Virus record (IMG/VR): IMGVR_UViG_2756170246_000002
Coordinates: 156-64,155 of that record
Length of the DNA stretch: 64,000 nt
Source of the DNA: a virus
Reading direction: 5' to 3' (one strand)
Position numbers and translations under genes: made by a program. Positions within the stretch are counted from its first letter, which is position 1. The number at the start of each line of letters is the position of its first letter. The notes under the pieces were generated by a model, which was not told the DNA's origin, searched no databases, and worked only from the letters and a program-made list of their open reading frames with translations. Of this stretch, positions 1 through 64,000 are shown piece after piece.

Positions 1-1
1 C

Positions 2-334
2 GGCATCGGCTTGATCGGCGAGCTCTTGTGCTGCGGCGTCGATCTCGGCCTGCTTGGCCTTTGCCTTTGCCGCCGCTGCAAGTTCGGCGCGGCGCTGTTT
101 CTCCTGCCAGACCAAGCGTTCGTTCAGTTGGCCGGCGGCGTACTCGCGATCGACACGCCCATCGACGAAGCCGGCCAGCACCGGACCAGCATAGGGGATG
201 TATCGAAGCGGCCCGATCGGCAAGCCCTCATAGAACAGGACGATGCAGCCGGCGACGACCAGCGGCAGGCCGACGCGGCTGGTGCAGAAGGTCCAGATCG
301 GACCAAGCACGACAAGGATAGGGCCGAGGAACAT
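2..334 (-). CDS. Putative Rz-like spanin / lysis membrane protein (partial, runs off window)
   Basis: Read by hand (not in ORF track): MFLGPILVVLGPIWTFCTSRVGLPLVVAGCIVLF... hydrophobic N-terminus then Ala/Lys/Glu coiled coil; ATG overlaps upstream TGA. Confidence 0.55.
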   Translation of the reverse strand, partial: MFLGPILVVLGPIWTFCTSRVGLPLVVAGCIVLFYEGLPIGPLRYIPYAGPVLAGFVDGRVDREYAAGQLNERLVWQEKQRRAELAAAAKAKAKQAEIDAAAQELADQADA

Positions 335-684
335 CACGGTCCTTCTCCTGGCGGTGGCGGCATTGCCGGCCCTGGTGTAGGCATGTCAGCCGGAACGACG
401 GTGCGCTGATACATCTCGGTCTGCATGCCGCCGCCGCCAACGCCGCCGATGTTGGTCAGACCGCCCTTGTCGTCCCAAACCGCTCCGAAGACATACGAGC
501 CGATGACTGACGCCATGAGCAGCAGCAGCCCATTGACCGCGGTCTCGGAAAGCTGGATCGGCCGGCCGAGGATCGCCAGATAGGTCACCATCGCGCCGCA
601 CCAGACGAGCACGATGACGATGATCCGCCTGCGCATCGTCCACGACGAGCGGAACGCATTGCGCGCGGCGCTGCGCGGGTTCAT
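334..684 (-). CDS. Putative holin (two TM helices)
   Basis: Two hydrophobic segments, directly downstream of the endolysin. Confidence 0.55.
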   Translation of the reverse strand: MNPRSAARNAFRSSWTMRRRIIVIVLVWCGAMVTYLAILGRPIQLSETAVNGLLLLMASVIGSYVFGAVWDDKGGLTNIGGVGGGGMQTEMYQRTVVPADMPTPGPAMPPPPGEGP

Positions 685-685
685 G

Positions 686-1177
686 TCAGCCGACCCATTC
701 GGCCGTCAGGGCGGCGTCATAGTGCTGCGCAATGACAGCGATCTCCTGTGCCCGATCGGTGCCGTTGATGATGCGGCGAGCTTCGACGAAGTCGGAATGC
801 TGCAGATCGATATAGTCGGAAAGCTTGCGGCCGGTGAACCAGCCTTCGCGCATGCCAGTCACAGCGATCTTGGCCGCATTGGCCGGATCGAGCGCAAGCG
901 TCGGATCCTGATCGAAGGCCACGCCGAGCTCGCGGGCGGCGCGCTGATAGTTCGCCTGCCAGGTCAATTGCACGAATCCGCGACCGAACCACGGATAATA
1001 GCGCAGGTGCGCCCGGCGCCAGTCTTCCGACAGCCAATAGGCCTCGACGACCGGCCGCATGGTATGCGCGGTCTCCCAGAAGGTGGTGGCGAGCACATAG
1101 GCGCACTGGTTGCGGAGCAGGCCTTGCGCCTTGCTCTCATCGATGAGCAGGCGGGTGCAGCCGAGGGATAGATCCAT
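686..1177 (-). CDS. Endolysin, GH19/lysozyme-like fold
   Basis: AYVLATTFWET, GRGFVQLTWQANY and ARRIING motifs typical of GH19-like phage lysins. Confidence 0.88.
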   Translation of the reverse strand: MDLSLGCTRLLIDESKAQGLLRNQCAYVLATTFWETAHTMRPVVEAYWLSEDWRRAHLRYYPWFGRGFVQLTWQANYQRAARELGVAFDQDPTLALDPANAAKIAVTGMREGWFTGRKLSDYIDLQHSDFVEARRIINGTDRAQEIAVIAQHYDAALTAEWVG

Positions 1178-1224
1178 CGCGTTTGCCTTTCCATGGTCGG
1201 GGAAATTGTTCGCTTTCGGGGTGC

Positions 1225-1239
1225 TTAACCAATCGCTAA
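1225..1239 (+). promoter_or_regulatory. CtrA-box-like site TTAA-N7-CTAA upstream of the tadG-like gene
   Basis: TTAACCAATCGCTAA, one mismatch to TTAA-N7-TTAA, in an AT-rich intergenic region. Confidence 0.5.
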
Positions 1240-1326
1240 TGCAACCCCTTGCTGCATTGCGCAGCCGGGCCTATGCTTTGAAGGCACGGGGAAAATAGTT
1301 GCGGCAGGGCTATGGGGGACGCTGCG

Positions 1327-2841
1327 ATGTTTCGTATTCTGCGTAACTTTTGGAACGATCAACGCGGTGTCGCGATGCTGTTGGTCGCGATCATGTTGCC
1401 GGTTCTCATCGGGTTTTCTTTGCTGGCCATAGACATGAGCCGGGCAACCGGGCTTCACCAACAGTTGCAAAAGGGCATCGACGCCATCGCTCTGGCCGCC
1501 GCCGCGGAACTGGATGGCAGATCGGATTCGATCACGCGGGCCAACCTCACCGTAACGACGCTGCTCGCCAACCAGACATTGTATTCGGAACTTGGCGGTC
1601 ACACGCTCGTCCCGGCAGACGTGACGGTCACCTACCTGACCGGGATACCCGCCAGCGACGAAACCGCATTGACCGCCGCTGGCGTCGACGCCAACAGCGT
1701 GAATTGGGCGAGCAGCGATCCCAAACTGGTGTCTTTAGCCGAAGTGACGATAAATGCATCCGGCTTGGCAAAGGGCGCCGGTGCCTTCGCGACAATCTTC
1801 CCCGCGAGCCTCGTCGGGAGCACAGACACTTTCGACATCCGGCCGCAGGCTGTCGCCGGGTTCGTTCAGTCGATCTGTGAAACGGTTCCGCTGTTCATGT
1901 GCAATCCGTTCGAGACCACGGATTCTTCGACCAGCAAGACGATCCAGCAAGCCTTTGCCTCTGGAGACACCTACAGCCGCGAATTCCGCGTCCTGAAGGT
2001 CGACAGCAACCCTGGCCCTGGCAACTTCGGACTGATCGACAACAACCTGAGTTCATTGCGCGATGCCATAGCGATGGGCACATCTGGTACCTGCTATAGC
2101 CGCGACGCACTCACCACAAAAACCGGCGTCACGCTCGGCCAGGTCAACACGGGCCTCAATGTCCGCTTCGATCTTTACAGCGGCTCGTTGAATAAGAGCA
2201 GCAAGGATTTCAATTACCGGCCAGCGACCAATGTTCGCAAAGGCCAGAAGACGGGTTGCAGCAAGTACGATCCCGTGGCTGACAACACCGCGCTGCCCCT
2301 GCCACCAGGAACGAACTATGTCGATGCGAAAGGAATGTCAGACGCGATTGGTTCCCAAGGCTTTTGGACGAACTACTGGCAGATCAACCATGGCGTGCCG
2401 TACCCGAACGTTCCCAGCGCTACCAACCCAACCGGCTCCACGAGCGCTCCCGCATCACGATATGACGTCTACAAGTACGAGATCGCCAAAAAACTTGTCA
2501 GTGATAAGTCGCTGGCTCCGACCAAGGAGAACGGCGATCCATCCTGCTACAAGGGGGATACGCCGACACTCGATCCAGACCGCCGACTGCTCAACATGGC
2601 GATCGTCAACTGCATCGCCAACCAAGCGAAGCTAAACGGCCACATCTCAATCAAGCCGGACGGCTATGCCAGCGTCTTCGTGAACACACCCGTTCTCAAG
2701 CAGGATAACACCAAAGACCCAGAAGATCCCTCTGCTGGCGAGAAGCCGATCAGCCTGGAGATCGTCGATGTCGATGGCGGTTTCGCCAACAACACCCTTG
2801 TCGACAAGGCATTTCGCAACGAGGCTCAGCTTTACCGGTAG
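1327..2841 (+). CDS. TadG-like Flp/Tad pilus assembly/tip protein (moron, antisense to late operon)
   Basis: Pilin-like N-terminus FWNDQRG-VAMLLVAIMLPVLIGFSLLAID...LQKGIDAIALAAAAEL; C-terminal RRLLNMAIVNC; ORF track gives an alternative start at 1312. Confidence 0.85.
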   Translation: MFRILRNFWNDQRGVAMLLVAIMLPVLIGFSLLAIDMSRATGLHQQLQKGIDAIALAAAAELDGRSDSITRANLTVTTLLANQTLYSELGGHTLVPADVTVTYLTGIPASDETALTAAGVDANSVNWASSDPKLVSLAEVTINASGLAKGAGAFATIFPASLVGSTDTFDIRPQAVAGFVQSICETVPLFMCNPFETTDSSTSKTIQQAFASGDTYSREFRVLKVDSNPGPGNFGLIDNNLSSLRDAIAMGTSGTCYSRDALTTKTGVTLGQVNTGLNVRFDLYSGSLNKSSKDFNYRPATNVRKGQKTGCSKYDPVADNTALPLPPGTNYVDAKGMSDAIGSQGFWTNYWQINHGVPYPNVPSATNPTGSTSAPASRYDVYKYEIAKKLVSDKSLAPTKENGDPSCYKGDTPTLDPDRRLLNMAIVNCIANQAKLNGHISIKPDGYASVFVNTPVLKQDNTKDPEDPSAGEKPISLEIVDVDGGFANNTLVDKAFRNEAQLYR

Positions 2842-2843
2842 GC

Positions 2844-4115
2844 CTAAGACCAGACCGTCGACAGATCCTGGAGCGCCGAGTCCGACATCGGCGCCCAGAC
2901 GTGGATGAAGCGGATATAGCCGCCGTTGACCGTGACATCGCCGGGCAGCCCGCCGAAAGCCGCTGCTTCGGCCGTGGCGACCAAACTAGTTCCGACAGTC
3001 GCCACAGGATCGCCGTTGACTGACATCGAAAGCCGCCCGCTGACCCTGGTTACCGCGATCTGGTGCAAGTTGGCGGAATAATGGGAGCGCGGATCGGTGA
3101 CTGTGCGGCTTGCCAGCAAGGCGTTGAAGTCCGACGCCTGCATTGCGAGGTTATCGGCCGAGGCGAGCCGCTCGAGCGTGACGCCATTGTCAAGCGCATT
3201 GGTCGCAACGGCCAACGGAATAGTGACATGATCGTTGTTGTCTTCCTCGTAGCCGACGAGGATGGTCCAGTTCATCGACGTCAGAGTTGCTAGGAACGTC
3301 CCGATTATGCCGATCGGCACGTCGCCATAGGGAATCTCGAGACCGAAGGCGGAGAGCGCACCGGGTGTATCGACGATATCGGCTAGCGTTTTCGATACGC
3401 CTGCGACGGAATAGACCCCGTTGAGGAAGTCTGCCGAGGCGAGGGTACTGCCGGGCAGGCTATAGGTTGGGCGGGCCGAAAGCGTAGGCAGATCGGCGTC
3501 GGCCTGGAGGTCAAGGCGTTCGATCGAGCGGATGTAGATGCTATGTGCCAGATAACCGGCGCCTGGCGCAGCGCCCAGCGAAAGCGCAGTTGCTGTCAAT
3601 GCAAAGACATCGGCTGTTGTGGTCTCAACTGCGTTGCCATCGGCCGACATCGAGAGGCGGCCGGCCGAGCGCGACAGCGCGACCTTGTGAACACCAGTAG
3701 GGAAACCCGCTGTATCGTTGACTTGGCGGAAGTAGATGCCGACGGTGTCCGTGGCGTTCATATAGCCGCTGGTCAGACGGGCCAGATAATAGGTGCCGTC
3801 ACCGGTGTCCGTGTAGAGGAATGGATAGCTGGTGCCGCTATCGGCGCGCTGGTAGTATTCGACGACGACGGTCTGATCGTCGCCCAAGAAGGCGGCGAGC
3901 GCGTCGCCGATCACCTCCACCGAAGGTGAAGCCTCAGAGTCCAATATCTCAAGCCCTGCGCTTGTGACCCAGCCCGGCTGGTCGATGACGTCGGCAGCCG
4001 TGACGGTGACGCCTGCGACTGTATAGCTTGCGCCCTTGAAGTCGAGCAGGGTCGTGTCGAGCGGAGGCGTTGGTGTTCCAGCGCCCTGCGATGCCCAGAT
4101 GCCGAACGAGGTCAT
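2844..4115 (-). CDS. Tail fibre/receptor-binding protein with two repeated LamG/ConA-like domains
   Basis: Internal repeat (HKVALSRSAGRLSMSADG vs HQIAVTRVSGRLSMSVNG); last gene of the tail module. Confidence 0.6.
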   Translation of the reverse strand: MTSFGIWASQGAGTPTPPLDTTLLDFKGASYTVAGVTVTAADVIDQPGWVTSAGLEILDSEASPSVEVIGDALAAFLGDDQTVVVEYYQRADSGTSYPFLYTDTGDGTYYLARLTSGYMNATDTVGIYFRQVNDTAGFPTGVHKVALSRSAGRLSMSADGNAVETTTADVFALTATALSLGAAPGAGYLAHSIYIRSIERLDLQADADLPTLSARPTYSLPGSTLASADFLNGVYSVAGVSKTLADIVDTPGALSAFGLEIPYGDVPIGIIGTFLATLTSMNWTILVGYEEDNNDHVTIPLAVATNALDNGVTLERLASADNLAMQASDFNALLASRTVTDPRSHYSANLHQIAVTRVSGRLSMSVNGDPVATVGTSLVATAEAAAFGGLPGDVTVNGGYIRFIHVWAPMSDSALQDLSTVWS

Positions 4116-4540
4116 ACCAGTTTCCCGATTGCCAGCCAGACGTCGGTCGAAAGCTGGATCAGTTCGGCGCCTGCATATTGCCCGTCGAGAACGACCGACC
4201 CGCCGCTGACGCCGTTGATGGTGACGCCCGCATCGCCGGTGATGGTGACTGCCCCTGCCCCGAGCGCGGCAACCTTGATCGAAACCTCTGCGTCATAGGC
4301 AACGTCGGCGTGTGCCGGCCATGTCACCGCAATCGCGCCTGCATTGCTGCAGGTGATCAGTTTTCCGGCGTCGCCGATGACGGGCGTGTAGCTCGTCCCC
4401 GTCTGCGCATTGATGGGCGTCTTGGTGTAGAAGGCGTAAAGTTCCGTGAACATGTCGTTGAGCATGGAGCCAGCCGCACGGGCTTTGGTCCCGGTCCCGT
4501 CGTTTGCCGACGCGCCGAGTGCGATGGTTTGCTGTGCCAT
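4112..4540 (-). CDS. Short tail fibre/adaptor protein
   Basis: QTIALGASANDGTG...LNDMFTELY and NAQTGTSYT motifs common in fibre proteins. Confidence 0.6.
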   Translation of the reverse strand: MAQQTIALGASANDGTGTKARAAGSMLNDMFTELYAFYTKTPINAQTGTSYTPVIGDAGKLITCSNAGAIAVTWPAHADVAYDAEVSIKVAALGAGAVTITGDAGVTINGVSGGSVVLDGQYAGAELIQLSTDVWLAIGKLV

Positions 4541-4543
4541 TGG

Positions 4544-7500
4544 CTATTCCTGATCGAATGAGACGAAGGTGCTGTCGAAGGACCAGACATCGGAATCGAA
4601 TGACGGCACGAAACCGCCGTCGAGAATGATGTGAGCCCGGGCCCTATAGCCGCGCCCTGCAACTTGCCGCGCCTGACCCGCCACCAGGATATCGATCGCG
4701 GTCATCATGAAGACGTCGAAGGTGATTTCCGCCGGCGGATCGGATCCAAGATCGGACGCCACGTCGGCGCTGGCATAGTGGACGCTGCCTGTGCTTGAGG
4801 TCAGCGTGCGCTTGTAGGTAGGGCCGTCATAAATATCGACTTCGAAGGCAAGTGCCGCCTCGCCAAAGGTCACAGGGTTGAGGCCGGCTGCGAGCCGCGA
4901 GCGATAGTCCCAAGAGATGTCGAGACCATCCGGCGAGCCGATTGCCGCCGACAGATTGACGCACGCATAGGGCGTTTCCGCCGCGCCGATGATCGTATGC
5001 GGCACCACGGTTCCCGTCGCCGGGTTCTGGGTCAGGCCGATGGCCTTGTAATATTTCGTCGCGTATAGATCGGCCAGCGAGTGCGAGACGCCCTTGATCC
5101 ACGACGCATCGATCATGACGAAGCGGTCACCGACCTGGTGCAGAGATGCGAACACCTCGGTCCCGCGATAGCCACGGATCGTGAACCCGGACAGCGTGAA
5201 GGTGCCATTTCCGTTGTCGACCGCCGTCTTGTAGCCGACACCCTCCCAGCGACCTTGCGCGCCGATAAAGGCGAAGTTCGCCCCGGCCAGGACTTGGTCC
5301 TCAGTCTTGTCGACCAAGAGCGCCATGCTGCCGGCGGTCTTGCGGATCGTCACTGTGGAATCGTCTGTCGTGGCGAACGGATCGAGCGGGTTGGCCAGAA
5401 CCGTCTCGCAGATGCCCACAACGCCATATTGCGGGGCCTGTGAGAGCAGCGCCGTCAAATCTGCCGCCGTATCGCCCCGATAGAGGACGCCGCCGCCCCA
5501 GCCAGCCTGCCCGCGCGAGGCGACGACGCCATATTGACGGAGCCCAAGCCCGCCTAGATCGTCCGCATAGTGGAACAGCGGCACGTCGAGGTGGATGTAC
5601 TGGCTCTGCAGGCTCACCGCGACCGGGCCGAGGCCAACGCTCGTGACTGGCGTGATCGTGGTGGCGACTGAGGTCTGGAAATCGCTGGCCTGGATGTCGG
5701 CCGACATATCCCGATTGAGCCCGACACTGGCGATCTGGACGGCATAGGTGATTGCACCACTTGGGACCGAGACGACATCGCCCGGCAACAGGGTCGGCTG
5801 GCCAATGACCGAATAGGTATGGTCACGGCGCTGCGCCTGTGCCTCGAAATATTTCTGGGTGCAGAAGGTTTTCGCATCGAGGTCCGACAGCACCATCGGC
5901 GTCGAGTATTTGTCGACCTTCCTCGAATTGTTGATCGGCGGCATCTGGAAGGACGCCGGGCGTGAGTTATAGCCCTGCTCCCTGGAGATGTAGTCGAGTT
6001 CGACCCGTGATGTGGTCCGGATCGATGCTTCATCGGTGCTGTCGATCGCCGAGTTTTCGGCGAACACCAGATCGGCGGTCGTCAGTATGGCGTCGAGCGC
6101 GAACGCGTCGTCCCGGCCCGGCTTCTTGAAGTAGAAGCCAGATCCGATATCGGCGAAGGAAAACCCGTAGATATCGGCAATCGATTGCAGTGCGGTCCTG
6201 ACATTGGTGTCGCTGGCGATGACAAAACCGTATCCTGACAGACCGCTGAAGCCTTCAAAAGTCAGTTCCTCGGGCGCATAGCCGGCGAGGAACATGACCT
6301 TGGTAATGATGTCGGACAGATCGACAAGTCGCGGCGAGGTGCCGGGCAAGCGGTATTCTACCCAGACGTGATTGACATAGAGGAAATAGGACGCCTTGGT
6401 CTGATCGACGAAGGGGACTTCGAAGGTGAAGGCAGGCACCGTGAAATCGCTGATTTTGGCCGCTGTCTTGGCCGCGATATCAACGCCCCAGATTTCGTGC
6501 GTTCCATGGATGAAAATGGCAGTGCCTGACTTCGGAACTGTCCGATCGGTGTTCAGCGGCCCAGACATGCTTTCCAGCAGAACGGAGACGGTGAAGGTGT
6601 CGACAAGGCCGGTGTCGGGCGCGATGCGGCGCGCGTTGAAGGTGCTGCCGTTCTTCTCCATCACCAGCAGGTATTCGGTCAGCGGGTCATAATGGATGCC
6701 GGAGACATTGCCCGCCGGGCTGTAGACGACGGCAAAGGACCATGCATCGCCATTGAAGGTGACCTCATAGACATCGCCGCCGCTCGCCGCCGTATTGGAG
6801 AAGAACGACGCCGAACCTGGCCCGATCCTGCCGCGCACGAAAGGACCGCTGAAGGCGGTTGCATTGCGGGTGACGTCGACCGATCCGGCGACAAGATCGA
6901 TAACGGCAAAGGCAGACGGATTGCCGCCCGAACCGTCGGCGTCATTGCCCGCGATCAGCCACTTGTCGACGAACTGTTCGGCGACATACCAGACGAAATC
7001 CTCGCCGCTATCTTCGGAAAACTCGGCGACAATGGCACCCGTGGCGATGTTGTAGACGCGCGTCGGGGAGCCGAGGTCGGACGGAATCGAAAGCTTGACC
7101 CAGACATAGCCGGAGGCGCGCAGGCAAAGCAACGTCGGCGTCGTGCTCGCGGCATAGGCATCGGAACCAGCCAAGGGAATCCGATAGCGCTCCAGATGGG
7201 TATCGGCATCGAGCACAGAGAGGTAGCATTGACCAAGGCCGGGCAGATCGGCTGCGGTCAAGACCTGGTAGATTGCATTCTCTGACGGATCGTAGCCGGC
7301 ATGCTCGTAGGAATACAGCGGAGCGCCTGTGGTTGGCGCCGCACCGGTCCATGCGATTGGCTGCGTACCGCCGTCATCGTCGGCAGCATTCGAAATGACA
7401 GCTTTGACCGTAGGTGCGCTGCTGGCGACATAGCCCGACAGGTAGACCATGGCAAAGCCCTGCCATGCTCCGGCCTTGGTCCCGATGACGTCAGCCGTGA

Positions 7501-7993
7501 TAGGGTCAACCGTCGTCTGGGTGCCGCCATAGAAGCGAAATGTCTCGGACGCTCCGATGCCATTCTCGGCGTCGAAGACGACTTCATCGTTGATCTCGAG
7601 GCGGATCAGTTCATAGCCGTCGCCGAACGGATCATAGGCCAGAAGGTAGCCGAGCTGCGCGGACTGCTGCGTCGCGTAGATCGGCACCTGGACTGGGCCA
7701 GCGGCTCCAATGTCAGGTATGAAGTTGCCGGTCTGAAACCCGATGATGCCCGATCCACCGGTTGGGTTTGGCACCGAATTGTATCCGGTTATGACCTGGG
7801 TCGTGGCTGCTCCGCCAATGACCGGGGCACCATCGACCTTGCCTGTTCCGATGACGATAGGAATGGAGCGGCCAAGAACCTTCGACACCGAGAACGGGCC
7901 ATCCGCAGAAACAGGCTCGACCGCTTTTGTCGTGTCCGGACGAGCACTTCCGGGGATGATGTTGCCCGTCGCGAAGCCAATGATCCCGGCCAT
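4544..7993 (-). CDS. Tail tip/central fibre protein (GTA megatron / host-specificity J-like)
   Basis: 1149 aa, follows the hub gene; GRSIPIVIG and YRGTE-type motifs. Confidence 0.8.
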   Translation of the reverse strand: MAGIIGFATGNIIPGSARPDTTKAVEPVSADGPFSVSKVLGRSIPIVIGTGKVDGAPVIGGAATTQVITGYNSVPNPTGGSGIIGFQTGNFIPDIGAAGPVQVPIYATQQSAQLGYLLAYDPFGDGYELIRLEINDEVVFDAENGIGASETFRFYGGTQTTVDPITADVIGTKAGAWQGFAMVYLSGYVASSAPTVKAVISNAADDDGGTQPIAWTGAAPTTGAPLYSYEHAGYDPSENAIYQVLTAADLPGLGQCYLSVLDADTHLERYRIPLAGSDAYAASTTPTLLCLRASGYVWVKLSIPSDLGSPTRVYNIATGAIVAEFSEDSGEDFVWYVAEQFVDKWLIAGNDADGSGGNPSAFAVIDLVAGSVDVTRNATAFSGPFVRGRIGPGSASFFSNTAASGGDVYEVTFNGDAWSFAVVYSPAGNVSGIHYDPLTEYLLVMEKNGSTFNARRIAPDTGLVDTFTVSVLLESMSGPLNTDRTVPKSGTAIFIHGTHEIWGVDIAAKTAAKISDFTVPAFTFEVPFVDQTKASYFLYVNHVWVEYRLPGTSPRLVDLSDIITKVMFLAGYAPEELTFEGFSGLSGYGFVIASDTNVRTALQSIADIYGFSFADIGSGFYFKKPGRDDAFALDAILTTADLVFAENSAIDSTDEASIRTTSRVELDYISREQGYNSRPASFQMPPINNSRKVDKYSTPMVLSDLDAKTFCTQKYFEAQAQRRDHTYSVIGQPTLLPGDVVSVPSGAITYAVQIASVGLNRDMSADIQASDFQTSVATTITPVTSVGLGPVAVSLQSQYIHLDVPLFHYADDLGGLGLRQYGVVASRGQAGWGGGVLYRGDTAADLTALLSQAPQYGVVGICETVLANPLDPFATTDDSTVTIRKTAGSMALLVDKTEDQVLAGANFAFIGAQGRWEGVGYKTAVDNGNGTFTLSGFTIRGYRGTEVFASLHQVGDRFVMIDASWIKGVSHSLADLYATKYYKAIGLTQNPATGTVVPHTIIGAAETPYACVNLSAAIGSPDGLDISWDYRSRLAAGLNPVTFGEAALAFEVDIYDGPTYKRTLTSSTGSVHYASADVASDLGSDPPAEITFDVFMMTAIDILVAGQARQVAGRGYRARAHIILDGGFVPSFDSDVWSFDSTFVSFDQE

Positions 7994-8832
7994 CAGTTGC
8001 CCCCCAGCAATTCACCGGGTGTGTGGTCCTGGCCGGGGTAGCGATTGATATTGTTGAACGAGATGCAGCCGTCGCGGGTGAGCGGGCAGCCGGCATGAAT
8101 CGTCAACGTGTCGCCTACCTCGATGTCGAGCGGGAAGCCGGTGACCATTTTGACCACGCTTGTTCCGGGCACCCAAAGCATCACATCGTCCTTGGCGCCG
8201 GCACATGCGCCCGATGTCATCTCGACGCCGCCATGGGTGAAATCGAGCGCGTCAGGGTTGCTGACGGTAATGGTGAATTTGCTGTTGTCGGTCTTTGTCG
8301 CGATGACGGCTGTGACTGTGTATGGCGTGAGATTGACGCCGCATTGCGGGCCACCGAACTTGTAGCCGCACTCCGGCTGAATGGTTGGCAGGATGATATC
8401 GGCGAGCGCATCGGCCTTGGTGATGATCTCGATCTGCCCTGCCAGCCGATCGGTAAAGCCGGTCTTGCCGACAAAACCGTCGATCAGGATTTCGCGGACA
8501 GAGGGATCGTCATAGTCGGCGACGAGCCAGACCGTGATCGAGGCGCCGCGCCAGACACCGCGCTTGATATGGTCGCTGTAGAGCGGGCCGATATCATCGA
8601 ACGGCAGCGTGAAATCTAGGCCGGCCGGTCTCCCGCCATTGGCCACGGAAAACTTGGTAACGGTGAAGCCGGGCGAATGGACGAAGGTGTCGTCTCCAAT
8701 CGTCAGGTCGATGTCGATGTCGGTCATGCGAACGACAGGCGTGATGCCGTTGTCCATCTCGACCATGTAGCAGCGGCGGATTTCGCGCGCCTGTAGCTTG
8801 GTAACGAAGGTCGGCGACCAATCGTCCCTCAC
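7993..8832 (-). CDS. Baseplate hub protein, DUF2163/BR0599 family
   Basis: Cys motifs CGYKFGGPQCGV and GCPLTRDGCISFNNINRYPG; likely GTG start overlapping upstream TGA. Confidence 0.85.
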   Translation of the reverse strand: MRDDWSPTFVTKLQAREIRRCYMVEMDNGITPVVRMTDIDIDLTIGDDTFVHSPGFTVTKFSVANGGRPAGLDFTLPFDDIGPLYSDHIKRGVWRGASITVWLVADYDDPSVREILIDGFVGKTGFTDRLAGQIEIITKADALADIILPTIQPECGYKFGGPQCGVNLTPYTVTAVIATKTDNSKFTITVSNPDALDFTHGGVEMTSGACAGAKDDVMLWVPGTSVVKMVTGFPLDIEVGDTLTIHAGCPLTRDGCISFNNINRYPGQDHTPGELLGGN

Positions 8833-9434
8833 GGGATGTCCTCGACGCACTGGAGACCATCGACCGACAGGATATCGGGCGAGAGGTAGGGAACAGACGC
8901 ATCGAACACATCGCCTTCGAAGGCGACGGGAACATCGAAGAACCCGGTCGCGGTCGGCACCGCATCGTATTCCAGCGGCGCCGTGAACGTCACCAAGCCT
9001 GTCGCGTTGACGGTGTAGTCGACGCCCAGATCCTGCTCGACGCCATCGACCTTGACGACGAGCGTGCCCGCCCTGATGTGCCGGATGACACGATAATAGG
9101 GGTTCGAGCCTGCCGATTCCGTCTTGGTGATCTGGAAGGCGGTGGTTTCGTCATCGCCGATGCCGAACGGCTCGTCGACAAGGCGATAGTTCGTCCAGTC
9201 CCGCATCAGGAAGGGTTTGAGGTCGCCGCGGCGATCATAGAAGAACGAGCGCAAAGCCTCGACCATTTCGGCCGGCGCATCCACAATCGCCCAGGTATAG
9301 GCATGCTCGGCAATGGTCGTGTTCGGCAAACGGGTTTTCTGCCTGTTCACCGAAACCACCTTGTCGGTGTAAAAGCGCGGCCCGCCCTTGAAGCCGATCG
9401 AAATGTCGTCCGGCATGATGAGGTTATCGACCAT
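8829..9434 (-). CDS. Distal tail protein, DUF2460/TIGR02217 family
   Basis: GGPRFYT, FFYDRRGDLKPF...DWTNY, FGIGD, FDVPVAF motifs; start set at MVDNLIMP. Confidence 0.85.
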   Translation of the reverse strand: MVDNLIMPDDISIGFKGGPRFYTDKVVSVNRQKTRLPNTTIAEHAYTWAIVDAPAEMVEALRSFFYDRRGDLKPFLMRDWTNYRLVDEPFGIGDDETTAFQITKTESAGSNPYYRVIRHIRAGTLVVKVDGVEQDLGVDYTVNATGLVTFTAPLEYDAVPTATGFFDVPVAFEGDVFDASVPYLSPDILSVDGLQCVEDIP

Positions 9435-12400
9435 ATTTGGCCCTCTCGGCATCCTGGAAGCCAAGCGCTGTTGCCCTGCGAACCGCAGCCAGGCTGTCCT
9501 TTGATGGCGGCGCGTTGCCGTTCCAATGGTTTGTCTGACTGAAGGCGATCGGGCGGCCGGCGGAACCCGCATCGCTCGACGTCTTTGGCTGGCTGCGCGC
9601 ATCGGTGAACTGGTCAGGCCTTGCGATGATGACGCGCTCGTTCGGGTTCTTGAAGAACTCGACCTTTTCCGTATCGCCTGAATCGCCGCCGATCATGCCG
9701 CCTGGTGCGAAGCCATAGATCGCCTTGTGGCGCCGCGCCTCTGTAGCGGAGCGATCGGCGGCGGTCTGCGCCAGCGTATTTTCATATTGATTGGCGCCGG
9801 GGCTCCCGATCGACGACATGCCGCCATAGACGATGTTGTACGCGATCTGCTCAGGAGACGCGCCAAGCCCCTGCGAGCCGTAGCCAATGTTTCCGCTGCC
9901 AACGATGCCGGCAGCGGCAAAGTTCGCCCTCGCGGTGCCGAGAGCCTGCAGATATTGCTGGAACTGCTCATTGCCCTGGCTGCCACCCGACGAAGATCCT
10001 CCATTGTTATAGGACGATCCCCCGCCGAGACCCGAGCTTCGGCTTGCCGTGTTGATCTCGTCGAGCAGTTGCGCGGTCTTCTGCGTGGCCGCCTCGATGT
10101 TCATCAAGACAGTCCAGTAGCGATCGCTTTCCTTGGTCGCCTCGCGGCCCGTGAAGCCGGATTGCGGGTTGGCAAGAGGCGTGCCCTGCATCGCCGCCAT
10201 TTGCTGCGGCGTGAAGATGCCAACGGTCTCTTCCGGGCTCTTAAAGAACGAGACTTCCTGGCTGTCGCCGGGATGGATCATGCCGCCGGTGGCGAAGCGC
10301 GTGACATTGACCGTGCTGGTGCCGAGACCATCGCCAGAACCGCCCATGGAGCCGTATCCGCCAGTGCGCGGCACGGTGTTCGCGGTCATCGACGGGCCGG
10401 ACTGCGAGCCTGGCGCGGCGCCGTATCTCGTCACGCCGACTGTGCCATAGCCGCCCGTCTGGTTCGGAACGCTGTATTGCGACTGCGTGCCCGAGCCGAT
10501 CTGCTGCGTCTTAACCGTGATCGTGACGGTGCGGTTGGGGATATTGCGGATGTCTTCCGACAGGCCCTTCACGCTCGACTGAAGCTGGCGCACCTTGATT
10601 TCGCCGGAGATGATGCTGTCGAAGAAGGCGTTGATCGCGACAGGATCACCGCCCTGGGCAAGCAAGGTCTGGCGCAACAGGTCGACGCTGTCGTTGACGG
10701 TCCTGATCGTCGCATTGCCTGAATCGTAGGCGGCAAAGAGCCGGTCGATGGAATTGACCGTGCGCTCGATCGCCGTCTGCGCCTCGCGCGCGTTGCCCGC
10801 AAAACCCTCGCCGAACACCTGGTCGACTGAGGCGTGACCTGCCGCGTCGAGGATTTCCTGAAGCTGCTTGGCCTCGCCCTGCGCCTTGTGCAGTTCGGTC
10901 GTGGCACCTTGAAGCTGGCCCAGCTGCGCCAGCTTGGCGTCCTCGAACGCGCGCGAGACGTTGATGATCTGCTGGCTCATCCCGCCGAACGAGACTTGCA
11001 CGCCATCCGCCGCCCTGCCGATGCCGCCCACCGCAGATGACAGCCCGTTGGCGCTCGACGTCGCGCCGCCAAAGCTGATCTTCGACAGTTCGCCCAGGCT
11101 TTCAAGTGCGTGGTTGGTCTGGATCTGGTCGACCACCTGCTTGCCGAAATCGCGCAGCGGCGTCGAATTGAGGATGCCGACCACGTCCTTCAGGTGCTCG
11201 GCATTCTTGGCAGCGAGATCGAACGCGGCCGGATTGGCGAAGCGCCCGAGATCTGCATGCTCAATTTGGGGCAGGATGCCGCCAAAGGCGTTGTTCAGGC
11301 TGTTGACCGCGTCCGCGACCTTGTTGACCGCGGCCTCCATCGTGGAAACCAGTGCATTGGCGGCGCCCACGGCAGCGGCCTCAACAATCGTAGGAAGATT
11401 GTTCCAGATGAACGCCATGTCGGAGCCGACGGCGCGAAAATCGTTGATGGTCCATTCGGCAAGGTCGGTCGCCGCAGAGCGCAGCTTGTCGAAGGCATAT
11501 TTCGCGCCCGTCACCAGTGCATCGAACATGCCGCCAACCGCGGTGCCCCTGAGATCATTTCCGATCGTGTCGAAGATGGCGCGGAAGGTCTCGCCAAACC
11601 CGACAGAGCGATGCTCTGCCTCGCTCGCCGCATCCTTGACCGACATGAAACCTTCGGTAAGACCGGCCAGGAGAACAGCGCCGCCCCTGAGCAGTGAACT
11701 GCTGGCGACAAAATTGCCGATTTTCGATGCAGCCTCGGTGATGGCAGTTCCGATGGCTGAAAACGCCGCCCTTGGACCGCCCGGGCCGGAGGCGACAAAG
11801 CTCAGGTGGTTCATCTGACTGGTCAGCGCCTGCAATGGCGAGATGCCAAGCGCGATCTGTTCGGCGAAGCTGCGCGCAGCGTGCGTCAGCGCCATGGTCT
11901 GTTGCGTGCTCAGGCCTGCGGCCTTACCATGCTCGTTCAGCGCTCCGGTGTGCCCCTTGAGAACAGCGATCGCCGCAAGCGTCGACTGCCGGCCGCGCGA
12001 CAGAGCCTCACCGGCCTCTGTCTCCGAAATGGCGCCAAGCTTGGTCGCGATGCGCAGTTCTTCCTTCAGCGTGAGATATTCGCGCGTCACGCGAAACAAC
12101 GGATTGTACTTCGACCGGATGTCGTCGAGCGCCGCGCCATAGGCCTGGATGTCCTCGGCGCGCGCAGCGGTGCCATTGGCCATCTGAAGGTTGGAGGCCG
12201 CGAACTGCTGGTTTGCAGCGACAGCGCGCTGGATGCTGGCGGCGGCGTTGGTGCTTTCCGAAGCGAGGCGACCGACGGAGGCTGATGCGGTTGCCGAACT
12301 GGCGCTTACGCCGGCGATCGCCGAACTCGCCTGTGTCGATTCCGTTGCCAGTTTCGAGACGGCAGTTGCCGCCGGCGTGGCTGCGCCAGTCAATTTCGCC

Positions 12401-12597
12401 AGCATGGCGTTGGTCTGCTCGACCGCCGCCGCGATCTTGGCTATGCCGGCTTCCGCCGCCGACGAGCCCGAAAGCTTCTTCGACACCTCGGCATCAAAGG
12501 CGTTGGCCATCTGCCTGCCCTTGGCCAAAGCGGCTTCGAACTGCGCAAGATTGCCCTTGATCTCGATGCTGACGGAACCGGCTGGATCTTCGGCCAT
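9424..12597 (-). CDS. Tail tape measure protein
   Basis: 1057 aa, Ala-rich helical, between tail chaperones and Dit. Confidence 0.9.
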   Translation of the reverse strand: MAEDPAGSVSIEIKGNLAQFEAALAKGRQMANAFDAEVSKKLSGSSAAEAGIAKIAAAVEQTNAMLAKLTGAATPAATAVSKLATESTQASSAIAGVSASSATASASVGRLASESTNAAASIQRAVAANQQFAASNLQMANGTAARAEDIQAYGAALDDIRSKYNPLFRVTREYLTLKEELRIATKLGAISETEAGEALSRGRQSTLAAIAVLKGHTGALNEHGKAAGLSTQQTMALTHAARSFAEQIALGISPLQALTSQMNHLSFVASGPGGPRAAFSAIGTAITEAASKIGNFVASSSLLRGGAVLLAGLTEGFMSVKDAASEAEHRSVGFGETFRAIFDTIGNDLRGTAVGGMFDALVTGAKYAFDKLRSAATDLAEWTINDFRAVGSDMAFIWNNLPTIVEAAAVGAANALVSTMEAAVNKVADAVNSLNNAFGGILPQIEHADLGRFANPAAFDLAAKNAEHLKDVVGILNSTPLRDFGKQVVDQIQTNHALESLGELSKISFGGATSSANGLSSAVGGIGRAADGVQVSFGGMSQQIINVSRAFEDAKLAQLGQLQGATTELHKAQGEAKQLQEILDAAGHASVDQVFGEGFAGNAREAQTAIERTVNSIDRLFAAYDSGNATIRTVNDSVDLLRQTLLAQGGDPVAINAFFDSIISGEIKVRQLQSSVKGLSEDIRNIPNRTVTITVKTQQIGSGTQSQYSVPNQTGGYGTVGVTRYGAAPGSQSGPSMTANTVPRTGGYGSMGGSGDGLGTSTVNVTRFATGGMIHPGDSQEVSFFKSPEETVGIFTPQQMAAMQGTPLANPQSGFTGREATKESDRYWTVLMNIEAATQKTAQLLDEINTASRSSGLGGGSSYNNGGSSSGGSQGNEQFQQYLQALGTARANFAAAGIVGSGNIGYGSQGLGASPEQIAYNIVYGGMSSIGSPGANQYENTLAQTAADRSATEARRHKAIYGFAPGGMIGGDSGDTEKVEFFKNPNERVIIARPDQFTDARSQPKTSSDAGSAGRPIAFSQTNHWNGNAPPSKDSLAAVRRATALGFQDAERAKYGR

Positions 12598-12652
12598 TGT
12601 TGCTCCGTGCGAAATGTTGGGTTAGCGTTGCCGTCCCTGGGGAGGGCGAACG

Positions 12653-13012
12653 ATGTTGAGAGTGGGACTTTTGCTGGTGCTGATGACCGCGAGCGCGGCG
12701 GCGCAGGAGATCGTCGACAAGTCAGGAAGCGACTTGCCGGAGACAGGAGAATTCGTCGCGCGGGCCACCAAGGGCCTGCTCGACCCCGGCAGCGCTCAAA
12801 TCCGCAGCATTGCCCGATCGGCGCAAAACCCCGACATCATCTGCTCTTTGATGAACGCCAAGAACGCCATGGGCGGCTATACCGGGTTCCACATTGCCGC
12901 GATCGACATGAAGACGCACCAGCGCTTCGTCTATGCCGAACTGGTCAAGCAATATGGCGAGCAGTGGACCGACACCGTCATCGTGTCGAAGACGGGTTGC
13001 GAGCGGGAATAG
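12653..13012 (+). CDS. Exported hypothetical protein (moron, antisense)
   Basis: Signal peptide MLRVGLLLVLMTASAAA-QE; GGAGGG RBS; opposite strand to flanking tail genes. Confidence 0.75.
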   Translation: MLRVGLLLVLMTASAAAQEIVDKSGSDLPETGEFVARATKGLLDPGSAQIRSIARSAQNPDIICSLMNAKNAMGGYTGFHIAAIDMKTHQRFVYAELVKQYGEQWTDTVIVSKTGCERE

Positions 13013-13292
13013 GCGCCGGAGCGCTCTTCACCTTGCGTCCGAACAGCGCGTCGAACAATCCCGGCGTCAGTTTGCGGCTCGAGACGTTCGGCTTTGCCTG
13101 ACGGGGCGCCGCTTCCTCGTCTTCCTCGCCTTCCGGCTTGCTGAACAGCGCCCGAAGGAATTCGTCCTGGCCCTCCAGAGCCATGACGATGATCAGGCAA
13201 TCGGTCTTCATGGCCCGTTCGAAGGACCAGAAAAGCCGGCCCATAGCGTCCCTGACCAGGGCATTGGCATGGACCGAATGGCTTACAAAGGG
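12978..13292 (-). CDS. Tail chaperone 'T' segment (-1 frame extension of upstream chaperone)
   Basis: -1 frame is open from the slippery site CCC TTT GTA AGC... into the ORF-track frame MGRLFWSF (12978..13244). Confidence 0.6.
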   Translation of the reverse strand, partial: PFVSHSVHANALVRDAMGRLFWSFERAMKTDCLIIVMALEGQDEFLRALFSKPEGEEDEEAAPRQAKPNVSSRKLTPGLFDALFGRKVKSAPAPIPARNPSSTR

Positions 13293-13645
13293 CGCTTTTC
13301 GCCGCCTTCCTCTTCGGTCGATTCCGTCTTCAGCGGCCGGCCGCCATTGGCGAGGATCGCTGCAAAATCCTGGAGCTTCGGCATCAGTTCGAGAACCCCA
13401 GACCGGACAACGATCGACGCCATGTCGCGCGCCTCCTGGCCCTTGAGCCGCAGCCCCGCAACGACGGTGTCGGCCATGGCCTTGGCGTTGAGCCGCGCGA
13501 TCGCAGCCATCAGCGGGGCGAAGCCGTCATAGGCCATCGACAGGTCGAGCATCGCTTCCGGCGACGGGATGAGGATATGCTCCTCGCCCAGAAGTTCGAT
13601 CGTGATGCGGGCTTGCTTGATGTCGGACGCGGTTACTTTGGCCAT
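13283..13645 (-). CDS. Tail assembly chaperone 'G'
   Basis: 120 aa between tail tube and tape measure; ends ...CGC CCT TTG TAA. Confidence 0.75.
   Translation of the reverse strand: MAKVTASDIKQARITIELLGEEHILIPSPEAMLDLSMAYDGFAPLMAAIARLNAKAMADTVVAGLRLKGQEARDMASIVVRSGVLELMPKLQDFAAILANGGRPLKTESTEEEGGEKRPL
13286..13292 (-). other. -1 ribosomal frameshift slippery heptamer C CCT TTG
   Basis: X XXY YYZ pattern in the correct codon phase just before the G stop. Confidence 0.65.
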
Positions 13646-13674
13646 AAATCACCTTGGTTGGGGTTGGGAAAACG

Positions 13675-13706
13675 AGCGCGGCCGCCACGGTGGACGGCCG
13701 CGCGCT
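13675..13706 (-). terminator. GC-rich hairpin after tail tube gene (terminator/stabiliser)
   Basis: GCGCGGCCG/CGGCCGCGC stem followed by TCGTTTT on the minus strand. Confidence 0.55.
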
Positions 13707-13710
13707 AGGC

Positions 13711-14211
13711 TTAGGTCGCGGCGACCTTAACCACATTCGAGTTAATTTCGATCGTGGCGTTCAGGTTTCGGACGGTGTTGGCGGCGCCGCCGGCCGAACT
13801 GGCATTCATCACCAGGCCGACGAAGTAGGCGACAGACGGTTCGCTGCCGCTCGCCCCGGAAGCGTCATTGAAGAGGACCTTGAAGGCATAGTTCGACTTG
13901 TTGTCGCCTTGCGCGGCGGCGATCAGCGCGATCTGGCCTTCGTCCTCCGAGATTTCCGCGAAGACGTTCTGCATCGAGCCGGCGTTTGTCGTGCCCTTCT
14001 GCTTGATGTCGCGGCCGCGGTTGATCAGCTGGGTCGAGATCAGCGCTGCGGTGTCGCCAAACGCGCCCATCTGGCTCCAGCCGTCGACCTCGACGAACTG
14101 GTCGGGGCTGGTGACGAAGTCGCTTTCGATGAAATCATCGATCTGGGTAGGTGTGATGCCGCCGATGTAGAACTTGCAACCAGCGACGGGATAAAGGTCT
14201 GTACCGGCCAT
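13711..14211 (-). CDS. Major tail tube protein
   Basis: 166 aa, G.KFYIG N-terminus, position, AAGGAG RBS. Confidence 0.8.
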   Translation of the reverse strand: MAGTDLYPVAGCKFYIGGITPTQIDDFIESDFVTSPDQFVEVDGWSQMGAFGDTAALISTQLINRGRDIKQKGTTNAGSMQNVFAEISEDEGQIALIAAAQGDNKSNYAFKVLFNDASGASGSEPSVAYFVGLVMNASSAGGAANTVRNLNATIEINSNVVKVAAT

Positions 14212-14231
14212 GAGGGATCTCCTTTGGAATT

Positions 14232-14300
14232 GGCTGGTTTCATGAGGGTGAAATCAGCAGGGTCACCGACACCGGCTGCGGGTTTTTCGGGCACCGCCCG
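14232..14300 (-). promoter_or_regulatory. Structured leader motif, copy 1 (upstream of tail tube gene)
   Basis: Shares CGGGCGGTGCCCG, GCAGCCGGTGTCGGTGAC, GCTGATTTCAC and GAAACCAGCC blocks with 22996-23063. Confidence 0.75.
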
Positions 14301-14312
14301 TGGGATAGGGTT

Positions 14313-14765
14313 TTATTCAGCCGCCGGCTTGGCGTAGAGGCTGATGGTGAGCGTCACGCGCCGGCCGACACGGCTTTCGTCGTCGACCGGCGCCGGGTAT
14401 GGCCCCTGGGCAGTGATCTGGGTGACGCTATAGTTGGTGACGGTGATCGCTTGGCGCTGACGATGGAACAGCGAGTGGATCAGTTCGGCGCACGTCTCGA
14501 CGTCGCGATACTGCTTGTCCTGCTCGCCGTAGATACAGATGTCGATGACGACGCGCGGGCGGAAATCGTTGATGCCGTCGGCTTCCATGCGGGTCACGAC
14601 AGGTCCGATGGTGATGGCTGGATACCTGGCCTCCGCCGGCACCGGGCGGCGCGTGTGCGCAGATGGCTCGGAATTGTAGAGGCCGAGCAGACCGACGATG
14701 TCCGAAGCGTTGACAATGGCCGTGCGCAGCGGCTTGAGAATTTCCAGCGGAGGTGCGCCGCTCAT
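14313..14765 (-). CDS. Tail terminator, DUF3168-like
   Basis: YPAITIG motif, 150 aa, upstream of tail tube. Confidence 0.75.
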   Translation of the reverse strand: MSGAPPLEILKPLRTAIVNASDIVGLLGLYNSEPSAHTRRPVPAEARYPAITIGPVVTRMEADGINDFRPRVVIDICIYGEQDKQYRDVETCAELIHSLFHRQRQAITVTNYSVTQITAQGPYPAPVDDESRVGRRVTLTISLYAKPAAE

Positions 14766-15166
14766 TTCAGCGCCGCCCTGATCTCCCCCTGGATATCGCT
14801 TTCGATCTGATCCTTGCTGTTGGCAAGCGCTGGCCTCGCAAACGAGCGCGGGGCCATGTTCTCATTGCCGAACTCAAGCGATGCCGCTTGGGCCGTCGAC
14901 CAGTGCACGGTGCCCGTCAGCTTTTCCGTGTCGAACTCGGTGCGGCCGGACTGGATCGTGGCGCCGGTATCGCTGGCGAACGGCTCGCCTGGTGCCGAGG
15001 CTTTGTGATCGACGCCGCGACGATGGTAGACCCGGCCGGTCTTGGGCGTGTCGAGGATCAGCGAATTCGCCTCCTCATGCACGCCGAGCGTGGCCTTGAT
15101 GACTCCCCGCAGCGTTCCGGCGCGAATCTTCGCGAGAACTTCTGGCCCGCGCCAATCCACCGACAT
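14762..15166 (-). CDS. HK97 gp10-like neck/tail completion protein
   Basis: HKASAPGEPFASDTG, LEFGNENMAPRSFARPAL motifs. Confidence 0.8.
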   Translation of the reverse strand: MSVDWRGPEVLAKIRAGTLRGVIKATLGVHEEANSLILDTPKTGRVYHRRGVDHKASAPGEPFASDTGATIQSGRTEFDTEKLTGTVHWSTAQAASLEFGNENMAPRSFARPALANSKDQIESDIQGEIRAALK

Positions 15167-15181
15167 TTTATCGCTCCCTGC

Positions 15182-15210
15182 TTGTAACCAGATTGGTTAC
15201 GCACCATGTT
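15182..15210 (+). promoter_or_regulatory. Operator-containing promoter TTGTAA-N17-CATGTT; operator GTAACCAGATTGGTTAC at 15184-15200
   Basis: Perfect 7-3-7 palindrome overlapping the -35 and spacer. Confidence 0.8.
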
Positions 15211-15238
15211 TCTTGCGGTTACAACAAAGGAGATTCGC

Positions 15239-15391
15239 GTGAACACCCTCAGCCGCAAGCGGCAGATCGAAGTGCTTGAAGCCGCATGGAACAGCCTCGA
15301 ACTGACGCCGATCCCGTTGGAGAAGGCGTTCGCCGCCATCGCCGAGCAGAGCCGCCGCGCTCAGACCGGCGCGCTGATCTCGAAGCACTGA
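15239..15391 (+). CDS. 50-aa hypothetical protein, antisense inside late operon
   Basis: AAGGAG RBS, GTG start, directly downstream of the operator-promoter. Confidence 0.6.
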   Translation: MNTLSRKRQIEVLEAAWNSLELTPIPLEKAFAAIAEQSRRAQTGALISKH

Positions 15392-15744
15392 AGGCGCATG
15401 GTGGCTGAAGCCGGATCCTGATCGAGGATTTCCCTGACCTTGTGCCACTGCGCCTTGATATAAATCTGGTCGCCTTGCTGCGGCACGGTGCGCGGCTCGA
15501 CGGACTGGAGCAGGACGAGCACGCCGACATCGGTTTGCGGGATTCCTGCACGGACTCTGAACGCTGCATCGAACGTTTCGCGGATGCCATTGAAGGTGAA
15601 GGTCGGCGTCGTGCCGGCGTTCGGGTCGCCAAAATCGTCATTGCCGGTTCCAGGCACCTCGCGGCGCAGCACGCCGTCGGTGAGTTTTCCCCGGAATGCA
15701 CGGGCCACGGTGCGGGCCAATGGACCTTCGAGCAGCGATGCCAT
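15361..15744 (-). CDS. Head-closure/head-tail joining protein
   Basis: MASLLEGPLA...; DPASATMRLQC C-terminus; position. Confidence 0.65.
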   Translation of the reverse strand: MASLLEGPLARTVARAFRGKLTDGVLRREVPGTGNDDFGDPNAGTTPTFTFNGIRETFDAAFRVRAGIPQTDVGVLVLLQSVEPRTVPQQGDQIYIKAQWHKVREILDQDPASATMRLQCFEISAPV

Positions 15745-15926
15745 AGTCTCCCTTTCCGTGACAGAGCCCCCTGATCTTTCCGACGACGAAGCCGCCGACA
15801 TGCTGCACCGCATGGCGTTCGAGCTCGAAGGCAGGCGCGGCATGACGCGGCGCGCCGATACCGCGCTGAAAGCAGCCCGGGCCGCTCTGTTGATGTTCCT
15901 GGCTGGATTGATCCATGCCGGCGAGG

Positions 15927-16973
15927 CTAAGCCGCCGCCTTCTGACGACCAGCCAGCCGATTCACCACGACACAACGGCAACCGATGACGTCTTTCGCCG
16001 GTGCGCCCAGCGAGGTATCGCCGGGAAACATCAGCAGCGCGCCATCAGGCGACTTGAACGGCTGAGTGAAGCCGACCACCTGTCCATCCATGGCCCTATG
16101 CGCGTCGCGGGTGCGCTCGTCGCGGGTGCAGCGCCAGACCTTGGTGACGGTGCTGGCGTCGATCCCCGCCTTGGCGATGACCTGGGCGAAGGCTTCGCGC
16201 TGGGCGGCGCCAGTGGCCTGCGTCGCTTCCGTGCGGCCGATGGTTTCGCCGCGGAGCGCGAGAAGGCGGTTTTCATATTGGGTGACGGCGCGCTCGACGA
16301 CTTCTGCCTCGATCGGTGCCTTGTCGGAGATCGCCTTGATGACTGCCTTGTCGAAGCGCTGGTCCCGGGCCTGGCGCGCGAGGTAGGCGCGGAGTGCTGC
16401 CGGATCGCTCGATGCCAACTGATCGCGGGCACCGGCGACGGCCTGATATTGCCCCGATGTCAGCCCGACAATGCCACCCTCGCGCTGTCCTGTCGCCCTG
16501 TTGAGCCGTCCGACCACGTCGAGCGCCACGGTGCGCGCGGCGCGCCCGGCCTCAAGCCCATCGGAAAGCGCCTTGCGCAAGGCCAGCTTCTGATCGTCGA
16601 GGATTGCCGTGACGAGTTCAACGCCCCTGTTCTCGACCCAGCGCGCCGCACTTGGAAAGCCCGGGTCGAAGCGGAACAGGATCGGAATGCCCTGCGCATC
16701 CCGCAATGTCGGAATATCCCGTGCCACGACGACACCGGTTTCCTCGAAGGCGGTGCGGATGGCGCGCTGCAGGCCACGGAAGGCCGCCGGGTCGAGTTCG
16801 ACCAGTTGCAGCGCCCTTTCGACGTCACCCTTCTGAAGCGCATCAGCGATGGCTGCAATGCGCGCCGTGTCGCGGATTTCCTGGATGGAGGCGAGAAAGG
16901 CCTGCCGGATTTCCTCGCTGAAGCGCTCGAGCAGCGCGTCGAGGCGCTGGCGCGGCGTCTGGGTCTTGGCCAT
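15927..16973 (-). CDS. Head morphogenesis/minor head protein (SPP1 gp7 / Mu gpF-like)
   Basis: ETIGRTEA, KVWRCTRDERTRDAH, MFPGD and GCRC motifs. Confidence 0.85.
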   Translation of the reverse strand: MAKTQTPRQRLDALLERFSEEIRQAFLASIQEIRDTARIAAIADALQKGDVERALQLVELDPAAFRGLQRAIRTAFEETGVVVARDIPTLRDAQGIPILFRFDPGFPSAARWVENRGVELVTAILDDQKLALRKALSDGLEAGRAARTVALDVVGRLNRATGQREGGIVGLTSGQYQAVAGARDQLASSDPAALRAYLARQARDQRFDKAVIKAISDKAPIEAEVVERAVTQYENRLLALRGETIGRTEATQATGAAQREAFAQVIAKAGIDASTVTKVWRCTRDERTRDAHRAMDGQVVGFTQPFKSPDGALLMFPGDTSLGAPAKDVIGCRCVVVNRLAGRQKAAA

Positions 16974-17194
16974 CAGTTCGATGCCTGAGTCTCGAATTGG
17001 GTGAGATCCACAGCGAGCCAGGAACCGTCTGGCAACTGCCCGACTGCCGAGCGCGCCTCGTCTGCGTCGTCAGTCTCTTCGCCATCGGCGTCGAGCAGGG
17101 TTTCGAGGTGAACGGTTGCCCCGTCATCCATGACCGCGATGCGCTGGGCAACGTTGACTGCCGCGACATCGACCGTCAGCGGAAGTTCAGCCAT
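16973..17194 (-). CDS. Hypothetical protein (acidic)
   Basis: Coupled to neighbours by stop/start overlaps. Confidence 0.55.
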   Translation of the reverse strand: MAELPLTVDVAAVNVAQRIAVMDDGATVHLETLLDADGEETDDADEARSAVGQLPDGSWLAVDLTQFETQASN

Positions 17195-17439
17195 TACGCC
17201 TGACCCAGAAGCTTTTCAGCGTAGGCGGATAGGTCACCCTCACGCGTCGCGCCGAACACGAAGCGCATGGCGATCTCGTTCATGCCGATGTCGCATTCCT
17301 TGCAAAGAGCGCGGAACTGTTTGCGGCCTCCGATTTTGTCGGCGCAAATGTTCCATGACGCGTGCGACGGCCTAGCCCCGCAGCGCGCGCATGGCACGCG
17401 CCGGATGCCGATCGCCGAATAGGGCTGCGTCCGCATCAC
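17194..17439 (-). CDS. Hypothetical Cys-motif protein
   Basis: CARC and CKEC; coupled overlaps. Confidence 0.55.
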   Translation of the reverse strand: MMRTQPYSAIGIRRVPCARCGARPSHASWNICADKIGGRKQFRALCKECDIGMNEIAMRFVFGATREGDLSAYAEKLLGQA

Positions 17440-17945
17440 GCCCTCAGGAAGAAACTCGAGGAGGTGGTCGACCGCTTGCCGATAATCCCCGACAGCGCCT
17501 TGTCGATGATGGAAAAGATCGTCTCGGCAGGAGCTCCATCGGTATAGGTGATATCGACCGATCCAGCCTTCAGTTCCTTGATCTTGCCGCCGCGCTCCAG
17601 ATCGGGCGAGAGCGAGCCAGGATCGGCCAGTTCACGCACCGCTGCCTCGCAGGTGGCGTTCTTGATCTCGACGGGAACCTCATCGTCATCGATATCCTCG
17701 CCGAACTGGTCGACCGCTTCTTTGCGAGGCCATTCAAGCGCCTGGGTGCGGCCAAGTAGGCGTTTTCCGGGAAAGCGCAGACGATACTCGCCGTCGATAA
17801 AATCAGTGGCGCGGATCAGCGCGCCTTCTTCATCTCCAGAAGGCAGCGCTGTTGCGCGCGAGTCGAGATAGGCTTCAAAATCGGCGACGCTGACATAGGA
17901 GTTCGCGCCGGCGAGCCCGGTGCCGTCTTCGACAACGAGTGCCAT
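17436..17945 (-). CDS. Head-tail adaptor ('DnaT-like' phage family)
   Basis: MALVVEDGTGLAGANSYVS, QALEWPR, VPVEIKNATCEAA motifs. Confidence 0.8.
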   Translation of the reverse strand: MALVVEDGTGLAGANSYVSVADFEAYLDSRATALPSGDEEGALIRATDFIDGEYRLRFPGKRLLGRTQALEWPRKEAVDQFGEDIDDDEVPVEIKNATCEAAVRELADPGSLSPDLERGGKIKELKAGSVDITYTDGAPAETIFSIIDKALSGIIGKRSTTSSSFFLRA

Positions 17946-17946
17946 A

Positions 17947-18237
17947 TCAGCGCATCCTTGCCGCCGCGCGCATCGCGGCCGCTGTGTGTTCCCTGATCGC
18001 ACCGAGAGGAACGTCCACGTGCGTGACGAAGCCGCCACTTGCGGGTGGCGCGCGGCACAGCAAATCCGCACCGACAGCAATGCCGCATTCCAGCTCGTAG
18101 GAGATGATCGTCGGCGGTTTGCCTATCGAAGTCGCCCATACGTAGCCGGAAATGCGCGTGCGCACGCTCTCCGGCGTGTACACGACGAGATCGCCGATCT
18201 GGAACTGCGCTGCAATTGCCGTTTCGAGATCGGTCAT
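17947..18237 (-). CDS. Hypothetical protein
   Basis: In-operon ORF, 96 aa. Confidence 0.5.
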   Translation of the reverse strand: MTDLETAIAAQFQIGDLVVYTPESVRTRISGYVWATSIGKPPTIISYELECGIAVGADLLCRAPPASGGFVTHVDVPLGAIREHTAAAMRAAARMR

Positions 18238-18239
18238 AC

Positions 18240-18527
18240 TCAGCGCTCCTTGATCTTCAGCTTTTGCGAGAAATCATCTTCCTCGCCGTCCGACATGACG
18301 ATGTGGTTGGTGATGAGATAGGTGGTTCCCTCAACCCCGCCCGAGATGCGCACGGTCGTGTTGGTGTCGGTGAAGGACGATGCGACCTTGACCAGGTCGC
18401 CACCGCCGGCCCAGGTTTCGCTATTCAGCAGCCATGTCGATGCCGCGATGGTTGATTCCCCGATGTCGGCCGTCCAGTCGATGCCGAAATCGCGGATCGC
18501 ATCCTTGTCTTTCGGTCCCCACGTCAT
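18240..18527 (-). CDS. Fibre-adaptor-like virion protein
   Basis: KDKDAIRDFGIDW, VRISGGVEGTTYLITNHI motifs. Confidence 0.6.
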   Translation of the reverse strand: MTWGPKDKDAIRDFGIDWTADIGESTIAASTWLLNSETWAGGGDLVKVASSFTDTNTTVRISGGVEGTTYLITNHIVMSDGEEDDFSQKLKIKER

Positions 18528-18748
18528 GATTGGCTTATCCTTGAGACTGGGTCGACTGTGGCGGAACGCGTCACATGGTCGGCGCTGGCGTTCCGTATTC
18601 CGGCATTGACCAGCACGCCGCGGTTGACCGCATCAGCGATGGCGAAAAATCCGGCCTCGGTCGGGAACACCAGGTCGACCGGGACGAAGCCGCCACCGAA
18701 AAAGCGCTTGCCGAAGAAGTGCCGACCGAACCATGACCCGGAAAACAT
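18524..18748 (-). CDS. Small virion-associated protein (F/G-rich N-terminus)
   Basis: MFSGSWFGRHFFGKRFFGG; coupled overlaps. Confidence 0.55.
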   Translation of the reverse strand: MFSGSWFGRHFFGKRFFGGGFVPVDLVFPTEAGFFAIADAVNRGVLVNAGIRNASADHVTRSATVDPVSRISQS

Positions 18749-20535
18749 CAGGTCGCGTCCGTCGCGACGGCTGAGCGATTCCCATCTGAATCGACGGTTG
18801 CCGTCAGGCGGTTCTTACTGTCGGCCGCGTCGCGGAAATGCACAGTCGTTCCGGCCAAGCCGTTGGCCTTGCCGTAGAGCGCGGCGCGGGCTAGGCGGAA
18901 ATGATCCTGCACCGTCTCGGCGCCTTCGTAGGTGGCCGCCAGGAGCGCGTCTGCATTGTCAGAAGGGCTTGGGATCGAAATCGCAGAGATGTCGGCTGCC
19001 GTTGCAAGCGCTGCATCCGTGATCGACTGATCGACGTCGGCTGACGATAGATCGTTGAGCGCGGCGACAGCGGTGCCGATTCCGTCGATGCTGCCTTGAG
19101 CATGGGCGATGTCGTCGGCCAGATCGCCGAAATTCGGCGTGCCGATGCGGCCTTCAATGGTTCCGGCTGCCGCGCCTGTATCGGTCAGCACCTTGCCCGC
19201 CGTTCCGTCCGTGGCATGGCCGGCAAGCGCTTCATCCCAGACCGCGACAGCAACTTCGCTTGCCGTCGGCGCGTCAGGCAGGGCCGCAATATCCGCGATG
19301 ATCGTGTCGGCCTTGCCGTCAGCCGATTGAGCCGCAGCCGTCCCGTCAAACAGGATCTCGGCCGCTTTTCCGCCGCCGAGATAGTCGGCAATCGTGGCCG
19401 ACCAGACACCGGCCTTGATGTCGTCGACCTTGGGCAGCGCATCGCCGTTTTCGTTGAGCACCCAGAGCTTGCCGGCGGTCTGGGCAATGGCGTCCTGCCA
19501 CGCCTTGATGCTGTCGACTTTGCCATCCGTGGTCGCTAGCGACGCGGCGGTAGCGAAGCCGGTAGCGGTTGCCCAGGTGCTGTCGCCATGCGACTGCAGC
19601 GCAGTGAAGGCGCTCGCGATGTCGGATGCATCGGCTGGGTCGGACGGAAGGTTGTCCGTCTTGGCCTTGACTGCTCCGGTGTCGCTTTTCACCGCTGCGA
19701 CATCCGCTGAAACAGATGCGCCTGATGGCGCACCAAGTCGACCCATGATCGCATCCGTGGCAGCAATGATCAGGCTTTCATCAGCCGGATCGCTTGGCAA
19801 ATTGTCCGTCTTGGCCTTGATAGCGCCGACATCGCTGGCCGTTATCCCGGTCACGCTGCCGACCGAGCCGGTGACGTTGCCCCCAACGTTTCCGGCGACA
19901 GAACCCACGGCACCGGTGACGGAACCGACGGTCCCAGTCACGCTAGCGATGGTAACGTCACTGGCCACCTTGGCGTCAGTAATTGCATCCGCGGCGATTG
20001 CGGCGGCGGTCAGTACTGCAGCCGCCATGGCGCCGACGCTGGCGTCGATGCGGCCGGAAACGAGCGCGGCGGGAATGCGTGTCTGGATGTTGTCGGTATC
20101 GGCCTGCACGCCGGCAATGTCAGCGCTGATCGATGCACCAACCGGGGCACCGATGCGGGCAAACACGTCGCTCGCAAGATTGTCGACCAGTTGCACATCG
20201 ACGCTGGCCTGCACCATGCCTGCCGCGCCCTTGATCACGATAGCGACGCTCTCGGCACCGGTGGCAAAAGCCGCATCCGGCACATCAAGCCGATAGATGC
20301 CAGGCATGTTGGCGGAATCGACTTCCTTGAAACCGCCGGATGACCACGCCGTGTTGGCGGCAGCGAGCGTGGCCAGGGTGATGGCAACGGCAGTGTTCTG
20401 GTTGCGCACATAGTAGGCGGTGAGGCTTGACGTGTTGTAGGCAAGCCCGGTCTTGCGCCCGCCCGTTGTCGATGCCGAATCCAGCACGTCGACATAGATC
20501 GACTGGCTGGTGGCGCCTTTTTTTATGGTGCGCAT
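18748..20535 (-). CDS. Putative head fibre/appendage protein with internal repeats
   Basis: 595 aa, Ala/Asp/Gly-rich; KAKTDNLPSDPAD occurs twice 50 aa apart. Confidence 0.6.
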   Translation of the reverse strand: MRTIKKGATSQSIYVDVLDSASTTGGRKTGLAYNTSSLTAYYVRNQNTAVAITLATLAAANTAWSSGGFKEVDSANMPGIYRLDVPDAAFATGAESVAIVIKGAAGMVQASVDVQLVDNLASDVFARIGAPVGASISADIAGVQADTDNIQTRIPAALVSGRIDASVGAMAAAVLTAAAIAADAITDAKVASDVTIASVTGTVGSVTGAVGSVAGNVGGNVTGSVGSVTGITASDVGAIKAKTDNLPSDPADESLIIAATDAIMGRLGAPSGASVSADVAAVKSDTGAVKAKTDNLPSDPADASDIASAFTALQSHGDSTWATATGFATAASLATTDGKVDSIKAWQDAIAQTAGKLWVLNENGDALPKVDDIKAGVWSATIADYLGGGKAAEILFDGTAAAQSADGKADTIIADIAALPDAPTASEVAVAVWDEALAGHATDGTAGKVLTDTGAAAGTIEGRIGTPNFGDLADDIAHAQGSIDGIGTAVAALNDLSSADVDQSITDAALATAADISAISIPSPSDNADALLAATYEGAETVQDHFRLARAALYGKANGLAGTTVHFRDAADSKNRLTATVDSDGNRSAVATDAT

Positions 20536-20558
20536 CTTACCTCACCCAGAAAAGCATC

Positions 20559-21266
20559 TTAGTTCCGCTTTCCGTATGGCCACATAGAGCCCCAACCTTG
20601 GCTGGCATATGTGGGAGAACCAGGAGTTGACGGGGCAGGAATGCTGGCCTGGCTGAAATAAGCAACCAGTCGACTGGCGCTTATAAAAGATATGCCTGCA
20701 GTCTGTAGATTCAGTCCTATCCAAATAAGATCACCGGCATTTGCCGCGAGCCCTGATGTGAATGGAACAGTATTCACCCCTTGCACGGCGCCGGTTATGG
20801 ATGAGCCATTTGCAAGTCGAGTGCTTAGTGCACCGACACCCGTAGAACCGTAAGCTACCGGTTCGAATACAGCAGAAGCAGCTGCTGCTGTTGCCCGGAA
20901 TTTAACGCCGCTTATCAACATATTAGCTGGAATTAAAAAGGGCACCAATCCGACAAAACCATTACTGAACGTCGAACCAGCTACAGAATCTATTCCGGCC
21001 GGCGGCGAATCAACATTGTTGTCCGAGATTAAAACCCAATCTGTTGCGGCGCCCGTATCCTTGCCCATATAGATTTTGTGGTTCGTTGTATCCACATAAA
21101 CCTGTCCATTCTGTGCCGGGGCGCTACCCGGCGCGCCGGAGCCCTCGGCCAGATTGGGCGTCGATACCAGGAAATCGCGCAACATCTGCGGCGTGATGGC
21201 TCCGCCGGTGTTGTCCGCGAAGAGTACCTGCAGTGCAGCCAAAGTCCGTTGCGTATCAGCCATCAA
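20559..21266 (-). CDS. Putative head fibre/decoration protein with lower-GC C-terminal domain
   Basis: GSGAPGSAP...GQVYVDTT fibre-like motif; sampled 60-nt lines in the 3' two-thirds are 43-53% GC. Confidence 0.55.
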   Translation of the reverse strand: MMADTQRTLAALQVLFADNTGGAITPQMLRDFLVSTPNLAEGSGAPGSAPAQNGQVYVDTTNHKIYMGKDTGAATDWVLISDNNVDSPPAGIDSVAGSTFSNGFVGLVPFLIPANMLISGVKFRATAAAASAVFEPVAYGSTGVGALSTRLANGSSITGAVQGVNTVPFTSGLAANAGDLIWIGLNLQTAGISFISASRLVAYFSQASIPAPSTPGSPTYASQGWGSMWPYGKRN

Positions 21267-21370
21267 CTAAATCCATTCGAAAAGCCGCTGGAGAAAGCGC
21301 GCGTTGAGCTGAAGACGAAGATGTAGGGACCGCAAAAGGTCCACATGCGCATGCCTAGGATCGACATCAA

Positions 21371-21766
21371 TCAGCCGCGCATTGCCAGTTCGGCTTCGAT
21401 GGCCGCAACCGCATCAGCCGCGCTGTTGATGGGCTGATCACTCAATTTCGTGGCAAGGCCGCGCAGTGAGGTGCCGCCCTTTGACCGCGGCAGGTAGGGG
21501 AGGAATTTCCAGTCGTCTGGAATCTCGATCGGCCCGGCCGGCTGCTCGTCTTGGTCAGGCTGCTCGATGAACGCGCGCTCGTCTGTGGCCATTGAGAATT
21601 CTTGGTGCCGATCATTGGCGGCAGGTGCGACCTCCGCGCCATTGGCAAGCGCGTTCGCTTCCTCGCGTGAAAATCCATCAGAGCGCGCCTGGTAATAGCG
21701 GTTGCGCTGCTCCTGGATTTCCTGGCGCTGGCGAAGCACGGCCTCGCTGATGACGATGCGGCGCAT
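21371..21766 (-). CDS. Hypothetical head-module protein
   Basis: 131 aa in-operon ORF. Confidence 0.55.
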   Translation of the reverse strand: MRRIVISEAVLRQRQEIQEQRNRYYQARSDGFSREEANALANGAEVAPAANDRHQEFSMATDERAFIEQPDQDEQPAGPIEIPDDWKFLPYLPRSKGGTSLRGLATKLSDQPINSAADAVAAIEAELAMRG

Positions 21767-21767
21767 G

Positions 21768-21890
21768 TTACTTCCCGAGTTTCTTCTTCAGGAAAGCCGG
21801 CATGGCCTTTGCCTTGCCCTTGGCCTTCTTGGCGCCGGCTGGTTTCTTGCCGAAGAACTTTGCCTGTTTGGCGGTCATCTTCTTGGCCAT
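21768..21890 (-). CDS. 40-aa Lys-rich basic protein MAKKMTAKQAKFFGKKPAGAKKAKGKAKAMPAFLKKKLGK
   Basis: Read by hand; GGAGG RBS; stop 1 nt before the next ATG; below ORF-track cutoff. Confidence 0.7.
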   Translation of the reverse strand: MAKKMTAKQAKFFGKKPAGAKKAKGKAKAMPAFLKKKLGK

Positions 21891-21956
21891 GCGTGATCCT
21901 CCATTTGGGACGGAAAGCGAACAGAGCGGAACAAATGGCCAAAAGGCCGGGGAACA

Positions 21957-21982
21957 GATGGCGGCAGCTGCCCGCCGCCATC
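21957..21982 (-). terminator. Hairpin after major capsid gene
   Basis: GATGGCGGC/GCCGCCATC 9-bp stem 12 nt after the capsid stop. Confidence 0.5.
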
Positions 21983-21994
21983 GATGTCGGGTCG

Positions 21995-22975
21995 TTACGC
22001 GATTTTGTGGCGGAGCATCACGATGCGAACGTTCTTTTGCTCGTAGACGCGGCTCCAGTTGCCGGCGGCTGCGAGTTCAGCGTCGCTCGGCGTGACCGAT
22101 GCGGGAACGCCCGAACCCGGGTCCCACTTGATGCCGCGAGGATGCAGCACGTAGTGGCGGCGGGTCACCAGATAGTCCTGGCCACCATTGATCAGCGGGT
22201 TGCGGCCGACTTCGGACGGAACCTTGGGGTTGCCGTCGGCAAAGCCGATGGCGCCCGGGCCGAACAGGTAGGTGTCATAGACGCCGTTGGTGCCCGCGTT
22301 GGCATCGTCGACGATGAGTTCCTTCTGCATGAAGGTCTTCATGACGATCTGGCCGTCGGAGTCACGGATGGTGTCGATGAGGTTGTTCTTGGCAAGCAGG
22401 GCTTCCACAGCCGAGTGCATGAGCACGCCGCTGATCTGGTCCTTCTTGTCGCCGAGCATCTGGGCCGCGTCGATGAAGGACGTGCCGTCGATGATGGCGG
22501 CGGCACCCGACAGGCCCGAGATGTCGAGAGCGTTGACATCGGGGGACTCGGCGAGCAGCGCGCCCATGGCACCCTTGAGCGTGGCGATGAGCTGGTAGTT
22601 GAACTCACCGGACCAGTTCTCGGCGATGCCCGAGGCGATAGCGGCCATGGCATCGTCGCCGGCGAGAGCCGCCGAGAGATCGGTGCCACCGTAGACAAGG
22701 GCGCGTGCATGCTGCACGGCCTTGTCCTGGCCGGTCTGGACCTTGCGGATTTCCAGATCCTGGGTGTCGTCGAGAAGCTGCGCACGCTCGGACAGCGCCT
22801 TCCAGAACGGCATGTTGATTTCGGTGCCGCCCTGGTTGCCGAAGGTGAGGTCGGGAACCGAGGTGACGATGCCGGAGCGGAAGAACGCGTTGACCTGCGT
22901 GGTCAGTTCGCGGAAGTACGGGTTGAAGCGTTCCGGGACGATGACGTCCGCGAGAGCAGTGGGGGTGTCAGCCAT
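21995..22975 (-). CDS. Major capsid protein
   Basis: 326 aa after scaffold; LADVIVPERF, GGTEINMPFW, LVTRRHYVLHPRG motifs; GAGGAG RBS. Confidence 0.88.
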   Translation of the reverse strand: MADTPTALADVIVPERFNPYFRELTTQVNAFFRSGIVTSVPDLTFGNQGGTEINMPFWKALSERAQLLDDTQDLEIRKVQTGQDKAVQHARALVYGGTDLSAALAGDDAMAAIASGIAENWSGEFNYQLIATLKGAMGALLAESPDVNALDISGLSGAAAIIDGTSFIDAAQMLGDKKDQISGVLMHSAVEALLAKNNLIDTIRDSDGQIVMKTFMQKELIVDDANAGTNGVYDTYLFGPGAIGFADGNPKVPSEVGRNPLINGGQDYLVTRRHYVLHPRGIKWDPGSGVPASVTPSDAELAAAGNWSRVYEQKNVRIVMLRHKIA

Positions 22976-22995
22976 GGGAAAATCTCCTCTGGTTA

Positions 22996-23063
22996 GGCTG
23001 GTTTCGCTGTGAAATCAGCCGCGTCACCGACACCGGCTGCTGATGATTGCGGGCACCGCCCGC
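22996..23063 (-). promoter_or_regulatory. Structured leader motif, copy 2 (upstream of major capsid gene)
   Basis: Three hairpins matching 14232-14300. Confidence 0.75.
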
Positions 23064-23100
23064 GGCGTTGAACTGGCAGGCTTGATGCCGGCCAGGATGG

Positions 23101-23955
23101 TTATTTGAGCGGACCGGTCGACCGGTTGGCGTGGTTGAGATCCTTGAAGCCGGCGGACTTCGCCAGACGCTCCGCCTTGGCGCGATCAGAACCGAGCAGC
23201 GCGCCTTGCTGGCTGATGTTCCATGTCTCCTTGGCGTAGGGGTTGGTTTCGCCATTGCGCAGGTTGCGATTGCCCCCGCGCTCGTCGGCGCCCGAAGGCG
23301 GCGCGATAAAATCCTTAGCCTCGTCGCTCTGCGACCAGTTGCCGATGAACTTGTCGAGCTCGTCACCGCCGAGGTCCGTCTTCATGCGGGCAACGCGCTT
23401 GCCGTCTTCCTCGACAATCTCGACATCGCCTTCGAACATGCGCTGCGCGGCCTTGAGCAGGGTCGGTTTGACGCCGGCTTTGACCAGCGCCTTGGTGAGC
23501 CCATCGCCAACGAGCGTGGTGCGCAGATCGCCTGTGATGCTGGCGATCGCGGTGTCCTTCTCGGCGATGATCTCGTCCTTGGCCCTGATCGCCGCGTCGT
23601 GGCGCGTCTGCATCTGCCGTTCCTTGGCGGCGACAGCGGTCTCGACCTGCTTGCGCACGTCCTTGCCTTCGGGATCGGCCTGGCGGGCTTCGTCCTCGGT
23701 CTTGAGGCGTTCCCATTCGGCGGCATCGAAATCTTCGGGCAGGCCCTTGAGCTTCTTCTCTGCCGCGGTGAGTTTTGCGCGCGCTTCGTCGCGCTCGCGC
23801 TTGGAATTGGTGTGGCCGTTTTTGAGAGCGATGACGGCGGGATGGTCGTCGATCCCGTCGATCTGCAAGATGTGCTTGCCGTCCTTCTCCTCATAGAGGG
23901 CATGGAGGGCTTCCTCGATACCATCGAGGCTGGAAACGACTGACTTCAAAGCCAC
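23101..23955 (-). CDS. Capsid scaffolding protein
   Basis: Coiled coil, LYEEKDGKHILQIDG N-terminus, NPYAKETWN C-terminus; AAGGAG RBS before GTG. Confidence 0.82.
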   Translation of the reverse strand: MALKSVVSSLDGIEEALHALYEEKDGKHILQIDGIDDHPAVIALKNGHTNSKRERDEARAKLTAAEKKLKGLPEDFDAAEWERLKTEDEARQADPEGKDVRKQVETAVAAKERQMQTRHDAAIRAKDEIIAEKDTAIASITGDLRTTLVGDGLTKALVKAGVKPTLLKAAQRMFEGDVEIVEEDGKRVARMKTDLGGDELDKFIGNWSQSDEAKDFIAPPSGADERGGNRNLRNGETNPYAKETWNISQQGALLGSDRAKAERLAKSAGFKDLNHANRSTGPLK

Positions 23956-24000
23956 CGGCTTTTCTCCTTTGGGGTTGAGAAGCCCGCACCGCGAGCACGA

Positions 24001-24025
24001 AAAAACCCGCCGGGATGGCGGGCTG
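24001..24025 (-). terminator. Intrinsic terminator-like hairpin upstream of scaffold
   Basis: CCCGCC ATCCC GGCGGG followed by TTTTT. Confidence 0.65.
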
Positions 24026-24080
24026 GAAAGCATCAGAAATGAGTAGAAATCACCTCGGATTTGAGGTCGTGACCGGACGG

Positions 24081-24193
24081 AAAAGGCGGAAGGCCTTTTG
24101 ACCGGATGACAAATCCGATCCGACCTTCCGCCCCTGGCTCCACACCGCGGGCGGGAGAAGGCGAAACTAGCACCGCGAGGCGCGTTGGATCAA
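24081..24193 (-). other. Putative promoter plus long hairpin/terminator (small RNA or attenuator)
   Basis: TTGATC-N18-TAGTTT, then GGCGGAAGG/CCTTCCGCC stem with inner GATCGGAT/ATCCGGTC and TTTT. Confidence 0.4.
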
Positions 24194-24229
24194 GTCAAGC
24201 CGGCGTCGTGATGGTCAGGAGGGATTTCA

Positions 24230-25039
24230 TCAGTCGCTCGGGCTGGTTGAGGCGTTGGTGAGAGAGCCGGTCACGGCGAAAGCGCCCGCCGACCCCTGGT
24301 TGCTGGCAAAGGCCGCAGCGTTGCCCGTAAAGAGGACGGACCCCGCAGGGAAGCCTGACGGATCAGCCGGCTTGCCGTCAGCATCTATGAACTTGCGGCG
24401 CGTCGCCTCGGGGATATTGCCGTCGCCATCCAGAAGTGAAGTTCCAAACGCAATCCAGACATCGGCAAACTCGATCGCCACTTCACGCGGGAACGAAATC
24501 GGGTCGTCGAACCCGCCGAAAATCCATTTGCGGCCGTTGATCGTCATCACGCCGCCCGGCAGAAACCCACTATGCAGCACGAAGTCGGGGTCGAGATCGC
24601 GCTGCGCGACATCATCAAGATATTGCTGGGCCTGCGGATCAGCCATGTCGCCAGAGAACAGCATGTGATGCCATGCGCCCTCGATGGTCGAGAACTGGTT
24701 GCCGGCCTGATAGCCATAGGTTAGGTCGGCCGAGTAGGAATAGACCGACACTTCTTGTGCACCGGGGCCGTTCGATGGGAAACTGACCGCCGGAGTGGTT
24801 GACGCGTCTTCCTGGGTGACACCAAACCAGTACTGCTCGCCCACGGGCAATGTAGGGGTTTTGAACCAGATGCTGAATGAGAGAAGCCCCGTGTCGGCGG
24901 CCGTGGCGGCGGCATTGACCAATTGCGTTGACGGGTCAAAGGCTACAGCCTGCGCCACATATGGCGCACCACCACCACCGACATTCGGCGCGCTGGCGAG
25001 ACCCAGCCCGAAAGCAGGCGCTAGAGAGAACCCGCTCAT
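24230..25039 (-). CDS. LamG/ConA-like domain virion-associated protein
   Basis: SFSIWFK, WHHMLFSGD, QQYLDD, FADVWI motifs. Confidence 0.6.
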   Translation of the reverse strand: MSGFSLAPAFGLGLASAPNVGGGGAPYVAQAVAFDPSTQLVNAAATAADTGLLSFSIWFKTPTLPVGEQYWFGVTQEDASTTPAVSFPSNGPGAQEVSVYSYSADLTYGYQAGNQFSTIEGAWHHMLFSGDMADPQAQQYLDDVAQRDLDPDFVLHSGFLPGGVMTINGRKWIFGGFDDPISFPREVAIEFADVWIAFGTSLLDGDGNIPEATRRKFIDADGKPADPSGFPAGSVLFTGNAAAFASNQGSAGAFAVTGSLTNASTSPSD

Positions 25040-25317
25040 GCGGCAGGAGCCGTGAAGCCGCGGATTTCAGCCGTGCCATCGCGATCATGCGTGGCGCGGG
25101 CATAGACCAGTTGGTCCGTGCCGAGCGTCGATGACAGTTCGCGCGTGCCGCTGATCGACAGGATCATGAACTGGTCCTCGTCGATATTGGGCTCGGTATC
25201 GCCGATGAAGACCGCGACGTCACCTTGGATCAACTGGATGCCGAAGCTGCCATCGGTCGAACCGTCGGCGATCGCGGTCCATGCGCTATAGGTCAGAGCC
25301 TGGCTGAAAGTGCCCAT
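25036..25317 (-). CDS. Hypothetical protein
   Basis: 93 aa, coupled to the LamG gene. Confidence 0.55.
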   Translation of the reverse strand: MGTFSQALTYSAWTAIADGSTDGSFGIQLIQGDVAVFIGDTEPNIDEDQFMILSISGTRELSSTLGTDQLVYARATHDRDGTAEIRGFTAPAA

Positions 25318-25333
25318 GTTGGTTTTTCCTTTT

Positions 25334-25711
25334 TCAGGCGAGCGCGGCGTCGACCACGCGATAGGGGCAGCGCAGAAGAGCTGCGATCTCGGTGCGCTTG
25401 CGTCCCATGCCGAACAGCCGGCGGATTTCTGCGGCGCTGTTGACGTTCATCGGTTCGAGCGATGGCTCCGGCTTGGGCGGCGCAGCCTTCACCTTGGCGG
25501 CAGCCTCGGCGCGGGCGTGGCGCTTCTCAGCAGCCGCTTCCGGGTCACGCGGCTCGTGCTGGACGCGGCGCGTGACGTTGAGCCTCGCGGCAAGCTGGCT
25601 TGGATAACTGGCAGACATGCCGAACGCCTTGGCGATCTCGGCTGTCGGCACGCCGGCGACATACAGGCGCATTATCTCGCGGCGCTTGTCTTCGCTCAGC
25701 GGCTTGATCAT
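25334..25711 (-). CDS. HTH DNA-binding protein (two HTH-like segments)
   Basis: IMRLYVAGVPTAEIAKAFGMS and IRRLFGMGRKRTEIAALL. Confidence 0.7.
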   Translation of the reverse strand: MIKPLSEDKRREIMRLYVAGVPTAEIAKAFGMSASYPSQLAARLNVTRRVQHEPRDPEAAAEKRHARAEAAAKVKAAPPKPEPSLEPMNVNSAAEIRRLFGMGRKRTEIAALLRCPYRVVDAALA

Positions 25712-25739
25712 GGAATTTCCTGGTCTATCCGGCGCCACC

Positions 25740-26081
25740 GCTTCCCCGCCACAATGAACCGCTTGCCAACGGCTGCCCCGCGCGGGTGCTTCTTAGGGTC
25801 GAGCGAGTGGCCTTTTGGCCGTAGCCGGTATCAGGCTTAAGGACTGCAGGGCAATTTCTGGAGCGGAAGTCGGAGCGTCCGCGAAACTGTTGGGCGGCTT
25901 TCGGTCAGATGCCCCCGACCGTTAGCCGCCCCGCTTTTGGCTCCAACCAACGGAACCGAAAACTGTTGCCCGGTCTCTCAACCGGGCAGGGCCAGATGCT
26001 TGCCTTTAGCGCCATCCTCACCCTGCAAGTCTGCAAGTGTCGGCCGAAGCCTTCGTCTTCAAACTGCAGGTCTATCGGATC
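25740..26081 (-). ncRNA. Putative highly structured ncRNA directly 3' of tRNA-fMet
   Basis: About 340 nt with no credible ORF; nested helices and a UUCG tetraloop (core 25842-26051). Confidence 0.6.
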
Positions 26082-26158
<77 letters not shown>

Positions 26159-26167
26159 AAACCATCT

Positions 26168-26203
26168 GGTGCCAGAATGGTTACAATCTCACGCCGATGT
26201 CAA
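26168..26203 (-). promoter_or_regulatory. Putative tRNA promoter TTGACA-N18-CATTCT overlapped by operator variant (26168-26184)
   Basis: TTGACA at 26203-26198; GGTGCCAGAATGGTTAC. Confidence 0.55.
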
Positions 26204-27424
26204 GAGCGATGGCTGTGGACAATCCGAACCGAGCCAGTCGGCGTCGGGTTTGCCGAGGAGTTCGGCGGTCCACCCGCCCATCGACCGCACGAACGGCGCG
26301 AGGTCCGCCAGATGCGCCCGCCATGCCTGCCGATACCGCTCCACCTGACGCCATGGCTGGCCATTGTAGAAGTGCGGCGAGGTGTCCATCGGGACGCCGC
26401 CAAGAACAATGCGCTCATAGCCCAGTTCAAGCAGGCCCTTGACCGCAAGCAGCCCGGTCGAGCCGCCCCAATCGGGCGTGGTCTTGTCGATGCCAGGCGC
26501 TGCCTTGTGCGCCCAGACCTCGGGTTTGTTGCGCCCTGCCTTGACGCGCCGTGACACCGCGTCTCGGATGCCGATCCAGTCGATGCATGCGCCCGGATGC
26601 AGCGTGAACCAGTAGTCGAGATGCCCCTGCCATTCGATGCCGATGTTGTTGGCGGCGGCGACAGCGTTCGGCGTGAACAGTTTCAGCGCAGATGCGGCGT
26701 CGGCATGGACACAGGCCGCATCGCCCAAAACCAGGGCCGTTCTCACGGGATCAGGTCTCCAGTCGGTGAGCACGGGTGCATCCCGCTCTGGTTCGGGCCA
26801 GATGTCGCCCGCTGCTACCAGGCGCACGCGCTGCCGGCGCGCCAGATGCTGCATCACAGGCAACTCGATCGCGAAATCATGGTTGCCCGCCTTGCTCACT
26901 CCGCCCTTGTAGGCGGAGAAGCTGAAGGTGCCGGGGTTCTTGCGATAGGTCGGCGAAAAGGCCTGGTCGAGCTCCAGCGTTTTTCCCGCTGCGATATTGT
27001 CGAAGCCGACAAGGGCAATAGTCGATCCGCGCTGCGCCCGCTCGATCGCCCAGCATGTAGCGATCGTGCCGCGCGTGAACTGGAGCCGCCCCGTGGCGCC
27101 AAGCCCGCCGAGCTTTTCGCCGATCGTGTTCCAGGGCTTCTGGTCGACCAGCTCGGTTCCCTTTGGCATGTCGCAGCGGTCCGGTTGGTGCAGGATCGAT
27201 GCGACCCAGCCGCGCGCCGGCTTGCGCCGGTTGTTCTGCTGGAACGTCTTGATCATGGCCGGGTGCGCTTCGAGCAGCCCGAAATCGTACTTTTGACCGT
27301 AATCGACCGCATCCTGCCAGGCGCAGTCCCACATGCGGATGACGGTGTCGCAACCGTCGATGAACTTGCCCCAGCGCTTGCCCTCCGGCGAGCGGCCGTG
27401 GCCGATGATCGCTATCGTTGCCAT
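26189..27424 (-). CDS. Two-domain transferase: GT29 sialyltransferase-like + MAF/DUF115-like
   Basis: Sialylmotif-L-like IAIIGHG...GKFIDGCDTVIR, S-like TRGTIA...ALVGFD, VS-like HDFAIE; second domain GGSTGLLAV...YERIVLGGVPMD. Confidence 0.65.
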   Translation of the reverse strand: MATIAIIGHGRSPEGKRWGKFIDGCDTVIRMWDCAWQDAVDYGQKYDFGLLEAHPAMIKTFQQNNRRKPARGWVASILHQPDRCDMPKGTELVDQKPWNTIGEKLGGLGATGRLQFTRGTIATCWAIERAQRGSTIALVGFDNIAAGKTLELDQAFSPTYRKNPGTFSFSAYKGGVSKAGNHDFAIELPVMQHLARRQRVRLVAAGDIWPEPERDAPVLTDWRPDPVRTALVLGDAACVHADAASALKLFTPNAVAAANNIGIEWQGHLDYWFTLHPGACIDWIGIRDAVSRRVKAGRNKPEVWAHKAAPGIDKTTPDWGGSTGLLAVKGLLELGYERIVLGGVPMDTSPHFYNGQPWRQVERYRQAWRAHLADLAPFVRSMGGWTAELLGKPDADWLGSDCPQPSLLTSA

Positions 27425-28329
27425 TCGATCAGCAGCACCGGATAGAGGCCAGGCGAGCCGCGCCAGCGGTTGATGCGGCGGCGGCCGTCGAGCACGATCG
27501 TGCGGCGCTGCGGTCCGCCGCGCATCAGCGTCACCGGGCCATCCTCGAAGCGCGGCGGCAGGTCGGTCCGATAGTGATCCTCCGGCTCGGCCGTGGCATC
27601 ATGCTTCGACGCCATCCAGTCGATGACCTTCACCAGATCGGCCGCCGGCCAATATGTCGATGTAACCCGATGCGTTTCGGGCGACGGTTGGACATGTCCA
27701 AACCATTCGCAGGCAATGCGCTGCATCTCGAAATAGGGCGTGTGGCCATGATGCTGGAACTGCGCAAGCACGTCGTCCCATGTTGGGGGGCGCAGCCGGA
27801 ACATCTCCTCGACGCCGTCTTGCGTGATCTCGGTGACTCGGCGGTCTTCGATGTAGAGCCCGTCAATCGCCGTATACCAAGCCGAAAGCTGGTGTGTCTG
27901 GTTGACGCGGATCGTCTCGTGGCCGTGCCTGATCGTGGCGACGATTGTTCGGGCAACGCGCCGCAGTTCGGCGACGGCGACCTGCATCTCACTTGGCCGA
28001 AGCCAATCGAGGAGCCGTGTGCATATCGCTGTGGCGAAGTCGCTGTCATGGTAGGGCAGCGCGAAAATCGATCCCTGAAACGTGGCAAACTCGGGATAGC
28101 GCGCGCTCGCCACCGCCAACATGTCGGCCGAGACATCGACACCGGTCACAGCAAACCCGCGCTCGCGGTAGATTTCGCCATAGCGCCCGGTGCCAAGCGG
28201 CACGTCGAGCACCGGACCATCTCGAACGAAGTCGGCGACCGCCAGTTGCTCGCGCGCCCAGCGCAGGGAATGGCAGCGCTCGACGTCATACCGCTCTGCG
28301 ATGGTGCCGTGATACTTGTCGGGGTTCAA
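27412..28329 (-). CDS. Class I SAM methyltransferase fused to a ParB/Srx-like C-terminal domain
   Basis: VLDVPLGTGRY, GVDVSADML; C-terminal VLDGRRR; likely TTG start overlapping upstream TGA. Confidence 0.75.
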   Translation of the reverse strand: MNPDKYHGTIAERYDVERCHSLRWAREQLAVADFVRDGPVLDVPLGTGRYGEIYRERGFAVTGVDVSADMLAVASARYPEFATFQGSIFALPYHDSDFATAICTRLLDWLRPSEMQVAVAELRRVARTIVATIRHGHETIRVNQTHQLSAWYTAIDGLYIEDRRVTEITQDGVEEMFRLRPPTWDDVLAQFQHHGHTPYFEMQRIACEWFGHVQPSPETHRVTSTYWPAADLVKVIDWMASKHDATAEPEDHYRTDLPPRFEDGPVTLMRGGPQRRTIVLDGRRRINRWRGSPGLYPVLLIEWQR

Positions 28330-28544
28330 AGCCGGTCCATGACGTGAAGCTTCAGATGCTCGGCGATCCACAACGCAAACTCTCGCGACATGTGGGAAGA
28401 TTGAACCACAAAATCGTCATCGTCCTTGTGGAAGCCGACGATAATCACCTGATCCCACGATTCCCGACTGCTGTAGGCAAGCGCCTCTTCTGGCGTCATC
28501 TTGTTGTGTGGGCCGAGTTCAACGACCTTTTCGTTGGCGCTCAT
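28326..28544 (-). CDS. Small hypothetical protein
   Basis: 72 aa, 4-bp overlaps on both sides. Confidence 0.6.
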   Translation of the reverse strand: MSANEKVVELGPHNKMTPEEALAYSSRESWDQVIIVGFHKDDDDFVVQSSHMSREFALWIAEHLKLHVMDRL

Positions 28545-29392
28545 CGTGCTTGCCAGGCTGCCGCGTGTTCCACCCCATGCTTGCAGCCGTCGCTGTTGCA
28601 GCCGCCACAGGGCGAAAGACCCTCACGAGACCGAAGCAACTGCATGCGACGCTTGCGCATTGCCGGCGAGGTCCAGATGTCGAGCAGGTGCTCGTGAGCG
28701 GCAGAGCCGAAACGCACCACCTTATGCCAATCCTGGGGGCAGAGCAGAACGTCGCCATTCCAATCCAACATCAATTGGTATCCGGCGTACCAGCATGGCC
28801 GTGTCGCATCGATCGGCCGCTGCTCGCCGACATTGATCGTCCCGGCCCGATTGGTGAGGTGCGACAGGCCGAAATTCTCTTCCTCCGGCTGCCAGCGGTC
28901 GCGCAGGATGAACTCGCTCGAGCCAGCCTCGGCAAAGATAGCCTCGAAATGCTCGATCTGGGATGGCCCGTCATACATCGAGACGCAGATGTAATCGCAG
29001 CCGGCCGCCGTGAGGTCGCGCACCATGCTCGCGGTGAGCCGATCGCCATTCGTGGTCAACTCGACGCGGAACTCGCCGAAGGCGCGCACCAGGTCGATGA
29101 TTTTCGGATGCAGCAGCGGCTCGCCGAAGCCGCAGATATGGACCGTTCCCTCGTAGGCGAGGTCTTTCAGGTCGGCCGCGATCTTGCGCGCCAACTCCAC
29201 AGACATGTGGAGCCGCTGGTTGGGGTAAATCGCGTCATCGACGCGCGGGCAGAAGACGCAAGCCCGGTTGCAAAGTTCGGTCGGGTTGATCTCAACGAAC
29301 GAGAACAGCGGCACCTTGCCGACCATCTGGACGCGATCAACGAAGGTCGCCTTGCGCGCCAAGTTGCGGAGCGTGGCGTCGTTGGCGTTCAT
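28541..29392 (-). CDS. Radical SAM enzyme with SPASM/twitch domain
   Basis: CNRACVFC, GFGEPLLHP, LTTNG, C-terminal CWY...NGDVLLC...PCGGC. Confidence 0.92.
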   Translation of the reverse strand: MNANDATLRNLARKATFVDRVQMVGKVPLFSFVEINPTELCNRACVFCPRVDDAIYPNQRLHMSVELARKIAADLKDLAYEGTVHICGFGEPLLHPKIIDLVRAFGEFRVELTTNGDRLTASMVRDLTAAGCDYICVSMYDGPSQIEHFEAIFAEAGSSEFILRDRWQPEEENFGLSHLTNRAGTINVGEQRPIDATRPCWYAGYQLMLDWNGDVLLCPQDWHKVVRFGSAAHEHLLDIWTSPAMRKRRMQLLRSREGLSPCGGCNSDGCKHGVEHAAAWQAR

Positions 29393-29595
29393 CAGGCGGC
29401 AATGCGCTTGTGCACGTAGACCGAACGATCCGGCGTGATCCGGTAGCCATCGAACTCGACGCCTGCGCCTGGAAGGGTGCCCTTGTCGAGATAGACCCTG
29501 CTTCCGTCGCGAAAAATCACGACGCCTTCAATGCTTTCGTCCGATGACAGGACGGCGGCGATTTCCTCGGTGTCGATCTGCAGCTTTTCCATCAT
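29392..29595 (-). CDS. Small hypothetical protein
   Basis: MMEKLQID..., coupled overlaps. Confidence 0.55.
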   Translation of the reverse strand: MMEKLQIDTEEIAAVLSSDESIEGVVIFRDGSRVYLDKGTLPGAGVEFDGYRITPDRSVYVHKRIAA

Positions 29596-30233
29596 CCAAC
29601 CTTCCTGAAAATCATGAGCCCGTCGCGGTGCACCAAGCGCCCGCTGTCGTCGTAGCTGGCGTGGATGAGTTGGAGCCGATCGCTGGCGAGGAACAGTTTC
29701 AGCGCACCGGTAAAGCCGTTGGCGATCTCGGCGCCGTAGCGCTGCTCGCCGTGCAGGAAGGCCTGCGACACGACCAGCAAACCATCGGCGCGCAAGGTGC
29801 GCAGCATGTTGGCCAGCGTCACGTCGAAGCGGTGCAGCACATACCAGAGGCACTGGCCGAGCACGACGAAGTCGACCGAGACGCAACCGAAGTCGTCCGC
29901 TGTGATGTCGCCCTGCCGGAACACCGCGTCGTGCTGGAGGCTGCGCGCGGTCTTGACCGCCGCTTCGCTGATGTCGATCCCGATCATGGGGCAGATCGCG
30001 GCGCGTAGCATCGCGGTCAAGTGACCGTGGCCGCAGCCGATCTCGATGCCGGCATTGAACGGCCCGAGCCTGCCCAGCGTCTCAACGAGGCGCGTGCGGC
30101 TCACGGCGTAATAGGCCGCCATCTGGCCCTTGCGGCCGGCCTGGTCCCAAGGATCAGGGTTTTCCGAATAGACCCTCTGCCAGTCGCCGACGAGTTGGAG
30201 CTTGCCGTCGGTCTCGGCGAAGACGCCTTCCAT
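29592..30233 (-). CDS. Class I SAM methyltransferase, NodS-like
   Basis: PDPWD, IEIGCGHG, GIDISEAAV, LWYV motifs. Confidence 0.85.
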   Translation of the reverse strand: MEGVFAETDGKLQLVGDWQRVYSENPDPWDQAGRKGQMAAYYAVSRTRLVETLGRLGPFNAGIEIGCGHGHLTAMLRAAICPMIGIDISEAAVKTARSLQHDAVFRQGDITADDFGCVSVDFVVLGQCLWYVLHRFDVTLANMLRTLRADGLLVVSQAFLHGEQRYGAEIANGFTGALKLFLASDRLQLIHASYDDSGRLVHRDGLMIFRKVG

Positions 30234-30592
30234 CAGGCCGCTTCCGCCAGCCAGAAGGTCTCGATGGCATCAAGCACATCCGGCGCTGTCACGCCGTCGC
30301 GAAACACGCCGCCGATCTGGCAATATGCGCAGATGGTTCGTTCGGCATGATGCGCTCGGCCTGCCCGATATAGATGCTCGATCCACTCGAACGGCGACAT
30401 ATCTGCCTTCTCGTTGTTGCACGCGAAGCAGACGATAATCGCCAGCGTGCCGCCCTGCGAGCGAGGGAAAATATGATCCCTTGTGGTGTGGAAGATGCTG
30501 CGATTGCGCCCTAGAACCATCTTCACACCGCAGTATGGGCACGGCTTTCCAACGGCCTTTTCGCGTCGCTTGTACAGGTCGATCACGTTCAT
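30233..30592 (-). CDS. HNH endonuclease
   Basis: CPYCG...TRDHIFPRSQGG...CFACNNEK. Confidence 0.8.
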   Translation of the reverse strand: MNVIDLYKRREKAVGKPCPYCGVKMVLGRNRSIFHTTRDHIFPRSQGGTLAIIVCFACNNEKADMSPFEWIEHLYRAGRAHHAERTICAYCQIGGVFRDGVTAPDVLDAIETFWLAEAA

Positions 30593-31641
30593 ACCGACTC
30601 CACAAAGATGCTGTGGAACCGCTGCATCAGCGCCCCAGAGCCGCACGTCACAAGCAGATGCCCGTCGAGCGGCGCCGGGAAACCCGCCTTCACATGCACG
30701 CCGCGCACCTTGAGCGCCGCAGCAACCTCGCTCGCGCGCTCGCCCGGCCCGATCAGCACGTGGTTTGCGAACCAGCCCCGAACATCGAAGCCGTCGGCGC
30801 GCAGCGTCTCGCGCAGCCAATCGCGGCCGGCGCAGACCTCCGCAATGCCGGGCTCGATCCATTGCGCCCACATGTCCATCAGCACCGTGGCGGCATGCAG
30901 CGAAGGGCCTGAAATCTCGCCGGACTCCCGAATGGCATGAAGCGGCCGGATCACCGAAGGCTGCCCGATGGCATAGCCGACGCGAAGCGCAGCACCGCCG
31001 AAAGCCTTCGAAAAGGTGCGCATGATCAGCACGTTGTCGAACTCGTCGACCAGCGGCAGCGCCGTTTCGGCACCAAAGCCGTAATAGGCCTCGTCGATGG
31101 CGAACACCGCGCCGATCTCCTGGCAGCGCTGCGCGATGCGCCTCAACTCAGCGAGGCAGAAATAGGTCTCGACCGGCTGGCCCGGGTTCGGCAGGATCAG
31201 CAGCCGAACGCCGCTGTCCAGCTTGTCCACGATGTCGGCGACGCCGAGCAATCGTTTCGGGTCCGTGACGATCCGAACCGGCCTCGCGAGGAAAACCTCG
31301 GAATAGACGTCGAACATGGCGCAGGTCGGCCAGGTGAAGGCAAACCCATCCGCCGGCTCGCAGCAGAGCAGGATGAGGGTGCGGATAAAATCCTCGATAC
31401 CGGCGCCGACGACAAGCCGTTCCTCGGCCACGCCGGTGAAAGCGGAAAGCCTGCGATAGAACGCGGCATAGTCCGGATACCAGTTGTCGGGCGGGCCGGC
31501 GCGCATCGCTTCCACGACTTCGCTCGGCCATGGCTCGGGGCGTTCAAGACGGTGCAGGCGCATATCCTCGCGCGGGATCGGCGGGATGCGCTTGCGCTCG
31601 ATCGAGCCCAGATGCCGAAAACACTCACGGAACAACGTCAC
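30589..31641 (-). CDS. PLP-dependent aminotransferase class I/II (HisC/CobD-like)
   Basis: NPGQP, IDEAYYGF, RTFSKAFG.AALRVGY (PLP lysine). Confidence 0.92.
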   Translation of the reverse strand: MTLFRECFRHLGSIERKRIPPIPREDMRLHRLERPEPWPSEVVEAMRAGPPDNWYPDYAAFYRRLSAFTGVAEERLVVGAGIEDFIRTLILLCCEPADGFAFTWPTCAMFDVYSEVFLARPVRIVTDPKRLLGVADIVDKLDSGVRLLILPNPGQPVETYFCLAELRRIAQRCQEIGAVFAIDEAYYGFGAETALPLVDEFDNVLIMRTFSKAFGGAALRVGYAIGQPSVIRPLHAIRESGEISGPSLHAATVLMDMWAQWIEPGIAEVCAGRDWLRETLRADGFDVRGWFANHVLIGPGERASEVAAALKVRGVHVKAGFPAPLDGHLLVTCGSGALMQRFHSIFVESV

Positions 31642-31844
31642 AGCGCGCGAAACTCCGTCTCGGTCGAGCGGCGCGTCAACAGCTTGACCTCGCCACCATC
31701 GGGCAGGATCTTGCCTTCAAGCTCCAGCACCACGCTCGACGTTCCTGGATCCCACGATGCCCCGACGATGCGCACGCGGCAGCGCTTGTCGGGCCACATT
31801 TCGCGCTCCAGCACCTCGCGATAGATGCGCAGCGTGGCTCTCAC
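31638..31844 (-). CDS. Small hypothetical protein
   Basis: 68 aa, overlaps portal stop and aminotransferase start. Confidence 0.55.
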   Translation of the reverse strand: MRATLRIYREVLEREMWPDKRCRVRIVGASWDPGTSSVVLELEGKILPDGGEVKLLTRRSTETEFRAL

Positions 31845-33298
31845 GCTGCGGCGGCCGGCGCCGGGATGGCGGGAACGGCATGAACGGCGGGATTGCCAGG
31901 CGCGGCCGGATCGGCAGGATTTGCCACGCCGCCGATGACAAGGCCGCTCTCGTCGAGCGTGCCCTGGCCCGATGCCAGTTCCCTGTCGATGAGCGCCTGT
32001 TCTTCTTCCGCGGTGCGCTCGGCGCTGACCGCTTCGCCCTTCTGCAGGCGCTCGTACATGGTCTGGTAGGAATAGCCGCCCTCCTGCCAGCCCTTGATCA
32101 CGTCGACGACTTCGGCAGGAGTCAACTGGCTGTCGATGAACGACAGGTTCGGCTTGACGATCACCTTTTCAGGATCGAGGCCCATCATGACAGCGATGTA
32201 GCGCAGCGCCTTTTCCAGCCCCTTGGCAGAGGCTTGCGCGATGGTGACGAGCGTTGCCGTCTGGGCAGCGAAGCGCAGGCGGCGCGCGTCACCCGATTCC
32301 TGGGCAGGAGCATCGGTGTCGAACAGCCTCGCGCCAGCCGCGACCGCATTGTTGCGCTCATCAGTGATGGCTGTGCGGTGCGCCGCGATGCCCGTGCCGG
32401 CCGGGCCGACATATTTCGCGTCGGGTGTCTGCTCGCCATCGGCTTTGAGCGAGACGATGACGCCGGCGCCAACTGCTTCTGGCTCATCGCCATTGATGAT
32501 GAACAGCGTTTCCTGGCCGGTCATGAAGAGTTGCCAGCGGTAGTCGGCTGACAACTGGTACATGCTGACCGCCGAGCGCGCCACGCCGATCAGCGGCGGC
32601 GTCTCCGGATCGATCGACAGGTCGCGCGCGCCCATGACGACGAAGGGGATTTGCTCGAGAGCCTTGTCGCCGCGCGCCGTCGGAATGACCGGAGCGCCAG
32701 CGCTTAGCGTATCGCCGGAATGGATCGTGGCTTGGTATTTGCCGTCGACCATCTCAAGCACGCGATACTGCTTTTCCTCAACCCAGTCGAAGCCTTGGCG
32801 CACGAGGCCAGTCTCATCAAGCACATAGAAATCACCGGCTTCCGACCAGTTGATCAGCGCTTCGGTGCAATAGGTCACGATGTACGGCAGGTCGCTTCCG
32901 GTGCTCGCGGCGCCCGCCAACAGGCCATAGCGCCCAGTCGTCAAAAGCTCTGCCGTGATCCTCGCATGCAGCGCCTCCAGCGGCAGGCCTTCCTTTGTCG
33001 CCTTCTCCCACAGCGGCTGCATCGCCGGTGGCATTTCGATCTGGCTTTCGGTGCGATGGATGACACCGATCATGCCGCCAACGGTCGGCCCAACGATCTC
33101 GGGGAACTGCGCCCGCATCTTGTAGGCTTCGTACATGGCGTCGCCGGCCGGCTGCGCCTTGAAACCTGACGGCCTCGGCAGGTAGGTGATCGTTTCGCAC
33201 TTGATGGCCGTTTCGCCACGCGCCGAGTCACGCATCAACCGCCACTCTTCGATCCGAAGATCGTAGTAGGGATGATGGCTGTCGACGGAATTGGTCAT
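31841..33298 (-). CDS. Portal protein, DUF4055 family
   Basis: 485 aa directly after terL; HPYY...W, YLPRP, AESG-like QESGDARRLRF motifs. Confidence 0.85.
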   Translation of the reverse strand: MTNSVDSHHPYYDLRIEEWRLMRDSARGETAIKCETITYLPRPSGFKAQPAGDAMYEAYKMRAQFPEIVGPTVGGMIGVIHRTESQIEMPPAMQPLWEKATKEGLPLEALHARITAELLTTGRYGLLAGAASTGSDLPYIVTYCTEALINWSEAGDFYVLDETGLVRQGFDWVEEKQYRVLEMVDGKYQATIHSGDTLSAGAPVIPTARGDKALEQIPFVVMGARDLSIDPETPPLIGVARSAVSMYQLSADYRWQLFMTGQETLFIINGDEPEAVGAGVIVSLKADGEQTPDAKYVGPAGTGIAAHRTAITDERNNAVAAGARLFDTDAPAQESGDARRLRFAAQTATLVTIAQASAKGLEKALRYIAVMMGLDPEKVIVKPNLSFIDSQLTPAEVVDVIKGWQEGGYSYQTMYERLQKGEAVSAERTAEEEQALIDRELASGQGTLDESGLVIGGVANPADPAAPGNPAVHAVPAIPAPAAAA

Positions 33299-34695
33299 CA
33301 GTATATGCCTGCGTACCCCGTTTTGGTTTCCTGTTTGCGCTTCAGCAGTTCGTTGAAGGCGCGGCTTGTCGAGTCCGCATCATCGTCATGCAGACCTTCG
33401 GGAAAGCCTTCCAGTTCGTTGAACCAGTCGGTGTTCCATGGGCCGCGAAGGACGAGGACGTTTCCGGCTTCAGCCTGGGCGGAAAACCCGCCGAAGCGCG
33501 TCACCTTGTCGCCCGTTTCAGGCGAGGAGCGCACGCGATAGCCGGCGAGCAGCTTTGTCAGCGTCGCTATTTGAGCTTTTCCCGCCTGGCCGGGATCTTG
33601 TGGAAGCGAGATATCGACCTCGCGCCCGTCTTCGGATGCGGTGTTCTTGATCATCGTCTCGACGCCGGATGGCGATCGCCTGTCGCGTCTATGATCGGTG
33701 ACGATGTAGCGCCCGTCCGTGAGCAGGCCGACCCTTGTCCCGCACGTCCAGTCTGGGTCGTTGGCCTCGGTCTTTGGCGTCGCGCCAAGGTCCCAGGCGC
33801 GCATCCATTTCGAGACCTTGGGAACAGCATCGACAATTTCGCACCAGGAGCGCTGGAAATAGAGGCCGGCAGCGGGCCGGATCTTCCAGTTGCCGCCGAG
33901 AAGGCGCTCGCGCTCCACCGTGGGCAGCGCCATGAGGTTGGCGAGATAGCCAGGATCGGCCGCCATCAGCGCCGGATTGTCGGTCAATTTTGCCGGAATG
34001 AACGTCACCGACTTCGGCGGGATCGGCGTGTTCGTGATCGGATCGATATGCTGCGCCAAGTCTTCCGGGCTATCGGCCCAGATGATGGCGTCGCCGATGC
34101 GGACGAACCAGCGCAGGATGCCGGCGCGCTCGGGATTTGCCCGCCCCGTCTCGGGATCGATCCACCAGGCGATGAACTCGGCGACCCAGGAGTCGGCATC
34201 GGGATTGCAGGTGGCGCGGATATAGGGCCGCACCCCGCTCATGGAGCGGTTGCGCGAGACCATGTACCAGAACTGTTTCGCCGAAAAATGCGTGAGCTCG
34301 TCGAAGCCCAAATAAGCGACCTGACTACCTTGCCAATTGAGGACCGTCTTGTCGTGTTCGAGGTGAGCGAACGACATGGACGCGCCGGCCGGGAACTTCC
34401 ATTCCAGCACGTGCTCTTTCGGGTCTGCTCCCGCAAGCGGATAAAGCTTGAAGCTTTCGTCCCAGAGGCCGCCCTCGTTGCGGACCTGGACCGTGGTGCG
34501 GCGGAAGATGACGCCGCCGAAGGCTGGGTTGTGCACGTGGCGCAACGGCTCGAGCAACAACGCCCAACTTTTTCCACCCCCGGCCGCACCGCCGAGTATG
34601 GCGATGTCGGCCGGAGTGGCGAGAAACATCAATTGAGGACCAGGCTGCGGCCGAATGACCGTCTGCGCAGCGCCTGTCGCGCTATCCCCTGCCAT
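33298..34695 (-). CDS. terL: Terminase large subunit
   Basis: Walker A GGAAGGGKS, Walker B LGFDELTHF, ATCNP, RAWDLG, FPEGLHDDDAD. Confidence 0.96.
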   Translation of the reverse strand: MAGDSATGAAQTVIRPQPGPQLMFLATPADIAILGGAAGGGKSWALLLEPLRHVHNPAFGGVIFRRTTVQVRNEGGLWDESFKLYPLAGADPKEHVLEWKFPAGASMSFAHLEHDKTVLNWQGSQVAYLGFDELTHFSAKQFWYMVSRNRSMSGVRPYIRATCNPDADSWVAEFIAWWIDPETGRANPERAGILRWFVRIGDAIIWADSPEDLAQHIDPITNTPIPPKSVTFIPAKLTDNPALMAADPGYLANLMALPTVERERLLGGNWKIRPAAGLYFQRSWCEIVDAVPKVSKWMRAWDLGATPKTEANDPDWTCGTRVGLLTDGRYIVTDHRRDRRSPSGVETMIKNTASEDGREVDISLPQDPGQAGKAQIATLTKLLAGYRVRSSPETGDKVTRFGGFSAQAEAGNVLVLRGPWNTDWFNELEGFPEGLHDDDADSTSRAFNELLKRKQETKTGYAGIY

Positions 34696-35143
34696 TGTCG
34701 GGAAGCTGGAAAATCGCCACAGTCGCCGGTATTGGCGGCAGGTCTTTCCCGTCCTTGCCTGTCAGTTCACGCCGGTTGGTGAAGGCGTTGCCCTGTTCCT
34801 TGGCGGCCTGTTCCAGCAGTTGCGCCGATAGCGCCATATTGCCTTGCGTCTCGGCCTTGTCCGCCATGCGCTGGAGGGCGCGGAGGCGAACGGCGCGGTG
34901 CGAGATTGCGATCGGCGCGGTGTCTTCGAGAAAAGTCTTGCGCGTCTCATCGAACAGCGCGCGCCACTTCGGTGCGACCCTGGCGCCGGATTTCTTCGTA
35001 TGGTCGTGGCTCTCGACCAGCTGGCGCGTGATATCCAGCCCAAGTTCCCGTTTGACCGCCGCGACGACCACAGACGGCGTGTCGAAGCAGGCGAGCCCCT
35101 GAATGATGAAGGCTTTCACCTCGTTCGAAAGCTTTGCGACCAT
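34682..35143 (-). CDS. terS: Terminase small subunit, DUF2280 family
   Basis: KAFIIQGLACFDTPSVV, RLRALQRM, ELTGKDG motifs. Confidence 0.88.
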   Translation of the reverse strand: MVAKLSNEVKAFIIQGLACFDTPSVVVAAVKRELGLDITRQLVESHDHTKKSGARVAPKWRALFDETRKTFLEDTAPIAISHRAVRLRALQRMADKAETQGNMALSAQLLEQAAKEQGNAFTNRRELTGKDGKDLPPIPATVAIFQLPDNGRG

Positions 35144-35155
35144 GGCGCTGGCCGT

Positions 35156-35299
35156 CTAACCGCGGTCCAATGGCGACGGGCGCTTGCCTGATAGCTTGCG
35201 CTTCTTGCCCTTGACCGCCTTTTTTTTCGCCAAGCTGACCGGCTTTGCCTTGCGCTCGGGCTTGGCCTTCGTGCCGGGGATCTGCGTGTAGCGGATCAT
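35156..35299 (-). CDS. 47-aa Lys-rich basic protein MIRYTQIPGTKAKPERKAKPVSLAKKKAVKGKKRKLSGKRPSPLDRG
   Basis: Read by hand; ATGA overlap with upstream stop. Confidence 0.55.
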   Translation of the reverse strand: MIRYTQIPGTKAKPERKAKPVSLAKKKAVKGKKRKLSGKRPSPLDRG

Positions 35300-35910
35300 G
35301 CCGCTGCCCTTAGCTGGCAGGTGCCGCAGGCTTGGGAGATGCGAACGTTGGCGATCTCTGGTCCAGCATTGGCAGCATCTACCAGTTCGCGAACATGGGC
35401 GGCGTCTGCACCGTAGCGGCGGACGACGCCGATAAATTCTTCGACGTCATGTCCACGGATGGCGAAGGCCGGCAGGCCGGACTTGCGGAACTTTGGAGCG
35501 CCGAATGCGTCGCGCTCCTGCCCTGCATGATATGTTTCGTGCTCCACCAGCGCCATGAACTCGGCGTCGGAACACGTGTCGCAATATCCCGCATCGAACG
35601 TGAGCAGGAAATCCGGGATGTCGCCGAACCAGTCGAGCATCTGGCGCTCTATCCGGCCGCGCAACCATTTGCCGGCGGGTGGCAGGCCGCGCTCGCATTG
35701 CCCGATGACGGAACGCCCCGCCCTGCCGTTGGGAACATTGGTCCACAGTGCCGCGAGCGTCGCGGAGCGCAGGTGCTTGTGATCTTCGTTGAGAAGGCTC
35801 GCGCCCTCATCGATGAAGCACTGGCGCGCCCAGGTGATGATCTCGGGCGCCGGGCGAAAGATCGGCTCGCCTGAAATTTCGAGGATGTCCTCGGGCGGAC
35901 GAGGCCGCAT
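35296..35910 (-). CDS. Putative phage metallopeptidase
   Basis: LVEHETYH, GHDVEEFIGVVRRYG and CGTC motifs. Confidence 0.8.
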   Translation of the reverse strand: MRPRPPEDILEISGEPIFRPAPEIITWARQCFIDEGASLLNEDHKHLRSATLAALWTNVPNGRAGRSVIGQCERGLPPAGKWLRGRIERQMLDWFGDIPDFLLTFDAGYCDTCSDAEFMALVEHETYHAGQERDAFGAPKFRKSGLPAFAIRGHDVEEFIGVVRRYGADAAHVRELVDAANAGPEIANVRISQACGTCQLRAAA

Positions 35911-36006
35911 GGCGACCGGCGATCCCGCACGTGCTTCGGCCACCGGCCGGAAATCACGCTGCATTGGTTTGAAGCTCCGCTTCGATGAATTTTCGACTGT
36001 ACCCAC

Positions 36007-36035
36007 TTGTAACCAAAATGGTTACGTCCTATCCT
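36007..36035 (+). promoter_or_regulatory. Operator-promoter TTGTAA-N17-TATCCT; operator GTAACCAAAATGGTTAC at 36009-36025
   Basis: Perfect palindrome, 17-bp spacer. Confidence 0.85.
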
Positions 36036-36059
36036 CTACCAGAGGAAGGGGGAACGCTC

Positions 36060-36188
36060 ATGACCCAGTTGCAAGTTCAATCGCTGAGAACGAACCAGCT
36101 TTGGGCGTTGCTGCGCACGAACAATGCGCACAGCGATCAGGTTTACTGGACAAAGGTTGAGTTGCGTCGGCGCGGCTATGCCGTTTGA
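36060..36188 (+). CDS. 42-aa hypothetical protein
   Basis: GGAAGGGG RBS after the operator-promoter. Confidence 0.5.
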   Translation: MTQLQVQSLRTNQLWALLRTNNAHSDQVYWTKVELRRRGYAV

Positions 36189-36271
36189 CGGGCGGATTCG
36201 GGAAGCGGGCACGACAGACTCAGGATGCATGAATCGCTAGCGACCCCCACCACTTCCGTCAAGAACTATTT

Positions 36272-36288
36272 GCAACCATTTTGGCACC
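36272..36288. promoter_or_regulatory. Degenerate operator GCAACCATTTTGGCACC
   Basis: Matches the half-site variants seen at 49530-49567. Confidence 0.5.
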
Positions 36289-36308
36289 ATCCACCACGGA
36301 GAGACACG

Positions 36309-36539
36309 ATGACCTGCGAATGCATCGCCAAAGTCGATGAACTGCTCAAGCCGCACAACACGCGGCTGCAACTGCTCCTGATCCTTAGCGGCCCTAACAG
36401 CGAACTGCCGTACATCGGGACGGAGCAGATCGAGAAGGGGCGCGGCAAGCCTAAGGCGAAGACGATGTTTCCGAGCTTCTGCCCGTTCTGCGGCACGAAA
36501 TACCGCGCCGATGAGGTCGAAAACTCGGCGGCGGCGTAA
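36309..36539 (+). CDS. Zn-ribbon-like hypothetical protein
   Basis: MTCEC...FCPFCGTKY; GGAGAG RBS. Confidence 0.6.
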   Translation: MTCECIAKVDELLKPHNTRLQLLLILSGPNSELPYIGTEQIEKGRGKPKAKTMFPSFCPFCGTKYRADEVENSAAA

Positions 36540-36580
36540 CGGCCTCCACCCAATCACCATCCACACCCATGGAGCGAGCA

Positions 36581-36967
36581 ATGACGAAGATCGATGACGG
36601 CGGGCCGATGTTTCCGACACTCGCGAAGGTAGGCGCTGTGGCTGTATCGGAAGGCGGCATGTCAAAACGCGAGTACTTTGCAGGTCAGGCGCTTGCAGGT
36701 CTGTTCGCGCAGACCGGCCTGACCATTGACATCGATGGATCGCGCTTGGGTGAGAAGCGCGCCGGCGTGTGCGTGGCGATGGCCGACGCGTTGATAGCGG
36801 CCCTTGAAAAGCCGCCTTTCGACCCGTCCGACGTCGAGCGCAAGGTGCGCTACGCCTTCACGGATGGTGCGAGTTTCCCGCCAGCATCCCTCAACAACAT
36901 CGGCGATTGCCGTCTCGCTTGGGTCAACGAGGGCGACATCGGCATGCTCGGCAAGGAAATCGCCTAA
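36581..36967 (+). CDS. Phage hypothetical protein
   Basis: DGGPMFP...GMSKREYFAGQAL motif common in phage early genes. Confidence 0.65.
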   Translation: MTKIDDGGPMFPTLAKVGAVAVSEGGMSKREYFAGQALAGLFAQTGLTIDIDGSRLGEKRAGVCVAMADALIAALEKPPFDPSDVERKVRYAFTDGASFPPASLNNIGDCRLAWVNEGDIGMLGKEIA

Positions 36968-37356
36968 TGGCTTCCGTCCCCTGCAATGGCTGCACCGTGT
37001 GCTGCCGGAACGAACTGATCTTCCTTTATCCAGAGCATGGCGACATCGTTGCGGCCTATGATGCGGAGCCAGCGGTAAATCCCGTCACGGGAAAGACAGG
37101 ATACGCGCTCCGGCGAAATGAGAGCGGCGCTTGCGTCTACCTGGGCGCAGCCGGCTGCACGATCCACGATCGGGCGCCGACGATCTGCAAGACGTTCGAT
37201 TGCCGGTTGTTCCTGCTTCGCTTTGGAGACAGGGCGGGTCAGAGGCGCGCGCTTCATGAGGGGCGGATAGATCGCGAGACCTATGGAGCGGCACGGGCGC
37301 GGCTGCATACGCTTGGCGATTTGGACAAGTCCAACGCCTTGCCAGTCGCGATTTAG
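36967..37356 (+). CDS. YkgJ-family CxxCxxCC zinc/iron-chelating protein
   Basis: CNGCTVCC...CVYL...CTIHDRAPTICKTFDC. Confidence 0.82.
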   Translation: MASVPCNGCTVCCRNELIFLYPEHGDIVAAYDAEPAVNPVTGKTGYALRRNESGACVYLGAAGCTIHDRAPTICKTFDCRLFLLRFGDRAGQRRALHEGRIDRETYGAARARLHTLGDLDKSNALPVAI

Positions 37357-37366
37357 CATATTCCAC

Positions 37367-37395
37367 TTGTAACCAAAACGGTTACACCGTATATT
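37367..37395 (+). promoter_or_regulatory. Operator-promoter TTGTAA-N17-TATATT; operator GTAACCAAAACGGTTAC at 37369-37385
   Basis: One mismatch to the palindrome, 17-bp spacer. Confidence 0.85.
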
Positions 37396-37432
37396 GATCT
37401 GGCTACAAGATTTCCTGCCACGGAGACCCGAC

Positions 37433-37720
37433 ATGCTCGCCCTGCTTCCCCAGACAAAGCCTGAGTTCCTGCGCGATGTCGTGCGCATGAAAAGGAGCCG
37501 CGGCGACACCGACGTGTCCGAGTTCATCGACATCTGCCGCGATTTTGCATCGGGTAGTTTCGCCACGATCGAAGGTGCTGCGCGCCACATGCGCCGGCAG
37601 ACGCAGGGCAAGAGCCGGTTCAACGAATACTGGCGGGCGCGATTTGCCTTCCTTGCCGACCTCGATGCGGTTCTTGACGGCTCGTTTGGGCTCGATTTCA
37701 TGGCGACGACAAATGCTTGA
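37433..37720 (+). CDS. Hypothetical protein
   Basis: GGAGA RBS after promoter. Confidence 0.55.
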   Translation: MLALLPQTKPEFLRDVVRMKRSRGDTDVSEFIDICRDFASGSFATIEGAARHMRRQTQGKSRFNEYWRARFAFLADLDAVLDGSFGLDFMATTNA

Positions 37721-38036
37721 GCGCACCACAATCACCGAAGCGCTCGCCATGTGGTCGCACTGGCATTGCGACATCTCCCCGCTCGGCCCGCGTGGCGACT
37801 ACGCCCTCGACATGCAACTCGCGGATGCCTTCCGTGCCCTGCTCTATCGGCCGGCCCTGAAAGACAGGCTTGCCTGGATCGAGCGGGAGTTGCGCCGCGC
37901 TAGCCGCAGGCGCCCCAGCGACGACCGTTACCACGCCGAAATCATCTCATGGTGGCTCGCGATTTGGGAGACCGAGAAGGCTCCCATCGTTGCCCGCCGT
38001 TTCCACGAAAGGGAGTTGCGTCTATGCGTTTCGTAA
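37713..38036 (+). CDS. Hypothetical protein
   Basis: MLERTT..., overlaps upstream stop. Confidence 0.5.
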   Translation: MLERTTITEALAMWSHWHCDISPLGPRGDYALDMQLADAFRALLYRPALKDRLAWIERELRRASRRRPSDDRYHAEIISWWLAIWETEKAPIVARRFHERELRLCVS

Positions 38037-38470
38037 TGATTGATTCCGGCCTTCGCCGGGTGTTCGACCTGATGACTCCGTGCCGGATCGATGAGGAATT
38101 CATCGGAACAATGGTGCGAGGCGATTCCCTGGAGCGCGTCGAATTGGCCGACGATCTCGACCTTTGGGTCTCATCCGAACCCGTGAAGACGCGCTTCCGG
38201 CTGTTTGCCGACGGTCCGGAGTATGTCGGGAGCGGGTTGCTCATCGGGCGCAGCGCGCTCGGCGACGTGAAGAGCCTGCCGCGCTGGCTGACCTTCGAGG
38301 CGATATCAGGCTGGGTTGTCTGGCCGAGGAGCTACGATGCGCCGCAGCCGCGCCGGAAGATCGCGAGGCCGACCGGGTTTCCCGCGATCGGCCTTCCTCT
38401 CGAAACCTCCCACGGAATCGGGTGCCGAAGCGCCAGAGAGGCTTCTTACGTAGCGCCGATGTATGGCTGA
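38024..38470 (+). CDS. Hypothetical protein
   Basis: MRFVMID..., GGGAG RBS. Confidence 0.5.
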   Translation: MRFVMIDSGLRRVFDLMTPCRIDEEFIGTMVRGDSLERVELADDLDLWVSSEPVKTRFRLFADGPEYVGSGLLIGRSALGDVKSLPRWLTFEAISGWVVWPRSYDAPQPRRKIARPTGFPAIGLPLETSHGIGCRSAREASYVAPMYG

Positions 38471-38517
38471 CGAAAGAAGCCGAGTGGCGTCAGCACAGGT
38501 ATTTTCGTTGGTGCCAC

Positions 38518-38546
38518 TTGTAACCATTTTGGTTACACGCTATGTT
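38518..38546 (+). promoter_or_regulatory. Operator-promoter TTGTAA-N17-TATGTT; operator GTAACCATTTTGGTTAC at 38520-38536
   Basis: Perfect palindrome, 17-bp spacer. Confidence 0.87.
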
Positions 38547-38574
38547 CCTCTCAACACCAGATGAGGACACGGAC

Positions 38575-38904
38575 ATGAACGCCACTGCAATGATCGCACC
38601 TTGGGCCGACAAAACCAGCCACGCCTATGCGCATGGCTTTGACCAGGGCTTCAAGGGCCGCACGTTCCGCAATCCCTGCGCCGGCAACCCTGCCGGGACC
38701 GACAACCACTATTTCGGGTTCCTTGCTGGCGAGACCGCCAAGGCCAAGGGCTTCCTGACCCGCGAGGATTACGAGGCCCACGAAGCCGCCGACGATGAGC
38801 CGGGCGAAACGGTTCGCGCGTCCGAAGTCCACACCTATGGCCCCGGCTCGACCTGTTCGCACGGCATCCGCTGGCCGTGGGCTTGCAACGATTGCGACGC
38901 CTGA
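38575..38904 (+). CDS. Hypothetical protein
   Basis: GAGG RBS after promoter; C-terminal CSHG...CNDC. Confidence 0.55.
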   Translation: MNATAMIAPWADKTSHAYAHGFDQGFKGRTFRNPCAGNPAGTDNHYFGFLAGETAKAKGFLTREDYEAHEAADDEPGETVRASEVHTYGPGSTCSHGIRWPWACNDCDA

Positions 38905-38942
38905 GCCCTTCCCCACCCCCTTGCATCTGGAGAACGACGACA

Positions 38943-39245
38943 ATGGCTAGCGACGAATTCGAAAGCCGACAGGTGCGCAGGCAGTTTGAGCGCAAGGCGA
39001 AGTTGAATGGGCTTGGTCTGTTGGTCTTGCTCGATGCGCCCCTGACTTACGACTGGAACGGCCACAAGGGCATGGAAGTCCAGAGCGCCGGCATGTCGGA
39101 CATCGAGGTTGCTGGCCGTGTCCGCATGCTGATGCGTGACGACTGGAACCACGAGGAAATCTGCACCCTCGCTCGGGACCGTATCATGGGCTTGTCCAAG
39201 CGCCTCGCGGAGTTGCGCGCAGCCATCGCCAAAGCCACGTCCTAG
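38943..39245 (+). CDS. Hypothetical protein
   Basis: GGAG RBS, MASDEF... Confidence 0.55.
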   Translation: MASDEFESRQVRRQFERKAKLNGLGLLVLLDAPLTYDWNGHKGMEVQSAGMSDIEVAGRVRMLMRDDWNHEEICTLARDRIMGLSKRLAELRAAIAKATS

Positions 39246-39293
39246 CACCCCTCTCACGCAACCAAGAACACACCGCAGACCGGAGACAGGGCA

Positions 39294-39728
39294 ATGACGA
39301 CAGGAAACCTTGGATACGCTGATGGCGACACGTGCAACCGCGAAGGTTGCATGGGAACGATCGCGTTCCACGCCTCGGAGAATTGCTCCTGCCATATCAA
39401 CCCGCCGTGCTTTTCCTGCACGTCAGTCACCGCTTTCTGCCCGGTCTGCGAGTGGGAAGAAAAGGACGATCCGCTGGTCGTTCAGGAGATCGCGTCCATC
39501 CATTTCGGATCGGGCTTTGCCTACGTCGAGCGCAAGAAGCGCGTCCTTGATCCGACCAAGATTGATTACCTGATCGAGATGCACAGCAGCGCCTCACAGA
39601 AGGTGATCGGCGTCTATCCCGAAGGCACCAGCCGACAGGAAGTCGAAGCCCGCGTCAAGGGCACCTTCGGCGGGCGCTTCAACTCATTCAAGGACGGGCG
39701 GTTCGAATACATCGCCTACACCGACTGA
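39294..39728 (+). CDS. Cys-rich hypothetical protein
   Basis: CNREGC, CSCHINPPCFSC, CPVC. Confidence 0.6.
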   Translation: MTTGNLGYADGDTCNREGCMGTIAFHASENCSCHINPPCFSCTSVTAFCPVCEWEEKDDPLVVQEIASIHFGSGFAYVERKKRVLDPTKIDYLIEMHSSASQKVIGVYPEGTSRQEVEARVKGTFGGRFNSFKDGRFEYIAYTD

Positions 39729-39759
39729 ACCACACCGCAGACCGAGAAGGAACGAGACG

Positions 39760-40068
39760 ATGACGACGGCAGATGACGACAAGTTCCCACTCACCGCTGA
39801 GGAAGCTGAGAGCCTTTTGGCTGAAGGCGAGTACGTTCACAATTTCATGCAAGCTGGTTTTGCGATCCTTGGTTGCGACTATGGCCGCGCCGAAGCAATC
39901 GCCGCCTTCAAGGCTGCAAAGTCCATCGAGATTGGGGGCGACGGCTGCAAGGGCATGAAGCATCCGATCGTGGTGTTTGGCCCAGATGGCAGGCATTCGT
40001 TCTTCGCTGCTGACATGGCCAAGGTTGAGGCTCTTGAGGCCTCCCGAGCCGCTTCGGTGCCGGCATGA
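39760..40068 (+). CDS. Hypothetical protein
   Basis: AAGGA RBS; coupled downstream. Confidence 0.55.
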   Translation: MTTADDDKFPLTAEEAESLLAEGEYVHNFMQAGFAILGCDYGRAEAIAAFKAAKSIEIGGDGCKGMKHPIVVFGPDGRHSFFAADMAKVEALEASRAASVPA

Positions 40069-40277
40069 ACGCCTTCCACCGTACCTCTCACTTAATGGCA
40101 GAGACACTGGCGGAAAAGCTGGAGTGTCCCTATTGCGGCGCGACGAAGGGTCTCCGCTACAAGCACCGTGGCTACGGGCCGGTGCCGCCCGAAGTGACGT
40201 GCGAAGGGTGTTTCACGCCGCGCGATGACGGCCCGACGTTCGATGATCTGCCGGAAGTCGTGGCGGTGCCAGCATGA
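40065..40277 (+). CDS. Zn-ribbon hypothetical protein
   Basis: CPYCG and CEGC. Confidence 0.5.
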   Translation: MNAFHRTSHLMAETLAEKLECPYCGATKGLRYKHRGYGPVPPEVTCEGCFTPRDDGPTFDDLPEVVAVPA

Positions 40278-40534
40278 ACGCCGCCCGCTTCAACAACGCC
40301 CTCAGAATCCTCCTCTCCCTTGACACCTCCGACCTCATCAATGGAGGAGTAGTCGACCAGAACTGGGGAACGGCGGAAGCTTCATCGCGCGATCAGGTGC
40401 GCGCTTTCCTTTCAGATCCAGTCCGTGAAGCGCTCCGCATGCCGGATGCGAACTTTGATCGGCTGTTTGCGCTGGTCGAGAGCCGGCAGCCGGAGAGCAA
40501 GTCAACCCAAATCAGGAGCGTTTCCCATGTCTGA
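40274..40534 (+). CDS. Hypothetical protein
   Basis: ATGA overlaps. Confidence 0.55.
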   Translation: MNAARFNNALRILLSLDTSDLINGGVVDQNWGTAEASSRDQVRAFLSDPVREALRMPDANFDRLFALVESRQPESKSTQIRSVSHV

Positions 40535-41018
40535 TCAACAGACGCCGCCTCGCCCAACTCGCCTCACTCCCGAAATGGCGTTGCGTGCCGGGCGCGTCGT
40601 TGCCGAGCAACTGTCGAAGGACGGGCACATCGAGCCGCGCCAGTTCAACGACGCTGCGGCAGATATCGCCAGGCATGGCCGGCCCCACATGGACGGCTAC
40701 AAACTGGCGAAGGCCCTCGACGATGACGAGGGCTGGGATTGTGACATGCAGATGGTCGAAGCGCTCGACGACTTTTCACACGCCGCCGACAAGGAAATCA
40801 AGGCAGCACAGAAGGCCTGGGCAGAGGCTAACGACATCAAGCCGCCGTTCCCAGTCGGCACCAGCGTCATCGCGAGGTGGGGCGGCGACGATTACCCGGG
40901 CACGATCGACCAGGTGTTCGGCTACGGCGTGGCGCAATATGCGGTGAAGGCCGACGGCGAGACTGGCACGACGCGCATGATCGTCGATTATGAAAACGTG
41001 CGGGAGGCAGTTCTATGA
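40527..41018 (+). CDS. Hypothetical protein
   Basis: AGGAG RBS, MSDQQTPP... Confidence 0.6.
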   Translation: MSDQQTPPRPTRLTPEMALRAGRVVAEQLSKDGHIEPRQFNDAAADIARHGRPHMDGYKLAKALDDDEGWDCDMQMVEALDDFSHAADKEIKAAQKAWAEANDIKPPFPVGTSVIARWGGDDYPGTIDQVFGYGVAQYAVKADGETGTTRMIVDYENVREAVL

Positions 41019-41815
41019 TCGAGTCGACCGACATTGCCCAGGCGCAGCAGCCGCGCTACATGGACCCGACTCCGGTCGTGTTCGAGCGCAACGGCGAGGT
41101 CTACGCCAACAGCCGTGACGTGGCAGCATATTTCGAGAAAGAGCACCGCCACGTGCTCGACGCCATCGACAACTTGATCAAGGCCGAACCGAACTTGGGT
41201 CTGCTGAAGTTTCGGCAGACCCCATATGTTGAGGCGCAGAACGGTCAAACCTACCGCTCCTATGAAATACACCGCGACGGGTTCACCCTGCTCGCGATGG
41301 GATTCACCGGGCCGAAGGCGCTGCGCTTCAAGATCCGATACATCGACCGCTTCAACGAAATGGAGGCTTCGCTTCGCAAGAGCGCGCCACCGATTGTCGA
41401 CCTGAATGATCCATCCTCCCTCCGCACCCTGCTCTTGAGCTATTCTGACCAGAATATCGAACTCAAAAAGGAGGTCGACCAGCTGCGCCCCTCGCATGAA
41501 GCGCTGGAGCGCATTTCCGAAGCCGATGGCTCGTTTTGCATCACCGATGCGGCGAAAGCGCTCCAGATGCGTCCGAAAGACCTGTTCGCGTGGTTGCGCC
41601 AGAACGGCTGGATTTACCGGCGCTCCGGCTCGGCGCACGATCTCGGCTACCAGTCCAAGACCTCATCCGGATTGCTCGAGCACAAGATCACCACGGTCTT
41701 GCGCGGCGACGGCTCGGAAAAAGTCACGGAACAGGTGCGGATCACAGCAAAGGGCATGACAAGGCTGGCGGTTTTGATCAAGCCGGCGGTGCGACTCATC
41801 GGAGAAAAGCAGTGA
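41015..41815 (+). CDS. Phage antirepressor, Rha N-terminal + ANT/KilAC C-terminal domains
   Basis: NSRDVAAYFEKEHRHVLDAI, DGFTLLAMGFTG, ITDAAKAL...LFAWL...VRITAKG. Confidence 0.92.
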   Translation: MIESTDIAQAQQPRYMDPTPVVFERNGEVYANSRDVAAYFEKEHRHVLDAIDNLIKAEPNLGLLKFRQTPYVEAQNGQTYRSYEIHRDGFTLLAMGFTGPKALRFKIRYIDRFNEMEASLRKSAPPIVDLNDPSSLRTLLLSYSDQNIELKKEVDQLRPSHEALERISEADGSFCITDAAKALQMRPKDLFAWLRQNGWIYRRSGSAHDLGYQSKTSSGLLEHKITTVLRGDGSEKVTEQVRITAKGMTRLAVLIKPAVRLIGEKQ

Positions 41816-42111
41816 GCGGGCCAGTTCGCGTCCAGCTTTCGCGTGCCAAGGGCTGGCGCATGCCAGAGAACACCGTGAGCGTGGCGCGACCGCACAAATG
41901 GGGAAACCCGTACAAGGTCGGATCAATCGACCCTCGCTCGGGCGGCGTGATGGACGCCGATACGGCAGTCGAGAGGTATCTGGCCAACATTCTTCGCAAC
42001 GGCCGGGAATCTGAAATCATCGGCGAACTGCGCGGCAAGAACCTCGCCTGCTTTTGCCGACTTTGCGATCCCTGCCACGCTGATGTGCTGCTCGAACTCG
42101 CAAACGTCTAG
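41812..42111 (+). CDS. DUF4326 domain protein
   Basis: VARPHKWGNPY, LRGKNLACFC...CHADVLLELAN. Confidence 0.88.
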   Translation: MSGPVRVQLSRAKGWRMPENTVSVARPHKWGNPYKVGSIDPRSGGVMDADTAVERYLANILRNGRESEIIGELRGKNLACFCRLCDPCHADVLLELANV

Positions 42112-42129
42112 CAGCCCCGGCAGCGCGCG

Positions 42130-42399
42130 TCAGTCGCCGCTCTTCCCGTCACATGTCCGAGGCTTGCCGCGCTCATCCTGCCCAGGCTCTGGCGGCGTGG
42201 CGTTCGATTTCGAGGCTTCCCGCGCCAAGAGCCTGGTGCATCGCACGCAGTGCTTGAAATCACCAGGCTCAAGCAGCCAGCCAGCCGCTGCATCCTGCGC
42301 GCCACAAAGCGAGCGAGCCAGGCCGGCGCCGACGCGGCGGAAATAGTGTGCGCTGGCGCGCGGTGCCTTCGATGCCCAGCCCTCGCGAAATGCTGCCAT
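42130..42399 (-). CDS. Hypothetical protein
   Basis: Last ORF of the leftward operon; weak support. Confidence 0.4.
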   Translation of the reverse strand: MAAFREGWASKAPRASAHYFRRVGAGLARSLCGAQDAAAGWLLEPGDFKHCVRCTRLLAREASKSNATPPEPGQDERGKPRTCDGKSGD

Positions 42400-42401
42400 C
42401 G

Positions 42402-42677
42402 CTATCTGCTCTCGACCTGGATCACTCGACCCTTTCGAAAAATGCGGTTCGCTTCGACTCGGGCGCTGGTGATCACTACGCCCTCGCGGCGCATCCTGCC
42501 GTTGAAATAGCGCAGCAAGCTAGCGGTGACAGCCCTCCATGCTTCAACTTCGGTTGGGTAGACCATAGGTTTGCCGCCGGGAGCGAGAACCGGCTCGGCC
42601 TGACCGTCCTCTGCGAAGCGCAGCATGGCAAGAAATCCGGTCGGCGTTTCGCGCGTAAACCCTGCAAAGCAGTTCAT
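42402..42677 (-). CDS. Hypothetical protein
   Basis: In-operon ORF with coupled overlap. Confidence 0.55.
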   Translation of the reverse strand: MNCFAGFTRETPTGFLAMLRFAEDGQAEPVLAPGGKPMVYPTEVEAWRAVTASLLRYFNGRMRREGVVITSARVEANRIFRKGRVIQVESR

Positions 42678-42913
42678 ACATTCCGCCTTCCGAAATTGGC
42701 ATCGAACTCTTTGAGCCAGGCCGCGCCCTTTGCTGACGCCTGATACCGCCGCGCATTCTTCGGATCACGATCGAGGAAGCCATTGTCGTGAAGCTTCAGG
42801 CAGGAGCGGATCGAACACGGCCGGATGGCGAGGAACCATGTCCCGCCGATCGATGCGCGCAGGATCGCCTTTTGCGATGGGCCGGGCGCATAGACCTTGC
42901 CGACATAGGTCAT
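42674..42913 (-). CDS. Small winged-helix-like hypothetical protein
   Basis: ATGA overlaps; L...GFL...Y..S.KG pattern. Confidence 0.5.
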   Translation of the reverse strand: MTYVGKVYAPGPSQKAILRASIGGTWFLAIRPCSIRSCLKLHDNGFLDRDPKNARRYQASAKGAAWLKEFDANFGRRNV

Positions 42914-44082
42914 GGCTGATCGCCTTCGATGATCTCGCCCGTCTCAGGGTCATGCGGCGGCAGTTCCGCCTCCAAGCCCCATGCCGACCAATTTGGCCGC
43001 GCCGGACCGCGCCGGTTCAACTCGATCTTCGGCGTGTTCGGCCAAAGCTTGTCGATCCAGTCGAGGAACAGTTCCGGCTTGGCCGAGTGTTCGCCGCTCG
43101 GCGCCATGATCGCTTCGCCTTCGAACCAGGAAGGAAGTTTCGGATCGTACATATCGGGCGCGACCGGATTTCCGCGCGTGGCGACGAGCAGAATCTCATG
43201 CTTGCCGCGGTTCCAGTAGCCGGTGATGATGCGCTCTTTCAGCCAGGCGAACGAGGTGACGTAGCGGGCGTCGGTCTTGACCGGACGGAGATTACCTACC
43301 TCCGCATCACGCTCCAGCACCGCAAAGCCCCATGCGTCGAGGACGCAAATCGCCTCGATCAGCATCGGCGCCGTGGCCCACAGGAACAGTATGCAATCGT
43401 CGGCCGCGATCGACGCGACGTCGCGCGCCATGATCGCGTCGAGGCTGGATGTCGGGTAATGGTTGTCGGCGGCGCGATCCATGCCGGTTTCTCGGCTGTA
43501 TGGCTCGAAGCGCCATTCCGGGTCGGCCAGGATCAGCCCGAACTTTTGGGTCGGCAGCGCGCGCTGCGATGCGGCGAGCTCCGCCTCGCGCTGGTCGCGC
43601 GACATGCGTTTCTCGCCGGCCTTGAGCAGATTGACCGTGACGCGCTCGTTCTCGATTTCGATCCGATTGCGCCAGTCGCCGACCATGGCTTCGAACTCGC
43701 CTTCGGGAACCGCCGCCATCTTCTGGGCTCGCGCCGACATCTTGCGATCGACGCCGACGTCGGAAAGCGTGGGCTGCTCCGGAACCTGTCCCCTCGAGGC
43801 ACTTGTTTTCGGGCGGCCTCCCGGGTTGAGGCCGATCGTGGTCTTCTGCGCCACGATCAATTCGCCCAGCCGGCGCTCGGCGCGAATCCTGATCTCGGCC
43901 GCGTCGACCTCCATCTGATGATTTTTCGCTTGCCTGGCATAGGCGCGCATCGCCTCGGCCTTGTCGTGGAAGTCCTTCACCTCATCGATAGACTTTGCGC
44001 TGGCGAGCGCCATGCAGGCTGCGTCATAGCGAACGAGCGATGAAACGGGCGAGGCGTCGCCGATTGTTTGCGTGCGGATCAT
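42910..44082 (-). CDS. MT-A70-family N6-adenine methyltransferase with helical N-terminal domain
   Basis: ILADPEW, AADNHYPT, LFLWATAPM, KHEILLVATRG, HSAKPE, KIELN. Confidence 0.88.
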   Translation of the reverse strand: MIRTQTIGDASPVSSLVRYDAACMALASAKSIDEVKDFHDKAEAMRAYARQAKNHQMEVDAAEIRIRAERRLGELIVAQKTTIGLNPGGRPKTSASRGQVPEQPTLSDVGVDRKMSARAQKMAAVPEGEFEAMVGDWRNRIEIENERVTVNLLKAGEKRMSRDQREAELAASQRALPTQKFGLILADPEWRFEPYSRETGMDRAADNHYPTSSLDAIMARDVASIAADDCILFLWATAPMLIEAICVLDAWGFAVLERDAEVGNLRPVKTDARYVTSFAWLKERIITGYWNRGKHEILLVATRGNPVAPDMYDPKLPSWFEGEAIMAPSGEHSAKPELFLDWIDKLWPNTPKIELNRRGPARPNWSAWGLEAELPPHDPETGEIIEGDQP

Positions 44083-45386
44083 GCTGCCCTCCCAAAGATC
44101 ATAAGCCCGGTTGGAATATTGGTGCCTGCTTCTGCAAAGCTCCCGACCGGCAAATCCCGCCACCTGCCTTTGAGTTCGCCGTGATCGTAGTGAGCCGTCG
44201 CCGGGAGAACGGAAATAAGCTTGCCGCCAGGCTTCAGAAAATCCGTAGCGTGACGAACGTGCTTGACGTAGTGGCGCCCATAGAATGGCGGGTTCATCAC
44301 CACGAAATCGAACTCTGGCTTTGCCGGGCATTCCAGGAAGTTGGCTGTCAGGACGTTGTGACCCTTGGCCCTCGCTTCTGCGGCGCGGCCGGCGTGGACT
44401 TCGATTCCGAGCGACAGGCAACCCCGATCGCGCAGCTCATCCAATATCCGACCATCACCGCATGATGGCTCCAGAACACGATAAGGAGGAGCTTCCCGGC
44501 GCGAATATTCGGTAGGCCGATAAATGCCCACCTCGGATAGCGCTTCGTCTATTACCGCCTTCGGCGTCCAGTAGAATTGCAGGTCTTTGGAAACAGAAGT
44601 GCCGGTGCGCTTTGGCGCATTCTCTTCCTCGGCATCCGGCAAAACCTCGCCATAGAACTCTGCAAGCGCGCGGTTGATGTCTACCAGCGTGTCGGGAGGG
44701 AAAATGACATGCCCGTTGCCGTTCCTGAACTTCCGCACATGCAGGCCACGAACGGTTGCATCGCCGTCAGTCTCCCGAGTGTAGGAGTGCAGGCCGTCAA
44801 CCTCGGCGAAGTCGACATGCTCTGCCATCGGCTCGCCGCGATAGGCCGCGAGGGCGTTCACGATGTCGCGAAGCTTGTTTCTGCCATAACTGCCGTAGCC
44901 GGACACATTCGACAGGATAATCCGCTTCGGCAAACCCTTGACGCCGATCTTCACCTTGGAGTGAGACTTGTAGGCCGGGTCGAGATCGGAGAAGACTTCG
45001 GCCAGACCGCGCAAGATATGATGGCGAGGCCGCTCCAGATAATCGCCGAACGTCGCCTTGGCGTTGTCGAAGGTTAGATCCGGCGGGTTCTCAACCGTCT
45101 GGTCGAACAGCTTGCGGTCGCGGGCGCTGGCAATGCGGTCAATTTGGAGGCGATCGTAAATCGCCTTCCACCCCGATTTACAGAGGTTCCGCTTCAGGCT
45201 TTCAGCGCTGACATGCGGGCGATGCTGCGAGACAGGGCCAACGAACTTGCCCTGAATGCATGCTGCCATTTCCAGTCGCGTGTAAGCCGCCTCGAAGGCC
45301 TTCACCTCAGCCTCCATGGCGTCACGTTTCTGATCGTATTCCTCGATCAGGTCGGTGACGGTGCTTTGGCGCGCAAGCGCGTTCAT
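44079..45386 (-). CDS. DUF4942-type DNA adenine methyltransferase
   Basis: FYWTP, VLEPSCGDG, VVMNPPF; N-terminal DUF4942-like region. Confidence 0.85.
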   Translation of the reverse strand: MNALARQSTVTDLIEEYDQKRDAMEAEVKAFEAAYTRLEMAACIQGKFVGPVSQHRPHVSAESLKRNLCKSGWKAIYDRLQIDRIASARDRKLFDQTVENPPDLTFDNAKATFGDYLERPRHHILRGLAEVFSDLDPAYKSHSKVKIGVKGLPKRIILSNVSGYGSYGRNKLRDIVNALAAYRGEPMAEHVDFAEVDGLHSYTRETDGDATVRGLHVRKFRNGNGHVIFPPDTLVDINRALAEFYGEVLPDAEEENAPKRTGTSVSKDLQFYWTPKAVIDEALSEVGIYRPTEYSRREAPPYRVLEPSCGDGRILDELRDRGCLSLGIEVHAGRAAEARAKGHNVLTANFLECPAKPEFDFVVMNPPFYGRHYVKHVRHATDFLKPGGKLISVLPATAHYDHGELKGRWRDLPVGSFAEAGTNIPTGLMIFGRAA

Positions 45387-45907
45387 CACACGCCTCGCCC
45401 GGGAACGAACAAACAAATGGTCCGGCTGTCATCCAGCCCGCCAACGGGATTGGCGAATGCTCCGTGGGCAGCGCGGGCTGCTTCGGCATACGCCTTGGCG
45501 GCATCCTCTTTTTCGACATAGCGGCCGAGACTGTGCGTCTTTCCGAATACAGTGATATCAGCCTTCCATTTGCCTCTGGAGGCATCCCAAACAACGCCCT
45601 TTATGCCGCTCTTATTGCGACGACTCAGCCCTGAGTTGGCGCCGTTGAGGCTCTTGTTGGCCCTACGCAGATTTGAGCGTCGATTGTTGAGGCCATCGTT
45701 GTCCCTATGGTCGACAAGAATCCCAGGCTTAGCGACGAAGATTAGGCGATGAAGGTAGACCGACCGTCCGTTTCGGGTTGAGACCGCATACCACTTCGAT
45801 CCACATTGCGACGCTCGCCATTTGGAGCCTACGATCAGCGGAAGATCTACGGCATCAATGATGGCGAACATGCCTTTGGTGAGCGGAATTTCGAGGATAT
45901 CGTCCAT
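45386..45907 (-). CDS. HNH + AP2 homing endonuclease
   Basis: YLHRLI...VDHRDNDGLNNRRSNLR; AP2 KGVVWD..RGKWKADI...LGRY...AA.AY. Confidence 0.92.
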   Translation of the reverse strand: MDDILEIPLTKGMFAIIDAVDLPLIVGSKWRASQCGSKWYAVSTRNGRSVYLHRLIFVAKPGILVDHRDNDGLNNRRSNLRRANKSLNGANSGLSRRNKSGIKGVVWDASRGKWKADITVFGKTHSLGRYVEKEDAAKAYAEAARAAHGAFANPVGGLDDSRTICLFVPGRGV

Positions 45908-45970
45908 CGGTCAAAAGCCTCTTGAGGGAGCAAAAAGACAGATCGTCCTGCTGTCGTCCAACCCACCCAC
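45386..45970 (-). repeat. Synonymously diverged 60-nt duplication (45386-45445 and 45911-45970) flanking the HNH-AP2 gene
   Basis: VGGLDDSRTICLFVPGRGV* vs VGGLDDSRTICLFAPSRGF*. Confidence 0.9.
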
Positions 45971-46258
45971 CGTGCAAAGATGAAACCGGCCGTCAGGGCT
46001 CATCTTCACCTTGGGATCGGTCATCGGGATCAGTTCATGCGTGTTGCGGATTTCGTAGCCGCGAGCGCCTTCGATGATGTCGGCGTCGGGAACTTCGCGG
46101 CAGTCGATTCCGCTGCAGCAATTTTGTGGATAGCTCCAACCCGTCGGCGCGTCGTGGCTATGCGCCTTCCCGCCGAACAGCGTGTTGAGGAAAAGTACCG
46201 ATGCGGCTATAGCCAGCACCCACTGCAGGAAGAGGAAGCGCTTGCGCTCGGCGGTCAT
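45911..46258 (-). CDS. Exported Cys-containing hypothetical protein
   Basis: N-terminal hydrophobic helix, AHSHDAPTGWSYP..CCSGIDC, PDGRFHLC. Confidence 0.75.
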   Translation of the reverse strand: MTAERKRFLFLQWVLAIAASVLFLNTLFGGKAHSHDAPTGWSYPQNCCSGIDCREVPDADIIEGARGYEIRNTHELIPMTDPKVKMSPDGRFHLCTVGGLDDSRTICLFAPSRGF

Positions 46259-47103
46259 GGGGCACGGTCCACGATGCCGACGAACGTCATCTTGTGTTCA
46301 CGACAATAACGGCGGAACGCGGCACCGTGCAGTTCGCCGGGAAGCATGTCGATGGAGTGGCCGGTCGTGCCTCCCTTCCATGATCCCTTGCGCTCGCCGG
46401 TCTCGCCGGAAAACTGGAGGTCGAGCGAGCGGCGGATTTTCGGCTTGCGGAACAGGGAGAGCCACTTGAACCAGCCGGTTCCGAACTTCCACTCCCATTC
46501 CTCAATCATGGTGGTGACAGTCAGGCGCTCGTCGTCGAAGTCATCGAAGGCAAACGAGACCGTCGGCGTTGCCTTTTCGATGGCGCGCTCGCGCTCCCAT
46601 CGGCCGGAATCGAGCGTGTAGCTTTTTCCGGTATCGGGCATGGTCGCGACATGCTCGCCGTTGATGCCGTAGAAGCTCTTGCGGACATGCCGCCATTGCG
46701 TCCACGGGAGGAACTTCCCCCAGCGCTGTTCGGTGCTGCTGTCGTTGGTCTGGCGGCCGAGCATGACGCTCAGATGGCCTTCGGAGTAGGTGAATCCGTA
46801 TTCCCGTTCGTGCGTGTCCCAATACCAGTCGCGGCCGAGCCGTTCGATGGTTTCGGCATCCCAAAATTTGGCAGTGACCTTCCGGCGCCAGGGCTTCAGC
46901 ACTTGAGGCAGAGCCAAGATGAGCGTGTGGCCGAATCCGCTCAGGCGAAGGTCGCAGCCGGGGTATTCGTCATCACCGGAGCCGAGCACGATGGCCAACG
47001 GCCGGTAATGGCCGCGCTTTTCATGCGCGTAGGTGAACGGGCCGAAGTAGTGGTCGTGATCGCTCCAGCGGCGGTGATAGTGTCTGCTGAACATGCCCAT
47101 CAC
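46255..47103 (-). CDS. Phage hypothetical protein (Trp-rich)
   Basis: 282 aa, ATGA overlaps. Confidence 0.65.
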   Translation of the reverse strand: MMGMFSRHYHRRWSDHDHYFGPFTYAHEKRGHYRPLAIVLGSGDDEYPGCDLRLSGFGHTLILALPQVLKPWRRKVTAKFWDAETIERLGRDWYWDTHEREYGFTYSEGHLSVMLGRQTNDSSTEQRWGKFLPWTQWRHVRKSFYGINGEHVATMPDTGKSYTLDSGRWERERAIEKATPTVSFAFDDFDDERLTVTTMIEEWEWKFGTGWFKWLSLFRKPKIRRSLDLQFSGETGERKGSWKGGTTGHSIDMLPGELHGAAFRRYCREHKMTFVGIVDRAP

Positions 47104-47465
47104 TCGCGCCCCAGTTCAGTCAGTGCTGCCTTGCACGACGCCACCAGCTTGCGATCCGCTGACATGTCACGCTCTGCCTTGATCCTCGCTTCGGTGATGC
47201 GCTCACCAAGGATTGCCATCTCGACATCATGGCGCGCCTTTTCGGCCTTGCGGTCAGCATCGAGCCTTGCGACATCGGCCTTCATGGCGATCCTGGTGTC
47301 TGAGATCCGTTGATCGTATTTCGCAATCGCGAGGCGATGCGCCTTAGCGAGCCGCTCCAGTTCTGTCTCCGGGTCCATCGCCTTGAACGAGACGACCTTG
47401 AGGCCTGGATTGAGCGCAGTATCCATCGCGCCTGCGAGGTCTGCGGTGAGTGCTTCTGCGTTCAT
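47100..47465 (-). CDS. Coiled-coil hypothetical protein
   Basis: MNAEALT..., coupled overlap. Confidence 0.55.
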   Translation of the reverse strand: MNAEALTADLAGAMDTALNPGLKVVSFKAMDPETELERLAKAHRLAIAKYDQRISDTRIAMKADVARLDADRKAEKARHDVEMAILGERITEARIKAERDMSADRKLVASCKAALTELGRE

Positions 47466-47497
47466 GCTGGAGGGTTCCTTCTGTTGCCTGTTGAAAA

Positions 47498-47863
47498 TCA
47501 TGCTGCGACGCCCAAGCGTTTTTCCATGAGCCGGAGCCGCCGGTTGATCCTGCGGCGCGACCACGCCAGCCAGAACGCCAAGGGGCGGCCAGAGACGGGC
47601 GCTTCAAGCGCCTTGCGGAACTGCTGCTCGGGCATGTGACCCTTGAGCTTGTTGCAGGGGTCGCAGGCCGCCACGATGTTGTTGCGGTGATCGAGGCCGA
47701 ACGCGGCGCGCGGTTGGCGATGATCTGCCGTTGCGGTCCTGGCTGTCAGCGGCTCGTCGCAGTAGGCGCAAAAGCTCTTTTGCTCGCGGCGCGCGTCCTC
47801 GCGAAATGAGCGGCGGAACGCTGCGTCCAGTTTCCCTTGCTGGTAGCGGTTGAGCGGCCTCAT
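47498..47863 (-). CDS. HNH endonuclease
   Basis: CAYC...TADHRQPR...NNIVAACDPCNKLKG. Confidence 0.82.
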   Translation of the reverse strand: MRPLNRYQQGKLDAAFRRSFREDARREQKSFCAYCDEPLTARTATADHRQPRAAFGLDHRNNIVAACDPCNKLKGHMPEQQFRKALEAPVSGRPLAFWLAWSRRRINRRLRLMEKRLGVAA

Positions 47864-48180
47864 TCCGCGGCCTCGCCGTACTGGTCGGCTACGAGGGCAC
47901 CGACGATCTCGTCGATCCAATCCTCTCGCCACCATGAGGACTTTCGGAACGTGCCAAGGTTGCTTGGCGCTGCCGCCATCCCCTTGCCGTAGCCGCAGCA
48001 TCGGGCAACGCCCATCTTGCGCGCTTCGGGAAAGGCTTCGATCAATGCAGCAAACGCGAGGTGCCGGCCGCGCGCTTCCAGGTTCGAGGCCCGCCCGAGT
48101 GCGGTCAGCATAGGATTCGTGCCCGTCAGCCGGCAGGCGGTGACGAGCGCAAGGGCGACGGAGTCTGCGGAGGGGAACAT
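47860..48180 (-). CDS. Hypothetical protein (possible HTH)
   Basis: ATGA overlap; 106 aa. Confidence 0.55.
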   Translation of the reverse strand: MFPSADSVALALVTACRLTGTNPMLTALGRASNLEARGRHLAFAALIEAFPEARKMGVARCCGYGKGMAAAPSNLGTFRKSSWWREDWIDEIVGALVADQYGEAAE

Positions 48181-48181
48181 C

Positions 48182-48589
48182 TCAGATCACCCCAGCCGCA
48201 AATCGATCCGCTTCCCGGTCGGACTGTGCTTTCAGGCGCGCGACGATCTCGGCTTGCGTCCACGTTGCAGCCTTGAGGCTCATCGCTTCAGCAGCAATGG
48301 CTATATCGAGGACTTCAAGACTGGCGCGGAACCAATGGCTCCCAAGGGCCGCACTGGCGAGAAACCGCTCCACGCCCATGACGATGGTGCGCGCCACGGC
48401 TGGGCCTTGGGTCCAGATGATGCGTTCGAAGCGCAGCGCTTGCCATGTGCCTGGCTGCAGCGTGGAGAGGTGCGCTTCGAGATTTTCTGCGGAGGCCAGC
48501 CGGAAGACGCCGACATCACCTGCGAAGCCGACAGCCACGACAGCGGCATAGCCAGCGTTGCGCCTCCGCCGGATCAAGTCCCTAGACAT
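48182..48589 (-). CDS. Hypothetical protein
   Basis: In-operon ORF. Confidence 0.5.
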   Translation of the reverse strand: MSRDLIRRRRNAGYAAVVAVGFAGDVGVFRLASAENLEAHLSTLQPGTWQALRFERIIWTQGPAVARTIVMGVERFLASAALGSHWFRASLEVLDIAIAAEAMSLKAATWTQAEIVARLKAQSDREADRFAAGVI

Positions 48590-48596
48590 GGTGGCG

Positions 48597-48800
48597 TCAA
48601 GCGGCATCGACTGCCTTCCGCTTGGCCGTGACGAATGGCGGCAAAGTCGCTGCGCCTAGCATCAGCCGATATCGGCTCATGGCCAGCATGCCGCTTGAGA
48701 CCTTCGCGCGGACCTGCTCGGCAATGTTGTTCGCTACAATCCAGCGCACCTTCATTTCGGCGGCTTGGCGGGCTCGTTCGGCGGCGTGAGGGTCTTCCAT
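48597..48800 (-). CDS. Hypothetical protein
   Basis: GGAG RBS, MEDPHAAE... Confidence 0.45.
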   Translation of the reverse strand: MEDPHAAERARQAAEMKVRWIVANNIAEQVRAKVSSGMLAMSRYRLMLGAATLPPFVTAKRKAVDAA

Positions 48801-48810
48801 CGGCTCGCTC

Positions 48811-49503
48811 CTATTGTTCCGTTGCTTCGGCTTCCTCACGGCGCCGACGCTTCTCGTCGCTCTTCCGGTCCCGCCGCCGCCGGTCGATTTCCTTGAGGCT
48901 CAACCGGCGGAAACCACGCGACGTGCGGACCAGTCCGAACTCGGTCTCAATGCCCTTGAGGATCTGCCCCAGCACCCGGTTGCGGATGTCCCACATGGCC
49001 CGCCTGTCGAAGCCAAGCCGGTGCTTGTCGTAGATCCTGCCGCATTGCTCGATGGAGAGGCCGGCGGCGCGCGCCACCACCGTCCGCTTCATGCGCAGAA
49101 CGTCCTTGCCGTTGTGGCCTCCAACGACGAAACGAAGCAGGTCCAGCACATCGACCATGCGGTCCGATGCATCCTCGTGGACCACGACGCGCACTTCCGT
49201 GTCGTCGTACTGGGGCATTCCGTCGGCCAGGCGTGACAACTCGCGGATGCGGGCCTCTAGCTCGGTCTCGCGCGCCGAGGGCATCGCCGAGCCCATGCGG
49301 GAAACCATGCGCCGTTCGACATCGGGCAAGAGGCGCGCGGTGTGAACCGCGTCTGCGATCAGCAGCCAAAGCAAATCCCGCGGTGTCGGCAGTCCCTTCG
49401 CGTTCTTGATGAAGAACCACGTCTCAGCCAGGCGGAAGTGCTCGACCAGGCGGTCGACCCTCTTGTCGAAGTCATTCGGCTTGTCGAGGAAAAGACTGCT
49501 CAT
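48811..49503 (-). CDS. Putative transcriptional regulator (late activator candidate)
   Basis: C-terminal HTH-like AAGLSIEQCGRIY; preceded by two operator sites; downstream of replication genes. Confidence 0.45.
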   Translation of the reverse strand: MSSLFLDKPNDFDKRVDRLVEHFRLAETWFFIKNAKGLPTPRDLLWLLIADAVHTARLLPDVERRMVSRMGSAMPSARETELEARIRELSRLADGMPQYDDTEVRVVVHEDASDRMVDVLDLLRFVVGGHNGKDVLRMKRTVVARAAGLSIEQCGRIYDKHRLGFDRRAMWDIRNRVLGQILKGIETEFGLVRTSRGFRRLSLKEIDRRRRDRKSDEKRRRREEAEATEQ

Positions 49504-49529
49504 TCGTTCAAATCCGCCATGTCGAATCA

Positions 49530-49567
49530 GCAACCACTTTGATTGCCTATGGTGCCATTTTGGTTAC
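49530..49567. promoter_or_regulatory. Tandem operator variants GCAACCACTTTGATTGC (49530-49546) and GGTGCCATTTTGGTTAC (49551-49567)
   Basis: Match to the operator consensus in an AT-rich intergenic gap. Confidence 0.65.
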
Positions 49568-49571
49568 ATCG

Positions 49572-50048
49572 TCAGCAAATAGAATTTGCCTCGACTGGCC
49601 CATAAATTACCCCCGCAACCCACTTCGCACCGACCGGCAATTGCCTGGCAGCGCTGAACGACCGGAATTGCTCCACCGAGACATCCTCGTGCAGAACGGG
49701 CCGATTCGCATTCTCGGCCTTGCGCTTGTTCGACATGATCTCGAACGGCGCTAGGTTGCCGCGGTGATATTCGAGAGCCGGCCGCTTCGGCGCGTTGAGC
49801 AGGCGAAGGTATTCCTCGCTGGCCCTGGCCTCGCGAACGAACTCGGGAACCGACGGGGCGAATGTCATGTGCTGCTCTGGAACGTCGCCTGACAGGTAGC
49901 GCCGCACCGCGCGGACGACTGCCTCAGTCGATAGGCTCGCCAATTGCTGCATGTATGAATCCAGCAATAGATCGTAGTTTTCCGTCGTCTGAGGAAACCC
50001 GTTCAGCATCCGGATCATTTCCTTCGCCTTGATTTCTCTCTCGCTCAT
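49572..50048 (-). CDS. Replication accessory (helicase-loader-like) protein
   Basis: Follows the initiator; EAVVRAVRRY...FAPSVPEF motif; start uncertain. Confidence 0.55.
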   Translation of the reverse strand: MSEREIKAKEMIRMLNGFPQTTENYDLLLDSYMQQLASLSTEAVVRAVRRYLSGDVPEQHMTFAPSVPEFVREARASEEYLRLLNAPKRPALEYHRGNLAPFEIMSNKRKAENANRPVLHEDVSVEQFRSFSAARQLPVGAKWVAGVIYGPVEANSIC

Positions 50049-50847
50049 GCTCTTTCTCCATAAATCGCCCAAGTGCTGCTACCGGCCCGTCCTTGCGACC
50101 GCGCGTTGCTGGCGGCGGCCGTGACTTCGGGTCTGGAGGTGGTTCGATGCGCCTGTCTCTTTGCTCGAACACAGCGTCGGAACAGTATGACCAGCTTCGC
50201 GGAGCCTTGCCGCGCGCGGCGATGACGCGGAGCGCCGGAATGATATCGGCATCGACATCGCAACCCGCTTCGACCCAGCGGATCGGATCGGACAGCGAAA
50301 GCAAGCCGGGCGATCTCGTCTCGTCGGTCACACCCAGGGCTGCATAGAGTTCGCCTCGCCTGGCCTCGACCACGTCGAGCCCCGCACCGCCATAGCTATG
50401 CTGCGAAGCAGGATAGCTATCTATGTGTATGTGGTTGTGGTTGGTAGCGCTTTGCTCTGGCATTGATGTAGCATTGCTAGAGCTTTGCTTATTGACGGCT
50501 TTGGCATTGCCGCCCGCTCGACCGGCCGCAGCCCGCTTTTCATATGCTTTGCGGGCTTTCTCCAGTTCATCATCGACGCGCTCATGGCGCCATCCCGGCG
50601 CAAAGAACCCTTCGATGTTCGGTCGGATGTCAGCCCATTGCTCTGGCGATGCCCTAGCAATGCTAGCTAATTTCTTGTTGTCGTCCGGAAGAGATCCGCG
50701 CTGCCAATAATGCATGATGAGCAAGAGGTAGGCGCCGTGCTCAAGCGTCGACAAATCGCCCGTGTCGGCGAGATAGTCGCGCACGTAGAATGGCATCCAA
50801 GGACGGCTCACGCGAGCGCATCCGCGGTATCGGCTGTCGCCAGCCAT
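49924..50847 (-). CDS. YdaU/DUF1376 replication initiator
   Basis: WMPFYVRDYLADT..LSTLEHGAYLLLIMHYW. Confidence 0.9.
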   Translation of the reverse strand: MAGDSRYRGCARVSRPWMPFYVRDYLADTGDLSTLEHGAYLLLIMHYWQRGSLPDDNKKLASIARASPEQWADIRPNIEGFFAPGWRHERVDDELEKARKAYEKRAAAGRAGGNAKAVNKQSSSNATSMPEQSATNHNHIHIDSYPASQHSYGGAGLDVVEARRGELYAALGVTDETRSPGLLSLSDPIRWVEAGCDVDADIIPALRVIAARGKAPRSWSYCSDAVFEQRDRRIEPPPDPKSRPPPATRGRKDGPVAALGRFMEKEHERERNQGEGNDPDAERVSSDDGKLRSIAGFIHAAIGEPID

Positions 50848-50932
50848 CTATGAAATTGGCAGACAAGTCCCATGTCGCTCTCTCAAACCCTTGAGGAGCG
50901 GCAACCCTACACACTACAAAATGAATTGCCGT

Positions 50933-51160
50933 TCAGTGTTTTTCGTTCGATCCCGATCCCATCGAAGCAATGGTTGCCCGCAGGATATTCGTTGTTTTTT
51001 CGACCCCGACTTCTTGGTCGAGATAAGCTGCCGCCGCAACAAGATGAACTGTCGCTTCGCGCTGCGCGGCCTTTGGTCCGGCCGTCCTGGCCTTCATGCA
51101 GAAACTGGCAAGGACGGCGCGTACCGCGCAGTCTTGGAGCGATCCGTAATCCTGCTTCAT
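50933..51160 (-). CDS. Hypothetical protein
   Basis: GGAGG RBS before MKQDYG... Confidence 0.45.
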   Translation of the reverse strand: MKQDYGSLQDCAVRAVLASFCMKARTAGPKAAQREATVHLVAAAAYLDQEVGVEKTTNILRATIASMGSGSNEKH

Positions 51161-51280
51161 GTTGTTGCCTCCCCGTGCGCGTCTCCCAAAATGGACGCAC
51201 GAATTTTGTACGATTTCAGACAAAGCACGCGGATGCAAAACACATTTAGCCGGCACAAAGACTAAATTTTTAGAGCACCG

Positions 51281-51589
51281 TCATTGTTCACCGACTTTGC
51301 TCAAGATGGTTATGGGATCGTTCGCAGGTACACGCGATTCCGCGGTTGTATCGGCGATGACCCCATGCTTTCGCACGTAGCGATTGTATCGATCGAGCAG
51401 ATCGAAGACCGCCCGGGCCGTCCAGTTGTCAGCGTAACCGTACCAGGCACGCCTCACGCGCCAGTGACCGCGGGGATAACCCAGATTGTCGCAGGCACTA
51501 TTCTGCTGGCTTTTGATCGACATCCCGGCCGAGATCGGGCCGGCAGCACGCCTGACGACGTTCTGTAGCTCACTTCCAAGGTCGTGCAT
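51281..51589 (-). CDS. CII-position hypothetical regulator
   Basis: GAGG RBS; first gene after cro. Confidence 0.55.
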   Translation of the reverse strand: MHDLGSELQNVVRRAAGPISAGMSIKSQQNSACDNLGYPRGHWRVRRAWYGYADNWTARAVFDLLDRYNRYVRKHGVIADTTAESRVPANDPITILSKVGEQ

Positions 51590-51699
51590 TTGTTCCTCAC
51601 GAAATACAGGAGAAGGAACGACAAATTTCAAATTCGGAACGACCTGTTCCGCACGCGAAACCCTTTCCGCGCCATTGTCGCCGCCGTGGCAAGGAGGCT

Positions 51700-51773
51700 T
51701 CAAATGGCGCTTGACGATGATACCTGGATACCGCTTGGCCTCGCGGTTTGGGGAGTTGTGGAGCGCGCCGACC
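51700..51773 (-). promoter_or_regulatory. nutR-like element: hairpin with C/A-rich loop then CGCCATTTGA (51709-51700)
   Basis: Same 10-mer and layout as 52916-52997. Confidence 0.5.
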
Positions 51774-51815
51774 GGCTTCGGACGGAGCGGGGAACCTTGT
51801 TGATCGTACCCCGGG

Positions 51816-52055
51816 TCAAGCCGAAGCCTGTCGCTTTGCAACGACATCAGCAGCCTCCTTGCCCAGCCAATCGGATGCCGTCACTTCGCCGTCGGTCATG
51901 ACGACGATGCGGTCGAGGTAAGGCTGCTTGGGGCGCCGGCCGGACTCGTAGCGCGACACCGCCTGGCGCGTGCTCCTGATCTTGGCCGCAACGTCGGCAG
52001 CCTTCAGCCCGCGCTCGATGCGCCATCTCTTCAACGGATGATCAAATTCTTCCAT
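51816..52055 (-). CDS. cro: Cro-like XRE repressor
   Basis: LKRWRIERGLKAADVAAKIRSTRQAVSRYESGRR; divergent from cI. Confidence 0.85.
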   Translation of the reverse strand: MEEFDHPLKRWRIERGLKAADVAAKIRSTRQAVSRYESGRRPKQPYLDRIVVMTDGEVTASDWLGKEAADVVAKRQASA

Positions 52056-52066
52056 GCCCCGCAAAT

Positions 52067-52112
52067 CGCACCATTTTGGTTACGCGTCAAGGGTTGTAAC
52101 CACTTTGGCGCT
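52067..52112. promoter_or_regulatory. OR region: CGCACCATTTTGGTTAC (52067-52083) and GTAACCACTTTGGCGCT (52096-52112)
   Basis: Two operator variants between cro and cI; TTGACG -35 on the minus strand at 52090-52085. Confidence 0.8.
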
Positions 52113-52148
52113 GTTTCGTTGTGAGTTGTTTTGCGCTACCGCCGTCTC

Positions 52149-52745
52149 ATGAATAACGGAATCAAGCTTTTCCGCGAGAAAGCCGGGCTCACCAAGGCCG
52201 AGCTTTCGCGCCGCATTGGCACCACGCGGCAACAGATGGGCAAGCTCGAAGAGGGCAAGCGCAAGCTCACCACGGAATGGGCGCAGAAGATCGCCGCGGT
52301 TCTCAACTGCACGGCACAGGATCTCATGTTTCCTGAGATGTCGCGCATCGATACCAAGCGCTTCCACAACGTTTTCGAAATCCTCAACGGCAAGGAAGCA
52401 CCGGCCGATTCGCCGGGGATGGCGCTGGAGACCGAGTTTTTGGCCCGGCTCCTGCCCAGCGCCCGGCGCCACAATCTCCGCTTCATGATGGTCGAGCCGT
52501 CGCAATCAAACGCGTTGGTGAGCAAGGGTGATGCCCTGGTCATCGACATCGACGACAACAAGCCCTCCGTTCCCGGCCTCTATGCGCTGGAGATCGCCGG
52601 CGTGATCCAGTGGCGCTATCTCGCCCCCACGACTTCCGGCGCCGTCCAGGTCCACAGCGACAACCCCAATATTGCGTCTGAAACGGTCAAACCCGACGAT
52701 CTGACCATCATTGGTCGAGCGCGGCTGCGGATATCCACACTCTAG
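52149..52745 (+). CDS. cI: CI-like repressor (XRE HTH + degenerate S24 domain)
   Basis: IKLFREKAGLTKAELSRRIG HTH; GD.LVID...G.YAL...SDNP...IIGR S24 fold. Confidence 0.88.
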   Translation: MNNGIKLFREKAGLTKAELSRRIGTTRQQMGKLEEGKRKLTTEWAQKIAAVLNCTAQDLMFPEMSRIDTKRFHNVFEILNGKEAPADSPGMALETEFLARLLPSARRHNLRFMMVEPSQSNALVSKGDALVIDIDDNKPSVPGLYALEIAGVIQWRYLAPTTSGAVQVHSDNPNIASETVKPDDLTIIGRARLRISTL

Positions 52746-52768
52746 CGCACTATTTTTTTGCTTTTCGC

Positions 52769-52818
52769 GTAACCAAATCGGCTACGCCTCTTGCAAAGCG
52801 CACCAAATTGGTTACATT
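52769..52818 (+). promoter_or_regulatory. OL/PL: operators GTAACCAAATCGGCTAC (52769-52785) and CGCACCAAATTGGTTAC (52799-52815); promoter TTGCAA-N16-TACATT
   Basis: Directly after cI, upstream of the recombination operon. Confidence 0.8.
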
Positions 52819-52915
52819 CCCTCTCGTGCAGAAGGATTGCGAACCGATGACCCCAGCGCCCCTGGTCGTTTTTCCCCCTCATCGTTCAATTTCCGGTGTC
52901 GAGTATCTGCGCGTT

Positions 52916-52997
52916 TCCGGCCGGGCTGGTGAAACCCCCAACCCCTCACCCCGCACCAGTTCGGCCGGACTCCTCCCAAGGTAGAATCGCCATTTGA
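52916..52997 (+). promoter_or_regulatory. nutL-like element: 16-bp stem with 22-nt C-rich loop then CGCCATTTGA (52988-52997)
   Basis: TCCGGCCGGGCTGGTG/CACCAGTTCGGCCGGA. Confidence 0.55.
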
Positions 52998-53061
52998 GCC
53001 CGCACGGTCGCGCGGTTCGTGGTGCCAGACTGGTTTCACGTGGAACGTTGAGGATACGCAG

Positions 53062-54159
53062 ATGACGGATCAATACGCCAAATGGCGACAGCTTTTGAAA
53101 CTGGCCGGTGGCGATTGCCGCGAGTTGACCCGCGATCAACTCGCGCTGGTGGGTGTGTCGGTCGACAGTCCGGAATCGGGCTTCTATCGCAATCGCGCTT
53201 TCAAGGGCGGCGAGTTGCTGCCCGTCGCCATTTGGCGCGACGCTGCCGGCGCAACGATCTGCCTGCAGGGCGGCAAGGAAGCCGATGCCGACAAGGTCTG
53301 GAATTACGCCTGCCGCAACCCGATCACGGAAGCGCTCTATCATTCGGTGCTGGCCGGCGGCGCATGGCCGGATGAGCCGCCGACAGTGGCAAAGGATCAC
53401 AACCAGCCATCCAAGACCGGCGACGTGCACAAGGATCTCACAGCGGAACTCGCCGCCGAAAAGGAAATGGCGGAAGCCTTCCTGAAAAAGCCGATCACGA
53501 CGCAGGAGCAGGCGGATCAATCTGCCATCTGGAGCAAGCGGCTCGCCGCGATCGCCAAGAAGGCAACTGATCTTCATCGCGTCGAAAAGCAGCCGTCGCT
53601 TGATGAAGGCCGGAAGGTCGACGACAAATGGCGCGACCTCAAAGAGCAACCCGCCGAACTCTCCAAGCGCCTCAAGCGGCACATGGACGCCTTCCTGCAA
53701 GAGCAGGACCGGATCGAGCAGGAGCGCCAGCGCAAGGCGCGCGAGGAAGCCGACAAGATCAGGCGCGAGGCCGAGGACGCCGCGCGCAAGGTTGCCGAGG
53801 CCGAGCGGGCGGCGATCGATGCGGCTACCGCCGGTGGCGTTGCCGCCTCGTTCGAAGCCGAGGCCGCGCTCGAAGCCGACCGGCAGGCGAAGCAGCGCGA
53901 GGCCGAAAAGCTCGCCCAGCAGGCCGCCGACGCCGAACGGGAAACCCAGGCGCGCAACGCCAATGCCGGAAGGACGGGCGCCCGCGTGGCTCTGCGCACC
54001 TTCGTATCGGCGCGCGTCGTCGATTACGAAAAGGCGCTCCTGGCGCTCAAAGATCACCCCGAAATGAAAACGCTGGTCGAGCAACTCGCCAACCGGGCCG
54101 TCAAGGCTGGTCTGGAAGTGGCCGGTGTCGAGCGCATGGAGGAAAAACGTGCTGCCTGA
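53062..54159 (+). CDS. Phage coiled-coil early protein
   Basis: 365 aa, GAGGA RBS, first gene of the PL operon. Confidence 0.7.
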   Translation: MTDQYAKWRQLLKLAGGDCRELTRDQLALVGVSVDSPESGFYRNRAFKGGELLPVAIWRDAAGATICLQGGKEADADKVWNYACRNPITEALYHSVLAGGAWPDEPPTVAKDHNQPSKTGDVHKDLTAELAAEKEMAEAFLKKPITTQEQADQSAIWSKRLAAIAKKATDLHRVEKQPSLDEGRKVDDKWRDLKEQPAELSKRLKRHMDAFLQEQDRIEQERQRKAREEADKIRREAEDAARKVAEAERAAIDAATAGGVAASFEAEAALEADRQAKQREAEKLAQQAADAERETQARNANAGRTGARVALRTFVSARVVDYEKALLALKDHPEMKTLVEQLANRAVKAGLEVAGVERMEEKRAA

Positions 54160-54493
54160 GACCCGCAAGATCGTCGCCGTCAAATTCGGCAACAGCGAAC
54201 GGACCTATGACTATGACGCCACCGGCTTCGAAGTCTCTGTCGGCCAGAAGGTCATCATCCCCATGCGTGGCAGGGAAGTTTCAGTCGAAGTGGTTGAGAT
54301 CAAGGCCGAGTCCGAACTGGCGAAGGTTGCGATCCTGCGCATTGCCGAGCCTGAGAACCCTCCGGTTGTCGACGTGCGCACCGAGGAGCAGCGCGCCGAC
54401 AAGCATCCGAACGGCCAGCCCATGTGGGCACCAAGCGGCACGCTGCTCGACGAGCGCGGCAACCGCTCGATTTTCGATGACGTGGACCAGTAG
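54149..54493 (+). CDS. Hypothetical protein
   Basis: VAVKFG...YDY motif; GTG start after GGAGG. Confidence 0.6.
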   Translation: MLPETRKIVAVKFGNSERTYDYDATGFEVSVGQKVIIPMRGREVSVEVVEIKAESELAKVAILRIAEPENPPVVDVRTEEQRADKHPNGQPMWAPSGTLLDERGNRSIFDDVDQ

Positions 54494-54502
54494 GAGATCA
54501 CC

Positions 54503-55618
54503 ATGAACGACCGTCCCAACCTTACGGCACTGGTCGCTGGCGCTTCGATCAGCGCCATCATCCCGACCAATTTGGAAGAAACCTGGCGCCTCTCGACAAT
54601 GATCGTTGAGGCAGGCGTCGCGCCTCAAGCCCTCGTCGGGCGCGAACCAGCCGAGACCGCCGCTCCGGAAGTCTGGCAGCGCTGGGGAAAGAAGGCGACG
54701 AGCGCGGTTGCAATCGTGATCATGTCCGGTGCTGAGCTCGGCCTGCCGCCGATGGTAGCGCTCCGGTCCTTCACCGTGATCGGCGGAAAGCCAGCGCTTT
54801 ATGGCGATGGTCTGATCAACGTCGTTCGGAAGTCGGGCAGGGCGAAATCGCTGGAGCTTGGCTATCTGCGCGATGCGTCGAAGGAAGCGCTGATCAATCT
54901 CGGCCTGCACAAGGATGTCGTCGCTGGGATGAACACCGTCGACGAGCGGACCATCGGCTGGTGCAAGGCCGTGCGCATCGACACAGGCGAGATGAAGGTC
55001 GAGGCTTATTCGGTCGCGGATGCCAAGACAGCCGGCCTTTGGGACGATCGGGCCACGCGCCGCGGCAAGGTCTGGAAGAACAATCAACAGGTGTGGGATG
55101 ACGTCCCAAACGACACGTCATGGCATCGCCACCCCAAGCGGATGCTGCAATGGCGCGCCGCTGGCTTCGGCCTTCGTGAGCTTTTCGGCGACGTTCTTGG
55201 CGGCATCCGTGATGAATTCGAGGCGAGCGAAAGCATCGGCGGAGGGGTGATCGAGCACCATGAGGAAGCAGCACCGGCCAGGCTATCGCCACCGTCGCCG
55301 CCAAGCCCGCCGAGTCCTGACGCGCCGGCAACTGCAGAGCAGCATGCCGACGAACGCGCCGAACAGGGTCAGCACGACGACGGCGCCGAAGTTTCCGAGA
55401 ACGAGGGAGAGGGCGATGGCGAGCCCTTCGACTTTGGTGCGTTCTTCGAATCCTTCCAGATCGCGCTCGCCGGCGCAAAGAACGAAGTTCAAGTCGAGGA
55501 AATCTGGACCGAGTTTGACGTGGAAGCCCGGTTCCAGGACGACGCAGACAGCCGCCAGTTGGCGGACCGGATTAAAGAACGGCGGCTGTCTGCGCTCAAC
55601 CCGCTGTCGAGCGGCTGA
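54503..55618 (+). CDS. RecT/Redbeta-like single-strand annealing protein
   Basis: GAELGLPPM.AL..F.VI.GKP.LYG; W..HPKRML.WRA.GF.LRE.F.DVLGG; acidic tail. Confidence 0.78.
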   Translation: MNDRPNLTALVAGASISAIIPTNLEETWRLSTMIVEAGVAPQALVGREPAETAAPEVWQRWGKKATSAVAIVIMSGAELGLPPMVALRSFTVIGGKPALYGDGLINVVRKSGRAKSLELGYLRDASKEALINLGLHKDVVAGMNTVDERTIGWCKAVRIDTGEMKVEAYSVADAKTAGLWDDRATRRGKVWKNNQQVWDDVPNDTSWHRHPKRMLQWRAAGFGLRELFGDVLGGIRDEFEASESIGGGVIEHHEEAAPARLSPPSPPSPPSPDAPATAEQHADERAEQGQHDDGAEVSENEGEGDGEPFDFGAFFESFQIALAGAKNEVQVEEIWTEFDVEARFQDDADSRQLADRIKERRLSALNPLSSG

Positions 55619-55620
55619 CC

Positions 55621-56049
55621 ATGGCCGGGCGCGTAGCATTCCTCCCTGATCATGGCGCGACAGTGCTTGGCCCGCCCGTGAAATGGCGGCCGCGCCCGCT
55701 GACGATCAAGGAAAAGCTGGAAATTGTGGTGCGCCAGATGGGCAAGGAGCCAGGTGGCGACCGCCTCAACCCGCTGGATGGCATCGATTTTCACCATGAT
55801 CCGGCTTTGCAGCGCCGCCGCTGGGATCCTGTGGCTTTGGATACGGTGCCTCCCAGCTGTTCGCTGGAAAATCTGGTGGCGCTCAACAAGCCGACGCATC
55901 GGGTACAGACCGCCAAGCGGGACGCGCCCGAGATCGCAAAATTGAAGCGCCTTGAAGGTCGAACCGGCCAGGGCAAGGTCAAACGCAAGATCCCGGGCCG
56001 CAAGCTCCAGTCGCGCCCGTTCCCGAAGCTCAATAAGGGGTTCCGATGA
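55621..56049 (+). CDS. HNH-like nuclease
   Basis: IDFHHDPAL...NLVALNKPTHR.QT. Confidence 0.55.
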   Translation: MAGRVAFLPDHGATVLGPPVKWRPRPLTIKEKLEIVVRQMGKEPGGDRLNPLDGIDFHHDPALQRRRWDPVALDTVPPSCSLENLVALNKPTHRVQTAKRDAPEIAKLKRLEGRTGQGKVKRKIPGRKLQSRPFPKLNKGFR

Positions 56050-56318
56050 GGTTCGACGGAAAGCGCTATCGCGATTGCCGGTTCTGCCAAGGTCGCGGTT
56101 GCCTCTACTGCGAGGCCGAAGCCGATCGCGCATACAAGCGGGCGTTTCCAGACGGTCCGAAGCCAATGGCCACGTTCGACATGACGACGCCAGAGGGTGC
56201 CGCGGCCGCCCGGCAAGCAATAGGCCGCGAAGCCATCGAGAAGGCGTTCGGCGCTGGAGGCGGTGGCATCGGCGAGATCGTCGCCAACATCGCTAAGGTG
56301 CAGGGAGAGCAGAAATGA
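56046..56318 (+). CDS. Hypothetical protein (CxxC...CxxC)
   Basis: CRFCQGRGCLYC; ATGA overlaps. Confidence 0.6.
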   Translation: MRFDGKRYRDCRFCQGRGCLYCEAEADRAYKRAFPDGPKPMATFDMTTPEGAAAARQAIGREAIEKAFGAGGGGIGEIVANIAKVQGEQK

Positions 56319-56572
56319 AACGAGCAAGCTACTGCGAAATAGCCGTGCTTTCGGGGTACGTGTTTATCGCCGATCGCTTCCGGCCTGATCTGCCGACCGT
56401 TGCCACAGATGCCGAGCGCGTCGTGGTCGATCTCCTCTCGCAATATGGCGAGCGTCGTTTCGTCTACCGCGACAGGGAAGGCGGATGGACGGAGCTTTTG
56501 CATACCGGCATCCAGTTTCGTGGCTTTGCGCCGTTTGTTGGTGAGATACCGGGCGAGGAGCGGGCGGCATGA
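56315..56572 (+). CDS. Hypothetical protein
   Basis: ATGA overlaps. Confidence 0.55.
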   Translation: MKRASYCEIAVLSGYVFIADRFRPDLPTVATDAERVVVDLLSQYGERRFVYRDREGGWTELLHTGIQFRGFAPFVGEIPGEERAA

Positions 56573-56949
56573 AAACGATGACGATTCCAGAATTCCACGC
56601 CGCGCTCAAAGAGCAGGGCGTAGAAGCTCGCGAAGACCTGGCGTTCAAATGCCCGCTCTGCGGCACGATTCAGTCGGCGCGCTCGCTCATCGGCGCCGGT
56701 GCCGGCAAGACCATGGATGAGGTCGAACGCTTTCTAGCGTTCAGTTGCGTCGGCCGCTTCAACAATGCCGGCCCGCATAAGAAGGGCGCTCCTGCCGGCA
56801 AGGGCTGCGACTGGACGCTCGGCGGATTCTTTCGCCTGCACTGCTTGGAGATCATCGACGAGGACGGCAAGGCGCATCCCCGGTTTGAAATTGCCTCACC
56901 TGCCGAGGCGGTTGAGTTGGCGCAACGCAACCTCGTGGTGCCGGCATGA
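56569..56949 (+). CDS. VVA0879-like phage protein
   Basis: FKCPLCGTIQS, FSCVGRF, GCDWTLGGFF. Confidence 0.7.
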   Translation: MKTMTIPEFHAALKEQGVEAREDLAFKCPLCGTIQSARSLIGAGAGKTMDEVERFLAFSCVGRFNNAGPHKKGAPAGKGCDWTLGGFFRLHCLEIIDEDGKAHPRFEIASPAEAVELAQRNLVVPA

Positions 56950-57287
56950 GCGACAGCTTTTTCACCACGCGCACAGCGGCGGATATGCAATTCGAGCAGG
57001 TCAACATCGCCACCTGCGAACTGTTCATGGACGCCGCCGTTCGGCGCATCGCTAAGGTGGAAGGCCCATTCGAAGCCGCCAAGCGCCTCCAGCGCCTGGC
57101 TGACATCTGCTCCGGCGCCTACGTGCTGCCAATCGAGCATTGGGCACAACTCGGCAAGGTCGAGCAGCAGAAGGTCGAGGCGCCGCCGCGTGTGAGCACC
57201 AGGAAGCGCATCTTCGATTTCATTGGCAGTCCGACCGCAGCTTGGCTGGCGGGTTTGGCGACAGGCTTTCTCATGGGGAGTTCGTGA
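56946..57287 (+). CDS. Hypothetical protein with C-terminal TM helix
   Basis: ATGA overlap; hydrophobic tail. Confidence 0.55.
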   Translation: MSDSFFTTRTAADMQFEQVNIATCELFMDAAVRRIAKVEGPFEAAKRLQRLADICSGAYVLPIEHWAQLGKVEQQKVEAPPRVSTRKRIFDFIGSPTAAWLAGLATGFLMGSS

Positions 57288-57469
57288 TGGCGGCCTTCAC
57301 CAACGAACGGTTCGCGCAGCATTGCATTCGGATGGCGGCCAAGGCTGCCGGATGGGCTGGCGACATTCTCGACAGCCCGGATGAGCCTGCCCGGCGGGAT
57401 GCCGTAGAACGTTTCATCACCGAAATGCGCGACCGCTTGACCTTCATGGAGGAGAAACTGAATGGCTGA
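57287..57469 (+). CDS. Small hypothetical protein
   Basis: TGATG overlap. Confidence 0.45.
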   Translation: MAAFTNERFAQHCIRMAAKAAGWAGDILDSPDEPARRDAVERFITEMRDRLTFMEEKLNG

Positions 57470-57701
57470 CCAAGTACCGCACCCCCAGCGCGTTTCCGAC
57501 CTGCAGGAGCGCATCGCTCGCGCCCAGGTCGACGCCAAGATGACAGTCCTGGAGCAGATGATCGATCGCATGCATTGTCAGTTGCAATCGATCTTCGACG
57601 GCATCGGCCGCAACGAACAGGTCGAGCTCGTCTACCCCGATGGAGAGGTCGTACTGATCACCAAGGCGCGACCGCGCAAGGCCGGCGAGGGCGGTGAGTG
57701 A
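57462..57701 (+). CDS. Hypothetical protein
   Basis: GGAGG RBS. Confidence 0.55.
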   Translation: MADQVPHPQRVSDLQERIARAQVDAKMTVLEQMIDRMHCQLQSIFDGIGRNEQVELVYPDGEVVLITKARPRKAGEGGE

Positions 57702-57943
57702 TGGTCGACAGCGTCGTTGAAGCCGTTCGCGCCGATCTGCTGCGCCGGTCCGAACTCGGCATCGCCAAATATGGCGTCACGCTAGATCGGACCGACCTCA
57801 ACCTGCGCGCCTAGTTGCAGCACGCCTACGAGGAGACGCTCGACCAAGCGAACTACCTCAAGCGCGCGATCATCGAGATCGACAACCGCGCCGACAGCAT
57901 CGCCGCCATCGTCATGAAGCACACAAACATCGCGGGGCAGTGA
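57701..57943 (+). pseudogene. All-alpha NTP pyrophosphohydrolase-like gene with in-frame TAG at 57812-57814
   Basis: GIAKYGVTLDRTDLNLRA*LQHAYEETLDQANYLK; both halves in one frame. Confidence 0.65.
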
Positions 57944-58362
57944 TGCACGGCGCCGATTTGGACAAGTCAAAAGCAAACGAAGTCGATCCGCGCGACGTGG
58001 CGCTGATGAAGCTTCACGACCTGCTCGCAGGGAGGAACGCGCCAAAGCCCGGTAGCTTTACCGCCCTCGATCAGGACCAGAAGCGGGAATACTTCCGGCT
58101 CTCGCGCCGCCGCAGCCGGGAGAAGGTGCGCGCCGCGGCATCTGTTCCAGCCACGGCAGCCAACATCAACCAGGCTCTCGCCGACGCGGCGCTGATGATC
58201 CTTGCCACGGGCGCTCCTGGTGCCGATCAGGTGCGCAAGGTTCTGGAGACGATCTTCGCCGATCGCGCCGGCGTCCCTCTCTCCGTCGAGACCAAGGCCA
58301 AACGCGGCAAACTGAAACCGAAACTGATCGCGACAAGCCCCGCCCCTCTCGCCCGTTCATGA
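57943..58362 (+). CDS. Hypothetical protein
   Basis: TGATG overlap. Confidence 0.55.
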   Translation: MHGADLDKSKANEVDPRDVALMKLHDLLAGRNAPKPGSFTALDQDQKREYFRLSRRRSREKVRAAASVPATAANINQALADAALMILATGAPGADQVRKVLETIFADRAGVPLSVETKAKRGKLKPKLIATSPAPLARS

Positions 58363-58377
58363 ATGGAGAAGACAGCA

Positions 58378-58740
58378 ATGAGTGAACCGAAGCATACGCC
58401 CGCGCCGTGGTCTCTGCCGCATTTCGCGCGGCCAGCGGTCGGTTGCAGATGCGGTTACGTACTTGCAGATGGCTACATGGGGGCCGTGGCAACCGTCCAT
58501 TGCAGCGGTGAAGGCGATGGAAGCGATTGGCGGCAAGGCGACAACCCGAAGTTCGATGAGGCTGTTGCCAATGCTCATCTAATCGCCACCGCTCCCGCCC
58601 TCCTTGCCGCTCTTATCAAGGCGACCACCAAGCTTGAACACGCCATGATCCATCTCGGCTCCGATCCCGAGTTCGCGGCGGCTGGAGTCGAAGAGTTCCG
58701 TGAAGTCATCGCCCGCGCGAATGGAGGCAACCAGCCATGA
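58378..58740 (+). CDS. Phage hypothetical protein
   Basis: KHTPAPW...ANAHLIATAPALL motif common in phage early genes. Confidence 0.7.
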   Translation: MSEPKHTPAPWSLPHFARPAVGCRCGYVLADGYMGAVATVHCSGEGDGSDWRQGDNPKFDEAVANAHLIATAPALLAALIKATTKLEHAMIHLGSDPEFAAAGVEEFREVIARANGGNQP

Positions 58741-59282
58741 ACAGGGTAGAGACGCCCGCACAGGAATTTTCGCGCCTAGTGATAGAATACAACGAGGGCA
58801 AGAAGGATTCGCCGACGCGGCAAGAGGCATGGAACCTCATAGCCGACTTCGCGCTCGAACACTGCGACACCATCATTCGCTCCCTCAGCACCCCTATAGC
58901 AGCGGGGGGCGGAGAGGCAATCGAGCCGCCGATCTCGCAATTGATGCGCGACGATGGCGAGCCCGAGTGGAAGCAGATCAACGCCTTGTTTCTCAGGAAC
59001 GACATCAACGCTTTTCCGATCAGGCTTCGCGACGAGTTGTCCACAATGCTGGCATGGGCGCGATACGGCGAACGCGCCACTCTCAGTACAGCCGGGGCAG
59101 CGGAGCCATCTTGGCGAGCGTCTGCGAAAAGCGCCCTCGCCTGCGTTGTCCATGCGCTGATGGTTCTGCCGGTGCCGATCGATGGGCAGGGCAAGCGCGC
59201 GTGGGCGTCCTTGAAGGAAGCGCAAGAAACCCTCGAAGCGCTCGCCTCCCCACCTTCCGATACCGAGGAGAAACGCTCATGA
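58737..59282 (+). CDS. Hypothetical protein
   Basis: ATGA overlaps. Confidence 0.55.
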   Translation: MNRVETPAQEFSRLVIEYNEGKKDSPTRQEAWNLIADFALEHCDTIIRSLSTPIAAGGGEAIEPPISQLMRDDGEPEWKQINALFLRNDINAFPIRLRDELSTMLAWARYGERATLSTAGAAEPSWRASAKSALACVVHALMVLPVPIDGQGKRAWASLKEAQETLEALASPPSDTEEKRS

Positions 59283-59899
59283 CCGGCGAAACCCAACCCG
59301 CCGCAGAGGGTGTGACAGAGGCGATGGTCGGCACCGTCGCGGAAAATATCCTGCTGACAGTCAAGGAACTCATCAAGGCCGAGCGCGCTCATGCTCGCAA
59401 AACTGGTGACCAGATCGACCCAACCAACACGACGCGCGATGAAGCCGACCATTGGCACGCCGCACTACTCGATTTCAGCATTGAAGACTTCGACGCCGCA
59501 TTGAAGCTTGTCCGCCGTCGCATCGCAGCCCTATCGCTACCCACCCCAGGGGAGGGAGCGCCTACACTCGACACATCGATTTCCGCTGAGACCCAAGCCG
59601 CGCTCGACGCGATAGATGACAACATCCGGGCTGCTGCGGTTCAGGCTCCCACCACGTTCTTCGGTTCCACCCCCGCAGATCCAGAACTGGGAGCGGTGAA
59701 GGCGCTGCCGTGGAAAGATGGAGAGACGCGAACCGCATTCGGCAGCGCCTACGCCGTGCACCAGCAAGCGGATGGCCTATTCGTGGCGGTGGGCTGCGGA
59801 TCATTTGTCGGCGGCACTCATCCGACGCGTGAAGCCGCGCAAGCAGCCGCGCAAGCCGATTACGAGGCCCGCATCCTGTCTGCCTTGGTGCGCCCATGA
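59279..59899 (+). CDS. Hypothetical protein
   Basis: AQAAAQADYEARILSAL motif; ATGA overlaps. Confidence 0.6.
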   Translation: MTGETQPAAEGVTEAMVGTVAENILLTVKELIKAERAHARKTGDQIDPTNTTRDEADHWHAALLDFSIEDFDAALKLVRRRIAALSLPTPGEGAPTLDTSISAETQAALDAIDDNIRAAAVQAPTTFFGSTPADPELGAVKALPWKDGETRTAFGSAYAVHQQADGLFVAVGCGSFVGGTHPTREAAQAAAQADYEARILSALVRP

Positions 59900-60246
59900 G
59901 CATCGACAAGCTGATCGAGCGGCTGCGCATCAAAGCCGGCATGATCGAGATGGGTGAGAAAATCGCATGGGGCAGCGATAGCGCCTTGATGTACGAAGCC
60001 GCATCCGCCCTCGCCTCCACCCAGGCCGAGATACTTCGCTTGCGCCAGAGGGTAGCCGCTCTTGAGTATGTGCTGGAGCCGTTCGCGGCACAGGCCGCTA
60101 CGCACGGGACACAGATCCCAGACGAAATGTTCATAGATGACTACGAACAGCCCACCGACCGCCCATGGAAATCCGCAGCGGGCATCACCGTGGGCCAACT
60201 CCGCCGCGCCGCCCGTTCCCTATCTCAAGATGGGCCGGCAGCATGA
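59896..60246 (+). CDS. Hypothetical protein
   Basis: ATGA overlaps. Confidence 0.6.
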   Translation: MSIDKLIERLRIKAGMIEMGEKIAWGSDSALMYEAASALASTQAEILRLRQRVAALEYVLEPFAAQAATHGTQIPDEMFIDDYEQPTDRPWKSAAGITVGQLRRAARSLSQDGPAA

Positions 60247-60545
60247 CCCAGCCCTCCCCTAGCAAGGCGGTGAAGAGCGGGACAGATGCCAACGGCTGGC
60301 TCGGTATCGAGAGCGCGCCGAAGGATGGAAACGAGGTTCTTGGCTTCTGGTCGTATCTCTACGTTGACGACAAGACGCCGACGACCGGCATGGACATCAT
60401 CCGCTGGGAGCGAACTGCCATCCCCGGCCTTGATGCTGAGGGCTGGGTCGACAGTGAGGGGCTATGCTCGCCCGGCGTTTTCACGCACTGGCAACCGCTT
60501 CCTGGACCGCCTGTCGCCCCTCCCTCTATCGATGGGGAAGACTAA
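60243..60545 (+). CDS. DUF551-like protein
   Basis: W.GIESAPKDG...FTHWQPLP.PP. Confidence 0.7.
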   Translation: MTQPSPSKAVKSGTDANGWLGIESAPKDGNEVLGFWSYLYVDDKTPTTGMDIIRWERTAIPGLDAEGWVDSEGLCSPGVFTHWQPLPGPPVAPPSIDGED

Positions 60546-60815
60546 ATGACGAGGGCCGAGCGCATCGTCTCCGCTGCGATCCAGCATCAAGGCGTTACGA
60601 TCAGCCTGCCTATGCCGGCAAGGCACGCACAGGTGCTTCACTGCGCCGAACAGTTCTTGCCAGACTATGCCCTGCCGGCGTTCTGCCAAGGCTTCCTGAC
60701 GAGCGAGGGCCGCTTCGTGAACCGGGTGCAGGCCCGGCAGATCGGTTATATCGCGGGACAGGAGCCCAAGACGACGGGCAACGAACGCGACCTCTATTCG
60801 GAGGATCTGTGGTGA
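60546..60815 (+). CDS. Phage hypothetical protein
   Basis: QGFLTSEGRFVNR...LYSEDLW motif. Confidence 0.7.
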   Translation: MTRAERIVSAAIQHQGVTISLPMPARHAQVLHCAEQFLPDYALPAFCQGFLTSEGRFVNRVQARQIGYIAGQEPKTTGNERDLYSEDLW

Positions 60816-60842
60816 AATCTCCAGATTCTTTGCTTGCGCATC

Positions 60843-60871
60843 TTGTAACCATTTTGGTTACGGCGTAGCTT
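60843..60871 (+). promoter_or_regulatory. Operator-promoter TTGTAA-N17-TAGCTT; operator GTAACCATTTTGGTTAC at 60845-60861
   Basis: Perfect palindrome, 17-bp spacer. Confidence 0.85.
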
Positions 60872-60907
60872 CCCCATGCAAAGTATTCAACCCGAGGAAA
60901 CCCTACC

Positions 60908-61356
60908 ATGGAAGACAACGAAGCCCGTTTCATTGAACTGACAGCCGATATCGTCTCAGCCTACGTGGCCAACAATCCAGTCCTGGCGGCGCAGCTGCCG
61001 GACCTCATCGCGAGCGTCAACGCAGCGTGCGCGGCCTCGGCGGTGCGCTCGTCCAGTCTGTTGCGGCCGAACCTCTCGTGCCGGCGGTCAACCCGAAGAA
61101 GTCTATCTTCCCCGACTACATCATCTGCCTGGAGGATGGCCGCAAGTTCAAATCCTTGAAGCGCCACCTCCGCACCGACTTCGGCCTGACGCCGGAGCAA
61201 TACCGGGAAAAATGGAACCTGCCAGGCGACTATCCGATGGTGGCACCGAGCTATTCGGAAAAGCGCTCTGCGCTGGCGAAGGCGTCTGGGCTCGGCCGCC
61301 ATGCCAAGCTGGCAGCGGTTCGCGGCGCGCGCAACGGCCGTCACGCGGTCCAGTAG
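60908..61356 (+). pseudogene. mucR: MucR/Ros-family regulator split by a one-base frameshift near 61027
   Basis: Frame 1 LTADIVSAYVANN...LIASV; -1 frame PDYIICLEDGRKFKSLKRHL...YREKW.LP.DYPMVAP.YSEKRS.LAK..GLG. Confidence 0.88.
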
Positions 61357-61366
61357 GAGCAGCGCC

Positions 61367-61561
61367 ATGATCCGACGGGGCGCAAGCGGCAAATATTACT
61401 GCGACGGGCGAGAGTGCGGCTATCCGCTCGCTTGGTTCGCTTGTGACCCTGAGGATGGCGCAGACGGGGAATGGGTGTGCCTCGATTGCGGTGCCTCCAT
61501 GTTCGCATCGGCCCCCGTTCGGAATGAAGATCCGGCGCTTGCCGTGGAGATCGCACAATGA
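61367..61561 (+). CDS. Zn-ribbon hypothetical protein
   Basis: CDGREC and CLDCG; AGGAG RBS. Confidence 0.5.
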   Translation: MIRRGASGKYYCDGRECGYPLAWFACDPEDGADGEWVCLDCGASMFASAPVRNEDPALAVEIAQ

Positions 61562-61839
61562 CGACGCTGCATATCATGGACGAATGGGGCCAGAGCAACC
61601 GCACCCGTCGGTTCGTCTGCGGCATCGTTGGCGCCCTTCCCGATGGAGACCAGTGGGTTGAGGACGAGGTGCGCGCCGCTGCTCATCTGGGTGCGCACCC
61701 CGAGAAAACGCATTGCGTCGGCTGTCTTGGCGAAAAGCGGCCGACGCTCGGCACGCCGATATCGCAACTCTCGGGGCGGCCGGGCGAGCCTGGTTTCGAT
61801 GAGTTCTGCCGCATTGCCAGATCATGGGGATACGACTGA
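61558..61839 (+). CDS. Hypothetical protein
   Basis: ATGA overlap. Confidence 0.55.
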   Translation: MTTLHIMDEWGQSNRTRRFVCGIVGALPDGDQWVEDEVRAAAHLGAHPEKTHCVGCLGEKRPTLGTPISQLSGRPGEPGFDEFCRIARSWGYD

Positions 61840-62540
61840 TGAGCGCGCTTCGAGCCTTTGCCGTCACCGAGAACGATGAGAGCACCGGCGCGATCTATTT
61901 CGCGAAGCACGACATCGTTGCGAAGAAGTGGGGCGCCAACGAGTTCGCCGACGGCGAGATCGGCTATGTCTCCTGCCGGCGCGCGCCGTGGGCTGACGCC
62001 TATGTCGGGAAGCCGCTCCCTGTTTCGGTGATGATCGAGAACGGCTGGCATTTCGGGTGCCACGGCTGCGGCATGCGCATGGACGAGGACGAGTTGCGCG
62101 AGCGCCATCTTCCTGTCGATGGCGTGATTGGCAGCCAGCACAGCGCGGTCTACTGCTGCGCGCGCTGTCGCCGCAAGCATCTCAGCCGTCAGCGGCGCAA
62201 GGAGGCTGAGCAGCAACTCGCGATCGAAAGTTTCAAGGCAATCGTACGGAAGCGCTTTCCCGAAGTCGAGTTCATCAACGAGCATCCGAATTGGCAAAAC
62301 TACGCCCGGGCGGATTTTTTCCACGGCCAGAAAGGCTGGATTTGGCAGCGCGTAACCGTCGCCTTCACCTTCCCTGGCATGAAGATCGCTCCCGCATGGC
62401 TTGAGCTTCCCGAGCGGCCTTGGCGCGGCTACGGCGAGGGCAATCGATCCATCGGCCCGCTCCAGCCTGCCTACACATGCTGCAACGGCGACCGTGAGGC
62501 GTTCGAAACTTATGCGGCTGCGACGAGGACACAACCATGA
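61839..62540 (+). CDS. Phage hypothetical protein (Cys motifs)
   Basis: CHGCG and YCCARC; TGATG overlap. Confidence 0.65.
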   Translation: MSALRAFAVTENDESTGAIYFAKHDIVAKKWGANEFADGEIGYVSCRRAPWADAYVGKPLPVSVMIENGWHFGCHGCGMRMDEDELRERHLPVDGVIGSQHSAVYCCARCRRKHLSRQRRKEAEQQLAIESFKAIVRKRFPEVEFINEHPNWQNYARADFFHGQKGWIWQRVTVAFTFPGMKIAPAWLELPERPWRGYGEGNRSIGPLQPAYTCCNGDREAFETYAAATRTQP

Positions 62541-63157
62541 CCGGCTGGATCGTTGGAAGCGGCGACGAGACGCGCTGGCGCTGCTGGACTGCTCTAGGAC
62601 CCGAGTGGACCGAGGATCGATCGAAGGCGACGCGATACGCTCGCCGCGAAGACGCCGAGGCCGTTCATGCTGGCGATGAGGACGCATGGACGGTCGTGCC
62701 TTATGACGACGCCGCGCATGCCTGGCGCTGCTTCCATTGCGATGAGGTGTTCACCGACGAGCGGTGCGCGCGTGACCATTTCGGCCGCGATGAGACTTGC
62801 GAGCCGGCCTGTCAGATCAAGATGGGCGCCGAACGCAGCCTTCTGACGGCTCTGCGCCGAGCGGAGAACGACGCGGCAGACGCATGGGCGGCAATCCACA
62901 GTGAATCGACGGACGCCGCCAAGGCATATCATGCACAGCTCGCCCGACACCAAGAGCAGCTTCGGATCACGGAAGAGCTAGGGTTTGAGCGCGGCATGCG
63001 TGAGGCCGTCCCGGCTGCAGTGATCGCGCTCGCCGAGGCGATGGCCTACCTTGAAGGCGAGGATCCGCTCCATGTTTCAGGCGGTTTTCGGAACGTCGCC
63101 ATTCGCGAAAAGATCAGGACGATTCTTTTCATAAGGTCGGATGGGGCTCCGGCATGA
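62537..63157 (+). CDS. Phage hypothetical protein
   Basis: WRCFHCDE...ARDHFG motif. Confidence 0.65.
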   Translation: MTGWIVGSGDETRWRCWTALGPEWTEDRSKATRYARREDAEAVHAGDEDAWTVVPYDDAAHAWRCFHCDEVFTDERCARDHFGRDETCEPACQIKMGAERSLLTALRRAENDAADAWAAIHSESTDAAKAYHAQLARHQEQLRITEELGFERGMREAVPAAVIALAEAMAYLEGEDPLHVSGGFRNVAIREKIRTILFIRSDGAPA

Positions 63158-63339
63158 TCGAGCGCCTCGACGACAAGATCGAGCTCTGCTGCGACGAGTG
63201 TAGCAACAGCGCCGGCCGCGTGTTCGGCAAGGACGACTTCGATATCATGATCCAGCACGCGAAGGACGAGGGCTGGCGCATCTTCAGGGTGGGCCGGGAT
63301 TGGAAGCACAACTGCGCTGATTGCCGCGATGACCGTTGA
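63154..63339 (+). CDS. Small Zn-finger-like protein
   Basis: CDEC...HNCADC. Confidence 0.6.
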   Translation: MIERLDDKIELCCDECSNSAGRVFGKDDFDIMIQHAKDEGWRIFRVGRDWKHNCADCRDDR

Positions 63340-63351
63340 GAGGAAGCACCC

Positions 63352-63654
63352 ATGAGCCCGCGCAACAGCCGCGTCACCAGCGCCGAGGTCATCTACGGGT
63401 TCTGGCTGATATTCGAGGAGGCCGGCGGCCTCCGGCTCACGCGCACCGAGCCGAGCCTCGATCGATCGGAACGTTCGATGTTCATCCAGGCCACGTTGCC
63501 TCGCAGCCTATGGCGCACGCCGACGCTACGGGCAACCATCGGCGTCAAGGCTGATCCATCCGGCAGCTACACGGCTGACATCGAGGCCGCCGCCGACGCT
63601 GTGCGCAGCGCCCTCGGCGTCGACATCGACCTGAAGGTGATCCCGCCGGCATGA
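63352..63654 (+). CDS. Hypothetical protein
   Basis: GAGGA RBS. Confidence 0.55.
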   Translation: MSPRNSRVTSAEVIYGFWLIFEEAGGLRLTRTEPSLDRSERSMFIQATLPRSLWRTPTLRATIGVKADPSGSYTADIEAAADAVRSALGVDIDLKVIPPA

Positions 63655-64000
63655 ACCTACGCATCCTCAAAAAGCTCTCGAAGCGCGCCGCGCCGCTCCT
63701 GCCGCTGATCGGCGACAAGCGTGAGCAGTTCCGCGCCGAGCATCACAACACCGGCAACAATTTCATTGGCGGAACGCTGATCATGGCGCGCAAGCATTGG
63801 GAGCGCGGCCGGTCGGTGCACGACGAGTGCATCAGCCAGTGCGAGATCAAGAGGCCGGCGCCCAAGGGCAAGGGCTGGCTCTGGATGGCTCCGCCAGATC
63901 ACCCGCGGAAGGGCACCGTGATGGTTGGCGCGATGAGCGGCTATTACGAGCCCGAATGGGACGAGGAATGCGCATGGTCGGCGCTGGAAAACTTGGTTCG
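63651..64000 (+). CDS. Hypothetical protein (partial, runs off window)
   Basis: Read by hand: MNLRILKKLSKRAAPLL...; ATGA overlap; no stop before the end. Confidence 0.55.
   Translation, partial: MNLRILKKLSKRAAPLLPLIGDKREQFRAEHHNTGNNFIGGTLIMARKHWERGRSVHDECISQCEIKRPAPKGKGWLWMAPPDHPRKGTVMVGAMSGYYEPEWDEECAWSALENLV

Follow-up and report, generated by a model that had tools for sequence, protein, structure and literature searches.

A candidate virion glycosylation cassette in the late operon of a temperate siphovirus

In a temperate siphovirus infecting a rhizobial-type soil bacterium, the interval from the portal gene to the capsid gene encodes a set of enzymes of the same kind as those in bacterial flagellin (Maf) glycosylation islands. 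We propose, with a probability of roughly 55%, that this late-expressed cassette decorates the head proteins with a tailored sugar, which may derive from Kdo. Since the kit closely resembles the set with which bacteria decorate flagellin with sugars, an aminated, methylated sugar coat on the virion is the most likely outcome. Glycosylation is the best supported reading because of the transferase folds, the recurrence of the cassette in head modules, the sugar enzymes found in larger cassettes, and the paired methyltransferase (MT1) and radical SAM (rSAM) genes shared with flagellin-Maf islands. The first-pass annotation had already suggested a late cassette making an aminated or methylated sugar for head proteins; this core proposal stands, but not the participation of all nine open reading frames.

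Layout of the locus

The window is a 64,000-nucleotide stretch of viral DNA (IMG/VR record IMGVR_UViG_2756170246_000002, positions 156 to 64,155). The nine ORFs chained by overlapping stop and start codons, noted previously, are all present on the minus strand at 26189-31844, directly behind the portal gene (Table 1). The order is TerL-portal-orf68-AT-HNH-MT1-orf67-rSAM-orf72-MT2-GT, and all junctions from TerL to GT overlap by 1, 4 or 13 nt (types ATGA, GTGA, TTGA and TGATG), which argues for translational coupling of the cassette to the late operon. GC3 values of 0.74-0.87 in the larger ORFs and in orf68 support coding. No sigma-70-like promoter was found within the chain, and terminator-like sites there are weak (stems of 5-7 pairs) and not commoner than in shuffled sequence. 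RNA-seq contigs from the same organism span cassette and late genes at 100% identity; they were assembled from one sample, with contaminating DNA as a possible source. The major capsid protein is 42% identical to SPP1 gp13, and scaffold and major capsid protein are candidate acceptors.

Table 1. Features of the cassette and its structural-gene context
Feature	Coordinates	Strand	Basis
Scaffold (23101-24033) and SPP1 gp13-type major capsid protein (21995-22975), context	21995..24033	-	phrog_206, phrog_247; PF20036
GT C-terminal domain, aa 224-400, Maf/MptE-like (DUF115-type) fold	26225..26755	-	structure match
GT N-terminal domain, aa 1-207, GT29/GT42-like sialyltransferase fold, core gene	26804..27424	-	structure match
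MT2, class I SAM methyltransferase with ParB/Srx-like C-terminal domain, accessory	27412..28329	-	Methyltransf_25 E 3e-13
orf72, small soluble protein, lineage-specific	28326..28544	-	weak match to phrog_11040 (function-unknown family)
rSAM, BtrN-like radical SAM with SPASM/twitch domain, core gene	28541..29392	-	PF04055 and PF13186
orf67, small soluble protein	29392..29595	-	matched only in L003 (nearest relative)
MT1, class I SAM methyltransferase, weakly NodS-like, core gene	29592..30233	-	Methyltransf_11 E 4e-14
HNH endonuclease	30233..30592	-	PF01844 21.8 bits, above cut-off; HNH PHROGs
AT, HisC/CobD-like fold-type I PLP aminotransferase, core gene	30589..31641	-	PF00155 E 3e-26
orf68, small soluble protein, first cassette gene	31638..31844	-	GTGA overlap with portal stop
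Portal gene, context	31841..33298	-	phrog_145 E 1e-100; DUF4055; stop overlaps cassette start

Core enzymes and the proposed route

Four genes form the core: an aminotransferase (AT), MT1, rSAM and a GT29-like transferase, usually extended by a Maf-like domain. Profile matches reproduced the earlier HisC/CobD-like PLP enzyme, HNH and radical SAM/SPASM calls. The NCBIfam model nearest to AT is hisC (TIGR01141; 164 bits, under the cut-off of 276), followed by CobD at 97 bits; among PDB entries it comes closest to histidinol-phosphate and phenylalanine aminotransferases, and it carries the SKAFG lysine motif. AT is found in every full cassette. To our knowledge the HisC family is not usual among sugar aminotransferases, which counts against glycosylation. 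MT1 is a methyltransferase as annotated, while its likeness to NodS is weakly supported (22.8 bits, under the cut-off of 24); the orthologues of L005 and L045 do match NodS. In the loci compared, MT1 always lies next to or near rSAM, and rSAM is always accompanied by an aminotransferase and MT1.

The radical SAM enzyme, which has at least 862 homologue clusters at E<=1e-20, is probably a dehydrogenase. Its closest sequence match of solved structure is BtrN (PDB 4m7t; E 2e-14, nearly full length, ~25-27% identity), from the 2-deoxystreptamine branch of butirosin biosynthesis; the two sequences match in the cysteines of the CxxxCxxC motif and in those of the auxiliary cluster. Both genes stand beside an aminotransferase, which fits a conversion from alcohol to ketone to amine. 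The contexts differ, an antibiotic cluster for BtrN and a head module here, and the aminotransferase partner of BtrN, BtrS, belongs to the DegT family whereas the phage partner is HisC-like.

The 411-aa transferase GT has no Pfam match at threshold. Its AlphaFold model (pLDDT 85.5), searched with Foldseek, confirmed both halves of what had been described as a sialylmotif-like two-domain transferase with a MAF/DUF115-like domain: a GT29/GT42 fold at the N-terminus and a Maf/MptE-like fold at the C-terminus. The N-terminal domain reaches Z scores of 11.9 to ST6GalNAc2 and ST3Gal1 and 11.6 to CstI (Foldseek probability 1.0). With animal GT29 and Campylobacter GT42 enzymes (CstI/CstII) it has a GT-A-variant fold in common (Z 10-12 over ~170 residues), and it shows a motif L-like start, an S-like TRGT segment and a conserved VS-like H-x4-E motif (H182-x4-E187). 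Identity is 12-17%, below the Pfam threshold: PF00777 (GT29) gives sub-threshold matches to 9 of 17 family members (best E 1.5e-6), and this phage's own GT stays under the thresholds for both GT29 and MptE-like families. Unlike GT29/GT42 sialyltransferases, the phage domain is soluble, ~210 aa long and without a membrane anchor. The C-terminal domain matches the Maf glycosyltransferase 5mu5 at Z 11.4, SteA at 11.0 and MptE HPPK at 9.9; since its scores for SteA and for the pyrophosphokinases MptE and TPK are similar (Z 8-11), we treat the domain as a candidate transferase.

In the route that we infer, from substrate and donor to order of steps and acceptor, the BtrN-like enzyme would oxidize a sugar at a secondary alcohol, giving a ketone that the HisC-like enzyme would turn into an amine, and MT1 would methylate the aminated sugar. 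The Maf-like domain would link the activated sugar to Ser/Thr residues of a capsid, decoration or fibre protein of the head, and the GT29-like domain would add the sugar to the glycan or extend it there. A CMP-activated donor is probable. The cassette contains neither a CMP-sugar synthetase nor a sugar synthase; the host genome (100% complete) has no NeuB and one strong KdsB-type CMP-transferase. With no sialic-acid pathway in phage or host, the donor must differ from that of sialyltransferases, and the presence of KdsB in a host without a NeuB-type synthase makes CMP-Kdo, or a phage-tailored derivative, the likeliest candidate.

Alternatively, the enzymes might act on a protein residue itself, with no sugar involved. 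In one such scheme, an anSME-like oxidation of Ser/Cys would yield an aldehyde, which would be transaminated and methylated as daptide-type RiPPs are. The product might also be a small molecule in free form, an aminocyclitol for instance. Many radical SAM/SPASM enzymes in the NCBIfam list mature peptides, and MT2 weakly matches a daptide methyltransferase model. Furthermore, a BtrN-like radical SAM enzyme is paired with a HisC/CobD-like PLP enzyme in Campylobacter phage CPt10 and in cyanophage S-SCSM2R, whose genomes also have annotated amidinotransferases at other positions. Such chemistry nevertheless seems quite improbable, given that the invariant partner is a sialyltransferase-fold protein and that the larger cassettes also contain glycosyltransferases and sugar methyltransferases of the FkbM type. 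Against direct residue modification, the best structural relative of rSAM is the sugar/cyclitol dehydrogenase BtrN and no peptide maturase. Nor is there a small ORF that is both precursor-like and conserved: orf67 and orf72 are confined to this lineage, and some cassettes lack any small ORF between AT, MT1 and rSAM.

Recurrence in phages and a bacterial counterpart

A gene-neighbourhood survey found the core cassette in head modules with differing portal and capsid families. The core set is syntenic in about 15 independent phage contigs and lies among head genes wherever the flanks are readable, with portals of the DUF4055 (SPP1-type) and Portal_Mu families; three of three matches picked from an exhaustive search are within phage head modules. 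A stand-alone Maf-like gene of ~180 aa, present in six loci, adjoins scaffold/capsid or tail-tube genes, often beside a sulfotransferase or GT2, and its capsid contexts (Gp13-like, P22-coat-like and Phage_capsid_3) include P22-type head modules. Besides FkbM methyltransferases, larger cassettes add a DUF6716 glycosyltransferase and a 2OG oxygenase. Since small ORFs and a tRNA occupy the corresponding position in relatives, the head-module position could partly reflect an insertion hot spot. Comparing capsid proteins of cassette-bearing phages with those of relatives without the cassette revealed no convincing shared Ser/Thr feature.

In bacteria, the counterpart is found in islands ordered flagellin - Maf - sulfotransferase - MT1 - rSAM - methyltransferase - aminotransferase, where the rSAM homologue is 54% identical and the MT1 homologue upstream of it 34%. 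Like the phage locus, flagellin Maf islands (Magnetospirillum Maf, PDB 5mu5) place a Maf-fold transferase beside the gene of a self-assembling structural protein. In contrast to Maf, the phage domain is a ~180-aa core without the N-terminal and C-terminal domains, is not recognized by PF01973, and is fused to a GT29-like domain. The phage also lacks a NeuB/PseI-type synthase and a CMP-synthetase, and its aminotransferase is HisC-like whereas that of the island is class III.

The cassette might also alter the host surface (flagellin, LPS/Kdo core or capsule) instead of the virion, possibly blocking adsorption of progeny or rival (flagellotropic) phages. Flagellin-Maf islands are the nearest cellular counterpart of the MT1-rSAM pair, characterized Maf enzymes act on flagellin, and lipooligosaccharide is the substrate of GT42 sialyltransferases, which work on the cytoplasmic side of the membrane; the region is moreover represented in RNA-library contigs of a perhaps uninduced culture. 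We regard a host-surface role as unlikely, however, since the genes are coupled to terminase and portal without a promoter-like site of their own, since about 20 contexts put the cassette or the Maf-like gene in head or tail modules and not near attachment sites or lysogeny genes, and since the cassette encodes no membrane proteins, flippase or polyprenol-linked enzymes.

For virion glycosylation, mycobacteriophages provide a precedent with glycosyltransferase and methyltransferase genes in the structural operon (Freeman et al. 2023, Cell Host Microbe, cited in PMC12619734 and PMC12801897). As far as these citing accounts describe it, capsid or tail-tube subunits are known targets there and presumed ones here. 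Our cassettes differ in enzyme families (sialyltransferase/Maf folds, BtrN-like rSAM, HisC-like aminotransferase) and in their hosts, Gram-negative alphaproteobacteria.

Optional and inserted genes

MT2 belongs to the Methyltransf_25/11 families, and its model (pLDDT 93) places the N-terminal domain close to ChlM (Z 20.9). The C-terminal domain of ~120 aa has no sequence match in Pfam or PDB; it resembles ParB_N, ParB/Srx and GmrSD_N by structure (TM 0.45-0.51) and contains an invariant DGRxR motif. The methyltransferase-ParB-like fusion was thus recovered, its ParB-like part by structure only. The most likely start is TTG at 28329, giving 305 aa, and GTG at 28371 is less likely, because homologues measure 299-313 aa and the TTG forms a TTGA overlap. 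As an optional addition to the core, the gene occurs in L008, L009 and L036 but not in L003 or L013; a homologue lies in a sugar cassette with epimerase, GT9 and hexapeptide acetyltransferase genes within another phage structural module (L035).

The ParB/Srx-like domain and the adjoining terminase and portal genes would fit hypermodification of phage DNA during or after packaging. This alternative was raised in the first-pass annotation, and thymidine hypermodification in other phages does involve PLP and radical SAM enzymes. Phage glycosyltransferases can also glycosylate DNA, according to the account in PMC12619734 (citing Pyle et al. 2024). Several findings weaken the idea and make it very unlikely here. 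MT2 is missing from the closest cassettes, L003 and L013, and its family also occurs in the plain sugar cassette. The host genome's only thymidylate-synthase-family gene and only TGT-family gene lie outside the prophage contig, which leaves the prophage without a pyrimidine hydroxymethylase or a DpdA/TGT. MT1 and MT2 are class I methyltransferases of the small-molecule/protein type, not DNA methyltransferases, a separate MT-A70 DNA methylase is encoded elsewhere in the phage, and the cellular counterpart is a flagellin island.

That the nine ORFs form one system was not borne out, given the optional MT2, the HNH gene and the lineage-specific orf67 and orf72. HNH is missing from all other cassettes, where AT abuts MT1, and this gene order points to a selfish, lineage-specific insertion outside the system. 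The small ORF at the position of orf67 in L004 shows no similarity to it, and orf72 was not found in the other loci compared. Without a Pfam or PHROG match, orf68 is semi-conserved, with homologues of 50-84% identity directly upstream of AT in L003, L013 and L036.

Gene order and expression of the cassette

We read the region, with a probability of about 0.7, as a system that tailors a sugar and transfers it. Its carrier is a prophage of temperate siphovirus type on contig C11 of a 7.45-Mb genome. The nine overlapping frames that the first-pass annotation had placed behind the portal were confirmed, with overlaps of 1, 4, 13 or 14 nt at all junctions from TerL through the last cassette ORF. 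Within this gene chain no promoter-like sites were found, and terminator-like sites are weak and not more frequent than in shuffled sequence. The domain calls of that annotation were all reproduced, with refinements to the methyltransferase MT2, whose most likely start is the TTG at 28329, and to the labels 'NodS-like' and 'ParB-like' discussed below. An Rfam scan of 17-37 kb matched the tRNA only.

Features of the prophage and of related loci (window positions unless a locus is named)
Feature	Position	Strand	Placement or remark
TerS, TerL, then portal		minus	portal phrog_145, DUF4055
Nine cassette ORFs	26189-31844	minus	directly behind portal
HNH endonuclease	30233-30592	minus	exactly between AT and MT1; ATGA and TGATG overlaps
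tRNA-Met (CAT)	26082-26158	minus	behind cassette
Three small ORFs, one an HTH protein		minus	after tRNA-Met, before scaffold
269-aa ORF	24230-25039		spans the joint of an RNA-library contig
Scaffold, then major capsid protein		minus	phrog_206; SPP1 gp13-type
595-aa fibre-like protein	18748-20535	minus	between capsid and head-tail genes
MT-A70-type DNA methyltransferase, 503 aa	42910-44421	minus	early region
CBASS inhibitor Acb3 homologue	46255-47103	minus	early region
tRNA-Asn	L012 7705-7777		Bradyrhizobium phage BDU-MI-1, portal-to-scaffold slot
Cassette	L003-L006, L008, L013, L036		between portal/MuF and scaffold; DUF4055 portals, Gp13-like capsids
Cassette	L042		between portal and MuF; Mu-type portal
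Cassette	L007, L017-L019		elsewhere in structural block, end adjoining MuF
Lone Maf-like gene	L030, L040		immediately before scaffold and capsid
Lone Maf-like gene	Paracoccus phage Pkon1; P22-like L041		behind capsid; L041 also with GT2 and rSAM
Lone Maf-like gene	L033		beside P22-type coat gene and MuF
Lone Maf-like gene	L032		immediately before tail-tube gene
Flagellin island	L045/L046 2052-18864		flagellin, Maf, sulfotransferase, MT1 homologue, rSAM, methyltransferase, class III aminotransferase
Distant BtrN-like rSAM near PLP enzyme	L010 72650-85402		Campylobacter phage CPt10
Distant BtrN-like rSAM near PLP enzyme	L001 20884-35606		Synechococcus phage S-SCSM2R

In the cassette-free relatives Bradyrhizobium phage BDU-MI-1 and Acinetobacter phage Ab105, the same slot is taken by small ORFs, joined in one of the two by a tRNA, which marks the cassette as accessory cargo. 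Since tRNA-Met here and tRNA-Asn in BDU-MI-1 share this position, SPP1-type head modules seem generally to accept cargo there.

RNA-seq contigs from three libraries, all made from a single sample of the same organism, match the window at identity across 17-37 kb, cassette included, with uneven summed depths of about 4 to 44. They are compatible with transcription during spontaneous induction, and as assembled contigs they leave transcription and its timing unproven. One contig (run X2) links 24272 to 24945 and leaves out 672 nt within the 269-aa ORF, a frame with no family match and without the high GC3 typical of real genes here; the shorter side of the joint has only 29 letters, and misassembly, a variant or a processed RNA might account for it. 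Genes in the early region of the prophage include one for an MT-A70-type DNA methyltransferase and one with strong homology to Acb3 (E 3e-82).

Conserved core and optional genes

The order of aminotransferase (AT), methyltransferase (MT1), radical SAM enzyme (rSAM) and the N-terminal domain of the transferase (GT_N), usually joined by the C-terminal domain (GT_C), is syntenic at 40-85% identity (tblastn) in the related loci L003-L009, L013-L017, L019, L036 and L042. Wherever its phage context was readable, the cassette is found among head genes. Larger versions of it also contain FkbM methyltransferases, a DUF6716 glycosyltransferase and a 2OG oxygenase. In L035, between portal and head-tail genes, a homologue of MT2 is grouped with an epimerase, a GT9 enzyme and a hexapeptide acetyltransferase. 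Such extra enzymes are characteristic of glycan assembly and not of DNA or peptide chemistry.

The proposal that all nine ORFs form one system held for AT, MT1, rSAM and GT_N, which recur, but not for HNH, orf67, orf72 and MT2, which are lineage-limited or optional. HNH occurs in the window only and is missing from every related cassette, including those 75-85% identical; since AT abuts MT1 in the two closest relatives, we regard it as a selfish insertion. It looks like the recent and precise arrival of a free-standing homing-type endonuclease that left translational coupling intact. Among the small frames, orf68 lies just upstream of AT in four lineages. A RiPP-like chemistry would call for a conserved precursor gene, but none was found: besides the window orf67 is matched in L003 only and orf72 in no other locus, the L004 ORF at the orf67 position is unrelated to it, and L006 has AT, MT1 and rSAM with no small ORF between them.

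MT2 bears on a second alternative, favoured in the first-pass annotation by its ParB-like domain, namely that the cassette hypermodifies phage DNA. The 'ParB-like' label is tentative, suggested by fold and motif but not by sequence profile. ParB_N, DUF6551 and GmrSD_N models align in structure with residues about 230-319 at TM 0.45-0.51, and the DGRxR motif has D295, G296 and R299 without variation and a nearly invariant R297; the C-terminal domain has no Pfam match even at E<=10 and no meaningful PDB sequence match in a profile search. The ParB/Srx-bearing MT2, found in the window, L008, L009 and L036 and missing from the closest cassettes L003 and L013, is optional, and the cassette methyltransferases are not of DNA type. 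The prophage encodes neither a ThyA-family hydroxymethylase nor TGT/DpdA; the only matches of the genome to PF00303 and PF01702 lie on contigs C6 and C8, respectively. The optional status of MT2, the type of the methyltransferases and the lack of these two enzymes argue against DNA as the substrate.

A predicted transferase with sialyltransferase-like and Maf-like domains

The sugar-transfer reading draws on the 411-aa transferase (GT), for which 5.8 billion proteins yielded only 16 close relatives, the nearest named one in Mesorhizobium. Its structure model is confident (pLDDT 85.5), and residues 1-207 match animal GT29 and Campylobacter GT42 sialyltransferases with Z 10-12 and a Foldseek probability of 1.0; against 6apj and 2wnf, Z is 11.9 with 173 and 162 residues aligned at an rmsd of 3.2-3.4. 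In the family alignment (A1) H182 is nearly invariant and E187 invariant. As modelled, GT_N combines the GT-A-variant sialyltransferase fold with a VS-type His-x4-Glu motif, the hallmarks sought for GT29. The window GT scores below the gathering cut-off of PF00777 (14.6 versus 23 bits, E 0.022, residues 5-70 only), and 9 of 17 family members match this profile at E<=1, the best at 1.5e-6.

Residues 224-400 match Maf, a flagellin glycosyltransferase, in its central domain (5mu5 residues 269-513; Z 11.4, 168 residues). As SteA (Z 11.0), the archaeal pyrophosphokinase MptE (HPPK; 9.9) and thiamin pyrophosphokinase (TPK; about 8) score nearly as high, this fold cannot tell a transferase from a pyrophosphokinase. 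Pfam returned no match for GT, hence none to the Maf/MptE-like profile PF01973; the same profile has zero matches in the whole host genome, which thus holds no Pfam-recognisable Maf, though PF01973 misses GT as well.

The two domains are separate genes in L008 and L036, and an exhaustive profile search collected 2,028 representative clusters of the GT family at E<=1e-3 and 1,419 at E<=1e-10, most of them proteins that stand alone, with about 180 aa in the Maf-like and about 215 aa in the GT29-like kind. Fused or alone, the Maf-like homologue adjoins scaffold/capsid, MuF or tail-tube genes in L002, L030, L032, L033, L040, L041 and all full cassettes, and a sulfotransferase lies near the lone gene in L030 and L032. 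A DNA-level search of annotated phages with the 5.7-kb cluster gave no match, tblastn with GT found only p38 of Paracoccus phage Pkon1, in the C-terminal domain, and a profile search of solved structures with the GT family gave no meaningful match.

Proposed pathway, flagellin kinship and candidate acceptors

BtrN is the radical SAM dehydrogenase of 2-deoxystreptamine biosynthesis, and HisC/CobD-type enzymes usually act on phosphorylated substrates. BtrN is the best solved relative of rSAM (E 2e-14), with a near end-to-end alignment. Together with the motif CNRACVFC (CxxxCxxC), C-terminal auxiliary-cluster cysteines that align with BtrN 4m7t over residues 28-268 and a SPASM/twitch domain (PF13186, E 6e-12), the rSAM sequence is predicted to hold the BtrN-type set of a radical SAM cluster and an auxiliary [4Fe-4S] cluster in a short SPASM/twitch domain. 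The family comprises at least 862 clusters at E<=1e-20. AT scores 164 bits against HisC TIGR01141 (equivalog cut-off 276.55); by sequence it is a member of the HisC/CobD subfamily of PF00155 and not HisC itself. MT1 is a methyltransferase, but 'NodS-like' remains a weak label, given a sub-threshold match and a generic SAM methyltransferase as the nearest solved structure. AT and MT1, a class I enzyme, are constant neighbours of rSAM. By analogy to BtrN and in view of the constant AT, we infer that rSAM may oxidise an amino-cyclitol or sugar at a secondary alcohol; the simplest chemistry of the trio would then lead from alcohol to ketone, amine and methylamine. In the Campylobacter capsule, the PLP enzymes Cj1436 and Cj1437 make phosphorylated amines for glycan decoration, according to PMC11800397.

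A member of the rSAM family, 54% identical, occurs in a flagellin island of two metagenomic bacterial contigs (L045, L046), with a canonical Maf (Maf_flag10_N and MptE-like) and a NodS-like MT1 homologue of 34% identity; two GT2 glycosyltransferases and a KpsC/KpsS-type gene follow downstream, and a UDP-galactopyranose mutase is also present. To our knowledge this island type is an uncharacterised flagellin glycan pathway. From its gene content, the phage cassette can be viewed as related to a flagellin glycosylation island but more compact, and as transferred to a place beside another self-assembling structural protein. The island has a class III aminotransferase, whereas that of the phage is HisC-like, which suggests that the amination step and not the particular enzyme is conserved. 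The existence of a flagellar counterpart would also allow for modification of the host surface or flagellin by the cassette, a less likely reading given that its genes are coupled with those for terminase and portal and lie inside structural modules throughout.

We slightly favour a virion head protein as the acceptor. An alignment of capsids from nine phages with a cassette or Maf-like gene and four with neither separates the groups only by a Ser/Thr column at window residue 271 and by an indel of two residues; as both are confounded by relatedness, no capsid acceptor site can be claimed. The 595-aa protein, with a high content of Ala, Ser, Thr and Asp, a repeated motif KAKTDNLPSDPAD and a beta-rich N-terminal domain, matches neither Pfam nor PHROG families; it may be a head fibre and a candidate acceptor of the glycan. 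It is common only to the close relatives L003 and L013 (its C-terminal end also to L008 and L009), and was therefore rejected as a general acceptor or conserved partner.

GT29 enzymes use a CMP-activated nonulosonic acid as donor, and the modelled folds suggest that the GT domains would likewise use a CMP-sugar. Since the host genome (100% complete) has no NeuB-type synthase and one strong KdsB-type CMP-transferase, CMP-Kdo or a derivative would in that case be the only visible source. A bolder proposal, which we consider rather unlikely, is that self-'sialylation' of heads is common among phages of Gram-negative bacteria, through miniature Maf-/GT29-fold transferases encoded in head modules (>1,400 clusters), the cassette supplying a sialic-acid-like sugar by a new, NeuB-free route. 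Here the rSAM dehydrogenase, the HisC-like AT and a methyltransferase would make a methylamino-ulosonic acid from Kdo or CMP-Kdo of the host.

The earlier view of the region as virion glycosylation machinery is partly supported, by the folds, the synteny with head modules and the flagellin-island kinship, but not as one unit of nine ORFs. We take the region for a probable virion glycosylation system, so far uncharacterised and kin to flagellin glycosylation islands. No characterised system with such a combination appeared in the literature searched, as the first pass had supposed. Virion glycosylation cassettes of actinobacteriophages, like this one, have glycosyl- and methyltransferase genes inside the structural operon; as far as the searched literature shows, glycosylated virions are experimentally proven in mycobacteriophages only. 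If the reading is correct, virion glycosylation, through the cassette and its stand-alone Maf-like relatives, would also be a trait of phages with Gram-negative hosts and would be linked to flagellin glycosylation by descent. A glycan on the head surface could affect particle stability and aggregation, sticking to host polysaccharide, and recognition by capsid-sensing defence systems or by antibodies in phage therapy. Its synthesis, too, may be of a new kind: an amino sugar made by a radical SAM enzyme, a PLP enzyme and a methyltransferase would offer a compact, testable three-enzyme pathway.

Pairing of rSAM with a PLP enzyme may be a wider phage theme: distant BtrN-like genes lie near a HisC/CobD-like enzyme in Campylobacter phage CPt10, with four further radical SAM genes, a possible amidinotransferase and a PAP2 phosphatase, and in the cyanophage S-SCSM2R, with a ParB-like CTPase and a 2OG oxygenase.

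What the first reader, a model, noticed from the sequence alone, without database searches (positions are those of the whole stretch)
45386..46258. Free-standing HNH-AP2 endonuclease that repairs its target gene with a recoded 3' end
Seen: the upstream gene ends VGGLDDSRTICLFAPSRGF* (45970-45911) and the HNH ORF ends VGGLDDSRTICLFVPGRGV* (45445-45386). 16 of 19 residues are identical, yet 10 of those 16 codons differ synonymously. The second copy's stop overlaps the next gene's ATG. Established: fungal mitochondrial homing endonucleases insert near a gene's 3' end and bring a diverged replacement end. Inference: the element invaded about 20 codons before the stop, supplied a cleavage-resistant recoded end, and uses the displaced original end as its own in-frame stop and coupling signal. 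This also predicts the cut site.
Basis: partly seen in the sequence, partly recalled or inferred. Interest (0 to 1): 0.68.

Follow-up and report, generated by a model that had tools for sequence, protein, structure and literature searches.

The report
Homing nuclease carrying replacement gene end
A selfish DNA-cutting gene sits about 20 codons before the end of a small prophage gene and keeps that gene whole by bringing its own version of the ending, while the pushed-aside ending is read as the nuclease's own tail; this trick is proven in yeast and here recurs in seven related phage loci.

Summary
Observation confirmed: 16/19 residues, 10 synonymous changes, TGATG overlap. The locus lies in a lambdoid prophage of a Mesorhizobium-like genome. 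The nuclease belongs to a seven-member HNH-AP2 clade; all seven follow a gene of one small Cys-rich family and end in frame in a copy of its last codons. None of 184 other family loci has it. The nearest nuclease-free alleles match the tail (46-51/60 nt) better than the gene's present end (38-40/60). The gene is 89% identical to one of them up to codon ~91, 63% after. Its present end matches another nuclease-bearing phage (93%). So the present end travels with the nuclease and the tail is resident-type. A conserved Trp codon at the junction is changed in 6/7 carriers (kept in 143/172 others), a candidate cut site. Corrections: the methyltransferase is not a fixed partner, and directed recoding is not shown. 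It works like yeast WHO elements and fungal mitochondrial mORFs. I found no published phage case, but this scan has noted the layout on other DNA many times. A TnsA-type nuclease in another phage shows it too. Cleavage and homing are untested.

The parts
45911..46258 (-). Target gene, 115 aa: N-terminal hydrophobic helix (signal or membrane anchor, inferred) plus a small beta domain with invariant Cys47, 48, 53, 95 and 107; widespread in Rhizobiales phages and genomes; function unknown
   Evidence: No Pfam or PHROG hit; 21 homologs; 33 of 36 genus genomes; model pLDDT 82, no PDB fold match
45911..45988 (-). Element-borne replacement 3' end (codons ~91-115 and stop); includes copy 1 (45970-45911)
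   Evidence: Identity to nuclease-free L031 falls from 0.90 to 0.61 at codon 91 (best split, uncorrected p 8e-7); 93% to carrier L033 over codons 106-115; GC3 0.55 versus 0.75 in the rest of the gene
45971..45982 (-). His-Leu-Cys-Thr codons 93-96, where most nuclease-free alleles read His-Trp-Cys-Ser/Ala; candidate recognition or cleavage region and resistance change (inferred)
   Evidence: Trp in 143/172 nuclease-free ends versus 1/7 carriers; all tails start at or just after the Cys95 codon
45918..45923 (-). Shine-Dalgarno-like AAGAGG inside the replacement end, 10 nt before the HNH start
   Evidence: Anti-SD pairing -5.8 kcal/mol; similar sites in all 7 carriers; no promoter- or terminator-like site in 45200-46400. 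No shuffled control was run
45446..45907 (-). HNH-AP2 endonuclease core (residues 1-154)
   Evidence: Pfam HNH_3 and AP2, PHROG 99 E 1.7e-39; D66, H67 and N88 align with I-HmuI catalytic D74, H75 and N96 and are invariant in the clade; pN 0.12 versus pS 0.59 to L033; model pLDDT 90 or more for nearly all of the core
45386..45445 (-). Displaced resident-type 3' end of the target gene (copy 2), read in frame as the last 19 residues and stop of the nuclease; carries the next gene's SD-like CGAGG (45397-45393) and the TGATG overlap; proposed downstream homology arm
   Evidence: 51/60 nt to nuclease-free L032 and L044, with a 25-nt identical run to L044; pLDDT below 50, no secondary structure; in frame in 7/7 loci despite length changes
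44079..45386 (-). Downstream DUF4942 / DNA methyltransferase gene, coupled to the tail's stop; a neighbour here, not part of the element
   Evidence: Pfam DUF4942 E 1e-33 and methyltransferase domains; none of 22 homologous loci has the target gene upstream
46255..47100 (-). Upstream neighbour, Acb3-family (anti-CBASS) gene; its stop overlaps the target gene's start; context only
   Evidence: Pfam PF25187 Acb3, E 2.6e-82

Best explanation
A mobile cassette made of (i) a replacement 3' end for the target gene and (ii) an HNH-AP2 homing endonuclease gene. Shown: the layout; its recurrence in all 7 members of one nuclease clade; the chimeric nature of the gene; that the upstream copy goes with the nuclease while the downstream copy resembles nuclease-free alleles; and an intact nuclease under purifying selection. 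Inferred: during co-infection or prophage induction the enzyme nicks or cuts nuclease-free alleles near the His-Trp-Cys codons (93-96). Repair copies the cassette, with one crossover in the gene body and the other inside the ~60-nt tail, which is the only downstream homology because the next gene differs from phage to phage. The recipient gets a complete but chimeric gene that the enzyme no longer cuts, and its own last codons become the new tail. The tail stays in frame mainly because its last codons hold the stop, ribosome-binding site and start overlap of the next gene; as peptide it is probably a passive appendage. This is the WHO-element mechanism in a temperate phage.
For: 7/7 clade members have the layout; the clade holds on the core without the tail (94/97); profile search finds no eighth member; 0 of 184 other target loci carry this nuclease next to the gene. 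Chimera: 0.89 to 0.63 versus L031 and 0.83 to 0.54 for L033, against a maximum drop of 0.14 and 0.19 among nuclease-free pairs of like distance; breakpoints at codon 89-94 in 7 of 8 comparisons. Polarity. Carriers are scattered on the gene-body tree (6 changes, shuffled mean 6.9, at least 3 forced), and the window's gene body nests among nuclease-free alleles. Trp94 is lost in 6/7 carriers. Downstream genes are all different. L279 has deleted most of the tail in frame but kept the SD-like site, stop and TGATG overlap. The prophage encodes an exonuclease and a RecT-like annealing protein. Tested precedent: WHO elements (PMC7282813).
Against: No cleavage or homing data. Only 7 carriers, six on short metagenomic contigs, and they are related, so the Trp94 contrast (Fisher p 2e-4) is overstated. 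L041 keeps His-Trp-Cys. The AU test does not reject one origin for the carriers' gene bodies (p 0.17), so insertion followed by repeated loss is not excluded. For L037 and L041 the two copies are about equally close to nuclease-free ends. Free-standing phage endonucleases often cut hundreds to thousands of bases away (PMC2988022), and for T4 MobA the polymorphisms of the replacement segment alone did not block nicking (10.1101/2022.08.31.505936). A 60-nt arm is short. The target looks like an accessory gene, an unusual choice for a homing site, and carriers are rare (1 of 202 genus genomes).
Confidence: 0.76

Rival explanations
1. One old illegitimate insertion without site-specific homing at this gene. 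The nuclease sat behind one allele, was joined once to another allele's last codons, and has since moved or been lost by ordinary phage recombination. If it cuts at all, it cuts elsewhere.
For: The AU test does not reject one origin (p 0.17); carriers are rare; lambdoid early regions are mosaic anyway (40 downstream families); free-standing endonucleases can cut far from their gene.
Against: Purifying selection on the nuclease across saturated synonymous distances; strict linkage to one site in 7/7; breakpoints cluster just upstream of the junction; the tail in the window is a recent match to nuclease-free alleles (25-nt identical run) while the upstream copy is not, an asymmetry that homing predicts and neutral recombination does not.
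Confidence: 0.12
2. The nuclease is kept for the phage's benefit, for example to damage co-infecting relatives, or the 19-residue tail is a selected functional part of the protein (localisation, turnover, dimerisation), and homing is secondary.
For: The tail is in frame in 7/7 loci and stays similar to the gene end at protein level (pN 0.09-0.26) with saturated pS. Interference by a phage homing nuclease has been reported (10.1101/2023.09.30.560319, abstract only).
Against: L279 has lost most of the tail in frame; tails of L040 and L041 have decayed next to the junction; the tail is unstructured in the model, though its alignment is shallow; refreshing from recipients explains protein-level similarity without selection on the peptide.
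Confidence: 0.08
3. Reverse polarity or a plain local duplication: the upstream end is the original and the tail is a decayed copy made in this genome.
For: Within each locus the two copies share lineage-specific residues, for example the Tyr-Val-Pro-Asn ending in both copies of L037.
Against: Nearest nuclease-free alleles match the tail, not the upstream end; the upstream end breaks away from the gene body at codon ~91 and matches another carrier; synonymous sites between the copies are saturated.
Confidence: 0.03

Closest known systems
WHO elements at yeast FBA1 (Coughlan et al. 2020, PMC7282813; read)
   Same: Free-standing endonuclease between a full-length chimeric gene with a donor-derived 3' end and a displaced 3' fragment; abrupt drop in allele identity at the junction (99% to 85% there, 89% to 63% here); fragment proposed as the recombination arm.
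   Different: WHO is a LAGLIDADG intein-zinc-finger protein in a eukaryotic nucleus, targets an essential gene, has ~400-bp fragments that need no open frame, builds tandem clusters, and has proven allele-specific cleavage. Here: HNH-AP2, temperate phage, accessory gene, ~60-nt fragment fused in frame to the nuclease and carrying the next gene's translation signals, no clusters seen, no cleavage data.
Mobile endonuclease ORFs making gene hybrids in fungal mitochondria (Allomyces atp6; Glomus atp6, atp9, cox2, nad3; PMC3630166)
   Same: The endonuclease ORF brings a foreign C-terminal segment and the native end is left downstream; low DNA identity and high protein identity between the copies (63.5% nt and 91% aa for atp6; 72% nt and 84% aa here); the native copy clusters with element-free relatives.
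   Different: LAGLIDADG or GIY-YIG enzymes in organelles; fusion, where present, is to the upstream gene, not of the displaced end to the nuclease C-terminus.
Phage HNH-AP2 (IPA-HNH) homing endonuclease genes (Barth et al. 2023, PMC10448857) and I-HmuI (PDB 1U3E)
   Same: N-terminal HNH_3 plus C-terminal AP2 architecture; catalytic residues of I-HmuI present.
   Different: In the passages I read these are described as free-standing or intron-borne and often near essential genes of lytic phages; no replacement end or fused tail is mentioned.
T4 MobA / gene 39-60 element (10.1101/2022.08.31.505936)
   Same: A phage HNH element inserted inside an ORF without intron or intein, carrying a diverged homologous segment that replaces part of the target.
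   Different: MobA splits the gene into two proteins and uses a ribosome-bypass insert for immunity; the replaced segment is deleted, not kept as a tail.

Membership tests
HNH-AP2 (IPA-HNH-type) endonucleases | N-terminal HNH_3 domain followed by a C-terminal AP2 domain | tested here: met
   Pfam HNH_3 50-89 above cut-off, AP2 100-149 at 31.5 bits versus cut-off 33.3; profile hits AP2 structures and 1U3E; Foldseek top rows are AP2 domains, I-PpoI and I-HmuI, all E above 0.001
HNH-AP2 (IPA-HNH-type) endonucleases | Intact catalytic Asp-His...Asn residues | tested here: met
   D66, H67, N88 align with I-HmuI D74, H75, N96; invariant in all 7
Homing endonuclease genes | Optional presence at one fixed site among alleles | tested here: met
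   7 carriers at one site versus 184 nuclease-free loci, including the window gene's nearest relatives
Homing endonuclease genes | Cuts element-free alleles and spares the element-bearing allele | not testable with these tools
   Only indirect: Trp94 codon changed in 6/7 carriers
Homing endonuclease genes | Biased inheritance or lateral movement between alleles | tested here: inconclusive
WHO / mORF-type gene-end-replacing elements (works like) | Full-length target gene whose 3' part is discordant with its 5' part | tested here: met
WHO / mORF-type gene-end-replacing elements (works like) | Displaced resident-type 3' fragment downstream of the nuclease | tested here: met
   clear for the window, L033, L034 and L040; ambiguous for L037 and L041
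WHO elements (membership) | Intein-like LAGLIDADG plus zinc-finger protein at FBA1 | tested here: not met
   The nuclease is HNH-AP2 and the target is an unrelated phage gene: analogous, not a member
Intron- or intein-borne homing endonucleases | Nuclease inside a self-splicing element that restores the gene | tested here: not met
   The target ORF is complete and has its own stop before the nuclease; only 3 nt separate the ORFs, so there is no room for a ribozyme; no intein domain in Pfam. Rfam was not run

The most novel reading that the evidence does not exclude
Temperate phages host a general, repeatedly evolved class of intron-free homing cassettes in which the displaced ~60-80-nt gene end serves three roles at once: the nuclease's stop codon, the next gene's ribosome-binding and coupling site, and the only downstream recombination arm. 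That would let the element home into a gene whatever lies downstream, and unrelated nucleases (HNH-AP2 here, TnsA-like in L291) would have converged on it.
Probability: 0.55. Interest if true: 0.62.

Novelty: new variant of a known kind. Interest (0 to 1): 0.45.

Why it matters
It shows how a homing nuclease can invade a coding sequence in a tightly packed, translationally coupled phage operon without an intron or intein, and how it could home in mosaic regions that offer no downstream synteny. The clade supplies matched predicted-sensitive (L031, L044) and predicted-resistant alleles and a cut region narrowed to a few codons, so the first direct test of WHO-type homing in a phage is straightforward. 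It also warns that gene ends in phages can have a different history from gene bodies. The principle is already established in yeast and fungal mitochondria, the target's function is unknown, and this scan has seen the layout many times, so the value is as a clean test case, not a new concept.

Tried and rejected
Single-protein scan of viral contigs for the target found nothing; the alignment-based scan worked. The AP2-plus-tail profile search of 1.8 billion representatives was swamped by multi-AP2 proteins and gave no new tailed member. Viral and metagenome scans for the nuclease found no further carrier; three hits that seemed to cover the tail (L189, L191, L192) were double-AP2 proteins. No carrier in 201 other genus genomes. 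No target homolog in the GenBank phage collection. Fold searches of the target protein gave no match (Foldseek E 1.7 or worse, best Z 2.4) and the Atlas clusters are unnamed, so its function stays unknown. The prediction 'joined to the methyltransferase' was not seen in any nuclease-free locus. Directed recoding was tested against codon-usage nulls: significant against host usage (p 0.011), not against nuclease-like usage (p 0.08-0.09) or uniform usage (p 0.6). CasPR anti-CRISPR repressors were considered and rejected: they are CapR-AP2 proteins, whereas this protein has an intact HNH. Ten literature searches found no phage paper describing this layout; the library lacks most subscription papers, so this is not proof of absence.

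Full report
1. Observation. The two stretches are as described: 16 of 19 residues identical, 10 of those codons synonymous variants, 43/60 nt, and the second stop overlaps the methyltransferase start (TGATG). The 173-aa ORF between them has HNH_3 and AP2 domains. The window is a lambdoid prophage (repressor, exonuclease, RecT-like protein, terminase, portal, capsid) in a 7.45-Mb genome whose named relatives are Mesorhizobium. The locus lies in a tightly coupled early operon: Acb3-family gene, target gene, nuclease, two methyltransferases.

2. The target gene. It encodes 115 aa with a hydrophobic N-terminal helix and five invariant cysteines. It has no Pfam, PHROG or fold match. Homologs are common in Rhizobiales phages and genomes. 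The duplicated segment covers the last predicted beta strand and Cys107, so losing it would probably break the protein (inference).

3. The nuclease clade. Six database proteins cover the query including its tail or the tail's start, and a profile search adds no more. On the core alone the seven form one clade (94/97). All seven lie directly after a target-family gene, with start codons within 3 nt of its stop, and all end in frame in a copy of its last codons. The tails start at or just after the conserved Cys95 codon and differ in length (60-72 nt; 30 nt in L279), always by multiples of three. The core is under purifying selection (pN 0.08-0.33, pS 0.55-0.81) and keeps the I-HmuI catalytic residues. 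It folds confidently, while the tail has pLDDT below 50 (only seven rows cover it). None of 184 other target loci has this nuclease beside it.

4. Which copy belongs to the element. Over 60 nt, the nearest nuclease-free alleles L032, L044 and L031 match the tail at 51, 51 and 46 positions and the gene's present end at 40, 38 and 39; the tail shares a 25-nt identical run with L044. The window gene is 89% identical to L031 in codons 35-92 and 63% in codons 97-115; among nuclease-free pairs of that distance the largest drop is 0.14. Best breakpoints fall at codons 89-94 for the window and for L033 in seven of eight comparisons. The present end matches carrier L033 at 93% over codons 106-115, although their tails differ. 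It also holds for L033, L034 and L040 and is unresolved for L037 and L041. L032 is nuclease-free but has the carrier-type His-Leu-Cys-Thr followed by the tail-type end, as expected if the nuclease was lost by recombination between the copies (inference).

5. Recoded or foreign? Within each locus 58-69% of conserved codons differ, against about 42% between nuclease-free alleles of like protein identity, and the upstream copy has low GC3 in five of seven carriers. Summed, 48 of 73 codons differ; independent draws give 38.5 with host usage (p 0.011) and about 42 with nuclease-like usage (p 0.08-0.09). Long residence in the element, or capture of a distant allele, is enough. Selection for divergence (against self-cleavage or against deletion between the repeats) is plausible but not shown.

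6. Candidate site. Codon 94 is Trp in 143 of 172 distinct nuclease-free ends and in 1 of 7 carriers. His-Trp-Cys codons are the least degenerate stretch at the junction. This fits a recognition site there with resistance through the Trp-to-Leu or Val change, but carriers are related and L041 keeps Trp. T4 work warns that free-standing enzymes can cut far away (PMC2988022) and that replacement polymorphisms alone need not protect (10.1101/2022.08.31.505936).

7. Why keep the tail. The gene after the target is very variable: 40 families for 55 viral nuclease-free loci, and seven different genes in the seven carriers. The methyltransferase never follows a nuclease-free allele, and none of 22 methyltransferase homologs has the target upstream. 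The tail is therefore the only downstream sequence that donor and recipient share, which is the role proposed for the FBA1 fragment in WHO homing (PMC7282813). The last codons of both copies contain SD-like purine runs 1-9 nt (as scored) before the next start in all carriers, weakest for the L034 tail (no shuffle control). L279 deleted most of its tail in frame yet kept that run, the stop and the overlap. The prophage has an exonuclease and a RecT-like annealing protein, a class known from established phage genetics to recombine short, diverged homologies (own knowledge).

8. Mobility. Carriers are scattered over the gene-body tree (6 changes; shuffled mean 6.9; at least 3 forced) and the window's gene nests among nuclease-free alleles, but the AU test does not reject a single origin (p 0.17; 189 columns). 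Lateral homing is likely, not proven.

9. A second, unrelated case. While checking methyltransferase homologs I found that phage contig L291 has a 302-aa HTH plus TnsA-like endonuclease ORF (Pfam Tn7_TnsA-like_N, E 8e-17) overlapping the stop of its DUF4942 methyltransferase and ending in frame in a second copy of that gene's last 26 codons. 18 of 27 positions are identical, 13 of them synonymous variants, and 16 of 17 homologs are closer to the tail than to the gene's present end. The same layout has thus arisen with another nuclease family.

10. Comparison and novelty. It works like yeast WHO elements, where allele-specific cleavage is proven, and like fungal mitochondrial mORF gene hybrids (PMC3630166); it is a member of neither. 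The protein is an ordinary HNH-AP2 type (PMC10448857). What differs is the phage setting, the very short fragment, its in-frame fusion to the nuclease and its translational role. Ten paper searches found no phage description. This scan's earlier notes report the layout in many other phages (57 word matches; closely similar nrdB, integrase and ninB cases); those notes are unchecked, and one gave me the WHO lead.

11. Verdict. A real, well-supported gene-end-replacing nuclease cassette: layout and polarity about 0.9, homing by allele-specific cleavage about 0.75. New variant of a known kind; interest 0.45.

Noticed in passing
L291:2001-4221 (IMGVR_UViG_3300045093_000075): An HTH plus TnsA-like endonuclease (302 aa) follows a DUF4942 methyltransferase and ends in frame in a displaced copy of its last 26 codons, with its stop overlapping the next start; 16 of 17 homologs are closer to the tail. 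Same layout as the finding with an unrelated nuclease.
   Followed up: partly
window 46255-47100 (-): Strong Pfam match to the anti-CBASS protein Acb3 (E 2.6e-82), directly upstream of the target gene; it may be co-transferred with the cassette, and the operon may be an anti-defence region.
   Followed up: no
window 42910-45386 (-): Two adjacent DNA methyltransferase genes (DUF4942-type and MT-A70), translationally coupled.
   Followed up: no
window 47498-47860 (-): A second HNH gene of a different class (PHROG 2118, E 6e-20) two genes upstream of Acb3.
   Followed up: no
L032:885-1229; also L048, L063, L064, L229: Nuclease-free alleles with the carrier-type His-Leu-Cys-Thr motif (6 of 172), scattered on the tree; possible scars of nuclease loss or resistant alleles spread by co-conversion.
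   Followed up: partly
L279:709-1197: Clade member whose tail is cut to 9 codons by an in-frame deletion that keeps the SD-like run, stop and TGATG overlap.
   Followed up: yes
G000 C19:29779-30105, C1:230591-230914, C7:259718-259948; L249, L270: The target family has further copies in this genome and in 33 of 36 genus genomes sampled, with two full copies in tandem in L249 and L270; a widespread Cys-rich, probably exported protein of unknown fold.
   Followed up: partly
window 26189-31563 (-): A block of non-structural-looking genes between the portal and capsid genes, including a radical SAM protein (PHROG E 3e-8); possibly a virion or sugar modification cluster.
   Followed up: no
L082 and L309: A target-family allele truncated after about residue 78 in a nuclease-free locus, suggesting the gene is dispensable in some prophages.
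   Followed up: no
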